From a bacterium (GTDB lineage: Bacteria; UBA8248; JACPRG01; G963555815), in assembly GCA_965218795.1 (NCBI GenBank), contig OZ244653.1, positions 3,520,001-3,584,000 of the forward strand: DNA of 64,000 nucleotides, written 5' to 3'. This document shows, piece after piece, positions 1 through 64,000 of this stretch. The position numbers were made by a program, and so were the translations under genes. How positions within the stretch are numbered: position 1 is the stretch's first letter; each line of letters opens with the position of its first letter. Under the pieces are notes generated by a model. The model was not told the origin of the DNA. It did no database searches and saw only the letters and a list, made by a program, of their open reading frames with translations.

Positions 1-2
1 AT

Positions 3-794
3 CAAGGGTCTCCGGAAGGGGAGTCCGGCCGGCCGTCCACGGCGCTATTGACGGGATGTGTGATGCGGTTCGCCTTCGGCCATATCAACCTGGCGACCGT
101 TCGAGCTCTTGCGGAGAATGGACATCCGGTCCTTGTGCCAAAGGGCCAGGTCTGTTGCGGTGCGCTTCACGGCCATTCCGGTGATCGGGGAACCGCCAGG
201 GAGCTCGCCCGGAAGAACATCGATATTTTCACGAGTTCCGGGGCCGACTATGTGATTACCAATTCGGCCGGGTGTGGATCGATGATGAAGGAGTATGGCG
301 AGCTCCTGGCCGGCGATCCGAAATATGGAGAAAAAGCCGAGCGGTTCTCTGCGAAAGTGCGGGATATCACGGAATTTCTGGTGGAGCAGGGGTTCCGCGC
401 TCCATCCGCGCCTGTGGGGACGGACGCTCAGGGACCGCTGCCGGTCACCTATCACGAGGCCTGCCACCTCGCGCACGGTCAGAAGGTGCGCAATCCCCCG
501 CGGGAGATTCTCCGGGCAATTCCCGGCGTTGAGATCCGCGAGCTGGCCGAATCCGATTGGTGTTGCGGCAGCGCGGGCATTTACAATCTGACACAACCCG
601 AGATGGCCAAACGTCTATTGAGGCGGAAGATCGGACACATTACGAAGACCGGCGCTTCCGTGGTCGCGACCGGAAATCCGGGCTGTATCATCCAGATTGA
701 AAGCGGGCTCCAGCGGAAAGGGGTCGAGGTTCTGCACCCTGTTGAGTTGTTGGCCCGCGCGTATGAGCGGGAAGCGGGTCGCCGGGATGCGTGA
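3..794 (+). CDS. glcF: Glycolate oxidase iron-sulfur subunit-like (CCG domain) protein, 5'-truncated by window edge
   Basis: Two CCG motifs (QVCCGALH, WCCGSAGIYN), NSAGCG, YHEACHL, NPGC; frame open back to position 3. Confidence 0.85.
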   Translation, partial: QGSPEGESGRPSTALLTGCVMRFAFGHINLATVRALAENGHPVLVPKGQVCCGALHGHSGDRGTARELARKNIDIFTSSGADYVITNSAGCGSMMKEYGELLAGDPKYGEKAERFSAKVRDITEFLVEQGFRAPSAPVGTDAQGPLPVTYHEACHLAHGQKVRNPPREILRAIPGVEIRELAESDWCCGSAGIYNLTQPEMAKRLLRRKIGHITKTGASVVATGNPGCIIQIESGLQRKGVEVLHPVELLARAYEREAGRRDA

Positions 795-901
795 TCGGGA
801 AATCGCGCAGGCCTCCTGCGCCGCTTGCTGATGGAGATCGTTCTACGCAACGGGGGGCGATACGTCATTCCCTTCCGGGATTCACGTTTCAGGGGTTTGG
901 G

Positions 902-1408
902 GTGAATACGACCCTTCGATTTTTCTACAATCTTTCGTTGGCGACGTGGCTCGGTATCACGGTCTTTTTTTTGGCCGTCACAGCGGCCCTTTTCAACCGG
1001 ATGCCCGACGTGGCCGGCCGGGTCGCGAGCCTCGCCCTGCCGCTGTATTTCCAAGCGGGGGACATCTGTGCGCTGTTCGCCCTGGTGTCCGTCACCCTTC
1101 TGGCTCTCGCTGTGTGGAAGGACTTTTCCACCGTCAAAAAGGTGACGCCGATCGTCCTTATCGTGCTGATGGCCGGATTGAATACCTATGGCGGTTGGGT
1201 TGTTTTGCCGGCGGCGCGGGAAGCGCGAATTGAGCTCCATGAGAATCAGAAGGCGGGTACGGCACGAACCTCCGAGCAAAAGGCGGCGCTGGAAAAAACC
1301 CGAAACCGGTTTCAGCGTCTTCACCGTCTGTCGACTCAGCTCTTCGGTGTCGTTTTCTTCCTGATTGGGGCGACGATCATCTTCTCTTCCTTCGTCCTCA
1401 GGATATAA
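902..1408 (+). CDS. DUF4149/TMEM205-like membrane protein
   Basis: Four hydrophobic segments, WLG motif, C-terminal RFQRLHRLS; GTG 902 preferred over 791. Confidence 0.65.
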   Translation: MNTTLRFFYNLSLATWLGITVFFLAVTAALFNRMPDVAGRVASLALPLYFQAGDICALFALVSVTLLALAVWKDFSTVKKVTPIVLIVLMAGLNTYGGWVVLPAAREARIELHENQKAGTARTSEQKAALEKTRNRFQRLHRLSTQLFGVVFFLIGATIIFSSFVLRI

Positions 1409-1524
1409 TCCGGTCCTTCCGGTTGCACAGTGCCTTGGTCGATCCGGCTACCGGGTGATCGGCCCCGCCCCCGGCATCTATCCGATCGAAATCCGACCTT
1501 CCGGACGGGCGTGGGAGAGGATCG

Positions 1525-2307
1525 ATGCGTTTGAAAGATCAGACCGCTCTTGTGACGGGCTCGGCGAGCGGGATCGGGAAGTCGATTGCGGTGGCATACG
1601 CCCGAGAAGGGGCCGGCGTCGCCGTTGCAGATTGGAACGCCGAAGGGGCCGAACAAACGTCTGAAGCGATCCGGTCGTCCGGTGGAGTTTCAATGCCTGT
1701 GGCGATGGATGTGACGGACGAGAAGTCCGTCGAGGACGGGATAGCGTCCGTCCTGCGTGCGTACGGACGGCTCGATGTGATGGTCAGCAATGCCGGCGTT
1801 CAGCACATCGACGCGGTCGTCGACCTCCCCTTCGATGACTGGAAGCGTGTCCTGGCCGTGCATCTGGATGGAGCGTTCTTGACCACGCGGGCGGCCATGC
1901 GCCACATGGTCGAGACGGGCCGGGGAGGAACGGTTCTCTATATGGGGTCCGTCCATTCCAAAGCGGCCTCTCCGCTCAAGGCGCCGTATATCACAGCCAA
2001 GCACGGTCTGCTGGGCCTCTGCCGGACGGTGGCCCGGGAGGGGGCTGCTCACGGGATCCGATCGAACGTCATTTGTCCGGGCTTTGTGCGCACGCCTCTG
2101 GTGGACAGGCAGATCCCCGAGCAGGCGGCCGAGCTGGGAATCAGCGAGGAAGAGGTCGTCCGGGACGTCATGCTTCGGCACACGGTGGACGGTGAATTCA
2201 CGACCACGGCGGACGTCGCGGAGATTGCGGTCTTTCTCGCTGCTTTTCCATCGAATGCCTTGACGGGTCAGGCGGTCATCGCAAGCCACGGCTGGCACAT
2301 GGAGTAA
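1525..2307 (+). CDS. bdhA: 3-hydroxybutyrate dehydrogenase (SDR)
   Basis: TGSASGIG, NAGVQH, GSVHS, KAPYITAKHG, CPGFVRTPLV, SHGWHM. Confidence 0.9.
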   Translation: MRLKDQTALVTGSASGIGKSIAVAYAREGAGVAVADWNAEGAEQTSEAIRSSGGVSMPVAMDVTDEKSVEDGIASVLRAYGRLDVMVSNAGVQHIDAVVDLPFDDWKRVLAVHLDGAFLTTRAAMRHMVETGRGGTVLYMGSVHSKAASPLKAPYITAKHGLLGLCRTVAREGAAHGIRSNVICPGFVRTPLVDRQIPEQAAELGISEEEVVRDVMLRHTVDGEFTTTADVAEIAVFLAAFPSNALTGQAVIASHGWHME

Positions 2308-2511
2308 CATTTCCTCCCTCGTTCTCGGCCGGGGCTGGTCGCAAGGCCGAGAACGAAAACCGGCCTCAGGCCAAGATTGACACTCCCGGAATCCCTATGG
2401 GATCATTTTTCGGTTCAGGGTGGACGGTTCGGATACCGGTCCCGGAGTCCCTGGAATGTGCCGATTTTTCCTAAGGATTGGAGGCGGATTTTGCAGGGGA
2501 CCATTTCAACC

Positions 2512-2883
2512 ATGTGGAACAGGATTCTTCTCGCTTCCGGGCTTGCCGTCCTGGTTGTTGCCCTGGGCGGTTGCCAAACGATTCCGGAGGGTTACCGCAG
2601 GGATTTTCTGCCGGCCCCGAATGCCGGCTATCGCATTACCGATGAATCCGCATCCGGGTTCGATCTGGAAGTGTATTATTTCGAGCGTGGGGTTTTCCTG
2701 AAGCGGGACAAGCTGGTTGCAGACGCCAAATCAACGTACGTTCAGATTGCAGCCTGGCTTTCCTCCCGCATCGGCAGGACGCCCAGGAACATTTCCAGGC
2801 AGGACCTCAATGTGAGGTTCAGCCGGGGTCTGATGGACGGCCTGCATGAAGTGTATGTTATCGGTAAGGTGGTGTACCGATAG
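2512..2883 (+). CDS. Hypothetical lipoprotein
   Basis: Signal peptide MWNRILLASGLAVLVVALGG followed by Cys (lipobox-like). Confidence 0.65.
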   Translation: MWNRILLASGLAVLVVALGGCQTIPEGYRRDFLPAPNAGYRITDESASGFDLEVYYFERGVFLKRDKLVADAKSTYVQIAAWLSSRIGRTPRNISRQDLNVRFSRGLMDGLHEVYVIGKVVYR

Positions 2884-3023
2884 GAGGAATTGAAACCGGA
2901 AGGTTCAGGCGTGACGGGTCGCTCCATCGATGATTCGGGGAGGGCCTTGAAGCTGGAGGCGGTACTGCGGCGGCGAACGGCTCCCGGTGATTTTCCGGAG
3001 GCCCGTTTCTCCGGAGGCATCCC

Positions 3024-3578
3024 ATGACGCATCAGCGCCCGTTCATCAGAAAAAAGAAGATTTCACGGGAGCACCCGCTACGCAAATTCCTGTTTCGGAT
3101 GACGGCCTCGAGCTTCGAGACAGTGGGGCTTCCCGACGGGGAAGTGATTCGCTACGTGACCGACGTTCTGGTGGACTTCGCCCATGTGGACAACATTTAC
3201 AGGTTCCGGGTCGCGCCGTCCAAGGCGCACGCCCGACGCCTGGGCGATTTGATTGACGAGTTGGAGGAAGTCAGCCGTCGGGGCCTTTGGCCCGAACCAG
3301 AGATTCAAAGGCACATCGGAGACTCCTGCCTCTTCTTCACGGGGATTTATCCGGATGCTTTGGGGCGCGACCGTTACTGTCCCGACCCGCGGGCCTTCGT
3401 CCAGCAGGGAATCGACGCTTACCAGTGGGTTTCCGAGTATGAAGCCGTCGGGCCGTCGGCCCAGCTGTTTCGGAAACTCTCCAGCGTTTTCGAAGAATGT
3501 GTGGACGCCCTTCACGTCGAAAGGGAATTCCTCCACGATCCTTTTTATCAATACCTGATGCGCCAATGGGATGAGTGA
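3024..3578 (+). CDS. Conserved hypothetical protein
   Basis: GGAGG RBS; globular sequence with HIGDxxLFFTGIYPD motif; function not recognised. Confidence 0.7.
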   Translation: MTHQRPFIRKKKISREHPLRKFLFRMTASSFETVGLPDGEVIRYVTDVLVDFAHVDNIYRFRVAPSKAHARRLGDLIDELEEVSRRGLWPEPEIQRHIGDSCLFFTGIYPDALGRDRYCPDPRAFVQQGIDAYQWVSEYEAVGPSAQLFRKLSSVFEECVDALHVEREFLHDPFYQYLMRQWDE

Positions 3579-3694
3579 GGGGGATCGGCGTACATCGACT
3601 GGCTTGGCTTCTTTGAGCCTGCCGTGTTCTCCTTTCCGGTTCGAGGGCGGGTTCCTTCCGGTTGGAGTCCGCACCACATGGATCTGATGTTGAC

Positions 3695-4543
3695 ATGCAG
3701 TCCGCCGCCGCCCGATCGCTGGAATATTGCCGTAAGCTGACGCGCCGCAGCGGCTCAAACTTTTTCTATTCTTTTCTCTTTTTGCCGAAGCCCCGCCGTG
3801 AAGCCATCTATGCCGTGTACGCTTTCTCCCGCGCGGTGGATGACTTGGTCGATGAGATGGAGGACCCGGCCGAGACGGCGGAGAATCTGGCCGAATGGCG
3901 GCGCGAGGTCGAGCGGATGGCGGAGGGACAGGCCACTCATCCGATTGCCGTGCAAATGGGAGCGGCCGCGCGCGCCTTCGACATTCCGAAAGAGCTGCCG
4001 ATCGCGCTGATCGACGGCTGCGAGATGGACCTTCGGAACCGCCGCTATGACACCTTCGATGATTTGTACGGCTACTGCTACCACGTGGCGTCGGTCATCG
4101 GGCTCATGTGTATCGAGGTGTTCGGCTATCAGACGGAAAAGGCCAAACGCTACGCCGAAAAGCTGGGGGTCGCCTTTCAGCTGACCAACATCCTCCGGGA
4201 CGTGAAAAACGACGCGGAGCGGGGTCGGATCTATCTGCCCCGCGAAGATCTGGAGCGTTTTGGGTACGCCGATGCGGACGTTCTGGGATCCGTATACGAC
4301 GAGCGGTTCGTCTCACTGATGGAGTTTCAGTGCCGGCGGGCTGAACGGTTCTACGAGGAAGCCCGCGAAGCCCTCGCCCCGGAGGACCGGCCCTCCATGT
4401 TGGCGGCCGAAATCATGGGCGGCATTTATCGGCGGATCCTCCGGGAGATCGAGAAGGCCCGCTACGATGTGTACAACCATTTCGTCTCACTGCCCCGCCA
4501 TCAAAAACTGTGGATTGCGCTGCGAGTCTGGGCGGCCCATTGA
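3695..4543 (+). CDS. hpnD: Squalene/phytoene synthase family, presqualene diphosphate synthase HpnD-like
   Basis: SGSNFFYSF, AVDDLVD, YCYHVAS, FQLTNILRDVKND, GRIYLP. Confidence 0.8.
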   Translation: MQSAAARSLEYCRKLTRRSGSNFFYSFLFLPKPRREAIYAVYAFSRAVDDLVDEMEDPAETAENLAEWRREVERMAEGQATHPIAVQMGAAARAFDIPKELPIALIDGCEMDLRNRRYDTFDDLYGYCYHVASVIGLMCIEVFGYQTEKAKRYAEKLGVAFQLTNILRDVKNDAERGRIYLPREDLERFGYADADVLGSVYDERFVSLMEFQCRRAERFYEEAREALAPEDRPSMLAAEIMGGIYRRILREIEKARYDVYNHFVSLPRHQKLWIALRVWAAH

Positions 4544-4579
4544 TCGGCCGGCCGATTTCTGCGAGGGCGGCCCGGCGCC

Positions 4580-5791
4580 TTAGGCCTCGATGAATTCGAT
4601 GGTCCGCTTCGAGAGCCGCCGCGCTCCAGCCTCCGTGACGGCCACCGTATCCCCCACGGGAATTCCGACCTGATCATCGGGCGAGGTGCAGATGGGCTGG
4701 ATGGCAAGGATCATGTTCGCCTGGATGACGGTGTCTTCGGCCTCCACGCGGGATGAGCCGGGGAAACCCGAGTGCGCTTCATCCGTCCAGACCGGAACCT
4801 CGATGTTCGCAAGGCCCATTCCATGGATCGGCACGCGGGACCATCCGTATCCGGCCTCTTTGATGGGCTCCGTCAGGGCGCGGCACATCTCGCTCATCCG
4901 GACGCCGGGGCGCAGAGTCGCCAGCCCGTTCTCGAATGCCGCATACGCAAACTGATACATCCGCATCAACTCGTCCGCCGGTTTTCCCACGCACACCGGC
5001 TGGTGGGGATGGGCGTAGTAGCCACAGTACTTGGGGCTGATCTCATTGATGACGACGTCCCCTTGATTCAGCTTGATGTCGGGCGCGGCGTAGACTGCGT
5101 GCTGAGGCATCGGGGCCGCGTCCCACAGGAGCATGGTCGGCGGCTCGGAGCCGTTGGCCAGCATCACCCGGACCATCTCCCCGTAGACCTCCGCCTGGGA
5201 TACGCCGGGCCTGGAAGAGCGGCCCATCGCCTCGATGGCCAGATCGCCGATCTCGGCCGCGCGGGTATGGCATTCGATCTCCTCCTCGCTCTTGATCCAC
5301 CGAAGTTTCTCGATGATGTCCGTCGCGTTCAACAACGTGGCTTCGGGCAGGGTCTTCTCAACGTCGAGATAGGCGCCGTGGGAGAAGATGCCCTCGGGCT
5401 CGCGCTCTCCCGGCAGCCCCACGATTCCGATCCGGCCCGTACCGTATCCCAGCTCTTTGACGCGCTCCCCGCAAGCGGCGGCGCCAAAGGGCCAGCCCCC
5501 GCCGCGTACGTCCTTGACCCAGCTCTGCTGTTTTTGCACCGACCACAACGCCGCCGGGGGAAACCAGAGAAACACTGTGGGCTCGCCCTCCTTGGGAAAG
5601 ACGCAGTATCCTTCATGGCCGTTGACCCCGGTGACGTAGCGGAGATCGCCCATGAATCCGTACCAGAAACCCGAATGGCCCCGGATGATCAGGGCGTCGA
5701 TTTCCCGCTCGGCCATGGTTCGGCGAATCCCTTCCCATCTCCGGTCCCGCTCCGCGATCGATAGATGCGGGTAACCGTGCTTGATCTCCAT
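4580..5791 (-). CDS. M24 (Xaa-Pro peptidase/creatinase fold) family protein with non-canonical metal ligands
   Basis: LRYVTG, RWIKSEEEI, HGMG, DTVAVTEAGARRLS; ATG 5791 with GGAGG RBS. Confidence 0.8.
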   Translation of the reverse strand: MEIKHGYPHLSIAERDRRWEGIRRTMAEREIDALIIRGHSGFWYGFMGDLRYVTGVNGHEGYCVFPKEGEPTVFLWFPPAALWSVQKQQSWVKDVRGGGWPFGAAACGERVKELGYGTGRIGIVGLPGEREPEGIFSHGAYLDVEKTLPEATLLNATDIIEKLRWIKSEEEIECHTRAAEIGDLAIEAMGRSSRPGVSQAEVYGEMVRVMLANGSEPPTMLLWDAAPMPQHAVYAAPDIKLNQGDVVINEISPKYCGYYAHPHQPVCVGKPADELMRMYQFAYAAFENGLATLRPGVRMSEMCRALTEPIKEAGYGWSRVPIHGMGLANIEVPVWTDEAHSGFPGSSRVEAEDTVIQANMILAIQPICTSPDDQVGIPVGDTVAVTEAGARRLSKRTIEFIEA

Positions 5792-6138
5792 AGGCCGCCT
5801 CCCGATGTGTGACGTATCTCCCCAAAAAGGCCTGACCCCCATCAGGGGGCATTCACCTTGAGTTTTCCAGCGCCTTTTGCCGCAGGATGGACGGCTCGGG
5901 GTGATTTGGAAGTGGTGACGATACACCGGAGACACCCTGATCCGCAACAAACGGGAAGATCCCGTTCAATGAGAGGCGACAGAAGGGGTGTGTTGGGTGT
6001 TCATGCAGCGACCTTCACAGATCGCGCGTGGCCGTAAAAGGAGCTGAATATCTCAAATCCAAACAAGATACAAAGCAGAACTTGGGGAAGGCTCTTTCGT
6101 CTTCGGTTTGTGGTCGATGACTTTCGGGACATTTCTTA

Positions 6139-6801
6139 TCATTCAATCGAATGAGCCTTTGGAGAAACAGTCGCCAGCGCAAGCGAGAGAATGGCTGCTT
6201 TCTGATCGAATTGATGATGAAAGAAGAGGTAAACGAGAGGCAGCGAAATCACACCGGCCAGGAATGCGGGAAGCCTTATCGCCCACTCTTGCTCCCCAAA
6301 TACCCCAGTGAAAATATGAACCAGGAGAGAGTGGAAAACGTGATTGTTGGGAACGTGGTAATTGGTCAGAAGAGTTCTCAGCCCCCGAGACGAAAAGTAA
6401 TAATGTGTATAGGCCTCGTCAAAGTTCCTTATCGGATCATCCAGAAAGTAAGCCCTCAGTAAGACACCGGCAGTAAACACACCGACAACCACGGCTTTCT
6501 CACTCCGCCTTGTGCCCTGCCAAACCTGGAGAACATAGCTTAGGAAATCATTGATTAAGCGGCGAAAGGAACCCAGAAAATCATTGAGATATGAAGCCAG
6601 ACGTCCTTTGAAAAAGATAATACAGGTTGCCGCCAGGAAAAACCCCAGTGGGACAACACCTCCGAGCCTGCCAAACGCATCGAACCTTTGACGTGTGAAT
6701 ATGTCGGCACTGTTGTCCCTGGCAAAGGAGTCGACAATCGGTTTAATGGTTTCGAAAGAAAAAAAGGGATAGCAGGAAGAGCGTAAAGCCGAACAGGACA
6801 A
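6139..6801 (-). pseudogene. Truncated ArnT/PMT-like (GT-C) membrane glycosyltransferase fragment
   Basis: DEAYT, PNNHVFHSLL, EWAIRLPAFLAG motifs; ORF stops after the first TM helices; lower GC. Confidence 0.6.
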
Positions 6802-6968
6802 TTAAAACAACTACACTATTCAGTAACGTTCTCACCAAATCACTCCGGTTGTCCCCAATCGAGGACGGGCTACCGAATCTTGCGTCCAGAATATCCCTCG
6901 TTTAGCGCGGACACAAACGACGACAGTCTGATGGAAGTCCTCTTCTTCAAGAACGCTTCATCCGCCGT

Positions 6969-7472
6969 TCAACGGCCCTCTCCAAAGAATGACTGCGCCC
7001 TCGGGGAGTCGTTCCGGGCGTACAATGGTTTTTTGTGACAATTTGCCGCAGAGATATCCGAATCTCTATTGAAGGAGAGGATTACGTTACAAAAAATTTC
7101 CGTCAAAATGGAATCAAGGCCGGCCTCGATGTCTACGTAAACGGGAGAAAGCCCTTTCCTGGAAGAATCGATAAACGGGTTCAAGGCTTTTCCAGGATGC
7201 CGCGAGATTTCGGTCCCTGCGTTCCAACTCCCAGCGGATTGAGAGATGGGCCCTCCAAATGCTTGGGATACCTTTGCGGTTCCGTTTCCACCAATCGAGC
7301 GCCCTGTCCTCACCGCGCATTCCGATGGTTCCACCGAGCCTTCCCCGGACTTTCCTCTCGGTCCACAGTAAATGGCATTGAAGAGAGACTGCGACTCACG
7401 GGCATGGCCGGCTTCGAGATTGGCAAGCAGGAGACAAAGCGGACTCAATATGACGGCTGCCAGGAATCGCAT
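6969..7472 (-). CDS. Hypothetical secreted protein
   Basis: Signal-like MRFLAAVILSPLCLLLANLEAGHA; no recognisable domain. Confidence 0.4.
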   Translation of the reverse strand: MRFLAAVILSPLCLLLANLEAGHARESQSLFNAIYCGPRGKSGEGSVEPSECAVRTGRSIGGNGTAKVSQAFGGPISQSAGSWNAGTEISRHPGKALNPFIDSSRKGLSPVYVDIEAGLDSILTEIFCNVILSFNRDSDISAANCHKKPLYARNDSPRAQSFFGEGR

Positions 7473-7751
7473 GACATCATGTTCTCGGCTGATATAGACA
7501 ATCAAAAGACACCATCGGTCGAAAGAATTGACAGGAGGGAATCGACGTTTGCCCTGAATCAGAGGGGGTTGCTTGACACTCCACAATATCTTGTGTTCTT
7601 TTATCAACGAAATATCAACATGCTGTGGAAAACTATTTATTTTGTCTAGTCCTGGGCTGTGGGTCAGGGCTATGGCCAAGTCGAAAATCGCTTATCCCGA
7701 TGAAGGGACGATTGGCCTGGAAAAAGAGGGAAAGAGGGGCGGAGGGAAGTC

Positions 7752-8306
7752 ATGAGTATCAAGTCCGACCGCTGGATCAAGCGGATGGCCGAAAAGCACG
7801 GCATGATCGAACCATTCGTATCGGGACAGGTTCGTGCCGGGGCTATCTCATACGGCTTGTCGTCTTACGGTTACGATATCCGGGTTGCAAAAGAGTTCAA
7901 GGTATTTACGAATACCAATGGCTCGATCGTCGATCCGAAGGCCTTTGACGAACAGGCGTTTATTGACCGGCAGGGATATCATTGCATCATCCCCCCAATT
8001 CGTTCGCCCTGGCCCGGACGGTCGAGCGTTTCAGGATCCCCCGGAATATCCTGACGCTCTGCGTTGGGAAATCCACGTACGCCCGTTGCGGGATTATCGT
8101 CAACGTCACCCCTTTTGAGCCCGAATGGGAGGGTTACGTCACGCTGGAGATCTCAAATACCACTCCCTTACCCGCGAAGATTCATGCCAACGAGGGGATC
8201 GCCCAGGTTCTCTTCCTTCGAAAGTGATGAGGTCTGCGAGATATCTTACGCCGACAGGAAGGGCAAGTGTCAGGCGCAGGTCGGCGTCACGCCTCCGAAA
8301 ATGTAA
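7752..8306 (+). pseudogene. dcd: dCTP deaminase with two frameshifts
   Basis: [44 protein letters not shown] spread over frames; -1 at C6 (7991-7996), +1 near 8215. Confidence 0.9.
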
Positions 8307-8329
8307 GGGGAGATTTAGGAGGAGAGCAT

Positions 8330-8426
8330 TTCCAGGAGGGCTTTTTTTGAAAAGCCGCCCCCCTGGACCCCTGGAAAAACTTCATCTCGCGAAGACTGCC
8401 CGCGCCTCAGCGCGGGCAGTCTTCGC
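8330..8426 (-). repeat. Intergenic hairpin repeat, copy A
   Basis: Reverse-orientation AAGTTTTTCCAGGGG...TTTCAAAAA..GCCC core plus perfect 17-bp stem at 8389-8426. Confidence 0.75.
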
Positions 8427-8506
8427 CGCAGCCATCTAGCCCCGCCAAAGATGAGGCAACGTGCCTGCGCGATTTCGTGGCGTCCTATTGGGTAAAAAGA
8501 GTTGTT

Positions 8507-8590
8507 GCGAAGGCGTGCGAAGCACGCCTTCGCGAAACAAAAGTTTTCCAGGGGGTTTGGGGGCCGGCTTTCAAAAAGGCCCCCCAAAGA
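8507..8590 (+). repeat. Intergenic hairpin repeat, copy B
   Basis: 12-bp stem GCGAAGGCGTGC-gaa-GCACGCCTTCGC then AAAAGTTTTCCAGGGGG...CTTTCAAAAAGGCCCCC. Confidence 0.8.
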
Positions 8591-8596
8591 TGAAGT

Positions 8597-8980
8597 TCAG
8601 GTTTCCAACTGGTCCAAAGCCTCGTTGATCGCATCCTCGGCCAGGTCGCCGGCGTGGATTTTGTGCTTGGGCAGACCGCCCAGGCCCCCGGCGATGTCCT
8701 GTGCAGTGATTCCCCGGGCATCCTCCACCGTCTTCCCCTTCGCCAATTCGGTCAGCAGGGAGCTGGCCGCAAGGGCCGCCGCGCAACCGTAGGCCTTGAA
8801 CCTGGCGTCGGTAATTCGGCCGTCCTCAACCTTCAGGGAAAGCTTCAGCTCGTCCCCGCAGACCGGATTGCTCACCTCCGCGAACGCGTCCGGGTTTTCC
8901 ATTGCCCCGGCGTTTCGCGGGTTGGTCAAATGGTCGATGAACTCCGGGCTCCGAAGGTTTTCGTTGTCTTTGGTCGGCAT
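8597..8980 (-). CDS. iscU: IscU/NifU-N Fe-S scaffold-like protein (third Cys absent)
   Basis: HLTNPRNAG, NPVCGD, FKAYGC, LGGLPKHKIH. Confidence 0.85.
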   Translation of the reverse strand: MPTKDNENLRSPEFIDHLTNPRNAGAMENPDAFAEVSNPVCGDELKLSLKVEDGRITDARFKAYGCAAALAASSLLTELAKGKTVEDARGITAQDIAGGLGGLPKHKIHAGDLAEDAINEALDQLET

Positions 8981-9058
8981 GAGTAAAACTCGACGTTCAG
9001 CGGGTCAGTGAAAGATGCCGGGGCGCTTCAAGGTGAAAAGATTCGGAACAAGCCGGAG

Positions 9059-10234
9059 TCAGGGCCTCACCTTCTCCTCTTCCCACTTTCCGGAGATGGC
9101 CCGGAGGCGGGCGACGATATCGGGCAGGACCTCGACGATGTAATCGACGTCTTCCTCGGTATTGCCGTACCCGAGGCTGAAACGGAGGGAACCTTCGATC
9201 ATGTCCTTCGGAATGCCCATGGCCAGCAGGACGTGAGAGGGATCCGTATTGCCGCTGGCGCAGGCGGAGCCTGTGGATACGGCGACTCCGGCAAGGTCCA
9301 GGTTGATGAGCAGCGGCTCCCCGCCCACCGCGCGGAAGCTCATGTTGAGAGTCCCCGGCAGTCTTCTTGCGGGGTCGCCGTTGACCTCCGCCTCCGGGGT
9401 CCGTTCCTGCAGCCCTTCCTGAAGACGGTCTCGAAGGCGGGTCGCTCTCGGGGTTTCTTGAGCCATCTCATTCATGGCCAGTTCGCAGGCCTTGCCGAGC
9501 GCGACGATGCCGGCGACGTTCTCGGTGCCCGAGCGGCGGTTACGCTCTTGGTGTCCCCCATAAATGAGCGCATCCATGCTCGTTCCCTCGCGGATGTAGA
9601 TGGCGCCGATCCCCTTCGGAGCGTTGAGCTTGTGCCCCGAAAGGGCGAGAAGGTCGATGTTCATCGCGTTGACGTCGATGGGGATCTTGCCAGCGGTCTG
9701 AACGGCGTCGGTATGGAAAACCGTCCCTCGCGCTTTCGCGATGGCGCCGATCTCGGCAACGGGCTGGACGGAGCCGGACTCATTATTCCCGTGCATCACG
9801 CTGACGATGACCGTATCGTCCCGAATGGCCTTGCCGACATCTTCCGGGTCGATCACCCCCGACCGGCCGACGGGGACGTACGTGACCTCGACGCCCCTCG
9901 TTTCCAGGTATTTGCAGGTTTCCAGGACCCCGGGATGCTCAATGGTCGTTGTCACGACGTGCCGGCCTTTGGCCTCGTTGGCCGCGAGAACACCCCGGAT
10001 GGCCATGTTGTCGGATTCCGTTCCGCAACCCGTGAAGACGATCTCCCTGGCCCGGCCCCCCAGCAGCGCGGCCGTCCGCTCCCGGGCTTCCTCGACGGCC
10101 ACCCGGGCATCCTGGCCTTCGGCGTGAACGCTCGAGGGATTGGCGTAGCGGTCCTGATAATAGGGCAGCAGGGCTTCCAGCACCTCCGGCCGGACAGGGG
10201 TCGTCGCGTTGTGGTCCATATAGATCCGGCGCAA
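9059..10234 (-). CDS. iscS: Cysteine desulfurase (IscS/NifS group)
   Basis: YMDHNATTP, HTDAVQ, SGHK (PLP Lys), RSGTEN, STGSAC. Confidence 0.95.
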   Translation of the reverse strand: MRRIYMDHNATTPVRPEVLEALLPYYQDRYANPSSVHAEGQDARVAVEEARERTAALLGGRAREIVFTGCGTESDNMAIRGVLAANEAKGRHVVTTTIEHPGVLETCKYLETRGVEVTYVPVGRSGVIDPEDVGKAIRDDTVIVSVMHGNNESGSVQPVAEIGAIAKARGTVFHTDAVQTAGKIPIDVNAMNIDLLALSGHKLNAPKGIGAIYIREGTSMDALIYGGHQERNRRSGTENVAGIVALGKACELAMNEMAQETPRATRLRDRLQEGLQERTPEAEVNGDPARRLPGTLNMSFRAVGGEPLLINLDLAGVAVSTGSACASGNTDPSHVLLAMGIPKDMIEGSLRFSLGYGNTEEDVDYIVEVLPDIVARLRAISGKWEEEKVRP

Positions 10235-10364
10235 GATGAATCACTCCCTTTGGTTTCCACCCTGACCATTCATTATCTGCCCGGCCCCATAGACCGTCAA
10301 CTTGGGTTGATGAATCGCATGACTCGCTCGCTGCATTGCTGATTCCATATGGCACTGGAGGTTT

Positions 10365-11426
10365 TCACTCGGAGAGGTCGTCCGGGGAACCCGGAGATGG
10401 AACCCGGCGTCTGAAGAAAGCTCCCCCGCCCGGGTCAAAGCGCGCGGGGAGGATGAAAAAGAGCCCGCCGCACAAGCGGAGAATGGTGGCCAGGGCAAAT
10501 TCCGTCACCGCGACGCTCAACATGATTTCCGGCGGGATCCCCAACGGCTGGGACAGGGAGACATAGGTCAGGTCCCGGACCCCGAGACCCGTGATGCTGA
10601 TGGGTAATCCGGATGCCGTCATGGCCACCGGGATCAGTGCCAGAAAGAAGCCGAATCCCGTCTCCGCGCCGAGCCCTCGCGCCAAGACGAAGACAGCCAG
10701 GATGTTGAACAAGTGGCCGACCGTGGATACGCCTAATACCCACGGAAGGTTTCGCGGGTGTCGTATCAGAAGGAAGAGGTTCTCCTGTAATCCCTGGAGA
10801 GTCTTCTTGATCCTGGGTCGTCGCAGGAGGGGAAGCCGGGTCAGGTCTTCGGTCACCCGTTGGGTGCTGAGAAGGCCCAAACCCCCGATGAGCAGGATGT
10901 AGAAGATGCCGGTATCGATCAACAGGTCCACCGCTTCAGGCCGCAGTAATGCCCCCCTGAAGATGATCCAGGCCAGAAAGACGTTGAGGATTTGCCCGAT
11001 CATCCCCGCAACCCGGTCGACGGCGACGGTGGCGAAGGCCGCGTTCACCCGCCGATCCCGGCGGGAGACCGCCCAAATCCGCCAGGCGTCCGCACCCAAT
11101 GTTCCGGGTACGAGTAAATGGAAAATGCCGGATGCCCATTGGATCCGGAAGGTTTTCCAAAACGAAAGAGGGCTTTCCCGCGAACGGAGAAGAATCCAAA
11201 ACCTCGCACTGCGCAGCAGGATGAGGGCGAGAAAGAGAAAAATGAAGGCGAGAAGCAACAATTCCCAATCGAGGCGCGACAGTGTTGTCTGAAATTTATC
11301 CAGACCCACCCAGCGAAGGACCAGAGCCAGAATGATCAGACTCACCCCGGCCCGAACCCACGGGATCCATTTGCCTTTTCGCCGTGAATCGGCGGGGGCG
11401 GATGGGTCTTGTCGGTGGTTTGCCAA
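10365..11426 (-). CDS. UPF0104 / lysylphosphatidylglycerol synthase TM-domain (flippase-like) protein
   Basis: Multi-TM; PGTLGAD, VAVDRVAG, LPISITGLGVRD. Confidence 0.85.
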   Translation of the reverse strand: MANHRQDPSAPADSRRKGKWIPWVRAGVSLIILALVLRWVGLDKFQTTLSRLDWELLLLAFIFLFLALILLRSARFWILLRSRESPLSFWKTFRIQWASGIFHLLVPGTLGADAWRIWAVSRRDRRVNAAFATVAVDRVAGMIGQILNVFLAWIIFRGALLRPEAVDLLIDTGIFYILLIGGLGLLSTQRVTEDLTRLPLLRRPRIKKTLQGLQENLFLLIRHPRNLPWVLGVSTVGHLFNILAVFVLARGLGAETGFGFFLALIPVAMTASGLPISITGLGVRDLTYVSLSQPLGIPPEIMLSVAVTEFALATILRLCGGLFFILPARFDPGGGAFFRRRVPSPGSPDDLSE

Positions 11427-11651
11427 AACACTTCTCTCAGTGGCGGGCTGCTTCAGGCAAACGGCTTACAGTACCATAACGCCTCGAGGCCGGGTTTGCT
11501 CTCCTTCGGAATCTTTGATAAACCCATGGCCCTGAAACGGCTTGGGTTCGGTCTCTCCTGTTCCCGTATTCTCGGTCATTCCTTTATGAATAGCGACGGA
11601 ACCAACGCGGATTGCCTTCCCCGGATCCGCAAATACACGGGATGCTTATCT

Positions 11652-11731
11652 GCGACGGCGTGCGAGGCACGCCATCGCGAAACAAAAGTTTTCCGGGGTG
11701 GGGTGCCGGCTTTCAAAAAGGTCCCCCAAGA
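11652..11731 (+). repeat. Intergenic hairpin repeat, copy C
   Basis: Close match to copy B, including CGCGAAACAAAAGTTTTCC and GCCGGCTTTCAAAAAGG. Confidence 0.8.
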
Positions 11732-11819
11732 GATTCAATCATTTTCCAAGGCGCGTTGCCTCCAGAATGCGCCCCCCCGCATGTTGTCAAATGTCAATCG
11801 CTCGGATGAATAGCATAGA

Positions 11820-12095
11820 ATGAAACCCGACTGGACCGACCTGGACTTTGTTCTTCACGCGATGGAAGAGGCCTGCCGCAAACTGGGCGTGGAGATTCGC
11901 TATGAGGATTTCTCTTCCGATGAAATCCGCCCGGTTTCCGGCCGCTGCAGGCTGTTGGGCGACGATCTGATTTTGGTCGACCGGGGGCTGAGTGCCGCGG
12001 AGCGCATCCGCGCCCTGCGGGGGGCCATGGAGGGGCTGAACGTGGAGGAGATTTATCTCCCTCCCGCTGTGCGCGAGATCCTGGAGTCGAACTGA
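11820..12095 (+). CDS. Small conserved hypothetical protein
   Basis: LGVEIRYE, GRCRL, IYLPPAVRE; stop overlaps next start (TGATG). Confidence 0.75.
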   Translation: MKPDWTDLDFVLHAMEEACRKLGVEIRYEDFSSDEIRPVSGRCRLLGDDLILVDRGLSAAERIRALRGAMEGLNVEEIYLPPAVREILESN

Positions 12096-12826
12096 TGCCC
12101 AAGCCGCGTATCGGCATCACCTGCGAGCGGGAAGAGCGCGATTCCATCCGATCCTTTGCCCTGGTTCGCGAGGACTATGCCTCCGCCGTGACGGAGTTCG
12201 GCGGCATCCCGCTGCTTGTGCCGGTCCTGCCCGAGGAAGACCCGGACCCGGAGATCCTCGAGTCCCTCGACGGTTTGATGGTTACGGGAAGCGGATTCGA
12301 TCTGCATCCCCGGTGGTTCGGGGAGCGTCCTCACCCCAAGCTGGGTCCGCTCAACAATGCCCGGTTCGATTACGAGATCGAGCTGCTCAAGATCGCCCTG
12401 GAACGGCCTGTCCCCATCCTAGCGATATGCGGCGGGTGTCAGGCGATGAACGTGGCCGCCGGCGGAACGCTCTATCAGGACATCGGTTCCCAGCTTCCCG
12501 GCTCGCTCCGTCACAAGGCGCCGCGTTCCGTTCGCCACGGGGTCCAGATTGTCCGGGGGGCTCGGCTCGCGAAGATCTTCCGGGGTCTCACCGGCCGGGT
12601 GAACACCAGCCATCATCAGGCGATTCGGGACACGGCCCCGGATTTTTCCGTCGCTGCCCGCGCAAGAGACGGTGTTATCGAGGCCATCGAGAAAAAGGGC
12701 CCCTCTTTCATCGTGGGTGTCCAGTGGCATCCGGAGATCATGTACCGGAAAGACCGGGACGCCGCCTCGCTCCTCTCGGCCTTCCTCCGGGTCGCGAAGT
12801 CTTTTTCAACGGAAAAACGGAAATAG
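12095..12826 (+). CDS. Gamma-glutamyl-gamma-aminobutyrate hydrolase family (peptidase C26, PuuD-like)
   Basis: PILAICGG, VNTSHHQA, GVQWHPE triad. Confidence 0.9.
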   Translation: MPKPRIGITCEREERDSIRSFALVREDYASAVTEFGGIPLLVPVLPEEDPDPEILESLDGLMVTGSGFDLHPRWFGERPHPKLGPLNNARFDYEIELLKIALERPVPILAICGGCQAMNVAAGGTLYQDIGSQLPGSLRHKAPRSVRHGVQIVRGARLAKIFRGLTGRVNTSHHQAIRDTAPDFSVAARARDGVIEAIEKKGPSFIVGVQWHPEIMYRKDRDAASLLSAFLRVAKSFSTEKRK

Positions 12827-12844
12827 AACGATTTCGCGTACGAT

Positions 12845-13571
12845 TCAATTTTTTCGGGCCAGGGTGATCAGCGAAGCGCCTATCGGGAGGTTGGAAATGC
12901 GCAGCCAATTCGCTTCCAGGGCGGACAGGCCGATCAGCATTCGGTTGACGGAGGGGGGCACGTCATAAAAATCGTCCCCAAGCAAATCTTCGGCCGTCTT
13001 CAGCCATCGTAACGCAGGCCGGAGGGTTGCCATGACCGGATACAGGTAAGAGTAAGGTATAGCTCAGCCGGTGCACACGGAAACCGGAATCCGAGAGCTT
13101 CGTTTGCAGTTCGGATTTGCGGTAGCGTCTCTGGTGATGACAGAGCTCGTCGTGAGGTCCCCAGAGGTGCGGGTGCGCGGGAACCGTGACGATGAGCCGG
13201 CCGCCGGGTGCGAGGACGCGCTGCCATTCCGAGAGGGCCTTCCGGTCTTCGGGCAGGTGTTCGAGCACCGTCTGAAGCGATCAGCGTGTTGAACACCCCG
13301 TCCCGGAACGGAAGATCCATGACGGAGGCGAGAGCCAGACCGCATTGGAAACCCGTTTCCGGCTGTTCGCCACCGCTACTCCCGAGACATCGATTCCAAA
13401 GGACGAATCCGCCTGCCGGGCGACCTGCTGAAACAGGGCACCGGTGCCGCAGCCCAGATCCAGCAACCTCCCTCCCGACCCTGCAAGCTCCTGCACCAAG
13501 CGGTTCTTTCCCACGTACCACCAGTAGGTGTCCTCAATTTCGGAAATTTTCTGTTCGAATTTCGGGTCCAA
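12845..13571 (-). pseudogene. Class I SAM-dependent methyltransferase, three frameshifts
   Basis: EDTYWWY..LDLGCGTG / LPFRD / VLEH..TVPA..HDELCHHQRRY / GASL segments lie in successive frames. Confidence 0.85.
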
Positions 13572-13972
13572 ATTCCGGAAACGTCTTTATGACAAGCGAT
13601 TTCGAAATCGGCCGGGAGCTCGGGGCACCCACCCTCTGATAAATGCCGATTTTAATATGCTTCAGGTGGATCGACAAGGTTTGCTTTGGGTGTGATCGAT
13701 TGGTGATCTGATGACCGAACATGGGTCGTTGAGACACAATGGCAGGTCACGAATGGGAGGGCTCGCTGCCCTGCGGCGGGTCGCCGGCAATCGGGAAGAG
13801 GCAAGATTCGGCCTTGCGGCCACCTGATGGATCGGGGAGTTGGAGACCTTCCCTTTTTCGCCCCGAGATCCTCACCTTCCGGGATATAATCCCTTGTTCT
13901 CGAATTGTAAGTGGGGTATGATAATAATTTGAATTCTTGTGCCTTGAGGCCGATGGGAAGTAAAGATTCGGG

Positions 13973-15922
13973 ATGTGCGGGATCTGTGGAAAAGCGGTCT
14001 TTGGAAACGGCGGACACGAGGGCGTAACAGAGCCGCTCCTGCGCGCGATGTCTCGTCGGATGGTTCACCGGGGACCCGACGGCGAGGGAACGATGCTTCG
14101 GCATTACCCGGATTTGTCTGTCGGTCTGGGCCATCGAAGGCTCAGCATCATCGACCTGAGCGACGCCGGCTCGCAGCCCATGTCCAATGAGGACGGCACG
14201 ATCTGGGTGGTCCTGAACGGCGAGATCTACAACTTCGTCGAGCACCGCCCGATTCTGGAATCCAAGGGGCACCGTTTCCGCTCCCGCACCGACACCGAGG
14301 TCATCCTCCACCTTTATGAGGAACACGGCGAATCCTTTGTGGATCACCTGCGAGGGATGTTCGCCATCGCCATCTGGGACGAGCCGAACCAACGCCTTGT
14401 CCTGGCGCGGGATCGCCTTGGGCAAAAACCGCTTTTCTACTCCGAGTCGGGTGGGACGTTCCGGTTTGCTTCCGAGATCAACAGCCTGCTTGAAGACCCG
14501 GACCTGGATCGGGAGCTGAACTTCAACGCCCTGGTCGATTTCCTTACGGTTTCCTATATCCCCGCGCCTTCGTCCATTTTCCGCAAGGTCCGAAAGCTTC
14601 CTCCCGGCCATCGGCTGGTGTGGGAAAAAGGGAGGAGCCGAATCGAGCGGTATTGGGCCCCTCGGGTCGGGGAAAAATGGGTGGCGACGAAGGAGGAATA
14701 CGCCGAAGGCATACGCGAGCGAGTGGAGGAGTGCACGAAGCTTCGCCTGGTCAGCGACGTACCGCTGGGCGCGTTGCTGAGCGGTGGAATCGATTCCAGC
14801 GTGGTCGTCGCGACAATGGCAGGTCTCATGGATCAGCCGGTGAAGACCTATTCCATCGGCTTCGATGTCGCAATCTTCAACGAACTGGAATTCGCGCGGG
14901 CCATCGCCGAGAAATACGGGACGGACCACGAAGAGTTCATCGTTCGGCCCAACGCCATCGAGATCCTGCCGCGCCTGGTCTGGCATTTCGGCGAGCCCTT
15001 CGGCGACTCCTCCGCCCTGCCGACTTTTTATCTGTCGGAGATGACCCGCCGGCACGTGACCGTGGCCTTGAACGGGGATGCGGGCGACGAAACCTTTGGC
15101 GGCTATGAGCGCTACGTCGCGACGGGGCTGGGCGTCCGTCTCGATCGTCTTCCGCTGGGTCTGCGCCGCGCCCTCCGGACCGTGCTTCGGGGATTGCTCG
15201 GCAATCCACTGCACGAAAAGGGGGTGCGTCGGAGGTTGCGCCGGTTCTCCGACACGCTGCTTCTTGCCCCCCGGGACCGGTACTTCCGGTGGGTATCCGT
15301 GCTTCAGAAGGAGATGCGGCACCGGCTGCTCTCCGGGAGCCTGGAGGCTTCGTCCAACGGAGCGGGGGAGCATCCGCTTCAAGAGATCTTCTCCCGTGTC
15401 CGGGACGACTGGCGGGTGGAGGACCCGGTGGAGAGGGTCATGACCCTGGATCTGGAGAGCTACCTGCCCTATGACCTGCTGGTCAAAATGGACATCATGA
15501 CGATGGCCCACAGCCTGGAAGCCCGTTCCCCGTTTCTCGATCACAAGTTCGTCGAGATGGCCGCTTCAATTCCGGTCCACATGAAAATCCGCCGGGGAAA
15601 GACCAAGTATATCCTTCGCGAGGCGTATGCCGGGGTTGTACCGGAGCGCGTTCTGGGACGGGGGAAAATGGGCTTCGGCGTCCCGCTGGCGCGATGGTTC
15701 CAGGGGGAGCTCCGCGAATACATGCGCGAGATTCTGCTGGACCCCGCCTCTCTCCGTCGTGGATATTTCCAGGAGGAGGCCTTGACCGGCCTGCTGAATG
15801 ACCATGTCGAGGAGCGGGAGGATCACGGGTTCCTGATTTGGAACCTGCTGGTCCTGGAGCTGTGGCACCGAACGGTTCTGGAGGGCCAGGGGAAGCCCGA
15901 TTCGGCTTCTATCGCCGCCTAG
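13973..15922 (+). CDS. asnB: Asparagine synthase (glutamine-hydrolysing) family amidotransferase
   Basis: MCGICG, HRGPD, LGHRRLSIID, NGEIYN, LSGGIDSS, LEARSPFLD. Confidence 0.95.
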   Translation: MCGICGKAVFGNGGHEGVTEPLLRAMSRRMVHRGPDGEGTMLRHYPDLSVGLGHRRLSIIDLSDAGSQPMSNEDGTIWVVLNGEIYNFVEHRPILESKGHRFRSRTDTEVILHLYEEHGESFVDHLRGMFAIAIWDEPNQRLVLARDRLGQKPLFYSESGGTFRFASEINSLLEDPDLDRELNFNALVDFLTVSYIPAPSSIFRKVRKLPPGHRLVWEKGRSRIERYWAPRVGEKWVATKEEYAEGIRERVEECTKLRLVSDVPLGALLSGGIDSSVVVATMAGLMDQPVKTYSIGFDVAIFNELEFARAIAEKYGTDHEEFIVRPNAIEILPRLVWHFGEPFGDSSALPTFYLSEMTRRHVTVALNGDAGDETFGGYERYVATGLGVRLDRLPLGLRRALRTVLRGLLGNPLHEKGVRRRLRRFSDTLLLAPRDRYFRWVSVLQKEMRHRLLSGSLEASSNGAGEHPLQEIFSRVRDDWRVEDPVERVMTLDLESYLPYDLLVKMDIMTMAHSLEARSPFLDHKFVEMAASIPVHMKIRRGKTKYILREAYAGVVPERVLGRGKMGFGVPLARWFQGELREYMREILLDPASLRRGYFQEEALTGLLNDHVEEREDHGFLIWNLLVLELWHRTVLEGQGKPDSASIAA

Positions 15923-15996
15923 CGGAGAGAGAGGACCCTTTCGCGGGCGGAATGAAGCACTCGAACCGGATGCCGTGGCTGGCGGTCTGAATTCTG

Positions 15997-17841
15997 ATGA
16001 AGGAAGCTGCACCCCCGATGTTATTCTACTTGCTGCCTTTTCTGTCGGCTTTTCTGTTGGCCCTGATTGTGACCCCCATCGTCCGGTGGACGTCGATCCG
16101 GAGGGGGTGGGTCGCTCAGCCCCGGCTGGACCGATGGCACCAGCGTCCCACAGCGCCCTTCGGGGGCATTGCCATCTTCTTGTCCGTCATGGGTTCGTTT
16201 CTTTACTTCGTTCCGATCGAAAACGACAAGAGCCTGCTCGGAATCCTGGTGGGCGGCAGCTTTATGTTCGTCGTGGGTCTGATTGACGACATTCGCAAGG
16301 CCCCGCCCCACGCGAAGCTGATGGCTCAACTTGTAGGCGCCTGCACGGCGGTCTACTCCGGAATCTATTTCGAGATCATCCCCAAGCCTATATCCATACC
16401 GCTCAGCATATTCTGGATTGTCGGGATTACGAACGCCTTCAACCTTATCGACAACATGGACGGGTTGTCGGCCGGTATCACTGTCATCTCCGCCGGGATG
16501 CTGTTCACCTACTCCGTGTTGAGCGGAGAGGTCTTCATCGCGCTGGTCTGTTTGGCCCTGGCGGGTGGCGCATTCGGATTCCTGGTCTACAATTTCAATC
16601 CCGCCCGAATCTTCATGGGCGACTCCGGAAGCATGTTTATCGGATATCTCATATCGATTCTTGCGATCATCGGTACGGCCAATCACGTGTCCAACCTCGC
16701 GGCCACACTGATCGTCCCGACGATGGTTCTCGGGATCCCTATTTTCGACACGGCGTTCGTCGCACTGCTGAGGCGCTTACGGGGACAGGACATCTCCCGG
16801 GGGGGGCGGGATCATACCTCCCACCGGTTGGTGACCCTCGGATTGAGCGAGCGAAAGACCGTCCTCCTGATTTACGCCGTCAGCACCATCTTCGGGCTGG
16901 GCACTTTTTTCTACGCCCGGGTCGATATCCCGCTGTTGATCATTCTGGCGGTTCTGATAGCCATCCTGATTGTCGTCATTGGAAAGTTCCTGAGCGAGGT
17001 CAAGTTGGATGCGGCCGGCGAGGCCCCGGATTCGCAGAATGGCGGGGGGGGGGCCTCGGGCGCTCGACCCAGACCGGTATTGATCAACGCCCTGGTGGTC
17101 TACAAGCGGCAGTTTCTCGAAGTCCTATTGGATTTTTGCCTGATTTGCATCTCTTATTACGTGGCCTTTCTACTCCGGTTCGAGGGCATCGCGCCCGACT
17201 GGTACATTGATCTGTTCTTCGAGTCGCTGCCGGTTTTGATCGCCATCAAGCTCGGCTGTTTCTTCTATTTCGGTCTTTACCGGAATGTTTGGCGCTACGT
17301 CAGCGTTGAAGACCTGGCCGCCATTGCCAAGGCGGTGACCCTGGGCTCCCTGATCAGCATCATCTTTTTCATTTATCTGAGCCGATTTCAGGGACACTCC
17401 CGCGCGGTGTTCATCATCGATTGGGGCCTGCTGCTGCTTCTGGTTGCGGGAATCCGGCTTTTATTCCGCGGGCTTCGGGAGTATTTCTCCCGAAGCTGGC
17501 CGGCCAGAAAGCGCGTCCTCATCATGGGCGCCGGCGACGCCGGCGAGATGCTCCTTCGGGAACTCCGCAACAATCCCCAGATGGATTATCAGCCGGTTGG
17601 TTTTTTGGATGACGATCCGGAAAAGCACGGCTTGGAGATCGGGAGCGTCCCCATCCTGGGGGCCCGCCAAGTGATGGTCCGGGAGGTCCGGCGCCTGCGA
17701 ATCGATGAGGTGCTGATCGCCATTCCTTCGGCCGGGCCCGATCTTTTGGACGACGTCCTCCGCTATTGCCGGGAGGCCAAAGTTCCCTTCCAGCGGCTCG
17801 CCGGAATCCTGGAGCCAATGGGTCTGGCGCAGAACCCGTGA
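15997..17841 (+). CDS. WecA/TagO (MraY-like) phosphotransferase fused to CapD/PglF-type N-terminal membrane and Rossmann-like domains
   Basis: GLIDD, NAFNLIDNMDG, FMGDSGS, DHTSHRL; then GLYRNVWRY, GAGDAG, GFLDDDP. Confidence 0.85.
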   Translation: MKEAAPPMLFYLLPFLSAFLLALIVTPIVRWTSIRRGWVAQPRLDRWHQRPTAPFGGIAIFLSVMGSFLYFVPIENDKSLLGILVGGSFMFVVGLIDDIRKAPPHAKLMAQLVGACTAVYSGIYFEIIPKPISIPLSIFWIVGITNAFNLIDNMDGLSAGITVISAGMLFTYSVLSGEVFIALVCLALAGGAFGFLVYNFNPARIFMGDSGSMFIGYLISILAIIGTANHVSNLAATLIVPTMVLGIPIFDTAFVALLRRLRGQDISRGGRDHTSHRLVTLGLSERKTVLLIYAVSTIFGLGTFFYARVDIPLLIILAVLIAILIVVIGKFLSEVKLDAAGEAPDSQNGGGGASGARPRPVLINALVVYKRQFLEVLLDFCLICISYYVAFLLRFEGIAPDWYIDLFFESLPVLIAIKLGCFFYFGLYRNVWRYVSVEDLAAIAKAVTLGSLISIIFFIYLSRFQGHSRAVFIIDWGLLLLLVAGIRLLFRGLREYFSRSWPARKRVLIMGAGDAGEMLLRELRNNPQMDYQPVGFLDDDPEKHGLEIGSVPILGARQVMVREVRRLRIDEVLIAIPSAGPDLLDDVLRYCREAKVPFQRLAGILEPMGLAQNP

Positions 17842-19391
17842 TGACGGCCTTTTCCCTGAATCATCAATCCCTCCGTTCCCTGGATTGGCATCTGGCCCGG
17901 GGGCCTCTCATTGTCACTGTCGGGATGGCGCTTGCCGTCGCCCTGTGGTCGCATCGTTTGTTCGATCTTCCCCTGGAGTTGTCCTTTCTGTTTACCCTGC
18001 CCGTCGTATTGTGTTTCGGGTTTATCCTCTGGCGCCCCGACATTGCGCTTCCGCTGGCGCTGTTCGCGCTGCCTCTGGTGAACATCCATTTTGAGCTGGG
18101 ACTGGCGGACAAAACCCTGTCTTTCGATAAATTGATGCTGTTCGCGCTGACGGCAGGCTGGATTCTGAGGAAACTTTTTCTCCGGCAATGGCTCCTTCCC
18201 CGCGACCCGATTCTGTCCCTGTGGTGGATCTGGCTGGCCGTCCAGTGCATGACGGTCCTTATGACCCGGAGCCACATTGGAAACCAGCTTTGGTATCTGG
18301 CCGAGCAACTTTCCTATGCAATCTTCTTTATTATCTGTCTCGACGTGTTCAGGGACCGAAGCGCCATGCATTCGGCCCTTCAAGCGATTGTGGCGTCCGG
18401 GTGGGCCGTCGCACTGTTGGGGGTGGCGCAGCGGGCGATTCAAATCCCGTTTGGCAAGGACCTTTTTCACCTGACCTATCCCTCGATCGGAAAGTGGGAG
18501 ACTGAATTCGGATCGACCATCGGGCATCCTAATTTTTATTCGGCCTTTCAAATTCTTTCCATTCCCCTCACGTTCTGGGCTCTGCGCGAGTCCCGCGGCA
18601 TATGGCGGGGATTTTTCCTGTGCATGCTGGTAGTGCAATGTGGTTCGGTCTTTGTGGCCAAGAGCATCGGAGGAGTGGTCGGGCTGGCAGTGGCGGCCGT
18701 CGTGGGATGCTGGTGTACGGGACGGCGATCCTGGTGGGTTCTGGGTCCCGTGTTCGCGGCTGTCGGGGTCGTCGTCGTCCTGTGGGTCGTGCAGGCGAGA
18801 GATCCGGTCGGTCTGGACCGTTCGATTCTGACCCGGACTCACATTCTGAGGATATCGCGGCATATCTTCTTGGAACGGCCCTTCTTCGGACACGGCCTGG
18901 GTTCTTTCACCCGGATCTTTCCGAATTACGAGCTGGTGTACGGCCGTGAGCGCCTGGTCGGAGAACTTGGCAAATGGCGGGATTTTCCGAGAAGCGTTTC
19001 ATCACACAACTGGTTCCTGCGGCTGATCATCGAGGGCGGAATTGCGAGCCTCCTGACGTTCCTCGGCATCATCGGCTGGGTGCTGGCCGCCCGTTGGTAT
19101 TCCCTGCGCTTACTACCTTTGGCCTCTCCCCCGGCGGATGAAGGCCTCCCCCCTTCGACTGGAGAAGGGCTGAAGACGCAGGCTGTTTACACCCCGTATT
19201 ACAAGCGCTCCCTCCATCTCGCCCTGGCAACGGTTTTGGTGGGATTCACCGTCCAGGCGTTTACCGACGAGTTGTTTGCCTATTCCAAAATCGCTTTGAT
19301 CTTCTGGGCTTTGACGGCGGTGGGCGTGACCTTGGACATCAAATCACGCGAGCCGGACGGACATTGGATCCATCCGGCGGAAGACGATTGA
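17838..19391 (+). CDS. O-antigen ligase/polymerase (Wzy_C) family protein
   Basis: Many TMs, STIGHPN, PFFGHGLG, SHNWFL. Confidence 0.8.
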   Translation: MMTAFSLNHQSLRSLDWHLARGPLIVTVGMALAVALWSHRLFDLPLELSFLFTLPVVLCFGFILWRPDIALPLALFALPLVNIHFELGLADKTLSFDKLMLFALTAGWILRKLFLRQWLLPRDPILSLWWIWLAVQCMTVLMTRSHIGNQLWYLAEQLSYAIFFIICLDVFRDRSAMHSALQAIVASGWAVALLGVAQRAIQIPFGKDLFHLTYPSIGKWETEFGSTIGHPNFYSAFQILSIPLTFWALRESRGIWRGFFLCMLVVQCGSVFVAKSIGGVVGLAVAAVVGCWCTGRRSWWVLGPVFAAVGVVVVLWVVQARDPVGLDRSILTRTHILRISRHIFLERPFFGHGLGSFTRIFPNYELVYGRERLVGELGKWRDFPRSVSSHNWFLRLIIEGGIASLLTFLGIIGWVLAARWYSLRLLPLASPPADEGLPPSTGEGLKTQAVYTPYYKRSLHLALATVLVGFTVQAFTDELFAYSKIALIFWALTAVGVTLDIKSREPDGHWIHPAEDD

Positions 19392-19410
19392 ATCCGCCCT
19401 TGGGCCGCAG

Positions 19411-20145
19411 ATGACCTCCTTATCCTCTCCGACCCCTGCGCGCACGGCCCGTACCCTCGTTGTGGTCCCCACCTATAACGAGGTGGAAAATATCGGTCCC
19501 CTGATTGATAGGGTCCTTTCCCTCCCTCATCCGCTCGAGATACTTGTGGTCGATGACGCGTCGCCAGATGGAACCGCCTGGCGGGTCGAGCAAAAAGCCG
19601 AGAACGACGGGCGGATTCACCTGCTCCGGCGGCCGGGGAAAATGGGACTGGGCTCGGCCTACCTGGACGGTTTCCGATGGGCCCTGCAGCGGGACTATAT
19701 GCGCGTCATTGAGATGGACGCGGATTTCTCCCACGATCCCGGCAGACTGGTCGATCTTCTGCAGGCTTCGGAGGAGGCGGACCTCGTCCTTGGTTCTCGA
19801 TACGTAGACGGCGGGGGCACCGTGGGCTGGAGCCGGTTTCGAAAGTTCATCAGCCGCATGGGCTCCTTGTACGCCCGCACTATCCTCCGCGTTCCGATCC
19901 GGGATCTGACCAGCGGTTACAAGTGCTTCCACCGGAGGGTTCTCGAAGCGATTCCACTGGATGAAGTGGTCTGTGGGGGATACGCATTTCAGATTGAGAT
20001 GACGTACCGAGCCCTGCGCAAACAATTTCGAGTCGTGGAAGTCCCCATCCAGTTTACGGAGCGTCGCGTGGGCAAGTCCAAGATGTCCTGGAGGATCCTC
20101 CTGGAGGCCGTCCTCAATGTCTGGTGGATGCGGTTTCGCCTTTGA
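19411..20145 (+). CDS. Polyprenol monophosphomannose synthase (GT2, Dpm1-like)
   Basis: PTYNE, VDDASPDGT, MDADFSHDP, GSRY, DLTSG. Confidence 0.9.
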   Translation: MTSLSSPTPARTARTLVVVPTYNEVENIGPLIDRVLSLPHPLEILVVDDASPDGTAWRVEQKAENDGRIHLLRRPGKMGLGSAYLDGFRWALQRDYMRVIEMDADFSHDPGRLVDLLQASEEADLVLGSRYVDGGGTVGWSRFRKFISRMGSLYARTILRVPIRDLTSGYKCFHRRVLEAIPLDEVVCGGYAFQIEMTYRALRKQFRVVEVPIQFTERRVGKSKMSWRILLEAVLNVWWMRFRL

Positions 20146-20173
20146 AGTTCATATCCCCTCAAGGCCCGGAAAA

Positions 20174-21300
20174 ATGGAATTAAGAACGGAAGTCAAACGG
20201 TGGCTGGCCAGGATTCAGGCCCCTTGGGTGGTGGGGCCGGGACGTTCGGCTGATCAAACGCAATATCCCCGGGCACTGAAATTCGAGGCGTCTCCGAAGA
20301 TTCTGGTTATTGTGTATCCTCCCGGGTTGGGGGATACGCTGATGGTGACTCCCTTCCTCGGTTCGTTGGCGGCCAATTTCGATCGGCCGAAGATTTGGGT
20401 GCTCGCGGGCGGGGCGGCCTCCGATCTGCTGGCGCGCCACCCTGCGGTCGAAGGCGTCATTCGCTACGAGGATGACTGGATTTCCAAGGACGACAAGCGC
20501 GGCCCGAAAAGGACCTCGGCCGAGCGGCGCGCGCTTCGTGACCGGCTGCGGGGGGAGGCATTCGACGCGGTCTTCGATTTGCTGGGGAATTTTCCATCCG
20601 CCCGTCTCGCGGCATCTCTTCGGTCTCCCATCCGGGTCGGGTATTCCAGCGGGTTCGAGGCGTTCTTGACTCATCCCGTTCCGGACCGCCGATTCCGTGA
20701 AGCCTCCCTGTCCATGGCCGAGTATCACCTGGATCTGCTGCGCCGGGTGGGACTCGAAGCAGGTCACCCGCGGCCGTACGTAGCCATTGGGGAAGAGGGG
20801 CACTTTGCCGACCGGTGCGTCCGCGAATTCGGAGCCGAGGGAGTATGGATCGGGTTGATTCCCGCGTCGGCCGACCCTCGAAAATCATGGGATCCGGAAC
20901 TGTTTGCCCGGGCCGCCGACGGAATCGTGCAATTGGCCGACGGGCGGGGGATCCTGTTAGGGGCGGAAACCGAACGGGAGACGCTCGAAGCGGTCGAAGG
21001 GTCGATGCGTACGGCTCCGGTCAACCTCTGCGGGAGAGCGACCATATTCGAGGCCGCCGCTCTTCTTCGCAGGTGCAGGCTTATGCTGTCGGTCGACACC
21101 GGATTGATGCATCTGGGAGCATCGGTCGGGGTGAAAATCGTGGCTCTCATGCTGAAGGAGAGCCTGCTCTGGCGCCCCTGGGGGGAAGGCCACAGAATCC
21201 TGACGGGCCTCGCGCGGGTCCTGCCTCTCCCGGCGCGCTCCGGGTGGAGGACGTCATCCGGGCCGCAGAGGGGATTCTGTCCGACGAGAGGGGGACGTGA
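20174..21300 (+). pseudogene. GT9 (heptosyltransferase-like) with frameshift near 3' end
   Basis: GLGDTL, DTGLMH; typical end LRVEDVIRAA lies in another frame that stops at 21300, overlapping the next start. Confidence 0.7.
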
Positions 21301-22443
21301 GCCGCTACCGGGTCGTGCTCGTTTCTCACGCCTATGTGACGCCCTTCAACCGGGAAAAGGCGAGAGCGCTTGCGGCGTCGGGGGAGGCGGAGGTTACCCT
21401 GCTGGTCCCCGGCCGGTGGGATGGACCGGTTCCCGGTCCGGAACGGGATGAGCCCTACCGGCTGGTCAGGCTTCCCGTGAGTTTTCCGGGGCGGGGTGGA
21501 GGCCATTTTTACCGGAGCGGCCTGTCGGGCCTGCTGGAAGAGTTCCGGCCCCACATCGTTCATGTCGAAGAAGAGCCGTGGGCCGTCTCTGCGTTTCAGT
21601 TGTCCCGGATGAAACGAGATGGTTGTTTCCGGCTGATTCTTTTTTCATGGGATTCGGGGCTGGATGGAAGCGGCGACGCTGCGGCGGGTTGATCTCGGTA
21701 TCGGCGGAAACGAAGCCGCGGCGCGGGAGCTGAGCCGGAAAGGCGTGGCGAACGTTTGCGTGCTGCCTCAGCTGGGAGTCGACCCGGGAAGGTTTCGGCT
21801 CGAAGAGAAGCCGGTGGACCGGACGTTGACGATCGGCTATGCGGGACGGTTGGTTCCGGAAAAGGGGGTGGATTTTCTGATACACGCGGTGGCGGCGCTC
21901 GAAGGGGAATGGCGGCTGAGGGTTTTGGGAAAGGGGCCGGAGGAAGGGGCCCTGCGCGCTCTGGCCGAAAAATTGGCAGTTTCGGATCGGATCGAATTCC
22001 TGCCGGAGGTTCCGCACGCGGAGGTGGCCGAATACATGCGAAGCCTTGGGGTTCTCGTTTTGCCATCGCGCACGACGGAAAGCTGGGCCGAGCAGTTCGG
22101 CCACGTCCTGATTGAGGCGATGTCTTCAGCGGTGCCCGTCGTTGCATCGACGAGCGGGTCGATTCCGGAGGTGATCGGCGATGCGGGTCTGCTATTCCCC
22201 GAGGGTGATGCCGAATCCCTCCGGACCTCCTTGGAACGCGTCCGGGAGGAACCAGGCTTGGCGGAGAGGCTGGGACAAACGGGCCGCCGGCGCGTCCTTG
22301 AGCGGTATACCTGGGAGCGAATTGCGGATGAAACCCTCCGGCACTACCGTGAATTGTTGGAAGGAGAAATCCCTCCAGCCGCCGGTATCGGAGAAGAAGG
22401 GCGGGTTCCGGAGCCGGGATCCGCAGAGGTGAGAGAACGGTGA
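21297..22443 (+). pseudogene. GT4 glycosyltransferase split by frameshift near 21650
   Basis: N-part HVEEEPW..LFSW; C-part GRLVPEKG, EQFGHVLIEAM. Confidence 0.8.
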
Positions 22444-23918
22444 AGACCGGATCCCGAATCTTTCGAAACTCCGCCGCTTTGCTGAGCGGCCAGATGGCCG
22501 AGCGTATTCTCAAGCTCATCGTGATGGCCGTCCTGGCCCGATTTCTCGGAAAATCGGAGTTTGGCCTCTATATCTTCGTCCTTACGTATGTGGACTTTTT
22601 TCACCTTCTCACCGACCTCGGCATCCAGACCATTCTCGTCCGCGAGATGGCCCGCGACCCCGACCGCGCCGAAGACCTCATGGGGAACGCCCTCACCCTG
22701 AAACTCATCTCCGCGGGAGTATCGGTGCTGTTGGCCGTCGTCGTCATCCTCCTGTCCGGGTACCCCCTTTCGCTTGCGGGGCTCGTGGCGTGGGCGTCGC
22801 TGGGTCTGTTTTTGTCGTTCCGTTTGAGCTCTGTCCGCCAGGTTCTCGACTCGGTTTTTCAGGTCCGTTTGGAAATGCGCGTCCCTGTGGTGCTGGGCGT
22901 CGGGAGCGAGGCGCTTTCGGCCATCGGGCTGTTGGCTGCGGTATGGGCCAATCTGGGGCTGGCCTGGCTGTTGGCGGTTCAAAATCTGGCTTACCTGCCG
23001 GGCGCCGTCGGGCTGGTTTGGCTCACGCGGGGACGAGTTCCGTTGAAGCCCAGGTGGTCAAAAGGGGCCGCCCTTGGCCTTCTCAAGGAGTCCTACCCCT
23101 TGGGGCTGGCCAGTCTGTTCACGTTGGCCTATGTGAAGGTCGACATCCTGATGCTGGCCGTGATGAAAGGGGATGACGCTGTCGGTATCTATGCGGCGGC
23201 GTACCGATTAGTCGGGTCGCTGACCATTTTGCCCGCGGCCATTCTCGGTTCGCTGTTCCCGCTGATCTCCCAATACGCCCGAACGGCGCCGGAGATCCTC
23301 CCTACCATGTTCCAGCGGAGCCTGAACATCATCATGATGCTGGCGTTTCCGATTGCCGTCGGAGGGACGGTGCTTGCACGTGAAATAATGGTCGCGGTTT
23401 ACGGCGAGCGCTTCGTGGAGTCTGCCTTGGTGTTTCGCGTCCTGAGCTGGGCCGTTGCCGTCAGCTTCATCAGCTATTTCCTGACCTCCGCTTTGAACGC
23501 GATGGACCGTCAGCGGACTTACCTCGGCCTGACAGCCGGAATGGCGCTGCTGAACCTGGGGCTCAATGTTTTCTGGATCCCCCGCTATGGATTCATGGGG
23601 GCATCGGTGGCCACCCTGATCACCGAGTGTACCTTGATGCTCATCTGTCTGCGGCTTATGGGAGCCTACCTGAAAGAGTTGGCTCTGCTTCCCTTCTTCA
23701 AGTTCGCGCTGTCGGCTGGCGTGATGGGCGTGGTCGTGAAGGTCTTCTCCCGCGGAGTTCTTCTTCTGGATATTCCCCTGGCGGTTGTCGTGTATGCGGT
23801 GTGTCTGGCGCTCCTTCGGGCGGTCAGCCGGGAGGAGTGGGAGGGCTTCCTGGCCGCAGTGGGTATCCGATCCGGCAACAGCGCGGGGGTTGAATCCGCC
23901 CGCGTCCCGGGGGGCTGA
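22440..23918 (+). CDS. wzx: Wzx-type polysaccharide flippase
   Basis: ARFLG..FG, DLGI, VGIYAAAYR, IPRYGFMGA; many TMs. Confidence 0.85.
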   Translation: MKTGSRIFRNSAALLSGQMAERILKLIVMAVLARFLGKSEFGLYIFVLTYVDFFHLLTDLGIQTILVREMARDPDRAEDLMGNALTLKLISAGVSVLLAVVVILLSGYPLSLAGLVAWASLGLFLSFRLSSVRQVLDSVFQVRLEMRVPVVLGVGSEALSAIGLLAAVWANLGLAWLLAVQNLAYLPGAVGLVWLTRGRVPLKPRWSKGAALGLLKESYPLGLASLFTLAYVKVDILMLAVMKGDDAVGIYAAAYRLVGSLTILPAAILGSLFPLISQYARTAPEILPTMFQRSLNIIMMLAFPIAVGGTVLAREIMVAVYGERFVESALVFRVLSWAVAVSFISYFLTSALNAMDRQRTYLGLTAGMALLNLGLNVFWIPRYGFMGASVATLITECTLMLICLRLMGAYLKELALLPFFKFALSAGVMGVVVKVFSRGVLLLDIPLAVVVYAVCLALLRAVSREEWEGFLAAVGIRSGNSAGVESARVPGG

Positions 23919-23919
23919 T

Positions 23920-25143
23920 ATGGCATCTTCTCTCCGCCCCTACCCTTATCACTCCGCAGCGCGGCGCGCCTTGGCCCGTGCGGTCGATGGGCTGGGGAAC
24001 GCGTGTTTCGGCGATAAGCGCCGCCAAGCGCATGGCCCAAAGGGGCCGCCGGATCCCGGCCGGGTCCGTGAGGTTCTCGTCGTCCGCCTGGACCATTTGG
24101 GAGACGTGGTTTTTGCGACGGCGGCGCTCGGACCCCTGCGGTCGCTGTACCCGGAGGCCCGGGTGACCGCCCTCGTCGGCCCGTGGTCCGCGCCGCTGCT
24201 TCTTCATCACCCTGAAATCGATGAGGTTGTGGTGTTCCGGAATCCGTGGTTTGACCGCACGGGCCGGGCCACGGAAAGGGACGTCATCGACGTGTTGCAA
24301 TGGATACGCGGCCGTCGTTTCGACGTTGGACTCGACCTGCGGGGCGACCCCCGGATCATCGGTCTTCTGGCCCTCGGCGGGGTCGGTTACCGTATCGGCT
24401 ATGGGTGGGGCGGCGGTGGATTTCTGTTGTCCCAGGAACTGGATCACCCCCCGGGGGTCCATCAGGTGGAACGGAACGTAGCTCCTGTCCAGGCTCTGGG
24501 GTGGCAGCGGACGCCCGGATTTTGCCCGATGCCTCTTCTTCGGATTTCCGGACTGGAAAAGGAAGTCGTGAATCGAAAGCTGGCCTCGGGCGGATGGAAC
24601 GGGGACGGAGCCTCCGGGCCGGAGGCGATTCCCCGCATTCAAGGGACGGAGAAGGTCGCTGTGCTTCATCCCGGCGCGGGGCACCCCGCAAGGCGGTGGA
24701 GAACGGATCGCTACGGCGCTCTCGCCAAGTGGCTTGCCGGGACGGGCGGCTACCGAATCGTCCTGATCGGTTCCGGAGAGGAGGCGCCGCTGGCAGCCGA
24801 GGTGAGCCGCGCGGCGGGGGACCTCGACGCCCTCGACCTTTGCGGGAAGAACTCGATTCGAGAGTTGATGGCGGTGTTGGGCCGGGCGGACCTGATGATC
24901 GGCAACGATTCGGGACCCGTTCACATGGCGGCCGCGCTGGGGAGCCGAACGGTGGCTCTGTTCAGCGGCACCAACGATGTGGCCGAATGGGCTCCCGTGG
25001 GAACGCAGACCCGCGTTGTCCGAAACGAGGTTTCTTGCAGCCCGTGTTCCCTCAAGGTGTGTGTCGATTACAACCACGTATGTATGGAGGACCTCACATT
25101 GGAGGCGGTTCAACAGGCGGTGCGGTCTTGCGAATCATCATAG
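23920..25143 (+). CDS. GT9 (heptosyltransferase-like)
   Basis: RLDHLGD, HPGAG, NDSGPVHMAAA, CSPC. Confidence 0.9.
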   Translation: MASSLRPYPYHSAARRALARAVDGLGNACFGDKRRQAHGPKGPPDPGRVREVLVVRLDHLGDVVFATAALGPLRSLYPEARVTALVGPWSAPLLLHHPEIDEVVVFRNPWFDRTGRATERDVIDVLQWIRGRRFDVGLDLRGDPRIIGLLALGGVGYRIGYGWGGGGFLLSQELDHPPGVHQVERNVAPVQALGWQRTPGFCPMPLLRISGLEKEVVNRKLASGGWNGDGASGPEAIPRIQGTEKVAVLHPGAGHPARRWRTDRYGALAKWLAGTGGYRIVLIGSGEEAPLAAEVSRAAGDLDALDLCGKNSIRELMAVLGRADLMIGNDSGPVHMAAALGSRTVALFSGTNDVAEWAPVGTQTRVVRNEVSCSPCSLKVCVDYNHVCMEDLTLEAVQQAVRSCESS

Positions 25144-26285
25144 ACAGCCGGATGTGGAAATGGACCGGGATCGGGACTTACATCCGCGTGCTCCTGGAAG
25201 GGTTGGCGGAGATCCGGCCCGATCACGAGATCCGGTGTCTGATTCGGCAGGAAGATCGGGAGGAGATAACGCGCGCGGGGATTGAAGGAGATGGCATCCG
25301 GTTCCTCGAGTGTCCCGCCAAAGTGTACTCGCTCCGGGAGATGCGCGGGTTGGCCAGGTTCCTCCGGGGGATCGATTTCGATCTGGTTCATTTCCCACAT
25401 TATATCTATCCCTTCCGGGAAAACGGCCTGCGGGCCGTCGTCACCATTCACGATCTCATTCATCTTCGGTTTCCGAAATACCACAAGACTCCCCTCCATT
25501 ACGCATTCGCTCGCTTCGTTATGTCGAGAAGCGCACGCGCGGCGCAATCGGTCATCACGGTCTCGAACTATTCCAAGCAGGACATCGTTGAGCGTTTGGG
25601 CGTGGCTCCCGAAAAAATCCGGGTGATTTACAACGGTCTTCGAAAGGGTTTTACCGCCGAGGCGGACCCCTCCAAAAGATCCGCGGCCGAAAGAACCCGC
25701 GAGAGGCTGAATCTTGTGGATCCCTATGTTCTCTACGTCGGAAACGCCAAGGAGCACAAGAACCTGGAAGGGTTATTCCAGGCGTTCGGTCGGATGTTGA
25801 AACGGTGGGACCGGAAGCAGGCGGGGATCGACCGACCGACGCTGGCGGTCACGGTCACCCGGGAGGAGCTGCGCGGGAGCGCGGCGGCGGAGATTCCCGA
25901 ATCGATCCGGTTCCTCGGGAGGATCGAAGGCGGCATACTGGCCGATCTGTACCGCGCCGCCGCGGTGCTGGCCCTTCCTTCCTACTGTGAAGGGTTCGGC
26001 CTTCCGCCCCTGGAGGCCATGGCCTGCGGAGCGCCGGTGGTCTGTTCCAATGCCGCATCGCTTCCGGAAGTGGTCGGTGACGCGGCACTCCAGGTTCCCC
26101 CGGACGACCTTGACCGTCTATCGTCGGCTCTCTATGATTTGCTCACGATGGAGGACGTGAGGATTCGGCTGCGAAACGAAGGACTGAAACGGGCGCAGTT
26201 GTTTACGGCTCGCGCGATGTCCGAGGCCACCCTGAAGGTTTACGAGGAAGCCGCTCCCGCCGGATCGGCTTCAGCGGGTGCGTAA
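25128..26285 (+). CDS. GT4 glycosyltransferase
   Basis: [29 protein letters not shown]; TTG start overlapping upstream gene. Confidence 0.9.
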
Positions 26286-26289
26286 GCTG

Positions 26290-27456
26290 ATGAAAGTCGC
26301 CATCGTTCATGACTGGCTGACGGGGATGCGCGGGGGTGAATTCACCCTTGAGGTGTTCTGCAATCTGTTCCCCCAGGCCGAGCTGTTCACGCTGGTGCAT
26401 TGGAAGGGATCGCTCTCCGAGGTACTGGAGGCCATGCCTATTCATGTGTCCTTCCTGCACCGGATACCGGGCGCCAGGCGCCGCTATCGCCGGTTTCTGC
26501 CGCTGATGCCGGCAGCCGTCGAGCGGTTCGATCTGTCGAGCTATGACTTGGTCCTGAGCTCGAGCCACTGTGCGGCAAAGGGCGTCCTCACGCGGCCGGA
26601 TACCCTCCACGTCTGTTATTGCTATACCCCGATGCGTTATGCCTGGGAGAGCCATCACCGGTATTTCCCCGATGAGCGGCTGGGTTTTTTCGAAAGGTGG
26701 CTGCTCCCGGCCGCCTTCACGTACCTTCGGATGTGGGATGTCACGTCGTCCCACCGGGTGGACCGCTTCATCGCCATATCCGAAGCGGTCCGAGCGCGGA
26801 TTCGCAAGTACTACGGGCGCGAATCCGATGTCATCCACTGCCCCGTGGACACGGGCCGTTTTCAGGCCTCTGCGGGAGGGGATTACTATCTGGTCGTCTC
26901 GGCCTTCGCCCCGTACAAGCGGATCGATCTGGCGATCGAGGCGGCGGGCCGTCTGGACCGCCCTCTGAAGATCGTTGGAGCGGGGCAGGATGAGCGGCAC
27001 CTGAAGGACTTGGCCGCTTCCTCGGGCGGGTCGGGTGTGGAGTTTCTGGGGTGGAAGACCGGGCGGGAGCTGGTGGAGTTGTATGAGGGATGCCGGGCCT
27101 TCCTCTTCCCGGGGGAAGAGGACTTCGGGATCGCGCCCGTGGAGGCCATGGCGGCCGGTCGTCCGGTGATTGCGTTGGCCGGCGGGGGGGCGCTGGAAAC
27201 GGTCATCGGTCCCGACGATCCGGAGGGCCGCAAGCCCACCGGCGTGTTCTTTCCGGAAGAGTCGTCGGATCACCTGGCCGAGGCCATCCGGACGTTTGAA
27301 ACGATGGAAGATATTTTTCATCCCGCCGATATTCGCGCTCATGCCCTTCAGTTCGATACGTCGATATTCCGGACGGCCATTGAAGAGTACCTCCGCAACG
27401 CCTTGACCGAATTCGGGGCGGAAGAGGTCATGCAGCCGAGTCCCGCAGGAGGCTGA
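26290..27456 (+). CDS. GT4 glycosyltransferase (WbaZ-like)
   Basis: VHDWLTGMRGGE, YCYTPMRYAW, EEDFGIAPVEAMA. Confidence 0.9.
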   Translation: MKVAIVHDWLTGMRGGEFTLEVFCNLFPQAELFTLVHWKGSLSEVLEAMPIHVSFLHRIPGARRRYRRFLPLMPAAVERFDLSSYDLVLSSSHCAAKGVLTRPDTLHVCYCYTPMRYAWESHHRYFPDERLGFFERWLLPAAFTYLRMWDVTSSHRVDRFIAISEAVRARIRKYYGRESDVIHCPVDTGRFQASAGGDYYLVVSAFAPYKRIDLAIEAAGRLDRPLKIVGAGQDERHLKDLAASSGGSGVEFLGWKTGRELVELYEGCRAFLFPGEEDFGIAPVEAMAAGRPVIALAGGGALETVIGPDDPEGRKPTGVFFPEESSDHLAEAIRTFETMEDIFHPADIRAHALQFDTSIFRTAIEEYLRNALTEFGAEEVMQPSPAGG

Positions 27457-27499
27457 TCGAACTCCGGCCGTTGATGAACATGGGACGGACGCTTATCTC

Positions 27500-28909
27500 G
27501 TGAAGAAGTATGCGCACCTGGCTGTTTTCACTTTGGTCCTGGCGGACATCGCGGCCGTGGTGGCCGCTTGGTCCACCGCCTTCGTCCTTCGATTCATCGT
27601 CGAGGTCATCCCTGCCCTCAAGACCTATCCCACCTTCTCCCATTACCTGTCGTTCGTGCCGATTGTCCTGGCGTTCTGGCTGGCCGCCGCGCGATGGCTC
27701 AATCTGTACGATCCCCAGTTTCCCCGGTCGCTGCGGGTTCGCGCCTGGAACGCCTGGAAGGTCGCTACCCTGTCGGTTGTCCTGCTGACGGCCCTGACCT
27801 TCTTTTATCGCGAATTCCCCTTCGCCCGATTCTCGCGGATCGCGATGATGTACTACTGGATCATCGTCACGATCTATGCGGTCATCGCCCGCCAGATCGC
27901 GCAATCCTTCCTGAAAGTCCTGCGGAATCGGGGTTACGAGGTCCGGCGCATCCTGATTGCCGGCACGGGCGAGTTGGGAAAGGACCTCGGGCGTCGAATG
28001 CGGGAGAACGCTGCGCTGGGGATCGAGGTGGTGGGTTACCTGACCGACCGCAGCGAGGAGATCGGTCAAGATGTGGAGGGCCCTCCGGTCGTCGGGCGGC
28101 TGGAAGATCTCCGGGAATTCATCGCTCGGCTCAAGGCGGATCAACTCTTCATTGCGCTGCCGATGGACTCTCAGGACCGCCTTCAGCGCGTCCTGGAAGG
28201 GATCGGCGAAGAGTTGATCGATATCAAGGTGGTCCCCGATTTTCTGAAATTCATGCAGCTCAACGCCGGGATTGAGGATTTCGACGGGCTGCCGGTCATC
28301 AGTCTGAGGGAAAGCCCGCTGTTCGGGGCAAACCTCATCGTCAAGCGATCGGCGGATATCGTTTTATCCCTGCTTGCCCTGATCGTTCTGTCACCGCTGA
28401 TGATTCTCATCGCGCTGGCGGTGAAGCTCACTTCGCGCGGGCCCGTGCTCTATCAGCAGGAGAGAATGGGGCTCGACGGCGTTTCCTTTCAGATGTACAA
28501 GTTCCGCTCCATGAAAGTGGAAGCGGAAAAGGAGACCGGTGCGGTCTGGGCGAGCCCGGAGGACCCCCGGCGCACCGCAATCGGTCGCCTCATCCGCACG
28601 GCCAGCCTCGATGAATTGCCGCAGGTGTTCAACGTCTTGGGAGGCGACATGAGTCTGGTCGGCCCCCGTCCGGAGCGTCCCGTGTTTGTGGAGGAGTTTA
28701 AAAAGAAGGTGCCTGGCTATATGCTGCGCCACAAGGTCAAGGCGGGTATCACCGGCTGGGCCCAAGTCAACGGCTGGCGCGGGAACACGCCGCTCGACAA
28801 GCGGATCGAGTGCGACCTGTATTATATCGAGCACTGGTCGCTGGGGCTTGATTTGAAGATCATCTGGATGACCTTGTGGAAAGGAATCTTCCACAAACAT
28901 GCGTATTGA
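27500..28909 (+). CDS. wcaJ: Undecaprenyl-phosphate glucose phosphotransferase (WcaJ-like)
   Basis: KFRSM, SLDELPQ, MSLVGPRPE, GITGWAQVNG. Confidence 0.88.
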   Translation: MKKYAHLAVFTLVLADIAAVVAAWSTAFVLRFIVEVIPALKTYPTFSHYLSFVPIVLAFWLAAARWLNLYDPQFPRSLRVRAWNAWKVATLSVVLLTALTFFYREFPFARFSRIAMMYYWIIVTIYAVIARQIAQSFLKVLRNRGYEVRRILIAGTGELGKDLGRRMRENAALGIEVVGYLTDRSEEIGQDVEGPPVVGRLEDLREFIARLKADQLFIALPMDSQDRLQRVLEGIGEELIDIKVVPDFLKFMQLNAGIEDFDGLPVISLRESPLFGANLIVKRSADIVLSLLALIVLSPLMILIALAVKLTSRGPVLYQQERMGLDGVSFQMYKFRSMKVEAEKETGAVWASPEDPRRTAIGRLIRTASLDELPQVFNVLGGDMSLVGPRPERPVFVEEFKKKVPGYMLRHKVKAGITGWAQVNGWRGNTPLDKRIECDLYYIEHWSLGLDLKIIWMTLWKGIFHKHAY

Positions 28910-29286
28910 GGGGGTGTTTACATGGCGAAATCGAAAGCGAAGGGATTCGTCGGACATTTTGCCCGGCCTGTCAAGGGGCGGAATCCCTGGCTGGTCGCGC
29001 GAGACGCCCGGCCTCCCTTATCGGTGGGGCGGGCGTCTCACCCGCCTGGCAGAGCGTATGCCAAAGCCTGTCTCCCGTATCGACACTACGAATGGTTATT
29101 GCATAGCGACGAATATCCATGACCACCGGCCTCTGGGGACAAGAAAAGGTTGCCGGGCATTTTACCCGGCCTACCTATGGATAGGTTGGAGATGATCGCC
29201 ATTCTGGACATGGCTGTTCAGGGACTTAGGGGAAAGCCCACCGACCGGACTGCACAGGCTCATCCTCCGGGCCGATATGGACCTGC

Positions 29287-31697
<2,411 letters not shown>

Positions 31698-31737
31698 AAC
31701 CTCCCATGGGGCAACCCCCCCTCGGTTCCGAACCGCC

Positions 31738-32541
31738 GTGGTTTTTTGCGAAGCCTTTGAGATTCCTCCGAATATCTGTGTCGCCATCGTAGGCGCCGGT
31801 GGCAAGACGGCCCTCATGCACCGTCTGGCGGCGGAAATGGCCGCCGAGGCGGCCCGGGCGGACAGGGCGGTCCTGGTCACGAGCACCACGAAAATTTTTC
31901 GGCCTGAGCCGGAGGAGGCCGAGGCGGTGATCCTGACCGACGATCTGGAGGAGGCGCGAAGCCGCATTCGAAAGGCGGCCCGGAAAGACTTTCGAATCGT
32001 CCTGGCCGCGGGCTCTCACGCCGACCCTCGGTATGAGACCGAAAAGCTGGACGGAATCCCCCCCGACTGGGCGGGCCCGCTGCTGGAGATGGAGGAGGTG
32101 GCATGGTTGCTCGTGGAGGCCGACGGCTCCCAGCGAAGGCCCGTCAAAGCCCCGGGGAGTCGGGAGCCCGTTTGGCCGAAACCCGTGGATTGGGCGGTCG
32201 GTGTCCTGGGGTTGTCGGCATTGGGACGGCCCAATCATCAGGACCGGGTGTTCCGGCCGGATCGAGTCACACAGGTCACGGGAACTCCGGAAGGGGCCGC
32301 CCTGGACCTGTCCGCCTACCTTGCGCTGATGGCGAGCCCGGACGGGATATTCCGCGGCGCTCCGAAGGAATCCCATCTCATCGGCTTCCTCAATCAGACC
32401 GATGCCTGCGATCAGGTTGTCGATCACGACACGATAGGATATATACTTAACAGTGGGATTGATGCCGGAGGAATGGAATCAATCTTTTCCGGAAGCCTGT
32501 TAGAGGCGAAGATTCAAAAGATTTGGGCGCGCAGCGCGTAA
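31738..32541 (+). CDS. yqeC: Selenium-dependent hydroxylase accessory protein YqeC-like
   Basis: VGAGGKT, TSTTKI, LVEADGS..PVKAP..EP. Confidence 0.8.
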   Translation: MVFCEAFEIPPNICVAIVGAGGKTALMHRLAAEMAAEAARADRAVLVTSTTKIFRPEPEEAEAVILTDDLEEARSRIRKAARKDFRIVLAAGSHADPRYETEKLDGIPPDWAGPLLEMEEVAWLLVEADGSQRRPVKAPGSREPVWPKPVDWAVGVLGLSALGRPNHQDRVFRPDRVTQVTGTPEGAALDLSAYLALMASPDGIFRGAPKESHLIGFLNQTDACDQVVDHDTIGYILNSGIDAGGMESIFSGSLLEAKIQKIWARSA

Positions 32542-32651
32542 GCCGCATTCACCGGTTTCACGCGGATGCGTCGCAGCCTGATAGGAAAGTCGAACGAAAA
32601 GACCCCCGACCGTGGGTCGAACAGGATCCGGGGAACCGACCGGAGGGCATC

Positions 32652-33806
32652 ATGGCCGACATTTATAAGGAAATTCAGGAAACGCGGGAAAAGGGCGGAG
32701 CAGGAGCCATCGCCTCCGTGGTCGCTCGCAAGGGTTCCGCTCCGATGAGCGCCGACGCCAAGATGATCGTCTATCAGGACGGATCGATGAAGGGGACGGT
32801 CGGCGGCGGCTGTCTCGAGGCGGACGTCTGGGCCGAGGCCAAACGGGTCCTCCGCAAGGGCGGGGCGACGAAGATGAGCTTCGACCTGACCGAGGCCGAG
32901 GCCGGCGAGAGCGGGCACATTTGCGGCGGCATCGTGGACGTGCTGATCGAGCCGCTGTCGAACTACTCCGCCGAGATCCTGTCGGAGGTTGTCCGCATCC
33001 GCGCCGAAGGCGGGCGGGCCGTGCTGGCCAGCGTCGCGAGCCGGACCGACCAGAAGATTCCCGGTCCGGACGACCGGATGCTCGTCTACAAGGACGGGAG
33101 TACGCTCGGCTCGCTGGAGGGCATCGAGAAGGAAGTCGTTGATCTCGCCGGCGAGGTCCTTTCGGACGAGAAGCCGGCCAACCGGAATTTTTCGCTCCCT
33201 GATTCGGACGTCCAGGTCGAGGTGTTCCTCGAGCCCATCGTGACCCGGCCCACGGTATACATCTTCGGCGGCGGGCACGTGTCCAAGCATATCGCCAAGG
33301 TGGCGGACGTCGCCGGTTTCCACATCGTGATCGTGGAAGACCGCGAATCCTACGCCAACCAGGAGCGTTTCCCGGAGGTCGAGGATTTTATCGTGCACGA
33401 TGACTTCGATAACCTGGAAAGCGTGATGCCGGAAATCGAAGAGACGGACATGGCGATCATCGTCACCCGGGGCCATCAGTATGACAAGGACATCCTGACC
33501 TGGGCCTGGGACAAACCCTTCCGGTACCTGGGCATGATCGGCAGCAGGACCAAGATCCTCGCGACGTACCGTCAGTTGGAGCAGGAGATGGGCGTTCCGC
33601 GCGACGATTTCGTCAAGCGGATCCGGGCCCCCATGGGACTGAACCTCGGGTCCGACGTTCCCGGCGAGATCGCGGTGGCCATCGTGGCGGAGCTGGTCCA
33701 GGTTCGCAGGCAGAGCCTGATCAAGGAGCCTGAGCTGGCTGGTCAGCCGTTGAGCCGTTCGCTGTTGAAGCATGTCAAGAAAGATCCCGAATTGACCGTG
33801 GCTTGA
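32652..33806 (+). CDS. xdhC: XdhC/CoxI family molybdenum hydroxylase chaperone
   Basis: GSAP, GTVGGGCLE, ICGG, FGGGHV, TRGH, YLGMIGSR, APMGL; second CoxI-like repeat. Confidence 0.9.
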   Translation: MADIYKEIQETREKGGAGAIASVVARKGSAPMSADAKMIVYQDGSMKGTVGGGCLEADVWAEAKRVLRKGGATKMSFDLTEAEAGESGHICGGIVDVLIEPLSNYSAEILSEVVRIRAEGGRAVLASVASRTDQKIPGPDDRMLVYKDGSTLGSLEGIEKEVVDLAGEVLSDEKPANRNFSLPDSDVQVEVFLEPIVTRPTVYIFGGGHVSKHIAKVADVAGFHIVIVEDRESYANQERFPEVEDFIVHDDFDNLESVMPEIEETDMAIIVTRGHQYDKDILTWAWDKPFRYLGMIGSRTKILATYRQLEQEMGVPRDDFVKRIRAPMGLNLGSDVPGEIAVAIVAELVQVRRQSLIKEPELAGQPLSRSLLKHVKKDPELTVA

Positions 33807-33838
33807 GAGGAAGGGAAGTCTCTCCGGGGCCTTCGCGC

Positions 33839-34624
33839 ATGACGACTCCGGCGGTCCAATGGGTTTCGAAGAATCTGCGGGGGCTCCTGGATGGAGTCCT
33901 TGATTTTTTCCTACCCGCTTCCTGCGCCGCGTGCAGCGAGATCATCGGGTCGACGGTCCGGGCGTCTTCCGCCTCCCCCCGCGTGTGCACCGGCTGCTGG
34001 AATTCCATCCAGATGTTGCGCCCCCCTTTTTGCCCCCGATGCGGAGAGCCCTTTGCCTCCGATTACGCCCTGAGCGATTCCCCCGGCCACCTGTGCGGAA
34101 AGTGCAGGGAGAAAGAGCCCTGGTTCGATTCGGCGCGCGCCGCCGGACTCTACGAGGGGGCGCTCCGGGCCATCATCCACAGCTACAAGTACGATGCGAT
34201 GAGCGGATTGTCCGGCGCGTTGACGGATCTCCTGAACGAGCGGTTCAAGGAAGGGTTCGGCGGGGAAACCTTCGATTGGGTCACCCATGTCCCCCTGCAC
34301 CCCCGCAGATACCGTGAACGGGGTTTCGATCAATCCTGGTTTCTGGCGCGAAGATTGGGCCGGGCGGAGGGGGTGACCGCAAAACCCTACCTCCTGGAGC
34401 GGGTCAGGTGGAATGCCGCCCAGTCCAATTTGACCGAGCCTCAGCGGCGGGCGAACGTCCGGAATGCCTTCGTCGTCCGCGACCCGCAGAGCGTCACGGG
34501 GCGGCGGGTCCTTCTGGTGGATGATGTCCTGACGACCGGATCCACGGCCGATGAATGCGCACGGGTCTTGAAGAAGGCCGGAGCGGAATCCGTTCACGTC
34601 TACACCGTCGCGCGCACGGCCTGA
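33839..34624 (+). CDS. comF: ComF family (double zinc ribbon + PRTase)
   Basis: Four CxxC pairs, VPLH..ERGF, LVDDVLTTGST. Confidence 0.9.
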   Translation: MTTPAVQWVSKNLRGLLDGVLDFFLPASCAACSEIIGSTVRASSASPRVCTGCWNSIQMLRPPFCPRCGEPFASDYALSDSPGHLCGKCREKEPWFDSARAAGLYEGALRAIIHSYKYDAMSGLSGALTDLLNERFKEGFGGETFDWVTHVPLHPRRYRERGFDQSWFLARRLGRAEGVTAKPYLLERVRWNAAQSNLTEPQRRANVRNAFVVRDPQSVTGRRVLLVDDVLTTGSTADECARVLKKAGAESVHVYTVARTA

Positions 34625-34940
34625 GGGGCGGGGTTTGACGAAGAAAGTTATTGAAATTTTGGTTTCAGTCTAATTTCGCTGGATATGGATTTTTCTCTGG
34701 GTATGAGCACAATATTTAGTGACTTTTTCTAATTTAATGAAATGTCCAATTTCGATATGACAATTAAACTTTTTCGCAGTTTTATTGAATAGAGGCGGTT
34801 TGTCCTCGCTAATTAAGGTTTCGTTGAGTTCACAAAATATTATTTAACAATTCTGCGTTTTTCTTGAATAAAACAAATCCATCTATACACTGCAAAGGAA
34901 AGAATATTGGGTCAGATATTCTTAGCGAGATAGTTGTTCC

Positions 34941-36103
34941 ATGAAAGCTTCAGATTTCACAGAAGCAAGTCCTGGTCGTTTGGTCATCACCCCGGCGGGC
35001 GTACCGGGATTTGTTCCCAATCCACTTCCACCTCCAATCGAAATCGATCTGACGACGATGAATGCTTTGGCCGAAGCGCGCGCTGCGCTGGGGTATCTCT
35101 CGGGAGTCGGAGAAACATTGCCGAATTTCCATCTGCTGATACGTCCATTTCTTCGAAAGGAGGCAGAAGCATCAAGTCGTATTGAGGGCACATTGACTGA
35201 GTTATCAGAGGTACTGCTTTTTGACGTGGATCCATCCCAGGAACCAGAAGGCTCTGACGCTGGCGAAATTCGAAATTATGTGACTGCGCTTGAGAAAGGC
35301 CTTGAAAGTCTGGAAAAACTCCCTGTTTCTCTTCGTTCTCTCAGGGAGTCCCACGCAACCCTGATGAGCGGCGTCAGGGGAGGAGACAAATCCCCTGGCG
35401 AATTCCGCCGCGTGCAAAATTGGATCGGACGGAGCCGGATAGAAGACGCCGCCTATGTCCCCCCACCTGTGACTGAAATGCAACAATGTCTTTCAGATTG
35501 GGAGAGATTTATCCACGATGAACCCGATCTTCCTCCTCTCACCCGATTGGCTCTGCTGCATTACCAGTTTGAAGTGATTCATCCGTTCGTAGATGGAAAT
35601 GGTCGGATTGGGAGGTTATTGATCCCCATTTTAATGTGTGAATGGCGTCTCATTTCCCAACCGCTTCTCTATCTCAGCGTGTACTTTGAGCGAAATCGGC
35701 GTGATTATTTCGATCTTCTTTTGGCTGTGAGTCAACACGGTCTATGGAATGAATGGATCCTGTTTTTTTGATTGGCATTGAACAACAGGCCAAAGACGCG
35801 GCATGGCGCTCCAGACGGTTGATGGATAAGTGGACCGAGTATCGCTCAAGAGGACAGTCGGAGAGAAATGCCTCCACGTTGCTTCCTGTTATCGATGGTT
35901 TGTTGGAGTTTCCCTATTGCACAGCACGCCGCGTCGAAACGCTGGCTGGCGTTTCCCCTCCTACGGCTCTAAAAGCGATCGGGAGACTGGAGTCGTTAGG
36001 AATCGTAACCGAAATTACCGGAAATGAAAGAAATCGCATCTGGAGAGCAAGCGATATCATGAATATCTTGACACAGGATTTTAATGAATCCGATTTTGAG
36101 TAA
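34941..36103 (+). pseudogene. Fic family protein (Fic_N, Fic, C-terminal HTH), frameshifted at a T7 run
   Basis: SSRIEG, HPFVDGNGRIGR; one more T at 35763-35769 would give WILFFLIGIEQ and join the 35753-36103 ORF. Confidence 0.85.
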
Positions 36104-36109
36104 TTTAGC

Positions 36110-36931
36110 ATGATCTTGTTGTCTGATTGGATTTCTATTGTGAGGGTTTACATTTTGCAGAAATCGAGTTTCTGCCAGAAAGCGCAATTCGAAAGCGGCT
36201 GGATCCACGTCGAGAAGAGCCCCCGCCGCGTCCGGGTGAAGTTTGGCGGAAAGATCGTCGCCGACAGCCGAAGGGTTTGCCTCGTGAGGGAGTCGATGCG
36301 GATTCCCCTGTACTTTTTCCCCAAGGACGATGTCCGGATGGAATGTCTGGTCCCGGCCGATCGGACGGGGCATCATCCGAAGCTGGGCGACCCGGTCTAT
36401 TGGACCCTTCGGGTGGGAGCCAAAGCCGCTGAGAACGGGGCCTGGAGCTACCCGAAACCGCCGCAGGAATTTTCCAGCCTCCAGGACTGTCTTGCCTTTG
36501 AATGGGATGCAATGGACGCCTGGTATGAGGAGGACGAGGAGGTCTTCGTCCACGCCCGGGATCCGTACAAGCGGGTGGATGTTCTGAAGAGTACGCGCCG
36601 CGTCCGGATCGTTGTCGGGGGCGAGACAGTGGCGGAGACCCACCGGCCCTCGCTCTTGTTTGAGACGGGTATGCCCGTCCGGTACTACATCCCGCAGGAG
36701 GACGTTCGCATGGACCTGCTGGAGCCGACGGACACCGAATCGAGGTGCCCCTACAAGGGGATAGCAGGGTATTGGTCCGTGAAGGCGGGCGGGTCCATCA
36801 ACAGGGACGTGGCTTGGAGCTATCCGGACCCCATTCCCGAGTGCGCCAAAATCAAGGGATTGCTCTGCTTCTTCAACGAGAAAGTGGATGCCCTCTACGT
36901 GGATGAAGAATTGATGCCCACCGGCCCTTGA
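36110..36931 (+). CDS. Tandem DUF427 domain protein
   Basis: Two repeats with YFFP..DVRM / YYIP..DVRM, AWSYP, CPYKG, HARDPY. Confidence 0.85.
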   Translation: MILLSDWISIVRVYILQKSSFCQKAQFESGWIHVEKSPRRVRVKFGGKIVADSRRVCLVRESMRIPLYFFPKDDVRMECLVPADRTGHHPKLGDPVYWTLRVGAKAAENGAWSYPKPPQEFSSLQDCLAFEWDAMDAWYEEDEEVFVHARDPYKRVDVLKSTRRVRIVVGGETVAETHRPSLLFETGMPVRYYIPQEDVRMDLLEPTDTESRCPYKGIAGYWSVKAGGSINRDVAWSYPDPIPECAKIKGLLCFFNEKVDALYVDEELMPTGP

Positions 36932-37305
36932 CTCCATAGCCCTAGCATCGTGCATCCGCGTTTTCGCCGTGCCTGCCCAGGAGGCCACCGCAAGGCAATG
37001 CGCCATAAAGGTCTGATTCAGAGACAAATCCTCATCCGCGAAACGGCCTGCCCAAACACACCTTGCTCGCATACCTGCGTGATAACCCCATCTGCTAGGC
37101 ATGACCCAAGAAATAATTAGAAATGAAACCATGTAGGACTTAGTGGGACTATGCGGGACAGGGGGCTGTAAAAACAGGAGGTTAGGATGCTTCGGCGCGC
37201 TTCGCAATATGGTTTAAGTAATTGGAAATTTTTCGATGAAATTGGCGTAAAACGCTTTTTTCATGTTTTTTCCAAAGCGATCTCAGGGTGCGTTTGGGAG
37301 GATTT

Positions 37306-38038
37306 TCATTGGAATCCGTTTATCAGCGTGCGGAGGTTGACCGCCAGCTGGTCGGCGTTGAACCAGTGGGGGTCGTCCTTCATCAAGACGGTGGGTGTGC
37401 GGGGCAGGATCCCATCTTCGTCTGCAATCGATACCGGCAGGCACATGCGCCAATCGTCGTAGGACGCTCTGACCAGTTCGTCCCTGGTCGATACCCCGTA
37501 GAACTCCATCAGCCATTCCATGGCTTCGGGATTTTCAATCAGGGGCAACCCTGAATCGAGGGGACGGCCCCTGAATATCGAGTTGGAGACGTTGCACAGG
37601 AGAAGATCGAACTCGCCGACCAGATACCTGTCATTCGTGGTGGATTGGCGTGCAAGATTGCTTCTCGACTTGTGGCACTTCACGGCAAAGTGCGGCACCG
37701 GAGCCCTCCGAGACCTCAGCCTGAAGCCGCCCCTTACGGCGTTCTTCGTCTCCGCCTTCAGTCGACTGCCGGTTCGCCTGAAGGTGATACTGACATCCTC
37801 GTCTATGGTTCCGGCCTGCGGGTTCAGGTGAAGTTTCTGCACATCCCACTCTCTCGGGTCCAGGACCTGCCGCAAGAAGGCCGCGCCGATGTACTCGGTC
37901 GCCTTGCCCCGGATCATCGGCAAGACCTTCTGGTCTTCTAGGATGTCCAGCAAATTCTCTCGCGGGATGTTGCTAGGTTCGGCAATACTCGGTGATGCTG
38001 TTGTAGATGTGCAGCATCTCCCCGTTGCCATCAGACAT
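37306..38038 (-). pseudogene. Probable type II restriction endonuclease, frameshifted near codon 21
   Basis: Start overlaps MTase stop; ACC TAG C AAC breaks the frame; body has DED...AETK (PD-(D/E)xK-like). Confidence 0.65.
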
Positions 38039-38972
38039 CGTAGTTTCGAACAAAGACTTCCCGTCCCTTGTATCGCGTGCTTCTGAACCCGTCCTTTTTC
38101 TTGGTCCCGTTTCTCTGGTCGTCCGTCCGGTTGATGGTGTAGTTCCATTCCTTGCCGGTGATCGAGGTTGCCCAGCTGTAGAGGTCACGCACGGCTTCGT
38201 GCTCGTCGTATGTGAGAAGGAACCGGATTCTGCGCCTGTGACGATACAGGCAATCGGCCAAACGCTGGTGATCGGCGGGCGTGAACGTGCAATTGTAGAA
38301 CTTCTGTTGATTCGCGTCGTAGTATGGCGGATCGACAAAGGCGAAACACCCGTCCGGCAGACCGTCGATGACTTCCTCGAAATCGCGGGAGATCAACTCC
38401 ACGCCTTGCAGCTTGTCGGATACGGTTCTGAGGTGGAGCGGCCAGTTTTCGGGCCGCATGGAGTACTTCTTGCCGAAGCCCCAATAGCAGTTCTCCGGCC
38501 GCATGATGCCACTGTAGGAGGTCCGGTTCAGGTAATACCACCTGAAGGCCCGTTCCAGGTCGTTGCGCGGCTCGTAGCGGTTCTTGTAGAAGTCGTGGTT
38601 TCGCTTCGTGGCCTTGATCCCGCTCAACTTCCCTATCAGGGCTTCCACATGGTCCCTGATGTGGAGCAATACGTTGATCACGTCACAGTCGAGGTCGTTG
38701 AGAATAGAGGTCTCTGCCTTTTCCTTGGCAAAGAACACGGAGGCACCGCCAGCGAACGGCTCACAATAGTCCCGATGATGGGGGAGCACATCGAGTATCA
38801 GGCGCCGGGCGTAGAACTTTCCGCCGGGATATCGGAAAGGAGAGTTGGATTTGCGCGAGCGAGGAAGGCTGTCCTGCCTGGCCCCCGGAAAATGGAACTG
38901 GCCTTGTCGTGCGAATACCTCTGAACGTATATTCCCCATCCCCGCCCTTCTCCTGTCCCTCAAAATAGACAT
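38031..38972 (-). CDS. DNA adenine methyltransferase (Dam/D12 class); start uncertain
   Basis: FRYPGGK, EPFAGG, LNDL, FVDPPY. Confidence 0.92.
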   Translation of the reverse strand: MSILRDRRRAGMGNIRSEVFARQGQFHFPGARQDSLPRSRKSNSPFRYPGGKFYARRLILDVLPHHRDYCEPFAGGASVFFAKEKAETSILNDLDCDVINVLLHIRDHVEALIGKLSGIKATKRNHDFYKNRYEPRNDLERAFRWYYLNRTSYSGIMRPENCYWGFGKKYSMRPENWPLHLRTVSDKLQGVELISRDFEEVIDGLPDGCFAFVDPPYYDANQQKFYNCTFTPADHQRLADCLYRHRRRIRFLLTYDEHEAVRDLYSWATSITGKEWNYTINRTDDQRNGTKKKDGFRSTRYKGREVFVRNYDV

Positions 38973-39112
38973 TCCCAGGAAAGCCTGTCAAGCATCCATC
39001 CTCCATATCCCAAATAGTTCAGGCGCGATTTGCAGTTGTTTCAGGAAGGCTATAACGGGGATCGTTAAGCTTTGGCTCCCTTTGACCCGCTACCGCAGCA
39101 TACCTATAATAA

Positions 39113-40234
<1,122 letters not shown>

Positions 40235-40260
40235 TCCCCTCCGGGCTTCTTTCCACTGCC

Positions 40261-41478
40261 ATGACCCCAGTATCTGGTTGGAAAACCCTCGTCGATCTGG
40301 ATGCCTTCGCCAAGCGCGTCTTCGTCCGGTGCGATTTCAATGTCCCGCTGGACGAGAATAGGGCCGTCTCGGACGATACGCGCATCCGTGCCGTAATCCC
40401 GACGCTTGAACGGCTGCGTTCAGCCGGCGCACGAACGATCCTGGCCTCTCATCTGGGCCGGCCGAAGGGAGCGCCCAAGCCCGAGTTCAGCCTCGCCCCG
40501 ATTGCCGATCATCTGAGCGGGCTTCTGGGGACGAACGTCCCCCTCGCCCCGGACTGCATCGGTCCGCAGGCGGCCGCCCTCGTGGATGATGTGGAACCCG
40601 GAGGTTTTCTCTTGCTGGAAAATCTGCGCTTTCACGCGGGAGAGGAAAAAAATGAGGAGGGCTTTGCCGCGGCGCTGGGGTCGCTGGCGGAGGCTTACGT
40701 CAACGACGCGTTTGGCTGCTCCCACCGGGCGCACGCGTCCGTGGCGGGCATCGTGGACACGCTGCGTCCCGCGGTGGCGGGCCTGCTGCTCGAGCGGGAG
40801 CTTCGGGTGCTCGGGGAGTTGATGGAAAATCCCCAGCGGCCGGTCGCGGCGGTGCTGGGCGGCGCGAAGGTTTCAGGCAAGCTCGGCGTCATCGAATCCC
40901 TGATGAAGCGCGTCGATCGAGTCCTCATCGGCGGGGCCATGGCCTACACCTTCTGGAAGACGCAGGGCCATCCCGTGGGAAATTCCTTGGTGGAAGACAA
41001 CATGCTGGAGATCGCGCGGGCGCTTCTGGAGGCGTCGGATGCGGGTTCCTGCGAGATCCTTCTGCCGGTGGACTGCGTGGCGGCCGAGACAATGGCGCCG
41101 GACGCTCAGCATCGAGCGGTGGGCATCGACGGAATCCCCGACGGCTGGATGGGGCTCGACATCGGTCCGGATTCTCTGGCGAAGTTCGGTGAGGCCCTTT
41201 CCGACGCCCGGACCATTGTCTGGAACGGGCCGATGGGGGTTTTCGAGATGGAGCCCTTCAGCCGCGGAACCCTGGGAATGGTGGAGCGCGTGACCGCCTC
41301 CTCCGCCCAGACGATCATCGGAGGCGGGGACACCGACGCAGCGGTCCATCAGGCCGGCGCGGGGGACCAGGTATCGTTCATCTCCACCGGCGGCGGGGCG
41401 TTCCTGAAGTTCTTGGAAGGCAAGGAGCTGCCCGGTGTGGCGGCGTTGAAAGGAGCGGCTCAAGATGCCCGATGGTAG
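40261..41478 (+). CDS. pgk: Phosphoglycerate kinase
   Basis: DFNVP, SHLGRP, LLENLRF, GGAKVS, WNGPMG, STGGGA. Confidence 0.97.
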   Translation: MTPVSGWKTLVDLDAFAKRVFVRCDFNVPLDENRAVSDDTRIRAVIPTLERLRSAGARTILASHLGRPKGAPKPEFSLAPIADHLSGLLGTNVPLAPDCIGPQAAALVDDVEPGGFLLLENLRFHAGEEKNEEGFAAALGSLAEAYVNDAFGCSHRAHASVAGIVDTLRPAVAGLLLERELRVLGELMENPQRPVAAVLGGAKVSGKLGVIESLMKRVDRVLIGGAMAYTFWKTQGHPVGNSLVEDNMLEIARALLEASDAGSCEILLPVDCVAAETMAPDAQHRAVGIDGIPDGWMGLDIGPDSLAKFGEALSDARTIVWNGPMGVFEMEPFSRGTLGMVERVTASSAQTIIGGGDTDAAVHQAGAGDQVSFISTGGGAFLKFLEGKELPGVAALKGAAQDARW

Positions 41479-42238
41479 ACGGCCTGTCATTGCCGGCAAC
41501 TGGAAAATGAACACGGACGCCGCGGAGGGCGAGGCCCTGGCCGGGGCCGTGGCGGAATCACTGAAGGGGTCCGCGCCCGAAGCGGTGGATGTGATCGTTG
41601 CCCCGCCGTTTCCATACCTCGAACGGATCGGCCGGGTCATCGAAGGCTCACCCGTCGAATTGGGCGCGCAGAACGCCGGATGGGAGAAGAAGGGAGGGTT
41701 CACAGGCGAAGTTTCCCCGGGGATGCTGCGCGACGTCGGCTGCCGGTACGTCATTCTGGGGCACTCCGAGCGGCGCGCTCTCCTGGGAGAATCGGACGAG
41801 CTCGTGAACCGCAAGATCCATGCCTGCCTGGAGGCCGGCCTCAGGCCCATCCTCTGCGTCGGTGAATCCTTTTCCGCGCGGAAGGGCAACCGGGCGGAGT
41901 CCGTCGTCGAGCGGCAGCTTTCGGGTTCGCTGAAGGGCGTGGACGCCGACGCCCTGAGACGGCTGATTGTCGCTTATGAGCCCGTCTGGGCCATCGGTAC
42001 GGGGGAGAACGCCACGCGGGAACAGGCTCAAGAGATGCACGCCTTTATCCGCTCCACCCTGGCGGACTCAATCGATTCAGTTGCGGCGGATGAGCTGCGG
42101 ATACAATATGGGGGTAGTGTGAACCCTGAGAATATCGCCTCCCTGATGGCCGGCGCCGACGTGGATGGAGCCTTGGTGGGAGGGGCCTCGCTCAAAGCGG
42201 AGTCGTTTCTTTCCGTGGTCCGCTATCGAGAGATCTGA
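41465..42238 (+). CDS. tpiA: Triosephosphate isomerase
   Basis: AGNWKM, GHSERR, AYEPVWAIGTG, YGGSV, LVGGASL. Confidence 0.98.
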   Translation: MPDGRRPVIAGNWKMNTDAAEGEALAGAVAESLKGSAPEAVDVIVAPPFPYLERIGRVIEGSPVELGAQNAGWEKKGGFTGEVSPGMLRDVGCRYVILGHSERRALLGESDELVNRKIHACLEAGLRPILCVGESFSARKGNRAESVVERQLSGSLKGVDADALRRLIVAYEPVWAIGTGENATREQAQEMHAFIRSTLADSIDSVAADELRIQYGGSVNPENIASLMAGADVDGALVGGASLKAESFLSVVRYREI

Positions 42239-42246
42239 AGGAGAAA

Positions 42247-42618
42247 TTGATCGTGGCGCCTGATTTGTTCCGGATGATTCTGGTCGCCTTTCACGTGATG
42301 GTCGGCATTTTCCTGATTCTCGTCGTCCTGCTTCAGACCGGGAAAGGCGCCTCTCTGGGAGTGGCCTTCGGCGGCTCCAGCGACACGATGTTCGGCGCGC
42401 GCGGACCCGGCAGCTTCCTCAGCAAGATGACGACGGTTGTCGCCGTCGTGTTCATCCTCACCTCGCTCGCCTTGGCAACGCCGTATTTCGCCCGCCGGCA
42501 AGGCGGTTCCGTGATCCGCGAGCAGGCGGCGCCCGTCTCGACGCCCGCTCAGTCGGAATCACCCGGAAAATCCGGCCCGCCGGCCCCCTCCGGCGCCGCT
42601 CCGGCGGAAAAGAAGTGA
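42247..42618 (+). CDS. secG: Preprotein translocase subunit SecG
   Basis: VLLQTGKGA..AFGG..FG, two TMs, follows tpiA. Confidence 0.92.
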   Translation: MIVAPDLFRMILVAFHVMVGIFLILVVLLQTGKGASLGVAFGGSSDTMFGARGPGSFLSKMTTVVAVVFILTSLALATPYFARRQGGSVIREQAAPVSTPAQSESPGKSGPPAPSGAAPAEKK

Positions 42619-42697
42619 GCCGAAACGGTTGGGGGCGTATCCGAATCACCCTTTGCCGGGGGAGTCACCGCATGGCTGAGACGGGAGCGCAGCCGTC

Positions 42698-44779
42698 ATG
42701 TGGGTGAAACGGACGCTCATCCTGCTGCCGATCGCCGTCGTCCTCTTTCTGCTTCAATCCTTCTTCTGGGTTCCGACCTATGAAAACCAGACGAAGGGGA
42801 GCGCGAAGCGCCTCACCCAGTATATACAGGGCTCCATCGGCGACGCCTCCATCCTGAACCCCATCCTCAACGCCGACACGGCCAGCAGCACGATCACCGG
42901 CCTCGTCTTCGAGGGGCTGATCGACCGTGATCGCGACCTCAGCTTCCGCGGCCGCTTGGCCGAACGGTGGGAGCTGTTCGAGGAAGCCTACCTGCTTGCC
43001 GTGCCTTCCCTCTCCCTTTCCGGGGGCGAGGCCGCTACCGCCGAAGCCATCGTGCGGCGGGTCGAGGCCGCTCGGTCGAACCCCGAGGTGAAGTGGGCCA
43101 GGAACATCCGGAAGGTGGAGATCGTCCCGCCCGGCTCGGAGACGCGGACGGTCCGCGCGCCTCCCGCAAAACGGGGCGATCAACCGGGCCGCGCCCAGCT
43201 CAAAATCTCCCGTCCCGCCCGTGTGAAGTTCACCCTCGAGAAGGTCGACCAGGAATTCTTCGGCAAGTTGCAAAGCCTTATCGGGAAGGAATATCTCAAG
43301 AACGTGAATCCTGAAAGTTTCGTTGAAGGCCCGGAGAAGGCGGTCGAATTTTACGCCCGGCGGCTCCTTCCGTCCGCCGAGCACAACCCGGTCATCATTT
43401 TTCATCTGCGGAAAGGAGTGCGCTTTCACGACGGTCATGAGTTCGACGCGGAGGACGTCAAGTTCACCTTCGAGTCGATCGTGAATCCGCGAAATTTTTC
43501 ACCCCGTATCCCGGACTACGAGCCGGTCAAAGCCGTGGAGGTTCTGGACGGGCGGACGGTCCGAATCGTCTACAAGCGGCTTTACTCGCCGGCTTTCGGA
43601 ACGTGGGCGATGGGGGTGCTGCCCGAGCACCTCCTGAACCGGAAGGCGCTCGAGAAAGAGGCGCGGGGGCGCGGGAAGGATCCCGCCAAGTTCACGATGC
43701 GGGACAGCCGGTTCAACCGGAATCCCGTGGGCGTGGGTCCGTTCAAGTTCTCGGAATGGAAGTCCGACGAGTTCATTCGTCTTGCCCGCAATCCGGATTA
43801 TTGGGAAGGCGCGCCCAGCTACCACGAATACATCTTTCGCATCCTGCCCGATCCCCTGGGCCAGGAGATGAGCTTTTACGCAGGGACGGTCGACAGCTAC
43901 GGCGTTTTGCCGCACCAAGTGGCCCGTCTCGGGAAGGACCCGGGGTATCAGCATTTTTCGGGCCTGTCCTTCGGGTACACCTACATCGGCTACAATCATC
44001 GCCGGCCGCTTTTCAAAGACCGCCGTGTCCGCCGAGCGCTCGGCATGGCCATCAACGTGGACGAGATCAAGAAGTATCTCTACTATGATCAGGCCGAGCC
44101 CATTACCGGGCCCTTTCCCAAGCAGACCGATTATTACAACCGGAAAATCAAGCCCATCGCCTACGACCCGGAGGGGGCGCTTCGCCTGCTGGAAGAGGTG
44201 GGCTGGAAAAAGGTGAACGGCCGGCTGATGAAAGACGGCAAGCCCTTCAGATTCACCCTCATCACCAATCACGGCAACGAAATCCGCAAGGCCATCATGA
44301 TCATCGCGCAGAATGCATGGAAGAAGCTGGGCATCGAGGTGAAGGCCAGCACGGTGGAATGGGCCGTCTTTCTGAAAAAACATGTCAACGTGGGGAACTT
44401 CGATACGCTGATCCTCGGGTGGTCTATGGGAATCGACCCGGACCTGTACCAGATCTGGCATTCCAGCCAGTCGGGCCGCTCCCAACTCAACTTTGTCGGG
44501 TACCGGAACCCCGAGGCGGACGACCTGATCATCAAAATCCGGCGGGAGTACGACCGTCAAAAGCAGATCGAATACACTCACCGGCTTCACCGGATCATAT
44601 ACGAGGACCAGCCATACACCTTCCTCTATGTCGGGAAGTGGACCGCCTTGCTGGATCGCAAAATCGTGATTCGGCGGGACGGAAAGGTCAAGAAGATTAC
44701 GTCTACAAAGACGGGCAATTACATGTTCGATTTCAACGGATGGGTGAAGCTCCCGCAGGCTCCCCAATTTCAGATGTAG
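42698..44779 (+). CDS. Peptide/nickel ABC transporter substrate-binding protein (family 5)
   Basis: LNPIL, LRKGVRFHDG, GPFKF, VRRAL, GW..DPD; N-terminal TM. Confidence 0.9.
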   Translation: MWVKRTLILLPIAVVLFLLQSFFWVPTYENQTKGSAKRLTQYIQGSIGDASILNPILNADTASSTITGLVFEGLIDRDRDLSFRGRLAERWELFEEAYLLAVPSLSLSGGEAATAEAIVRRVEAARSNPEVKWARNIRKVEIVPPGSETRTVRAPPAKRGDQPGRAQLKISRPARVKFTLEKVDQEFFGKLQSLIGKEYLKNVNPESFVEGPEKAVEFYARRLLPSAEHNPVIIFHLRKGVRFHDGHEFDAEDVKFTFESIVNPRNFSPRIPDYEPVKAVEVLDGRTVRIVYKRLYSPAFGTWAMGVLPEHLLNRKALEKEARGRGKDPAKFTMRDSRFNRNPVGVGPFKFSEWKSDEFIRLARNPDYWEGAPSYHEYIFRILPDPLGQEMSFYAGTVDSYGVLPHQVARLGKDPGYQHFSGLSFGYTYIGYNHRRPLFKDRRVRRALGMAINVDEIKKYLYYDQAEPITGPFPKQTDYYNRKIKPIAYDPEGALRLLEEVGWKKVNGRLMKDGKPFRFTLITNHGNEIRKAIMIIAQNAWKKLGIEVKASTVEWAVFLKKHVNVGNFDTLILGWSMGIDPDLYQIWHSSQSGRSQLNFVGYRNPEADDLIIKIRREYDRQKQIEYTHRLHRIIYEDQPYTFLYVGKWTALLDRKIVIRRDGKVKKITSTKTGNYMFDFNGWVKLPQAPQFQM

Positions 44780-44800
44780 GAGTGCCGGGAAGGCCATCGC

Positions 44801-45760
44801 GTGTTCTCGTTTTTCATTCGCAGCGGCATCAACAAAATCGTCACCCTGTTTTTCGTCTCGGTCATCTCCTTCGCCATCATCCATCTTGCCCCGGGGGAGC
44901 CCAGCCAGATCGATCCGCTCAACCCGCGCTTCACCAAGGAGGACCTGCAGCGCTACCGGGCCGCCTTCGATCTGGACAGGCCGCTCCATGTCCAGTACGG
45001 GCTGTTCTACAAGAAATTCTTCACGGGCGAGTTGACCTCGTTCAAGGACAACCAGCCCATCCTCGGTAAGATATGGGTCCGGTTTCTCAACAGCCTTCCA
45101 CTGTTCATCGTAGGGACGATCCTGACTTGGTGTTTGGCGTTCCCCGTCGGGGTCGGCTCGGCCCTGGCCCGTGGCAGCGCCTATGATCGTGTGACCACCT
45201 TTTTCTCGTTCGCCCTGATCTCCATCCCCGGCTTTTTTCTGGCCTACATGCTGATCATCTTCGTCGTCCAGACGCTGGAGGTTCCCGTGCTGGGACTCCG
45301 GACGTTTGGGCGCGAGGGGATCGGGTTCCTGTTCTCCTCCATGGACCGGGTTTGGCACCTGGTGCTGCCGTCCCTGCTGGGTGCCACGGCGGGGATTGCC
45401 GTCCTGGCCCGCTACGTGCGGGCTCAGATGATCGAGGTCATGAGCCAGGATTACGTCCGCACCGCCCATGCCAAGGGCCTGTCGGGGGAGAAGGTCTATT
45501 ACGTGCACGCGCTGCGCAACGCGATGCTCCCGTTCGTGACGATGTTCGGCCTGATCCTCCCCAGCTTGATTGGCGGCTCGGTCATCATCGAGACCATCTT
45601 TGCCTGGCCGGGCATGGGGCGCATGGGTTACGAGGCGATCCTCGCGCGAGACTACCCGATCGTCATCAGTCTGAACTTCATCGCTGCAATCCTGACGCTC
45701 ATCGGCACGTTCATTTCGGATCTGCTCTACATGGTGGTGGATCCCCGCATCAAGCTGTAA
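44801..45760 (+). CDS. Peptide ABC permease (OppB/DppB-like)
   Basis: DYVRTAHAKGL, HALRNA, ETIFAWPGMG, RDYP, DPRI. Confidence 0.93.
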   Translation: MFSFFIRSGINKIVTLFFVSVISFAIIHLAPGEPSQIDPLNPRFTKEDLQRYRAAFDLDRPLHVQYGLFYKKFFTGELTSFKDNQPILGKIWVRFLNSLPLFIVGTILTWCLAFPVGVGSALARGSAYDRVTTFFSFALISIPGFFLAYMLIIFVVQTLEVPVLGLRTFGREGIGFLFSSMDRVWHLVLPSLLGATAGIAVLARYVRAQMIEVMSQDYVRTAHAKGLSGEKVYYVHALRNAMLPFVTMFGLILPSLIGGSVIIETIFAWPGMGRMGYEAILARDYPIVISLNFIAAILTLIGTFISDLLYMVVDPRIKL

Positions 45761-45781
45761 CGGCGCAAGGGTGAAAACGGC

Positions 45782-46747
45782 ATGACAACGACCTCGGCGA
45801 GAACGGTCAAGGAGACAATCGCCCTGGAGATCGACAAGCCATCGACCCGGATCTGGCGAAGCCTGAAGAGTAACCGGCTGGCGATGGGAGGTTCGATCGT
45901 GCTGGTCCTCTTCTTCGTGACGGCCGGGGTGGGATGGATGGGCACCGCCGGGGGATCGCCTTTGCTCGATTCCTCCGTCGTCCGGCTGCCGGACAAGCTC
46001 CTCCCGCCGTTCTCAAAGCCCAATGCGGATGCCGTTCCGAAGAAGGACCTGCCGGTCCTCGGCGTATATGTGTTGGGAACGGACGAGCTGGGGCGCGACG
46101 TCTTCGCCCGGATGATGGAGGGCGCGCGGGTTTCGTTGGCGGTCGGGTTCGTGTCGGTCGGCATTGCCATCGTCCTGGGTGTTTCACTCGGCGGCATGGC
46201 GGGATTTCTTGGCCACCAGTGGCGGTGGGTGGACATGGTCTTTCTCGGCATGGTGGATATCATGTTGAGCTTCCCGACCTTCTTTCTGATCCTGACGGTC
46301 ATTGCGGTTCTTCCGCCCAGTATCTGGAACATTATGATCGTGATCGGTATCACCGGCTGGGTGGGGCCGGCGCGTTTCGTGCGGGCGGAGATCCTCTCGC
46401 TCCGGGAGCAGGAGTTCATCCTGGCCGCTCGCTCGCTGGGGGCCGGGGCTTGGCGGTTGGTGTTTCAGCATCTCATTCCCAATTCGATGGGACCGGTGAT
46501 GGTTTCAGGAGTCCTCGGGATTGCGACGGCAATCTTGACCGAGGCGGGGCTGTCGTTTCTGGGTTTTGGGGTGCCCCCTCCGGACGCCACGTGGGGGAAC
46601 ATCCTCTCCGATGGAAGGAAGTACATCTTCGATGCGCCTTGGCTGACGTTCGCGCCGGGCATCACCATCCTGGTTGTGGTGTTGGCCTTCAACCTGTTCG
46701 GCGAGGGGTTGCGCGACGCCCTGAATCCAAAGCTGCGGGACGGATAG
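45782..46747 (+). CDS. Peptide ABC permease (OppC/DppC-like)
   Basis: LGTDELGRD, EFILAARSLG, EAGLSFLG, GEGLRDALNP. Confidence 0.93.
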   Translation: MTTTSARTVKETIALEIDKPSTRIWRSLKSNRLAMGGSIVLVLFFVTAGVGWMGTAGGSPLLDSSVVRLPDKLLPPFSKPNADAVPKKDLPVLGVYVLGTDELGRDVFARMMEGARVSLAVGFVSVGIAIVLGVSLGGMAGFLGHQWRWVDMVFLGMVDIMLSFPTFFLILTVIAVLPPSIWNIMIVIGITGWVGPARFVRAEILSLREQEFILAARSLGAGAWRLVFQHLIPNSMGPVMVSGVLGIATAILTEAGLSFLGFGVPPPDATWGNILSDGRKYIFDAPWLTFAPGITILVVVLAFNLFGEGLRDALNPKLRDG

Positions 46748-46826
46748 GGGCGGGAAATCGCATTGTTTGACAGCCTTTGGAGCGGTATGTAAATTTTCCC
46801 GTGGATGAACGATGATCCCTCCCGGT

Positions 46827-46913
46827 GCCGAAGTGGTGGAACTGGTAGACACGCTATCTTGAGGGGGTAGTGGGGTTCTCCCCGTGGGGGTTCGAGTCCC
46901 CCCTTCGGCACCA
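46827..46913 (+). tRNA. tRNA-Leu (anticodon GAG)
   Basis: GCCGAAG acceptor stem, CTATC-TTGAGGG-GGTAG anticodon arm, long variable arm, GGTTCGAGTCC, encoded CCA; 87 nt. Confidence 0.97.
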
Positions 46914-47102
46914 TATGTTTTGATTCTTCAGGGGCGGCAACCTGCCGCAGCGATTTCCCGGTTTCCGGGACCCGTTCACATGAGGTTTGACCCGCCGCCG
47001 CGCCCTGTCTTCCGCTTCTCGTGATCCATCCGCAAAGATCGAGGCGAACAGCGTCCACCCAAGGCGCGCCGGGCTTGGTCGCGCAGGGCGCAATGAGATT
47101 TC

Positions 47103-47447
47103 CTACCGGAGGAATTCGTTGACGGCGGCGGCGAAGAAGTTGAATTTGGCGCCCGGCAGGCGCCGGTTGCAATAGAGGGTGAGCTTTTCGTAATCCTCCC
47201 GCCTCAGGTCGATCCTCTCGGAGATGAACTCCCGCCCGAAGAACGCGCCGATACGCCCGTGGAGAGTCACGGTCATCGGCCCGACGTGATGCGTGCCCGT
47301 GGGGGCGTAATAATCGTGGGTCTTCCGCTCCATCTCGCCGCCCACTTTCTTGAGGGCGGCGTTCATGGCGGCAATCACCGCGTCGCCCCGGCTGGGTTTG
47401 TGGAGGATGATTTCATGCGCTTCCTGATGATCCGTTCCGGTTGCCAT
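47103..47447 (-). CDS. Hypothetical protein
   Basis: GC-rich third positions and purine-rich upstream region; no family recognised. Confidence 0.55.
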   Translation of the reverse strand: MATGTDHQEAHEIILHKPSRGDAVIAAMNAALKKVGGEMERKTHDYYAPTGTHHVGPMTVTLHGRIGAFFGREFISERIDLRREDYEKLTLYCNRRLPGAKFNFFAAAVNEFLR

Positions 47448-47719
47448 TCTTGGTCTCTTCCTCTGGATGGCTCCTGTGATTCGAATGGATGGTCTCCCGC
47501 CTCTACCGGCCGCCCGAAAAAATTTTCGCGTTCCAGCCGGATGAATCCGCCGGATGGGGCAACCCTCCCCGGGTCGGTTACAATGAAATTATAATTCAAT
47601 GACGAAGCAGGCACATCACCTGTTCACTTTGGCCGGGGCGGGTACAGGACGGCCATCTGACTTGAACGGTGCGGCCGGGCTCCAGGGTCTGGGTTGATTG
47701 CACCCCAGGGGGGACTTCC

Positions 47720-49099
47720 ATGGCGACGGAATTCGACGCGATTATCATCGGGACCGGTCAGGCGGGTCCGTCCCTTGCCGGGCGGTTGAACGCCGAAGGG
47801 CTGAAGACCGCCGTTATCGAGCGCAAGCTGATCGGCGGGACCTGCGTCAACGTCGGCTGTATCCCGACCAAGACCCTGGTGGCGAGCGCGCGGGCCGCCC
47901 ACGTGGCCCGGCGCGGCCCCGACTTCGGCGTCATGATCGACGGCCCCGTCCGGGTGGACATGAAGAAGGTCAAGGCCCGGATGAAGGGGATATCGGGCGA
48001 GTCGAACCAGAGCCTCGCCGGGTGGCTGGAGGGGATGGAGAACGTCATCCTCTATCGGGGACATGGGCGGTTCGAAGGGCCGAACACCGTCAGCGTGGAC
48101 GGAGAGATCCTCGAGGCGGAGCGGATTTTCATCAACGTGGGCGGGCGGGCCTACGCGCCGGCCTGGCCCGGCCTGGATGAGGTGCCCTACCTGGACAATG
48201 CCAGCGTGATGGAAGTGGACTTCCTCCCGGAGCACCTGATCGTTGTCGGCGGAGGGTACATCGGCCTGGAGTTCGCTCAAATGTACCGGCGGTTCGGAAG
48301 CGAGGTGACCGTCATCCAGCGCGGTCCGCGTCTCATCCCGCGCGATGACGAGGACGTTTCGGACACCATCCGGGAGATCCTCGAGAAAGAGGGGATTCAG
48401 GTCCGGCTGGATGCCGATTGCTTCACGGCCCGGAAGGAAGGCGACCGGATCATCGTCGGCGTGGATTGCGAGGAGGGATCGCCCGAGGTCAGCGGGTCGC
48501 ATCTCCTTCTCGCGGTCGGCCGCACGCCCAACACCCACGACCTCGGACTGGACCAGGCCGGGGTGCGGACGGACGATCGGGGGTTCGTCGAAGTGGACGA
48601 CGCGCTGCAGACGAGCGTCTCCGGCGTCTGGGCCTTGGGCGACTGCAACGGCCGGGGGGCCTTTACGCACACCTCCTACAACGATTACGAGATTGTCGCG
48701 GCCAACCTCTTCGACGATGATACGCGCCGCGTGAGCGACCGGATCCTCTGCTACGGGCTGTTCATCGACCCGCCTCTGGGGAGAGTGGGCATGACCGAGC
48801 GCGAGGCCCGGGAGTCGGGGCGGAACGTGATGGTCGGCTACCGGGAGATGGCCTCCATCGGCCGCGCCCGCGAGCGGAGCGAGACCGACGGGTTCATGAA
48901 GGTTCTTGTGGACGGCGACACGCAGGAGATCATCGGGGCCGCCATCCTCGGCGTCAACGGCGACGAGGCCGTTCATACCCTGCTGCCCGCCATGTACGCG
49001 AAGGCCCCCTATACGGTCATCTCCCGGGCGGTCCACATCCACCCGACCATCGCGGAGCTCCTGCCGACGGTCCTCCAGGGTCTGAGGCCGCTGGAATAG
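47720..49099 (+). CDS. FAD-dependent pyridine nucleotide-disulfide oxidoreductase (MerA/Lpd superfamily, not true MerA)
   Basis: GTGQAG, GGTCVNVGC, GGGYIGLE, HIHPT; no C-terminal Cys pair. Confidence 0.9.
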   Translation: MATEFDAIIIGTGQAGPSLAGRLNAEGLKTAVIERKLIGGTCVNVGCIPTKTLVASARAAHVARRGPDFGVMIDGPVRVDMKKVKARMKGISGESNQSLAGWLEGMENVILYRGHGRFEGPNTVSVDGEILEAERIFINVGGRAYAPAWPGLDEVPYLDNASVMEVDFLPEHLIVVGGGYIGLEFAQMYRRFGSEVTVIQRGPRLIPRDDEDVSDTIREILEKEGIQVRLDADCFTARKEGDRIIVGVDCEEGSPEVSGSHLLLAVGRTPNTHDLGLDQAGVRTDDRGFVEVDDALQTSVSGVWALGDCNGRGAFTHTSYNDYEIVAANLFDDDTRRVSDRILCYGLFIDPPLGRVGMTEREARESGRNVMVGYREMASIGRARERSETDGFMKVLVDGDTQEIIGAAILGVNGDEAVHTLLPAMYAKAPYTVISRAVHIHPTIAELLPTVLQGLRPLE

Positions 49100-49297
49100 C
49101 CTGCCGCCTCAGCCCGGCCGGGACTCCCGCCGCCAAGCCGTGGGAGTCCGCCTGCCCGCCGCATCCCTGGGGGAGCCGACCCCTTCGGAGTGTCGTATCC
49201 TTTCCGGAAAATTCAATCCTTATTGGTCCCGGCTGAAGGAGAGCGCGCGATGAGTGAAAAGGGAAAATAAATCCATTCCCTTTTCTGTTGTCTGATG

Positions 49298-49323
49298 TGG
49301 ATTCCCGCCTGCGCGGGAATGAC
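49298..49323 (+). repeat. REP-like palindrome
   Basis: TGGATTCCCGCCTGCGCGGGAATGAC, the widespread ATTCCCGC..GCGGGAAT hairpin. Confidence 0.75.
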
Positions 49324-49399
49324 GGGTTGGGGGGCCGCAGGAGTTCTTGTGGCGGGTGTGGGACGCCGCCCCTGCATCCTGGATCCCGCTCCCCGGCTA

Positions 49400-50216
49400 G
49401 AGCCTGTTAACCCTAGCGCAGTGCATCGACGATGAGCGCGAACAGGATGAAGCCGAGGTACAGGGCGTCGAGTTTCTCGAAGCGGGAGAAGATCCGGCGA
49501 AAGCCCTTCAATCGACGGAACAGACGCTCGATCTCGTTGCGCCTCTTCTACGTCTCCCGGTCGTACGCCCAAGGGGCGATCCGGGTCCTAAGAGGCGGAA
49601 CCACGGGCGCGTACCCCAGCGCCAAGGCCAGTGGGCGTGTCTCGCTGCCCTCGTATGCGCGATCCATCACCAAGGACGGGTTGCCGTGCCGCCGACCCAG
49701 GCGGTGCAGCAGCTTGCGCCCTTCCGGCGCATCGTGGGCCTGTCAGGGCGACAGCGCGAAGGTCAGGGCCGTTCGAGCATCCGCGGCAACCAGATGAATC
49801 CTGGTGGTCCACCCGCCCCGGGACTGGCCGATGGACTGGGGGCCGTTTTTTGTAGCGCACCCGTTCCGTCGGGATGGACCTTGACGATGGCGCTGTCCAG
49901 CGACACCGCCTCAAGCTGGATGCGCACGATCCGTTCCCGCTGCAACTGCTCGAAGACCCGGTCGAGCACCCCGTTCCTGGACCAGCGGTTCATCCGGGTG
50001 TAGATGGTGTGCCAGTTGCCGAACCGGGTCGGCAGCCCCCGCCACTTGCAGCCATGCTCGGCGACGTATACAGGATGGCGTTGAGCACTTGCAGGTTCGA
50101 CAGGCTGACGTTGCCGCGTTGCACCGGCAGGGAGGGTGCAATGCGTTCGTACTGAGCTTGGGTGATCTCCATCCGCAAAGGATAGCATAACCCCACCCAT
50201 TAGTGCTAACAGGCTC
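49400..50216 (-). mobile_element. IS5-family element (two-ORF, -1 frameshift type), inactivated
   Basis: TIRs GAGCCTGTTAAC / GCTAACAGGCTC, cTAg at both ends; transposase 50172-49413 with A6C slip site, 2-nt insertion near 50068 and TAG at 49548-49550. Confidence 0.88.
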
Positions 50217-50378
50217 TAGACCCCTGTCCATTGTGTCCATCGAGAACTGTCTCTGTTCGAGCAGCTCAAGAAAGTCTTCACCCTGCCGAATCGCGGACTG
50301 GCTCAGGCTGTTCTGAGATGGTATTCCCCTGACAGTTGGCCACGTTGTGCAGCGTGGTCATGCCGCCCCTGGGGAGTG

Positions 50379-51195
50379 TGTAGGATGGAGTTATCACCCT
50401 TCACCCCCACCCTGACCAGGAGACAGGACATGACCACGAAGGACAAGGCAGCACGACGCAAGCTGTCGCTGCTGGAGCTCGCCAAGGAACTGGACAACGT
50501 AAGCCGCGCCTGCAAGGTGATGGGGTACTCACGGCAGCAGTTCTACGAGATCCGGCGCAACTTCCAGACCTGCGGCGCCGAAGGGCTGATCGACCGACTG
50601 CCCGGACCGCACCCGAACCGGGTGGCGGCACAGGTCGAGGCGGCGATCCTGGATCATGCGCTGGAGCATCCGTGCCACGGTGCACTGCGGGTCGAGCAGG
50701 AACTGAGACTCAAGGGCATCCAGGTCTCCTCGCGCGGGGTGCGCGGGGTGTGCAGCGCCACGGGCTGTTGACCAGGCACGAGCGCCTGCTACGGCTGGAG
50801 ACGGCCACGGCCGAACGCAGGCTCGAGCTCAGCGAGGAGCAGACCCGGCTCCTGGAACGGTTCTCACCGGAGTTCCGAGAACGCCCCATACCGGCTCCCT
50901 GGTGGCCGTCGATACCTTCTTCGTCGGCGCCCTCAAGGGCGTGGGCAAGGTCTATCTGCAGACCGCGATCGACTGCCATTCACGCCATGCCTGGGCGCGC
51001 TTGTACCCGAACAAGCTGCCGGTGACCGCCGTGCACCTGATGAACAACGACGTGCTGTCGACCTTCGAGGCCGCCGGCACGCGCATCGAGGTGGTATTGT
51101 CAGACAATGGCCGCGAGTTCTGCGGCCGGCCCGACAGGCATCCCTACGAGCTGTTCCTGCGTCATGATAGCTTGAGTCAAGGTCTTCCTGCCTGA
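50379..51195 (+). mobile_element. IS481-family element remnant
   Basis: Starts TGTAGG; NVSRACKVMGYSRQQFY HTH, VDTFFVG, SDNGREF; frameshifts, 3' truncation after PYELFL. Confidence 0.85.
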
Positions 51196-51256
51196 TCGGA
51201 TTCCTCGCAGGGGCCTGAGGCCCCTCCGTCGGAAGGCGGGCATCCATCGCAAGATG

Positions 51257-51312
51257 AAAGTTTTTGAGGGGGGATGGGGGAGACAATTTTCAAAATGCCC
51301 CCCCCAAATTTC
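51257..51312 (+). repeat. Intergenic hairpin repeat, divergent copy D
   Basis: AAAGTTTTTGAGGGGGGATGGGGG..TTTTCAAAATGCCCCCCC, same layout as copies B and C. Confidence 0.6.
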
Positions 51313-51434
51313 GGGAATTACATTCTTAACTTGACAAGGGGGCACGGGCGGGGCAGGTCTCCTTCAAAGGGAGACATCCGGCCGGAGTCAAAACCGGATG
51401 CTGGATTGGCTCCCCCGCACGCGAAGGATGGATT

Positions 51435-51653
51435 TCACGAAGTTGGTAAATACCCTTCTCGAGTTGCGGCATCGAGCATTTGCGGAAGGGCCTCGACAGG
51501 AAACTCACCACCACGGGCAGGCTTCCCATTTCGGTCAAACCAAGTGTATTTGACGGATTTGATGGTCTCGTCTCCCCCAGCCCATGAAGCCACCCCAAGG
51601 CGAATTTTACAGTTTTCGTCATTTCTTGCTGTCTCTTCATGCTCTGTTTCCAT
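51435..51653 (-). CDS. Small hypothetical cargo protein (72 aa)
   Basis: GAGGGG RBS; globular sequence SVKYTWFD..ARGGE. Confidence 0.65.
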   Translation of the reverse strand: METEHEETARNDENCKIRLGVASWAGGDETIKSVKYTWFDRNGKPARGGEFPVEALPQMLDAATREGYLPTS

Positions 51654-51666
51654 TCTCTAGCCCCTC

Positions 51667-51852
51667 TCAGTAATGCAGCTCGTTCCAGTCGAATTCGATG
51701 CAGGATCGTTTTATTGCGACCTGATTGTCGAATGGATCCGCTGTGAATTCTTCATACAGCCATTTCGCTTCCCGCTCTAGGTTGAACAGGGGAACCCCCT
51801 GCATGATGGCCCTCGCAAGAAGGCGTCGCTCCGCAAATTCTTTGAAAGTCAT
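51667..51852 (-). CDS. Small hypothetical cargo protein (61 aa)
   Basis: GGAGG upstream; 13 nt before next ORF. Confidence 0.5.
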   Translation of the reverse strand: MTFKEFAERRLLARAIMQGVPLFNLEREAKWLYEEFTADPFDNQVAIKRSCIEFDWNELHY

Positions 51853-51894
51853 TTTCCAATTTCCTCCCCTGGGGCACTTGTCCCCATGAAGGTA

Positions 51895-51923
51895 TTGACA
51901 AATGTGTTGTAGGGAAGTAAATT
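51895..51923 (+). promoter_or_regulatory. Sigma70-like promoter antisense to cargo
   Basis: TTGACA-17nt-TAAATT. Confidence 0.55.
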
Positions 51924-51995
51924 GGAGGGTGTCTTAGGTCCTACCAATCCACTTCCGGTCAACCAATGTTCTGTGATACCCCCACTGGGGGCGGC

Positions 51996-52122
51996 TTATT
52001 GGTCCGTGTCGCCTTCATCCTCGGGCATCGGTCGCCGATACTTGACCTCACGTTTCGGCGTTTCCACCAGCGCCCGGTTGGCTTCCTCGGGGTTCCAGCC
52101 CTACGAGATTCAACTCACGCAT
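51996..52122 (-). pseudogene. Second copy of the element-linked short peptide, one extra base
   Basis: MRELNLVGLEP / EEANRALVETPKREVKYRRPMPEDEGDTDQ; start overlaps upstream stop. Confidence 0.6.
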
Positions 52123-52417
52123 CGGGGGGGATCCAATTTTCTTGTAGCCAATTAAACATACTTCTGTCATCCTTAGAAGGACCAAATCCGGCCCAATCTT
52201 TTATTACCACCTCCGAGACAAGGAGAGTGGATCCAGGAGCCAACCCTTTAATTTGTTCTCGAATGGATTGTGCATTAATTTCTTTCTCAAACACGATCAG
52301 CCATACACCATCAATCCAGTGCCACCAAAAGGCTTCCTGCTCTTCTATCCATTTACGGATAGACTCGTTAATCTCTTTCGTCTGAGAATCGATGCCGACG
52401 AAGAAATGACGCCTCAT
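52115..52417 (-). CDS. Small Trp-rich alpha/beta cargo protein (100 aa)
   Basis: WWHWIDGVWLI, WAGFG, FNWL; ATGA-coupled to upstream gene; low GC. Confidence 0.7.
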   Translation of the reverse strand: MRRHFFVGIDSQTKEINESIRKWIEEQEAFWWHWIDGVWLIVFEKEINAQSIREQIKGLAPGSTLLVSEVVIKDWAGFGPSKDDRSMFNWLQENWIPPDA

Positions 52418-52772
52418 TCTTTCTTTTCATCCTCACCATTGAATTGCGATGGCAATTTGATGGTTCCGTCGATATCAATGAATACCCCCTTGCTGTCATC
52501 GCCTTTCCAATGCTCAATGGCCATTTTGATGAGTGAAAATTTCTCTGACCGAAGAAGGGATGGGTCTCTGAAAAAGGCACAGATAAATACCACCAATAAA
52601 ATCACTAAGGACAAAGCAATCAATGCGAGAATAAATTTAATTACATAATGGGGAGCCTCAACAGACAGGCTCAAAATCAGTGCAGAACATATGGTCCCAA
52701 TGCAATAAGGATAGTGGACTTTTTCCACGTCCCCTGAGACTGCTCAAGGAATGATTTAAGGAAATTGACCAT
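52414..52772 (-). CDS. Two-TM cargo protein, probably frameshifted near 5' end
   Basis: TM pair then RDPSLLRSEKF; plausible N-terminus MVNFLKSFLEQSQGTWKKSTILIALG from 52772 is in another frame; in-frame GTG at 52728. Confidence 0.55.
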
Positions 52773-52799
52773 ATCCACAACCTTCTGGGTGGAGGCCGC

Positions 52800-52828
52800 T
52801 TGACACAACGGGTGGGTGGGTGCATATT
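52800..52828 (+). promoter_or_regulatory. Sigma70-like promoter antisense to cargo
   Basis: TTGACA-17nt-CATATT. Confidence 0.5.
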
Positions 52829-52881
52829 CTTACCCGCGCGCGCTGTCCGCATGGCCTCCTAAGATCGTGTTTGCGGACCAC

Positions 52882-52912
52882 AAAGCCAGGACCCGACGTC
52901 CTGGCTTTTGTG
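52882..52912 (+). terminator. Intrinsic terminator-like hairpin
   Basis: AAAGCCAGGAC-ccgac-GTCCTGGCTTT followed by TGTG. Confidence 0.6.
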
Positions 52913-52925
52913 CGTCTAGACTGTG

Positions 52926-53078
52926 TTATTCGCCTTCTTGCTTCTCCTCCTCGGGCATGGGCCGGCTGTATTTGACCTCGGGTTTTTCCTTCACCAGCGC
53001 CCGGTTGACCTCTTCGAATTTCCCGTAGAGGGGGTTCGTCGGAGCCTCTTCGTCAGTTTCCTGCGGCTTCTCCGTCAC
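52926..53078 (-). CDS. 50-aa peptide overlapping the transposase 3' end (below ORF-track cutoff)
   Basis: MTEKPQETDEEAPTNPLYGKFEEVNRALVKEKPEVKYSRPMPEEEKQEGE; paralog at 51996-52122. Confidence 0.65.
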   Translation of the reverse strand: MTEKPQETDEEAPTNPLYGKFEEVNRALVKEKPEVKYSRPMPEEEKQEGE

Positions 53079-53985
53079 TGATAAGCTCCCGGTACGGCAG
53101 GCGTTTTCCGAACATGCCCCGCGCGATCTGTTCGAGGCACCGCAGCGTATCGCCCTTCATGTTATGGCGACCGGAGAACTCGGTCAAGTATCGATGCAGG
53201 TGCTTCACGCTCATCTGGTGATAAATCCCGTAGTGCCCGCGCTTCAGGAGCGCCCAGAAGCTCTCGATCCCGTTCGTGTGGACCTGGTTGCGGACGTACT
53301 CGCCAACGGTGTGCCTCACCGTCTCGCGCACGAAGGGGATGCCTTTGTACTCGGCGGCGCTGTCCGTGTAGACCATGCTCCCGGGCCGGACGTTCTTGGT
53401 GATTTCCTCGTAGGCGATAGCCTTGTCGAACTTCTTCAGTGGAATCGCCCGAACCTTGCCCGCCTTCCGGTCCCTGATGCCCATGACCGACTGCTTCCCC
53501 ACGCCGCCGCGCCCCTGATTCAGCTTCTTCGACGAGTGCTTGTTCATCTCCTTGCCGCCGACAAACGCCTCGTCGATCTCGATCTCTCCCGGACCCATCG
53601 GCTCGCCGTGGTCAAGGTAAGCCTCTCGGATGCGGTGGGCCAGGTGCCAGGCGTTCTTCTGTGTGATGCCCAACTCCTTCGCCAACTGGACGCTCGATAT
53701 CCCCTTCCGAGCCGTGGTGATGAGATACGTCGCCAGCAGCCAAGTCCGCAACGGAAGCTTCGACTTCTCAAACACCGCCCCGGTCCTCACCGAGAAGTAT
53801 TTCCGGCAGGATTTGCACCAGTACGGCATGGGCTTGGACTTCGGAACCGGCTTCGTTTTCCCAACGGTCCCACAGTGCGGGCAGTACCGCTCCACGGGCC
53901 ACCGCAATTTCTCATAAAATCGCCGGGCCGCCCCCTCCGTCGGAAATTTCTCAGAAAATTCCAAAAAACTCATGTGCCCTTTCAT
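53053..53985 (-). CDS. IS1595-family DDE transposase, intact
   Basis: Zn ribbon CPHC/CKSC, GISSVQL HTH, EIDE, VYTD, HTNGIESFW, KHLHRYL. Confidence 0.95.
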   Translation of the reverse strand: MKGHMSFLEFSEKFPTEGAARRFYEKLRWPVERYCPHCGTVGKTKPVPKSKPMPYWCKSCRKYFSVRTGAVFEKSKLPLRTWLLATYLITTARKGISSVQLAKELGITQKNAWHLAHRIREAYLDHGEPMGPGEIEIDEAFVGGKEMNKHSSKKLNQGRGGVGKQSVMGIRDRKAGKVRAIPLKKFDKAIAYEEITKNVRPGSMVYTDSAAEYKGIPFVRETVRHTVGEYVRNQVHTNGIESFWALLKRGHYGIYHQMSVKHLHRYLTEFSGRHNMKGDTLRCLEQIARGMFGKRLPYRELISDGEAAGN

Positions 53986-54034
53986 TTACAAAGCTCCCTT
54001 TTGGCCTTACATTGAAGGGAAGGAGGTCCTCACT

Positions 54035-54235
54035 GTGAAAATCACAATCACGGAAACCACCATCGAGGTAGAAGGGGAAAAGGGCTCCCCTATTCGTTGG
54101 CACAATCTCTCAGCTTTTGCAGGATTACCGGAAGCTGAGATGGTGAAACGAGTATCTGGATTTCTTGAAGGGCTGGAGAAGGAGCTCCTTGAGGGCCGTT
54201 TGTCGAAGCTCGAAAATCGCTCTCTTTGCTTGTGA
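54035..54235 (+). CDS. Possible small protein (66 aa) inside the IS
   Basis: AAGGAGG RBS before GTG; overlaps an antisense ORF. Confidence 0.4.
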   Translation: MKITITETTIEVEGEKGSPIRWHNLSAFAGLPEAEMVKRVSGFLEGLEKELLEGRLSKLENRSLCL

Positions 54236-54314
54236 TGTACTCCAGAACCAACACGATTTCGGTCCCATCGCGGCGAACATCGAACCCCTGAAGAAAATTC
54301 GCTTTCCTGTCCAA
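54090..54314 (-). CDS. Possible small protein (74 aa) upstream of transposase
   Basis: AGGGGG RBS before TTG, directly downstream of the TIR promoter. Confidence 0.5.
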   Translation of the reverse strand: MDRKANFLQGFDVRRDGTEIVLVLEYITSKESDFRASTNGPQGAPSPALQEIQILVSPSQLPVILQKLRDCANE

Positions 54315-54330
54315 TATGATTCCCCCTTTC

Positions 54331-54366
54331 TGCTTATAATATAAGCATTTAGAGGGATTCTGTCAA
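54331..54366 (-). promoter_or_regulatory. TIR-embedded inward promoter with palindrome over the -10
   Basis: TTGACA-17nt-TATATT on minus strand; TGCTTATA-A-TATAAGCA at 54331-54347. Confidence 0.65.
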
Positions 54367-54467
54367 GTAATAAATATAATTCCCAAAATTTCATCCCCTG
54401 AAATCTGGTATCCTAAAGGTGCATTCCGATCCGAACGGATGCGTATGACACAGAGGGGGGAACCGCC

Positions 54468-55193
54468 ATGGTCAGGATCGCGGCAAGACCGGAGCCGATC
54501 GAGATCAACCTCGCCCGGACGGCTCTCATCGTCGTAGACATGCAGAATTCCTTCGGAAGCAAGGGCGGCATGCTGGATCTGGCCGGACGGGATATCTCGG
54601 GCGCCCCGCCGGTCATCGCGGTGCACCACCGCCTCCTCGACACGGCCCGAAAGGCCGGCGTCCGGATCATCTATCTCCAAATGACCTACAAGCCGGACCT
54701 CAGCGACGCGGGCGGACCAGACTCTCCCAACTACCACAAGCAGGTGGGGGTTGTCATGATGCGGAAACGCCCGGAACTCCACGGGAAATTCCTGGTGAAG
54801 GGCACGTGGGACTGGAAGATCATAGAGGGGTTGGAGCCCCAGCCCGGGGATTGGGTGGTCGAAAAGCCCCGGTACAGCGGGTTCTGCGGAACCGCGCTGG
54901 ATTCCCTGCTTCGGTCCGAGGATATCCGCTACGTCATCATGACCGGGATCGCGACGAACGTGTGCGTGGAGAGTACGGCCCGGGACGCCTTTTTCGGGGA
55001 GTTCTGGCCCATCCTGGTGGAGGATGCCGTGAACCACACCGGACCCGATTTTTGCCGCGAGGCAACACTGTGGAACATGCAGAGATACTTCGGCTGGGTC
55101 ACGAACTCGGACACGTTGATGGAGATCTTCGACGCCGCCACGAAGCGCGCGGTCATGGAAGATCCTGCAGAGGAAGGCGCAGCCGCCGGCTGA
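54468..55193 (+). CDS. Isochorismatase-family cysteine hydrolase, RutB-like, copy 1
   Basis: IAARPE, VVDMQN, SPNYHK, KPRYSGF, GIATNVCVEST. Confidence 0.88.
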   Translation: MVRIAARPEPIEINLARTALIVVDMQNSFGSKGGMLDLAGRDISGAPPVIAVHHRLLDTARKAGVRIIYLQMTYKPDLSDAGGPDSPNYHKQVGVVMMRKRPELHGKFLVKGTWDWKIIEGLEPQPGDWVVEKPRYSGFCGTALDSLLRSEDIRYVIMTGIATNVCVESTARDAFFGEFWPILVEDAVNHTGPDFCREATLWNMQRYFGWVTNSDTLMEIFDAATKRAVMEDPAEEGAAAG

Positions 55194-55211
55194 TCGAGAG
55201 GGAGAAACGAA

Positions 55212-55925
55212 ATGGTCAAGATTGCGGCAAGACCGGAGGCGGTTGAAATCGATCTGGAACGGACGGCCGTCATCGTCGTCGACATGCAGAACGCCTTCGC
55301 CACGAAGGGCGGAGCGATCGACCTGGCAGGGGACGACATCTCGGGCGCAGAGCCGGTTATCGAGGTGCACCACCGCCTGCTCGACTCCGCTCGAAAGGCC
55401 GGCGTCCGGGTCATCTACCTCCAAATGACCTACCAGCCGGATCTTCACGACACGGGCGGTCCGAACTCACCCAACTACTACAAGGAGGTGGGACCCACCC
55501 TGATGCGGAAACGCCCGGAGCTCGAGGGAAAGATCCTCGTGGACGGGACCTGGGACTGGCAGATCGTCGACGGACTGGAGCCGCAGCCCGGAGACCTCGT
55601 CGTACCGAAAACCCGGTACAGCGGGTTCTCCGGTACGAACCTGGAATCCCTGCTCCGGACCGAGGACGTTCGGCACCTCCTCTTCACCGGGATCGCGACC
55701 AACGTATGCGTGGAGAGCACGGCCCGGGACGCCTTTTTCGGAGAATTCTGGCCCATCCTCGTAGAGGATGCCATGAACCACACCGGACCCGACTTTTGCC
55801 GGGAGGCAACGCTCTGGAACTTCGAGCACGTGTTCGGGTGGGTCACCCGAACCGGGAGCTTGATTGAAATCTTCGATGCGGCCGCCCGGCGGGGAGCGAT
55901 GGAAAAGGCCGGGCAGAAGGGGTGA
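55212..55925 (+). CDS. Isochorismatase-family cysteine hydrolase, RutB-like, copy 2
   Basis: Same motifs (KTRYSGF); colinear paralog of copy 1. Confidence 0.88.
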   Translation: MVKIAARPEAVEIDLERTAVIVVDMQNAFATKGGAIDLAGDDISGAEPVIEVHHRLLDSARKAGVRVIYLQMTYQPDLHDTGGPNSPNYYKEVGPTLMRKRPELEGKILVDGTWDWQIVDGLEPQPGDLVVPKTRYSGFSGTNLESLLRTEDVRHLLFTGIATNVCVESTARDAFFGEFWPILVEDAMNHTGPDFCREATLWNFEHVFGWVTRTGSLIEIFDAAARRGAMEKAGQKG

Positions 55926-56019
55926 GAGGGGACGGGGGGCCCTGTCCCATTTCCACCCGGCGGAACTTGAAGGTTCGCCTCCCTTGACGTGATCCCACAT
56001 CGACAAGAAAGCTCCTGCC

Positions 56020-57225
56020 ATGTTGATCGATCGGGAACGCGCTTCCGATGAGATGGAGCGCGCGGGCCTGGACGCCTTGATCGCTACAACCCCGGAACAC
56101 ATTCTGTACGCCTCCGGCTTCGAAAGCCTGGGACAGACCCTCATCCCCGGAGTTCAGGTGTTCGCCGTGGTGCCTGGGGATGTTGATTCGCCCGTGGCGG
56201 TGGCCGCGCCCATCGGGGAGCTGGACCGGGCCGCGGAGTCGGCCGAAATCGATCAGGTGAAATTTCACCCCTACGGAGTGTTTTTCTACACGGCGGGAGA
56301 TGGCGCACGGCTCGACGATGCGGAATCGCGGCTGAAGTCCCTGGCCCTGGAGACCCCGCGCGCCGGATCCGCCGGCGAAGCGCTCCGGCAGGCGTTGGCG
56401 GCCGCAGGCGTTCCATTGGGGGGCGTGCTGGGGGTCGATGAAAAGGGCCTGGATGCCCCGGGGTTCGCCCAACTGTCCCAGACTCTTTCCGAGTCTCAGA
56501 TCGAGCCGGGATTCGACACCCTCCGTCGCATTCGCCGGCTGAAGGCCCCCGAGGAGATCCGGCGGCTTCGCCGCGCGGTTGAAATCACCGAAGATGGAAT
56601 CCAGGCTGCCCTGAGAGAAGCCCGGAATGGGATCACCGAACGGGAGTTGGCCGAGGTCTATGAGTGCGAGGTGGTCCGGCAGGGCGCCCGCCCCTCGTTG
56701 ACGGTCATCGGGGTCGGATCCCATTCCGCCTTTCCCAACGGACGTCCTTCTGACCGCGCGCTCCGCACCGGCGACCTCATCCGGTTCGATGTGGGCTGCC
56801 TTTACATGGGCTACCACGCCGACATCGCCCGTACCGCGGTTCTGGGCGATCCGTCCGTCCGTCAGGCGGAGGTTTACGCCGCCTTGCTGGCCGGCCATCT
56901 GGCGGGCTTGGAGCGGATCCGGGCGGGGACCCGGGCGCGCGAAGTCTTCCGGGCCGTCGTGTCCGCTGTCCGGAAGAACGGTCTGCCCGATTACGCCCGC
57001 CACCACGTCGGCCATTGCATCGGCCTGGAACTGTACGAGCCGCCCATTCTGAACGAACAGGAGGGGAGGCCCCTGGAGGCCGGGATGGTGCTGGACGTCG
57101 AGCCGCCGTATTACGAGATCGGGCTGGGCGGGTTTCAGGTGGAGGACACGGTGTGCGTCACGGAGGACGGCTTCGAATGCTTCAACCGGATGCCCAAGGG
57201 CCTGCTCGCCGTCCGATCTTCCTGA
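56020..57225 (+). CDS. M24 Xaa-Pro peptidase family protein
   Basis: FDVG..YHADIART, GHCIG, VEPP, VEDT canonical ligands. Confidence 0.9.
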   Translation: MLIDRERASDEMERAGLDALIATTPEHILYASGFESLGQTLIPGVQVFAVVPGDVDSPVAVAAPIGELDRAAESAEIDQVKFHPYGVFFYTAGDGARLDDAESRLKSLALETPRAGSAGEALRQALAAAGVPLGGVLGVDEKGLDAPGFAQLSQTLSESQIEPGFDTLRRIRRLKAPEEIRRLRRAVEITEDGIQAALREARNGITERELAEVYECEVVRQGARPSLTVIGVGSHSAFPNGRPSDRALRTGDLIRFDVGCLYMGYHADIARTAVLGDPSVRQAEVYAALLAGHLAGLERIRAGTRAREVFRAVVSAVRKNGLPDYARHHVGHCIGLELYEPPILNEQEGRPLEAGMVLDVEPPYYEIGLGGFQVEDTVCVTEDGFECFNRMPKGLLAVRSS

Positions 57226-57232
57226 GAATTCT

Positions 57233-57721
57233 TCAGAAAATCCCGTTGGCTTGTTGAACCTCCCGGATGAACCGTGTGATGGCGGCGATCTCGTCGTCTG
57301 TCACATGGGGTTGGGAGGGCATGTTTCCGAATGTCCAATGATGTCCGATCACACCGAACCGCACGGCCCGAAAGAAAGAGAGATCGGCATGGTGGCCGGG
57401 ATGGTAGAGCCGGTGGATGAGCGGGGGTCCCAGATCCGTCCCGGATGCGTCCTTGCCGTGGCATCGGCCGCAATTCGTGATAAACGCGAATCGGCCCTTT
57501 TGCGCGCCCGCCGAGAATACGGGGATGATCACCCGGGCGGATTGGCGCTTCGGCAGGGTCTGAAAGAAACGCCACCCCACGGACGCCAGTACGCCGATCA
57601 GGAAGACAGCGGAGAGCCAGAGTCTGGATTTTTTCCCAAATTTGAACAAGTTCCGCAGGCTCCTTGGGATTCGCGGCGGGAGGACCGAGAGAACGAAAAA
57701 CAGGTTCCGCGAGCCCCGCAA
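57233..57721 (-). CDS. Membrane-anchored monoheme cytochrome c; start uncertain
   Basis: TM segment, CGRCH, GPPL, HHWTFGNMP. Confidence 0.82.
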   Translation of the reverse strand: MRGSRNLFFVLSVLPPRIPRSLRNLFKFGKKSRLWLSAVFLIGVLASVGWRFFQTLPKRQSARVIIPVFSAGAQKGRFAFITNCGRCHGKDASGTDLGPPLIHRLYHPGHHADLSFFRAVRFGVIGHHWTFGNMPSQPHVTDDEIAAITRFIREVQQANGIF

Positions 57722-57724
57722 CCG

Positions 57725-58744
57725 CTATTTCTTCCCAGGCCGCCGGAAGACGGGCATCACCTGCTTCGCGAACTGTTCCATCTGATTGCGGAACGCCTTC
57801 ACGGAATTCACCCCGAACATGATGCCGGCCAGGTGGGTCACGCCCGCCTCCTGATAGCTTCCAATCCGGTCCACCACCTGCGCGGGCGAGCCGATCAGGT
57901 TGTTCGCCCCGATGTCGGCCAGGGTCTGATCCTTCAGGGTGGATTTCGCGAGAGACTGGAGGTGGTGATAGAGCTGGGAAGCCTGAAAGGTCCGCCGCGC
58001 CCGGGATTCCGTTTTGGCGAGGGTGACGCCCAACTGCGGCGCGATGTCGATACCCCGAAGGCTTCGGCCCGCCCTCTTCGCCGCCGCGCGCATCCGTTTC
58101 ACCCGCTGCGCGATTTCCTCGGGCGTCAGGATGGCCGGAAACCAGCCGTCGGCGTAGCGCCCGGCCCGATCGACCCCTTCCCCGGAATTGCCGCCGATGT
58201 AAATGGGCATATTTTTTTGGACGGGTTTGGGGTACATCTCGACGTTGCGGAACCGCACGTACTTGCCTTGAAACGTGGCCTTTCGTTTTCGAAGGAGCTC
58301 CCGCAGCGCGGCAATCCGTTCGTCCATCAATTGGCCTCGGTGCGGCGCCCGGCCCGGGTTGGCCGCGAGATATTCTTCCCGATAGGCCCCGAGCCCTACT
58401 CCCAGAATGACCCGCCCGCCGGAGCACACGTCCAGCGTAGCGGCGGTCTTGGCGAGAATGATGGGTTCGCGAACGGGCAGGACGGCTACGCCGGTGGCCA
58501 GCTTGAGCGTCTTCGTCTCCGCGGCGATAAAAGAGAGCAGCACAAAGGGTTCATAAAAACGGGGCGGCTTGGGCCACATGCGGGCCACATAATGCTGAGT
58601 GGTGATGTGGTCGTTTGGCCAGACGGCTTCGTACCCCATGTCTTCGGCTTCCCGGGATATCTGAATGATCTGCCCGGGGCTGGCGAAAGGATAGGGGTAG
58701 ATCAAACCTTCCATGCAGCTGGGAATGGCGATGCTGAATCGCAT
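57725..58744 (-). CDS. Luciferase-like (LLM) flavin/F420-dependent oxidoreductase
   Basis: VWPNDH, ATLDVCSGGRVILGVG, PKPVQ, IYIGG, ADGW. Confidence 0.9.
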   Translation of the reverse strand: MRFSIAIPSCMEGLIYPYPFASPGQIIQISREAEDMGYEAVWPNDHITTQHYVARMWPKPPRFYEPFVLLSFIAAETKTLKLATGVAVLPVREPIILAKTAATLDVCSGGRVILGVGLGAYREEYLAANPGRAPHRGQLMDERIAALRELLRKRKATFQGKYVRFRNVEMYPKPVQKNMPIYIGGNSGEGVDRAGRYADGWFPAILTPEEIAQRVKRMRAAAKRAGRSLRGIDIAPQLGVTLAKTESRARRTFQASQLYHHLQSLAKSTLKDQTLADIGANNLIGSPAQVVDRIGSYQEAGVTHLAGIMFGVNSVKAFRNQMEQFAKQVMPVFRRPGKK

Positions 58745-59173
58745 GAACGGCTCTCCGCACCTTACTTCGAGGAAAGGGTCGAGACAGGACGGTTGAATCC
58801 GATGATTTTATCAGGAGGCTCGAATGAGGGCCAGGGGACGAAAACGCCTGCGATTGTATCAATCTTCTATTGGCATTCTAGCTCAGCCGCAATCGCGCCA
58901 TAAGTTACAAAGGATTCACCGGCCTTCAAACTCTTCAAAATCATCGCCATCGCGTATTGCGGGCCGTCTTCCATAAGCTGTTCAATAGTATAATCCCCCA
59001 TCTAATTGGCCTCCCCTTCCGGATTTCAGTAAATCGATAGTCGATGATACAGGCGTTTGAAAGCTTCCATCACCACTTTGTGGTTCCAACCGCCGACTTT
59101 CCCGCAGGCTTGGCGGCGATGCCAATTCGCATGACCACGCCTGTCGATTCCCTCGGCCAAGATGTTCGCCCTG

Positions 59174-60799
59174 TCACCGTCCCTGTTTCGGCTTTTGTGA
59201 CCGATGCTCAATTTCATCCATCGTGGCGGTAGATACCTCCTTCACTGTGCGATCCACTTCCGTTTCCGTGTCGTGGTCATCAAGCTCCGAATAAAGGGCG
59301 CTGCTGCCTCCTATGTGCGGAAGCCGCTTCCCGTCGATCGCTGCCTCTACCGAGAAGCCTTTGCCGTCAAGTTTCCACACAATGGAAAGGGTTAAATCGA
59401 AGTCTTTGATTCCACTCCCGATGTAGCTGTGGAGTAGAAACTCCTGTCCAAATTCTACTGGCCGCTTGTCGTCGAGATTGAATCCCGGCTTGACGATTCG
59501 CTCTTGTTTTACCGGTTCCCAGTTCCTGGGTTCAAATAGGCGAGACATGCGAATTACGCTTTGGCCGATCTTCAAATGTGTCGTCACGCTGTAGGTATGA
59601 AATAGCCGGGACAAGTGTCCCAGCCCATTCTCCAGCTTGTCCAGTGTCGGCCGGACGTGCGTAAGCACAATTTTGTCAATCACTTCAATATCGGAATCAT
59701 CGGGTGTCCGTCCTCGTTTGCCGCGAACGAAGACGGCTATCTCCTTGTCAACATCCTGGGGTTCCTGAATCGACTCGCCTTTAGCGGCGCGGATCCCAAG
59801 TTGAAGCGACCACAAGACGTTGTTCAACATGAATTCCGCAAGCGGCAGTATGCGGCCCAGATCGGCGTTCTGTAGAGAGCCGATATAGTAGTCCCGGTCT
59901 TCGCTCTTGATCACAATGGGAGGCAAGTTGCTTCGAAGCAGGATGTAATTCGCGAGAAGCCGCGCGGTGCGCCCGTTCCCGTCGTCGAATGGATGGATAC
60001 GCAGGAAACTCCAGTGAGATTCGGCCAGGAACAACGGCAGAGGATAAGCGCTCCGCTCCAGGTCGCGGCGGAAATCACGGGTCCATTTCTCCATCAACGC
60101 GGGTGTTTCCTCGGGTTCGGCGAATCGATGAAGCTCACCCGTTGCCGTTCGAACATGATTCGGCTGTGTCTTGTATTTGCCCGGAACAATACGCTTCCGC
60201 GTCGGCTGGCCGTCCGGCGTCTCCGCACTTTGCCAGAACGGCTCTTTGAGGAGAATCTTGTTGAAGTTTCTTATATCTCCCTCCCCGAGAATCTGCTCGG
60301 AACTTGCGAGTTGCCGGGTATGGTCGATCGCGACATTGTGCGCCTTCATCTCCTCGTAATCTCGCAACGGGTGCCCGCCGGCGGTGCGACCGTGAATGAT
60401 CAGCAACTCGGTCTCGTGGTAAGTCAGCGTGTTTCCCTCGATGTGGTTGCTGTTATAGTTCCATTCGACCCTGAGTTTTTTCCACAGTCGCTCTTCGTCA
60501 ACGTGCTTCATGTCTTGACGCCGTTCGTGCCATTCCGAAATCCCCGCCTCCAGATCGACAAGGCGTTCGAAGAAATGAGCGTGCTCAATGGTGAGGTTTG
60601 GGATGTCGATACCTGACGAATGGGATTCGTCGATCCATCGGGCCATTCGCGTTCTTGCCTCGGCGTCGGCCGAGAGCACTGGGAGCCCATCCGTGTCAAG
60701 CACGTACCGTCCAAGCTTCGGGTGCTCGACGATAACATGCTCCGCAGACTCGACTATCTCTGCTGCATCCCCGGTGACAGGACAGTTACGCCTCATCAC
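59174..60799 (-). CDS. Fic family protein with N- and C-terminal extensions
   Basis: SNHIEGN, HPFDDGNGRTAR. Confidence 0.88.
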   Translation of the reverse strand: MMRRNCPVTGDAAEIVESAEHVIVEHPKLGRYVLDTDGLPVLSADAEARTRMARWIDESHSSGIDIPNLTIEHAHFFERLVDLEAGISEWHERRQDMKHVDEERLWKKLRVEWNYNSNHIEGNTLTYHETELLIIHGRTAGGHPLRDYEEMKAHNVAIDHTRQLASSEQILGEGDIRNFNKILLKEPFWQSAETPDGQPTRKRIVPGKYKTQPNHVRTATGELHRFAEPEETPALMEKWTRDFRRDLERSAYPLPLFLAESHWSFLRIHPFDDGNGRTARLLANYILLRSNLPPIVIKSEDRDYYIGSLQNADLGRILPLAEFMLNNVLWSLQLGIRAAKGESIQEPQDVDKEIAVFVRGKRGRTPDDSDIEVIDKIVLTHVRPTLDKLENGLGHLSRLFHTYSVTTHLKIGQSVIRMSRLFEPRNWEPVKQERIVKPGFNLDDKRPVEFGQEFLLHSYIGSGIKDFDLTLSIVWKLDGKGFSVEAAIDGKRLPHIGGSSALYSELDDHDTETEVDRTVKEVSTATMDEIEHRSQKPKQGR

Positions 60800-60949
60800 A
60801 TTGACCCCTTACGCTGAAATGGACCGGCAATAGAACACCTCGCTCACAGAATCCATCCCCTTCAAGTACCGCGCAAACTCGCCTCCACCACTTCGACGAC
60901 CTTGGTTTCAAGGTGCAGAACATCTCGGCGCGGCCTGAGCGGTGCCTAA

Positions 60950-61458
60950 TCAGTCGGGAAAATCCAGAGCCAGATCACTCCCGAATCGGAGACCGGCAAC
61001 ATCGCACGCTGTCTTGAGACGCTGCTCGCACTGTTGCCGAGAAAGGTTGGTGTCAACCCACCACTGATCTGTTAGCCGCGAGGCGAATTGCTTGGATAGC
61101 TCAGGTGTTCTGAAGTATAGGTCTCTCGGCTTCTGAGCGACGATTCTACGCGATTTCGTTGTTTTCCCGGAGAGCCGCTCGAGAAACTGTGGATCGAGTT
61201 CCGTGAGCTTCAACAGACAACTCGTATAGGCTTCCTTTCTCGAATCTCTCCTCGAGTAAGGTGATCACATATGTTCCAGTGCGGCGTTGCCTGCGATCAG
61301 GAGGTAATGGCCCCCCCGGTCCCGTCCGTAGCCTTTGGTAGGCTAAACACTTCTCGAAGGATGGCATTTTCACTCTGATTGAAGGTTGTTCGTCGAGCTT
61401 CAATGGCGCAGTGTACGTCAATGTCTATCTCGATAGTTTTTGTCTGTAGCGCAGTCAT
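60950..61458 (-). pseudogene. SeqA-like DNA-binding protein, two frameshifts
   Basis: AGGAG RBS; KTIEIDIDVH..SENAILR N-part, G7 run at 61311-61317, C-part LDPQFL..RRIVA..WWVDTNLS. Confidence 0.6.
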
Positions 61459-61488
61459 CGTTTTTCTCCTTAAATCGGTGATTGTACC

Positions 61489-61519
61489 GTATCCCTTATA
61501 AGCTACTGATAAGGGATAC
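61489..61519. promoter_or_regulatory. Operator-like inverted repeat upstream of SeqA-like gene
   Basis: GTATCCCTTAT-9nt-ATAAGGGATAC, next to minus-strand TTGACA (61526-61531). Confidence 0.55.
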
Positions 61520-61978
61520 CTCAGATGTCAAGGCCAAACAGCAAAAACTAGAAGGCCAATGAAAATTCCCCGGCCGAAACCGGGCGACCGCTTGTTCAAG
61601 CCCGGCGGTTATGGGGCGCTTGCAGCTCGCACTCTTTCATCTCTGGAAGGATGTCGGACTCGTTGCGATCGGACACAAACGTGCTGGTGATGTGCCGGTC
61701 GAATGGTTCGCCGAGCGCAGCCGGAATGATGGTCTCGTATTGCCCATTTTGTTTTCCTGCCGGCAATATATCGAATGACGACTCAAGGATATGATTCCGG
61801 CAAACAGCGGCAGGCAAGCTGAATTCCGAAATCAAAATCCGCTCAGCGCTTGTGTGCGTCAACCAATGTCGCTAAGATTTCCCGATGCAAGTCGTGCAAG
61901 AGAATGCCGCCTCGGGGGTGCGCAGAAGCCCGCATCATGGGTGGGACCGCGTCAGAAATTTCAGAGGAGGCTGTTGGA

Positions 61979-63103
61979 ATGGGAAGCGCCGCCACCGGCC
62001 CGCATGAGCCCGGCGACACGTTGGTACGCTTTGCCGAAGTACAGAAGAGCTATGACGGCATTGCGCTCGTTATCAAGAATCTCAACCTCGCCATCGCCAA
62101 CGGCGAATTTCTGACCATGCTCGGGCCGTCGGGTTCGGGCAAGACGACTTGCCTCATGATGCTCGCCGGTTTCGAAACGGTGACGCACGGACAGATCTAC
62201 CTGGACGAAGTACCCATCACCAACGTGCCACCGCACAAACGCGACATCGGCATGGTGTTTCAGAACTATGCCCTCTTTCCGCACATGACGGTTGCTGAAA
62301 ACCTGACCTTTCCCCTCAAAGTCCGCAAGCGGGGCCGGATCGAAATCGGAGAGCGTGTGCGGCGCGCTCTCGATATGGTGCAGCTCTCGGGGTTCAGCGG
62401 TCGTCGGCCGGCGCAACTCTCGGGCGGCCAACAGCAGCGTGTCGCCGTGGCCCGGGCCTTAATCTTCGGTCCCAAGCTGGTGTTGATGGACGAGCCGCTG
62501 GGCGCGCTCGACAAGCAGCTGCGCGAGCAGATGCAATACGAGATCAAGCACATCCACGAGCGTCTCGGCATTACCGTCGTCTACGTGACCCACGATCAGT
62601 CGGAAGCCCTGATGATGTCGAACCGCATTGCCGTCTTCAATGACGGTGTCATCCAGCAATTGGCAACGCCCTCCGATCTTTACGAGCGCCCGGAGAATTC
62701 CTTCGTGGCGCAGTTCATCGGAGAGAACAACAAGTTGACCGGCACCGTCGTCGAAGAGATCAACGGCGCCTGCACCGTCACACTTGACACGGGCGAGCAA
62801 GTCAAGGCCATGCCCGTCAATACCGCCGGACCGAACAGCCCGACGATGCTCTCGCTGCGCCCCGAACGAGTTGCGCTGAACCCGCGCGAGGGCGAATGCG
62901 ACAGCACGGTTTCGGGTCGGGTGGAGGAGTTGCTCTACCTCGGTGATCACATCCGCACGCGACTGTCGGTTTGTGGTCGGGATAATTTCATCGTCAAGGT
63001 TCCGAACGCCATGCTCCAATCCGGATTGGAGCCGGGCCAACAGGTTCCGCTAGGCTGGCGAATGGAGGATTGCCGTGCCCTCGACATGCCGGAGACGGTA
63101 TGA
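61979..63103 (+). CDS. Polyamine-type ABC transporter ATP-binding protein (PotA-like)
   Basis: GPSGSGKT, VFQNYALFPHM, LSGGQQQR, DEPLGALD; GAGGAGG RBS. Confidence 0.92.
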   Translation: MGSAATGPHEPGDTLVRFAEVQKSYDGIALVIKNLNLAIANGEFLTMLGPSGSGKTTCLMMLAGFETVTHGQIYLDEVPITNVPPHKRDIGMVFQNYALFPHMTVAENLTFPLKVRKRGRIEIGERVRRALDMVQLSGFSGRRPAQLSGGQQQRVAVARALIFGPKLVLMDEPLGALDKQLREQMQYEIKHIHERLGITVVYVTHDQSEALMMSNRIAVFNDGVIQQLATPSDLYERPENSFVAQFIGENNKLTGTVVEEINGACTVTLDTGEQVKAMPVNTAGPNSPTMLSLRPERVALNPREGECDSTVSGRVEELLYLGDHIRTRLSVCGRDNFIVKVPNAMLQSGLEPGQQVPLGWRMEDCRALDMPETV

Positions 63104-63160
63104 ATCGAGGGCCGGTGGATTTGTCGAGTTGAACCATAACCATTTGCAAAGGAGGAGCCC

Positions 63161-64000
63161 ATGAAGTTCATTCGAAACCTTGCCATAGGAACCCTCGCGG
63201 CGGCCGCGGCCGCATTCACCGGATCTGCGATGGCGCAGACGGAGCTGGTCGTCGTCTCCTGGGGCGGGGCCTATTCCGCAAGCCAGCAGAAGGCCTACCA
63301 TGATCCGTACATGAAGAAGAACCCCGGCATCAAGATCATCAATGACGACTCGGCACCGGAAGCGGTGGCCAAATTGAGGGCGATGAACGAGGTCAACAAC
63401 GTGACCTGGGACCTGGTGGATGCCACCGCCTCGGACGCCATCAGGCTATGCGATGAAGGCTTGGCGGTGCCGATAGATCCCGACAAGGACTTGGCGCCCG
63501 CTCCGGACGGCACCCCGGCGTCCGAGGATTTCGGCGATCTGTTCGTCGCCGAATGCTTCATCCCGCAAATCGTCTATTCCATCGCCTTCGGCTATCGCAC
63601 CGACAAGGTGAAGGTCAAGCCGACCAGTGTCTGTGACGTTTTCGACCTCGAGAAGATTCCGGGAAAGCGCGCGCTGGAGAGGAAGCCCATTAACAACTTC
63701 GAATGGGCGTTGCTTTGCGACGGCGTTCCGCCCGACAAGATTTATGAAGTGCTCGGTGCTGAAGGCGGCGTGAAACGCGCCTTGAAGAAGCTCGATACCA
63801 TCAAGAGCAAAGTGCTCTGGTGGACCAAGGGTGCCCAGACGCCGCAGCTTCTCGCCGACGGCGAGATCGTCATCGGTTCGGCCTACAACGGTCGTCTTTT
63901 TTCGCTCATCGAGGAGGAGAAGCAACCGGTCGCCATTCTCTGGGATTGGCAGGTCTTCGACCTCGACGGCTGGATCATTCCGAAGGGCACCAGGAACCTG
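63161..64000 (+). CDS. Polyamine-type ABC substrate-binding protein, runs off window (absent from ORF track)
   Basis: AGGAGG RBS; MKFIRNLAIGTLAAAAAAFTGSAMAQ signal, VVSWGGAY, WDLVD, PGKRAL, AYNGR. Confidence 0.9.
   Translation, partial: MKFIRNLAIGTLAAAAAAFTGSAMAQTELVVVSWGGAYSASQQKAYHDPYMKKNPGIKIINDDSAPEAVAKLRAMNEVNNVTWDLVDATASDAIRLCDEGLAVPIDPDKDLAPAPDGTPASEDFGDLFVAECFIPQIVYSIAFGYRTDKVKVKPTSVCDVFDLEKIPGKRALERKPINNFEWALLCDGVPPDKIYEVLGAEGGVKRALKKLDTIKSKVLWWTKGAQTPQLLADGEIVIGSAYNGRLFSLIEEEKQPVAILWDWQVFDLDGWIIPKGTRNL

Follow-up and report, generated by a model that had tools for sequence, protein, structure and literature searches.

Insertion sequences of the IS1595 family that carry passenger genes (transporter IS, tIS) have been described by Siguier et al. 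2009 (cited in PMC3129680, PMC8496243 and PMC11891212), for example ISNha5, whose passenger is a transcription regulator. Such passenger-carrying elements blur the line between insertion sequences and transposons, and little is understood of how cargo is acquired and exchanged by them. We analysed a bacterial DNA window of 64,000 nucleotides, and found an element with the known traits of IS1595 tIS: a DDE_Tnp_IS1595 transposase that carries a zinc ribbon at its N-terminus, short inverted repeats, a target-site duplication of 8 bp (the usual figure for the IS1595 family), and passengers that lie inside the repeats and are mobile together with them. Unlike the described tIS, its passenger region is a mosaic of two blocks with the relic of a second leader, and its ORF2 is reduced to a leader.

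Other described systems resemble this locus in part. The idea of integron gene-cassette arrays is similar, with a constant platform followed by exchangeable gene units. However, the element in the window has neither an integrase nor attC-like border sites, its relatives have no arrays, and the breakpoints are not fixed. Insertion sequences can have antisense RNAs, such as RNA-OUT of IS10 and art200 of IS200, and the locus is similar in having promoters inside the element on the strand opposite the transposase. Here the predicted sites are located in cargo spacers downstream of the transposase, not over its 5' end, and they are not conserved in relatives. In the two-ORF insertion sequences with overlapping frames (InsA/InsB of IS1, OrfA/OrfB of IS3), the second frame likewise starts in or at the end of the first, with coupled expression. 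Here, in contrast, ORF2 follows a complete transposase in the +1 frame, and has its own start codon and a replaceable body. Finally, the shuffled phage modules Bro-N, KilA-N, P63C and RhuM (PF02498, PF04383, PF10546, PF13310) are found behind the leader in relatives of the element, but there they form an insertion-sequence ORF2 with a common N-terminal leader, and the window's own element has none of them. Outside ISfinder and Siguier et al. 2009, the literature searched contains no account of one leader shared by exchangeable ORF2 bodies.

The element (Table 1) is a single insertion that is missing at the same site in the contigs of other runs. Contigs of runs X5, X6 and X9 join position 51300 to position 54382, skipping 3,081 nt, and their flanks differ from the window by 0-1 positions. 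Since the contigs of three other runs join across the site, the whole 3,072-bp unit represents one insertion. We conclude that an IS1595-type element inserted here recently. The terminal inverted repeats are 24 bp long, and their end type, GGG..TATA..CT(T/A)G(A/C)CA, is also found in relatives. The full element has one copy in its own genome of 5.17 Mb. Four cargo genes (A1, A2, B1, B2) and a 333-nt insert all lie inside the inverted repeats and are absent together from the empty site, which defines the element as a tIS.

Table 1. Features of the IS1595-type element and its insertion site (positions in the window).
Feature	Position	Strand	Description or basis
IS1595-family transporter IS, whole	51313..54384	minus	3,072 bp; inverted repeats and empty-site contigs
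Left inverted repeat (GGGAATTAT...CTTGACA)	54361..54384	minus	Ends of relatives are of the same type
Inward promoter TTGACA-17-TATATT	54366..54338		-35 box is the inner TTGACA of the left inverted repeat
Insert of 333 nt between left-repeat promoter/RBS and transposase ATG	53987..54319		Sister elements in X5 and X6 skip from 53986 to 54320
Transposase, intact, 310 aa	53053..53985	minus	Pfam domains; stop 53055-53053
Peptide 1, stand-alone ORF2 leader, 50 aa	52926..53078	minus	GTG start; 26-nt overlap with transposase 3' end, +1 frame
Spacer 1	52729..52925		Plus-strand unit: promoter 52800-52828, two hairpins, terminator hairpin with T-run ending at ~52912
A1, membrane-like ORF, 104 aa, start uncertain	52414..52728	minus	GC 0.40-0.43
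A2, ORF, 100 aa	52115..52417	minus	Start overlaps A1 stop (ATGA)
Seam 30-mer	52085..52114	minus	29/30 identical to a two-copy chromosomal repeat of its own genome
Peptide 2 relic	51996..52100	minus	34 open codons (52100..51999) and stop
Spacer 2	51853..51995		Plus-strand promoter-like site 51895-51923
B1, ORF, 61 aa	51667..51852	minus	ORF list
B2, widespread small-protein family, 72 aa	51435..51653	minus	110 clusters at 51-74% identity
Right inverted repeat	51313..51336	plus	20/24 bases match the left repeat
Target-site duplication CAAATTTC	51305..51312		Partner AAAATTTC at 54385-54392; 8 bp, 7/8 identical; agrees with the empty-site joint

The transposase is matched by DDE_Tnp_IS1595 (ISXO2-like; PF12762) with 121 bits (4.3e-35; cut-off 27 bits), and its N-terminus by Zn_ribbon_IS1595 (PF12760) with 27.8 bits (2.5e-6; cut-off 25.4 bits). 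It is 47-56% identical to 80 relatives, and the relatives on plasmids bear the annotation 'IS1595 family transposase'. The residues D138, D208, E241 and K248, candidates for the catalytic D, D, E/N ... K set, are invariant across 33 aligned transposases. Transposase phylogeny was limited to a quick tree, in which the window's protein is a long branch attached loosely (support 80) to the leaderless side.

Peptide 1 is a genuine small gene whose start is coupled to the stop of the transposase, and it has no family above cut-off in Pfam, NCBIfam, PADLOC or PHROGs. In relatives, ORF2 opens with a leader of ~20 residues at the position and in the frame of peptide 1, and its start mostly lies 7 nt before the transposase stop ends. 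An HMM detects such a related leader in 33 of the 80 relatives and a strict motif in 25, and the bodies behind it are P63C, KilA-N, Bro-N, RhuM, C5 and N6 DNA methylases, and an unknown family. Comparison of window-type peptides with long-ORF2 leaders by hhalign gave a probability of 88.7% (P 2.6e-6, 23 columns). A strict HMM from 22 long-ORF2 leaders missed peptide 1 in its own genome, translated in six frames, at E <= 10, and the homology is therefore based on the profile-profile score and on the identical position and frame. Judged by these, peptide 1 is probably the counterpart of the leader with which ORF2 begins in a large branch of IS1595. Outside the window, the NPL[YF]GKF peptide has a transposase or its C-terminal remnant directly upstream at 6/10 non-redundant places and no such remnant at the other 4. 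This and the leaders of the relatives support the link between peptide and IS1595 that an initial annotation, made from the sequence by eye and ORF list, had proposed. Decayed relics with a transposase C-terminal remnant and the peptide were found at L116 and L119, and an orphan peptide (L086) is present in the element's own genome; in viral contigs the peptide was not found.

Two direct repeats connect the region of peptide 1 with a second copy: 41 nt with 78% identity (52015-52055 and 52945-52985, 930 nt apart) and 32 nt with 81% identity (52065-52096 and 52992-53023, 927 nt apart). The self-match of the peptide region has an E value of 5e-5 against the whole 5.17-Mb genome. By tblastn the copies agree at 72% over 25 aa, and the peptide HMM matches copy 2 at E 4.6e-6. 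The frame of copy 2 opens behind a TAG that lies 12 nt beyond the A2 stop; no ATG, GTG or TTG precedes its conserved part, and the core LYGKF is missing. Thus, the repeated peptide seen in the initial annotation is real, but the small ORF overlapping an upstream stop exists in copy 1 only. Comparison of the 19 gap-free codons revealed 10 identical codons, 6 with synonymous and 3 with non-synonymous differences. By codon position the differences are distributed 1/1/8 (10 in 57 nt), and there is an in-frame 3-nt indel. The 1/1/8 pattern indicates that peptide 2 evolved as a gene in a separate element. On the evidence of its codons, peptide 2 is a fragment without a start, and its divergence from peptide 1 took place under coding constraint. 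One X5 contig carries a single uninterrupted peptide gene with a peptide-2-type tail that continues into the first ~20 nt of spacer 2, which is all of spacer 2 that X5 covers; the sister that would have donated B1/B2 was not seen. The start of spacer 2 is also homologous to what follows the peptide in L119, which comes from a different genus within the family. A second peptide copy is present in 0/46 other leader-bearing loci.

Downstream of the peptides are two different small gene pairs, A1/A2 and B1/B2, which are unlike each other, as had been noted initially. A1, A2, B1, B2 and the ORFs of the 333-nt insert have no family above cut-off in Pfam, NCBIfam, PADLOC or PHROGs. For A1, the Atlas gave nothing but unnamed clusters, and A2 has no relative but itself among 5.8 billion clusters. 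Besides itself, B1 has only a 31% match, to one repeat unit in a protein of 1,265 aa. In 60 relatives, neither the cargo DNA nor the spacers were found, matches being confined to the transposase, and a 24-mer of the seam, with up to 3 mismatches allowed, was found in 0/60. There is no support for the seam as a tRNA 3' end or an attC site: ARAGORN detected no tRNA in L001, L002, L004 and L005, and no inverse-core/core pair was visible by eye.

Across the quick tree of transposases the ORF2 body types are mixed, and L043 (unknown family) and L079 (RhuM) are sisters with support 99. Sister elements share DNA homology from the left inverted repeat as far as ~50 nt beyond the transposase stop; in 5/6 sister pairs it breaks off 45-51 nt beyond the stop and returns only at the right inverted repeat. 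Relatives of the window's element in X5 and X6, ~96% identical, lose the match within the 3' end of peptide 1 (52944-52948) and continue with sequence unlike the window. The tree, the sister pairs and these contigs all show related elements diverging directly behind the leader, in agreement with the initial proposal that cargo differs downstream of the peptide. The breakpoints vary: they are located at about codon 19 of ORF2 in the family pairs, behind PMPEE in the sisters of the window's element, and ahead of EEANRALV in the relic.

Each spacer contains a plus-strand promoter site, TTGACA-17-CATATT in spacer 1 (52800-52828) and TTGACA-17-TAAATT in spacer 2 (51895-51923). Genome-wide, the two strands together hold 145 sites of such quality (0.014 per kb per strand); three of these are in the 3.08-kb element. 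The occurrence of consensus promoters in both spacers is far above chance. Folding indicated that spacer 1 is structured (z -3.0) and that spacer 2 is not (z +1.2). The spacer lengths are 143 nt for spacer 2 and 197 nt for spacer 1, if A1 begins at the first GTG. Of the earlier picture of two 140-155 nt spacers, each with a promoter and hairpins, both promoters were retained, whereas the hairpins hold for spacer 1 and not for spacer 2. A 76%-identical copy of the spacer-1 unit was found in the same genome (3413174-3413293), before an unrelated gene. It keeps both promoter boxes (-35 and -10) at their 17-nt spacing, as well as both stems, and differs in the promoter spacer and loops; conservation between the copies runs from the -35 box to the terminator T-run. 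The stems are identical in both copies, so that there is no covariation. A covariance model of the unit, applied to 60 relatives, retrieved its own two copies and, in 2/60 only, generic terminators. Rfam gave sub-threshold matches only for the element and three related loci (ctRNA_p42d, 23.4 bits against 50; anti-hemB, 20.9 against 49.5). Among nine other loci, a plus-strand promoter stands behind the peptide in one (weak, 9/12) and is absent in 8. The 145 consensus sites of the genome form no family with the two spacers. The TTGACA boxes of the spacers were also judged by eye as possible relics of inner right inverted repeats, and this was rejected, as there is no likeness beyond the hexamer.

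Taken together, the region is the passenger half of one IS1595 tIS, with cargo probably joined from the 3' ends of two sister elements and the leader retained before the cargo. Since copy 2 is start-less and evolved separately, the double module points to a one-off join of two sister 3' ends. A single recombination of related IS 3' ends had been mentioned initially as the alternative, and it is the best fit to a relic copy 2 that has no counterpart in the other leader-bearing loci. The peptide-2 relic, spacer 2, B1, B2 and the right inverted repeat would be the 3' end of one sister, and one illegitimate recombination would have fused this block to the peptide-1 tail, spacer 1, A1 and A2 of the other. 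The join point would be the 25-30-nt seam sequence, which is present in the host chromosome too; the seam of one cargo exchange would then be visible at base level. Several observations count against this account: the strict leader HMM missed peptide 1, the transposase is attached loosely to the leaderless side of the tree, 4/10 peptide places lack a transposase remnant, spacer 2 is not structured, 8/9 other loci have no promoter behind the peptide, and the spacer-1 stems show no covariation. The leader may survive each change of cargo because it is required by the element, perhaps through coupled translation with the transposase or through contact with that protein.

Other origins of the double module were weighed against this join. 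The initial annotation favoured a modular cassette system, in which the peptide gene is a dedicated recombination junction and modules are swapped or stacked, each under its own antisense RNA. Such a system would account for a leader that is constant while the downstream content varies among sister transposases, for near-identical elements that diverge immediately after the peptide, for promoters above chance on the same strand of both spacers, and for orphan peptides without transposase. It is nevertheless hard to reconcile with a second copy that has neither start codon nor conserved core and that is missing from all 46 other loci, with breakpoints scattered over several positions, and with the missing promoter behind the peptide in 8/9 other loci. 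Moreover, the peptide fragment is the only repeat common to the modules, with no recombination-site-like repeat at their borders, and the DDE transposase is the only recombinase-domain protein among the element's screened genes. We consider the cassette array very unlikely. Stacking by transposition appears somewhat less improbable, but still doubtful: an A-type element would have landed in the peptide gene of a decayed B-type relic and then used the relic's distal right inverted repeat (one-ended or composite). Decayed relics are known (L116, L119 and the orphan L086) and A and B now move as one insertion, yet no inner right inverted repeat or 8-bp duplication can be recognised by eye at the seam, where 25-30 nt match a chromosomal repeat instead. 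An internal duplication of the peptide region, or a chance likeness, would suit the same orientation of two copies 930 nt apart. Against this, 8/10 differences at third codon positions and the in-frame 3-nt indel require that the copies evolved separately as genes for a long time, the cargo on either side is unrelated, copy 2 has a tail of another sister type, and the genome-wide E value is 5e-5. We regard both as extremely improbable.

We propose that both plus-strand promoters of the spacers are functional. Spacer 1 would then give a compact RNA of ~80 nt (promoter, two hairpins, terminator), complementary to transposase/peptide read-through into A1, and an RNA from spacer 2 would run antisense through the relic and module A; the two RNAs could act as insulators that separate transposase and cargo transcription. 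It is possible, although we lean against it, that the plus-strand sites are not regulators of the element but promoters or leftovers of captured cargo DNA, with the spacer-1 hairpins serving as a bidirectional terminator only. The promoters are not kept behind the peptide in relatives, the spacer-1 unit also precedes an unrelated gene elsewhere in the genome, the covariance model gave generic terminators only in the 60 relatives, and Rfam gave nothing above threshold, all of which speaks for this reading. The strong enrichment of consensus sites in the element, and the conservation between the two copies of the spacer-1 unit, which extends from the -35 box to the terminator T-run, argue against it.

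A general rule may apply to this IS1595 branch, with the left inverted repeat, the transposase and the ORF2 leader as a constant platform, and everything from the leader to the right inverted repeat replaceable, even between close transposases. If the leader is necessary for transposition or cargo expression, it would provide a handle for finding and annotating such elements, and for testing cargo recruitment. A bolder and rather speculative reading, which we think unlikely, is that a large IS1595 branch uses the stop-coupled leader of ~20 residues as a universal docking module, so that whatever stands behind it, whether DNA-binding modules, methylases or nothing at all, is expressed together with the transposase and perhaps tethered to it. 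The stretch behind the leader would be the preferred place of exchange, and the window would show a rare stacked form insulated by its own antisense RNAs. If true, these IS1595 elements would be natural gene-swapping vehicles.

B2 has no family above cut-off in Pfam, NCBIfam, PADLOC or PHROGs and no match in plasmids or phages. Its predicted structure consists of four strands and a helix (pLDDT 85), with weak fold matches that are PC4/Sub1/Pur-alpha-like (E 0.07-0.3). B2 homologues in 3 viral contigs stand alone, without a B1-like neighbour. At the other end of the element, the 333-nt insert carries a plus-strand ORF of 66 aa (54035-54235, AAGGAGG-8-GTG) behind a promoter-like TTTACA-17-TACATT.

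The IS1595-family element on the minus strand of the window is enclosed by 24-bp terminal inverted repeats (20/24 identical). Its ends are of the GGG..TATA..CT(T/A)G(A/C)CA type, as in most relatives searched for inverted repeats. The complete element is present once in its own 5.17-Mb genome and is flanked by the target duplication CAAATTTC / AAAATTTC. Contigs from three other sequencing runs (X5, X6 and X9) carry an empty site, connecting 51300 to 54382 with 3,081 nt absent and 0-1 differences in the flanks. The insertion site is polymorphic among the host's close relatives. The empty site and the single copy indicate that the transposase, the peptide copies and the gene pairs entered as one insertion. 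GC content is 0.59-0.62 in the transposase, 0.40-0.43 in module A (A1 and A2), about 0.50 in module B (B1 and B2) and 0.62-0.70 in the flanks. The insert before the transposase, missing from sister elements in the run contigs, holds a plus-strand ORF of 66 aa with a strong ribosome-binding site.

Features of the IS1595-family element and its surroundings (window coordinates)
Feature	Position	Strand	Description
IS1595-family element	51313-54384	minus	3,072 bp
Left inverted repeat		minus	leftmost on minus strand; inward TTGACA-17-TATATT promoter-like site
Insert before transposase	53987-54319		333 nt
Transposase	53985..53053	minus	310 aa; Pfam DDE_Tnp_IS1595 4e-35, zinc ribbon 2.5e-6
Peptide 1	53078..52926	minus	after transposase, before spacer 1
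Order beyond peptide 1			spacer 1, A1, A2, 30-nt seam, peptide 2, spacer 2, B1, B2, right repeat
Seam	52085-52114		30 nt
Peptide-2 fragment	52100..51996	minus	between seam and spacer 2
B1	51667-51852
Repeat of about 70 nt	51235-51304		adjoins right end of element
Broken transposase	50376-51195	plus	HTH domains, then rve integrase core in a different frame
Fragmented IS4/IS5-type transposase	49763-50240	minus	DUF4096
Isochorismatase-family gene 1	54468-55193	plus	PF00857, 6e-41
Isochorismatase-family gene 2	55212-55925	plus	PF00857, 2e-42

The initial annotation described a short peptide occurring twice. The repeat itself is genuine and not due to chance: at the DNA level it comprises one stretch of 41 nt (78%) and another of 32 nt (81%), spaced 930 and 927 nt, with a genome-wide E of 5e-5, and the peptide HMM finds copy 2 at E 4.6e-6. 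Of the 19 codons aligned without gaps, 10 are the same in both copies; 6 show synonymous and 3 non-synonymous differences, and third codon positions hold 8/10 base differences. This bias shows that the copies diverged separately as coding sequence. Peptide 1 starts with GTG, 8 nt behind a GGGAG box, and its homologues (P0002, 87%; P0003, 73%) are 51-52 aa long and share its N-terminus. The frame of peptide 2, however, opens behind a TAG, has no start codon ahead of the conserved part and lacks LYGKF, so that copy 1 is the only gene.

The proposed linkage of the peptide to IS1595 elements held up. An NPL[YF]GKF[DE]E peptide lies behind an IS1595 transposase, often with an ATGA overlap, at 6 of 10 non-redundant places outside the window: L018 (a Gemmatimonadota genome), L089 and L090/L091 (metagenome contigs), and L116, L117 and L119 (the window's phylum). 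No transposase remnant was seen at the other four (L086 in the window's own genome, L092, L093-95 and L096). L116 and L119, both in genome G004, are two copies of a truncated element holding only transposase residues ~267-303 and the peptide; they share one upstream junction (FGTYIFGL..LDLTEFSGR), and the truncated form therefore resembles a propagated deletion derivative. At L093/L094/L095, where no transposase lies nearby, the motif begins an ORF of 140 aa; behind it comes a gene for a retropepsin-like aspartyl protease (PF13975, 1e-7).

We surveyed 80 transposase loci in species genomes, those most similar to the window's (47-56% identity), for a leader, the conserved start of about 20 residues of the second frame after the transposase (ORF2). 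A strict motif, tested on the first 45 residues of ORFs at -90 to +80 nt from the transposase stop, was found at 25/80 loci. An HMM grown from this set matched 33/80, of which 25 are circular, being its seeds, and 8 additional; one match (L052) is doubtful. Another 3 loci, methylase fusions, were recognised by eye. The leader commonly starts in the +1 frame, 7 nt before the transposase stop codon ends, as in the window. Its consensus M..IEPIDAxFDDVxxALV and NPLYGKFEEVNRALV can be aligned gap-free, and hhalign of 11 window-type peptides versus 25 long-ORF2 leaders gave a probability of 88.7% (P 2.6e-6, 23 columns). Because an HMM built solely from 22 long-ORF2 leaders missed peptide 1 in the six-frame own genome at E <= 10, we rate homology of peptide 1 to these leaders as likely, not proven. 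The top six-frame match of the strict long-ORF2 leader HMM was at 2946055-2946246 (+) of that genome (E 0.042).

Behind the leader, the ORF2 body was P63C (12, plus 1 truncated), an unknown family of about 345 aa (11), C5 methylase (3), RhuM (2), Bro-N (2), KilA-N (1) or D12 N6-methylase (1), and in some elements a short tail alone. All body types are enclosed by inverted repeats, in elements of 2.0-5.6 kb. In a transposase phylogeny, which is a quick tree only, leader-bearing elements made up one side with 37 rows (support 86), and the leaderless ones, 43 in number, a clade (support 99). Body types were mixed across this tree, with P63C requiring at least 3 changes, and the sisters L043 and L079 (support 99) have different bodies. 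The window transposase was a long branch, placed only tentatively. In five of six sister pairs with unlike bodies, the DNA homology that began at the left repeat was lost 45-51 nt beyond the transposase stop and returned only at the 24-31-nt right repeat; the sixth lost homology 6 nt ahead of the stop. The leader would be the constant part, preserved by selection. This general leader-and-swap pattern is the part that deserves follow-up. A metagenome contig (L090/L091, 2685-4444) and a genome of the window's class (L117, G021) have a common cargo behind the leader peptide, a C5 DNA methylase and an unnamed ORF of 245 aa, which may form a restriction-modification pair; relative to the peptide, the frame of the methylase is broken at both loci.

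The literature searched contained no account of a shared ORF2 leader and no paper tying IS1595 to P63C, KilA-N, Bro-N or RhuM. Transporter ISs of this family with passenger genes are already known, as passages of PMC3129680, PMC8496243 and PMC11891212 describe with reference to Siguier et al. 2009.

Relatives in X5 and X6, about 96% identical to the window (35 differences in 943 nt of transposase), diverge from it at 52944-52948, within the final codons of peptide 1, and extend 236-535 nt further without likeness to it; X6 has two distinct records. In one X5 contig (depth 3.3) there is only one peptide gene, which aligns to peptide 1 in its 5' part; its tail of 22 letters is similar to 51996-52017 and leads into about 20 nt of spacer 2. 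The middle part of P0003 is peptide-2-like, and spacer 2, in its initial part of about 110 nt (hairpin CCCCCAGTGGGGG onward), has homology to the post-peptide sequence in L119, from a different genus of the window's family. These likenesses suggest that peptide 2 and spacer 2 represent the ordinary 3' end region of a sister element, to which B1 and B2 may also have belonged. The seam matches, at 29/30 positions, a site within a chromosomal repeat of about 780 bp that the own genome has in two copies. The seam was absent in the 60 relatives searched; it points to a putative illegitimate join in which host-like DNA took part. Besides the seam 30-mer, the repeat copies (944723-945499 and 3051287-3053403; L005, L004) contain a zinc-ribbon-like ORF of 103 aa and a remnant that resembles a tRNA but has no ARAGORN call; one copy is interrupted by a 1.33-kb multi-copy insertion.

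The most likely reading, which we consider probable, is that the element is a transporter IS, its cargo a one-off mosaic from the 3' ends of two sister elements, the alternative that the initial annotation had offered. Its favoured hypothesis, a dedicated cassette system stacking modules at the peptide gene, now appears very improbable: the second copy is dead, the breakpoints are scattered and there are no arrays, with a second peptide copy at 0/46 other leader-bearing loci. The same structure could have arisen by insertion into a decayed relic whose distal end was then used, a route that we regard as unlikely.

The plus-strand promoter-like sites described for both spacers were found. They are far more frequent than chance, the element holding 3 of the genome's 145 consensus sites (both strands, 0.014 per kb per strand). 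Hairpins were confirmed in spacer 1 but not in spacer 2, where the fold test found no structure. The spacer 1 unit consists of TTGACA-17-CATATT, a 7-bp stem, a terminator hairpin and TTTTGTG (fold z -3.0). A 76% copy (L002 1494-1625; own genome 3413174-3413293) lies ahead of an unrelated 290-aa ORF. Likeness runs from the -35 box to the T-run; the promoter boxes, 17-nt spacing and both stems are conserved, and the promoter spacer and loops vary. By this pattern the unit resembles a small RNA gene. Against this, the stems are invariant, a covariance model gave no convincing match in 60 relatives, and Rfam had nothing for the unit. A promoter search behind the peptide at 9 other loci gave only one weak site (9/12). 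The predicted promoters probably yield RNAs uncoupling the cargo from transposase transcription; that they are mere baggage seems rather doubtful. The 290-aa ORF is low in GC and matches phrog_10865, a family of unknown function (2e-13); the unit copy in L002 also stands ahead of a membrane ORF of 149 aa.

Among the cargo genes, A1 is membrane-like with no family found, A2 is an orphan with no relative found, and B1 is a near-orphan, 31% similar to a unit present in 8 stretches of the 1,265-aa protein P0116. B2 falls into a widespread family of 70-aa proteins (110 clusters). The structure model shows four strands and one helix (pLDDT 85), and the weak similarity of B2 to single-strand binders of the PC4/Sub1/Pur-alpha kind (E 0.07-0.3) is no more than a lead.

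The repeat of about 70 nt adjoining the element has 27 other genome matches, and the broken transposase lies beside it. The fragmented DUF4096 transposase near the IS indicates that several mobile elements are clustered here. On the other side, about 80 nt separate the IS from the first of the tandem isochorismatase-family genes downstream, so that the IS may influence the promoter of this gene.
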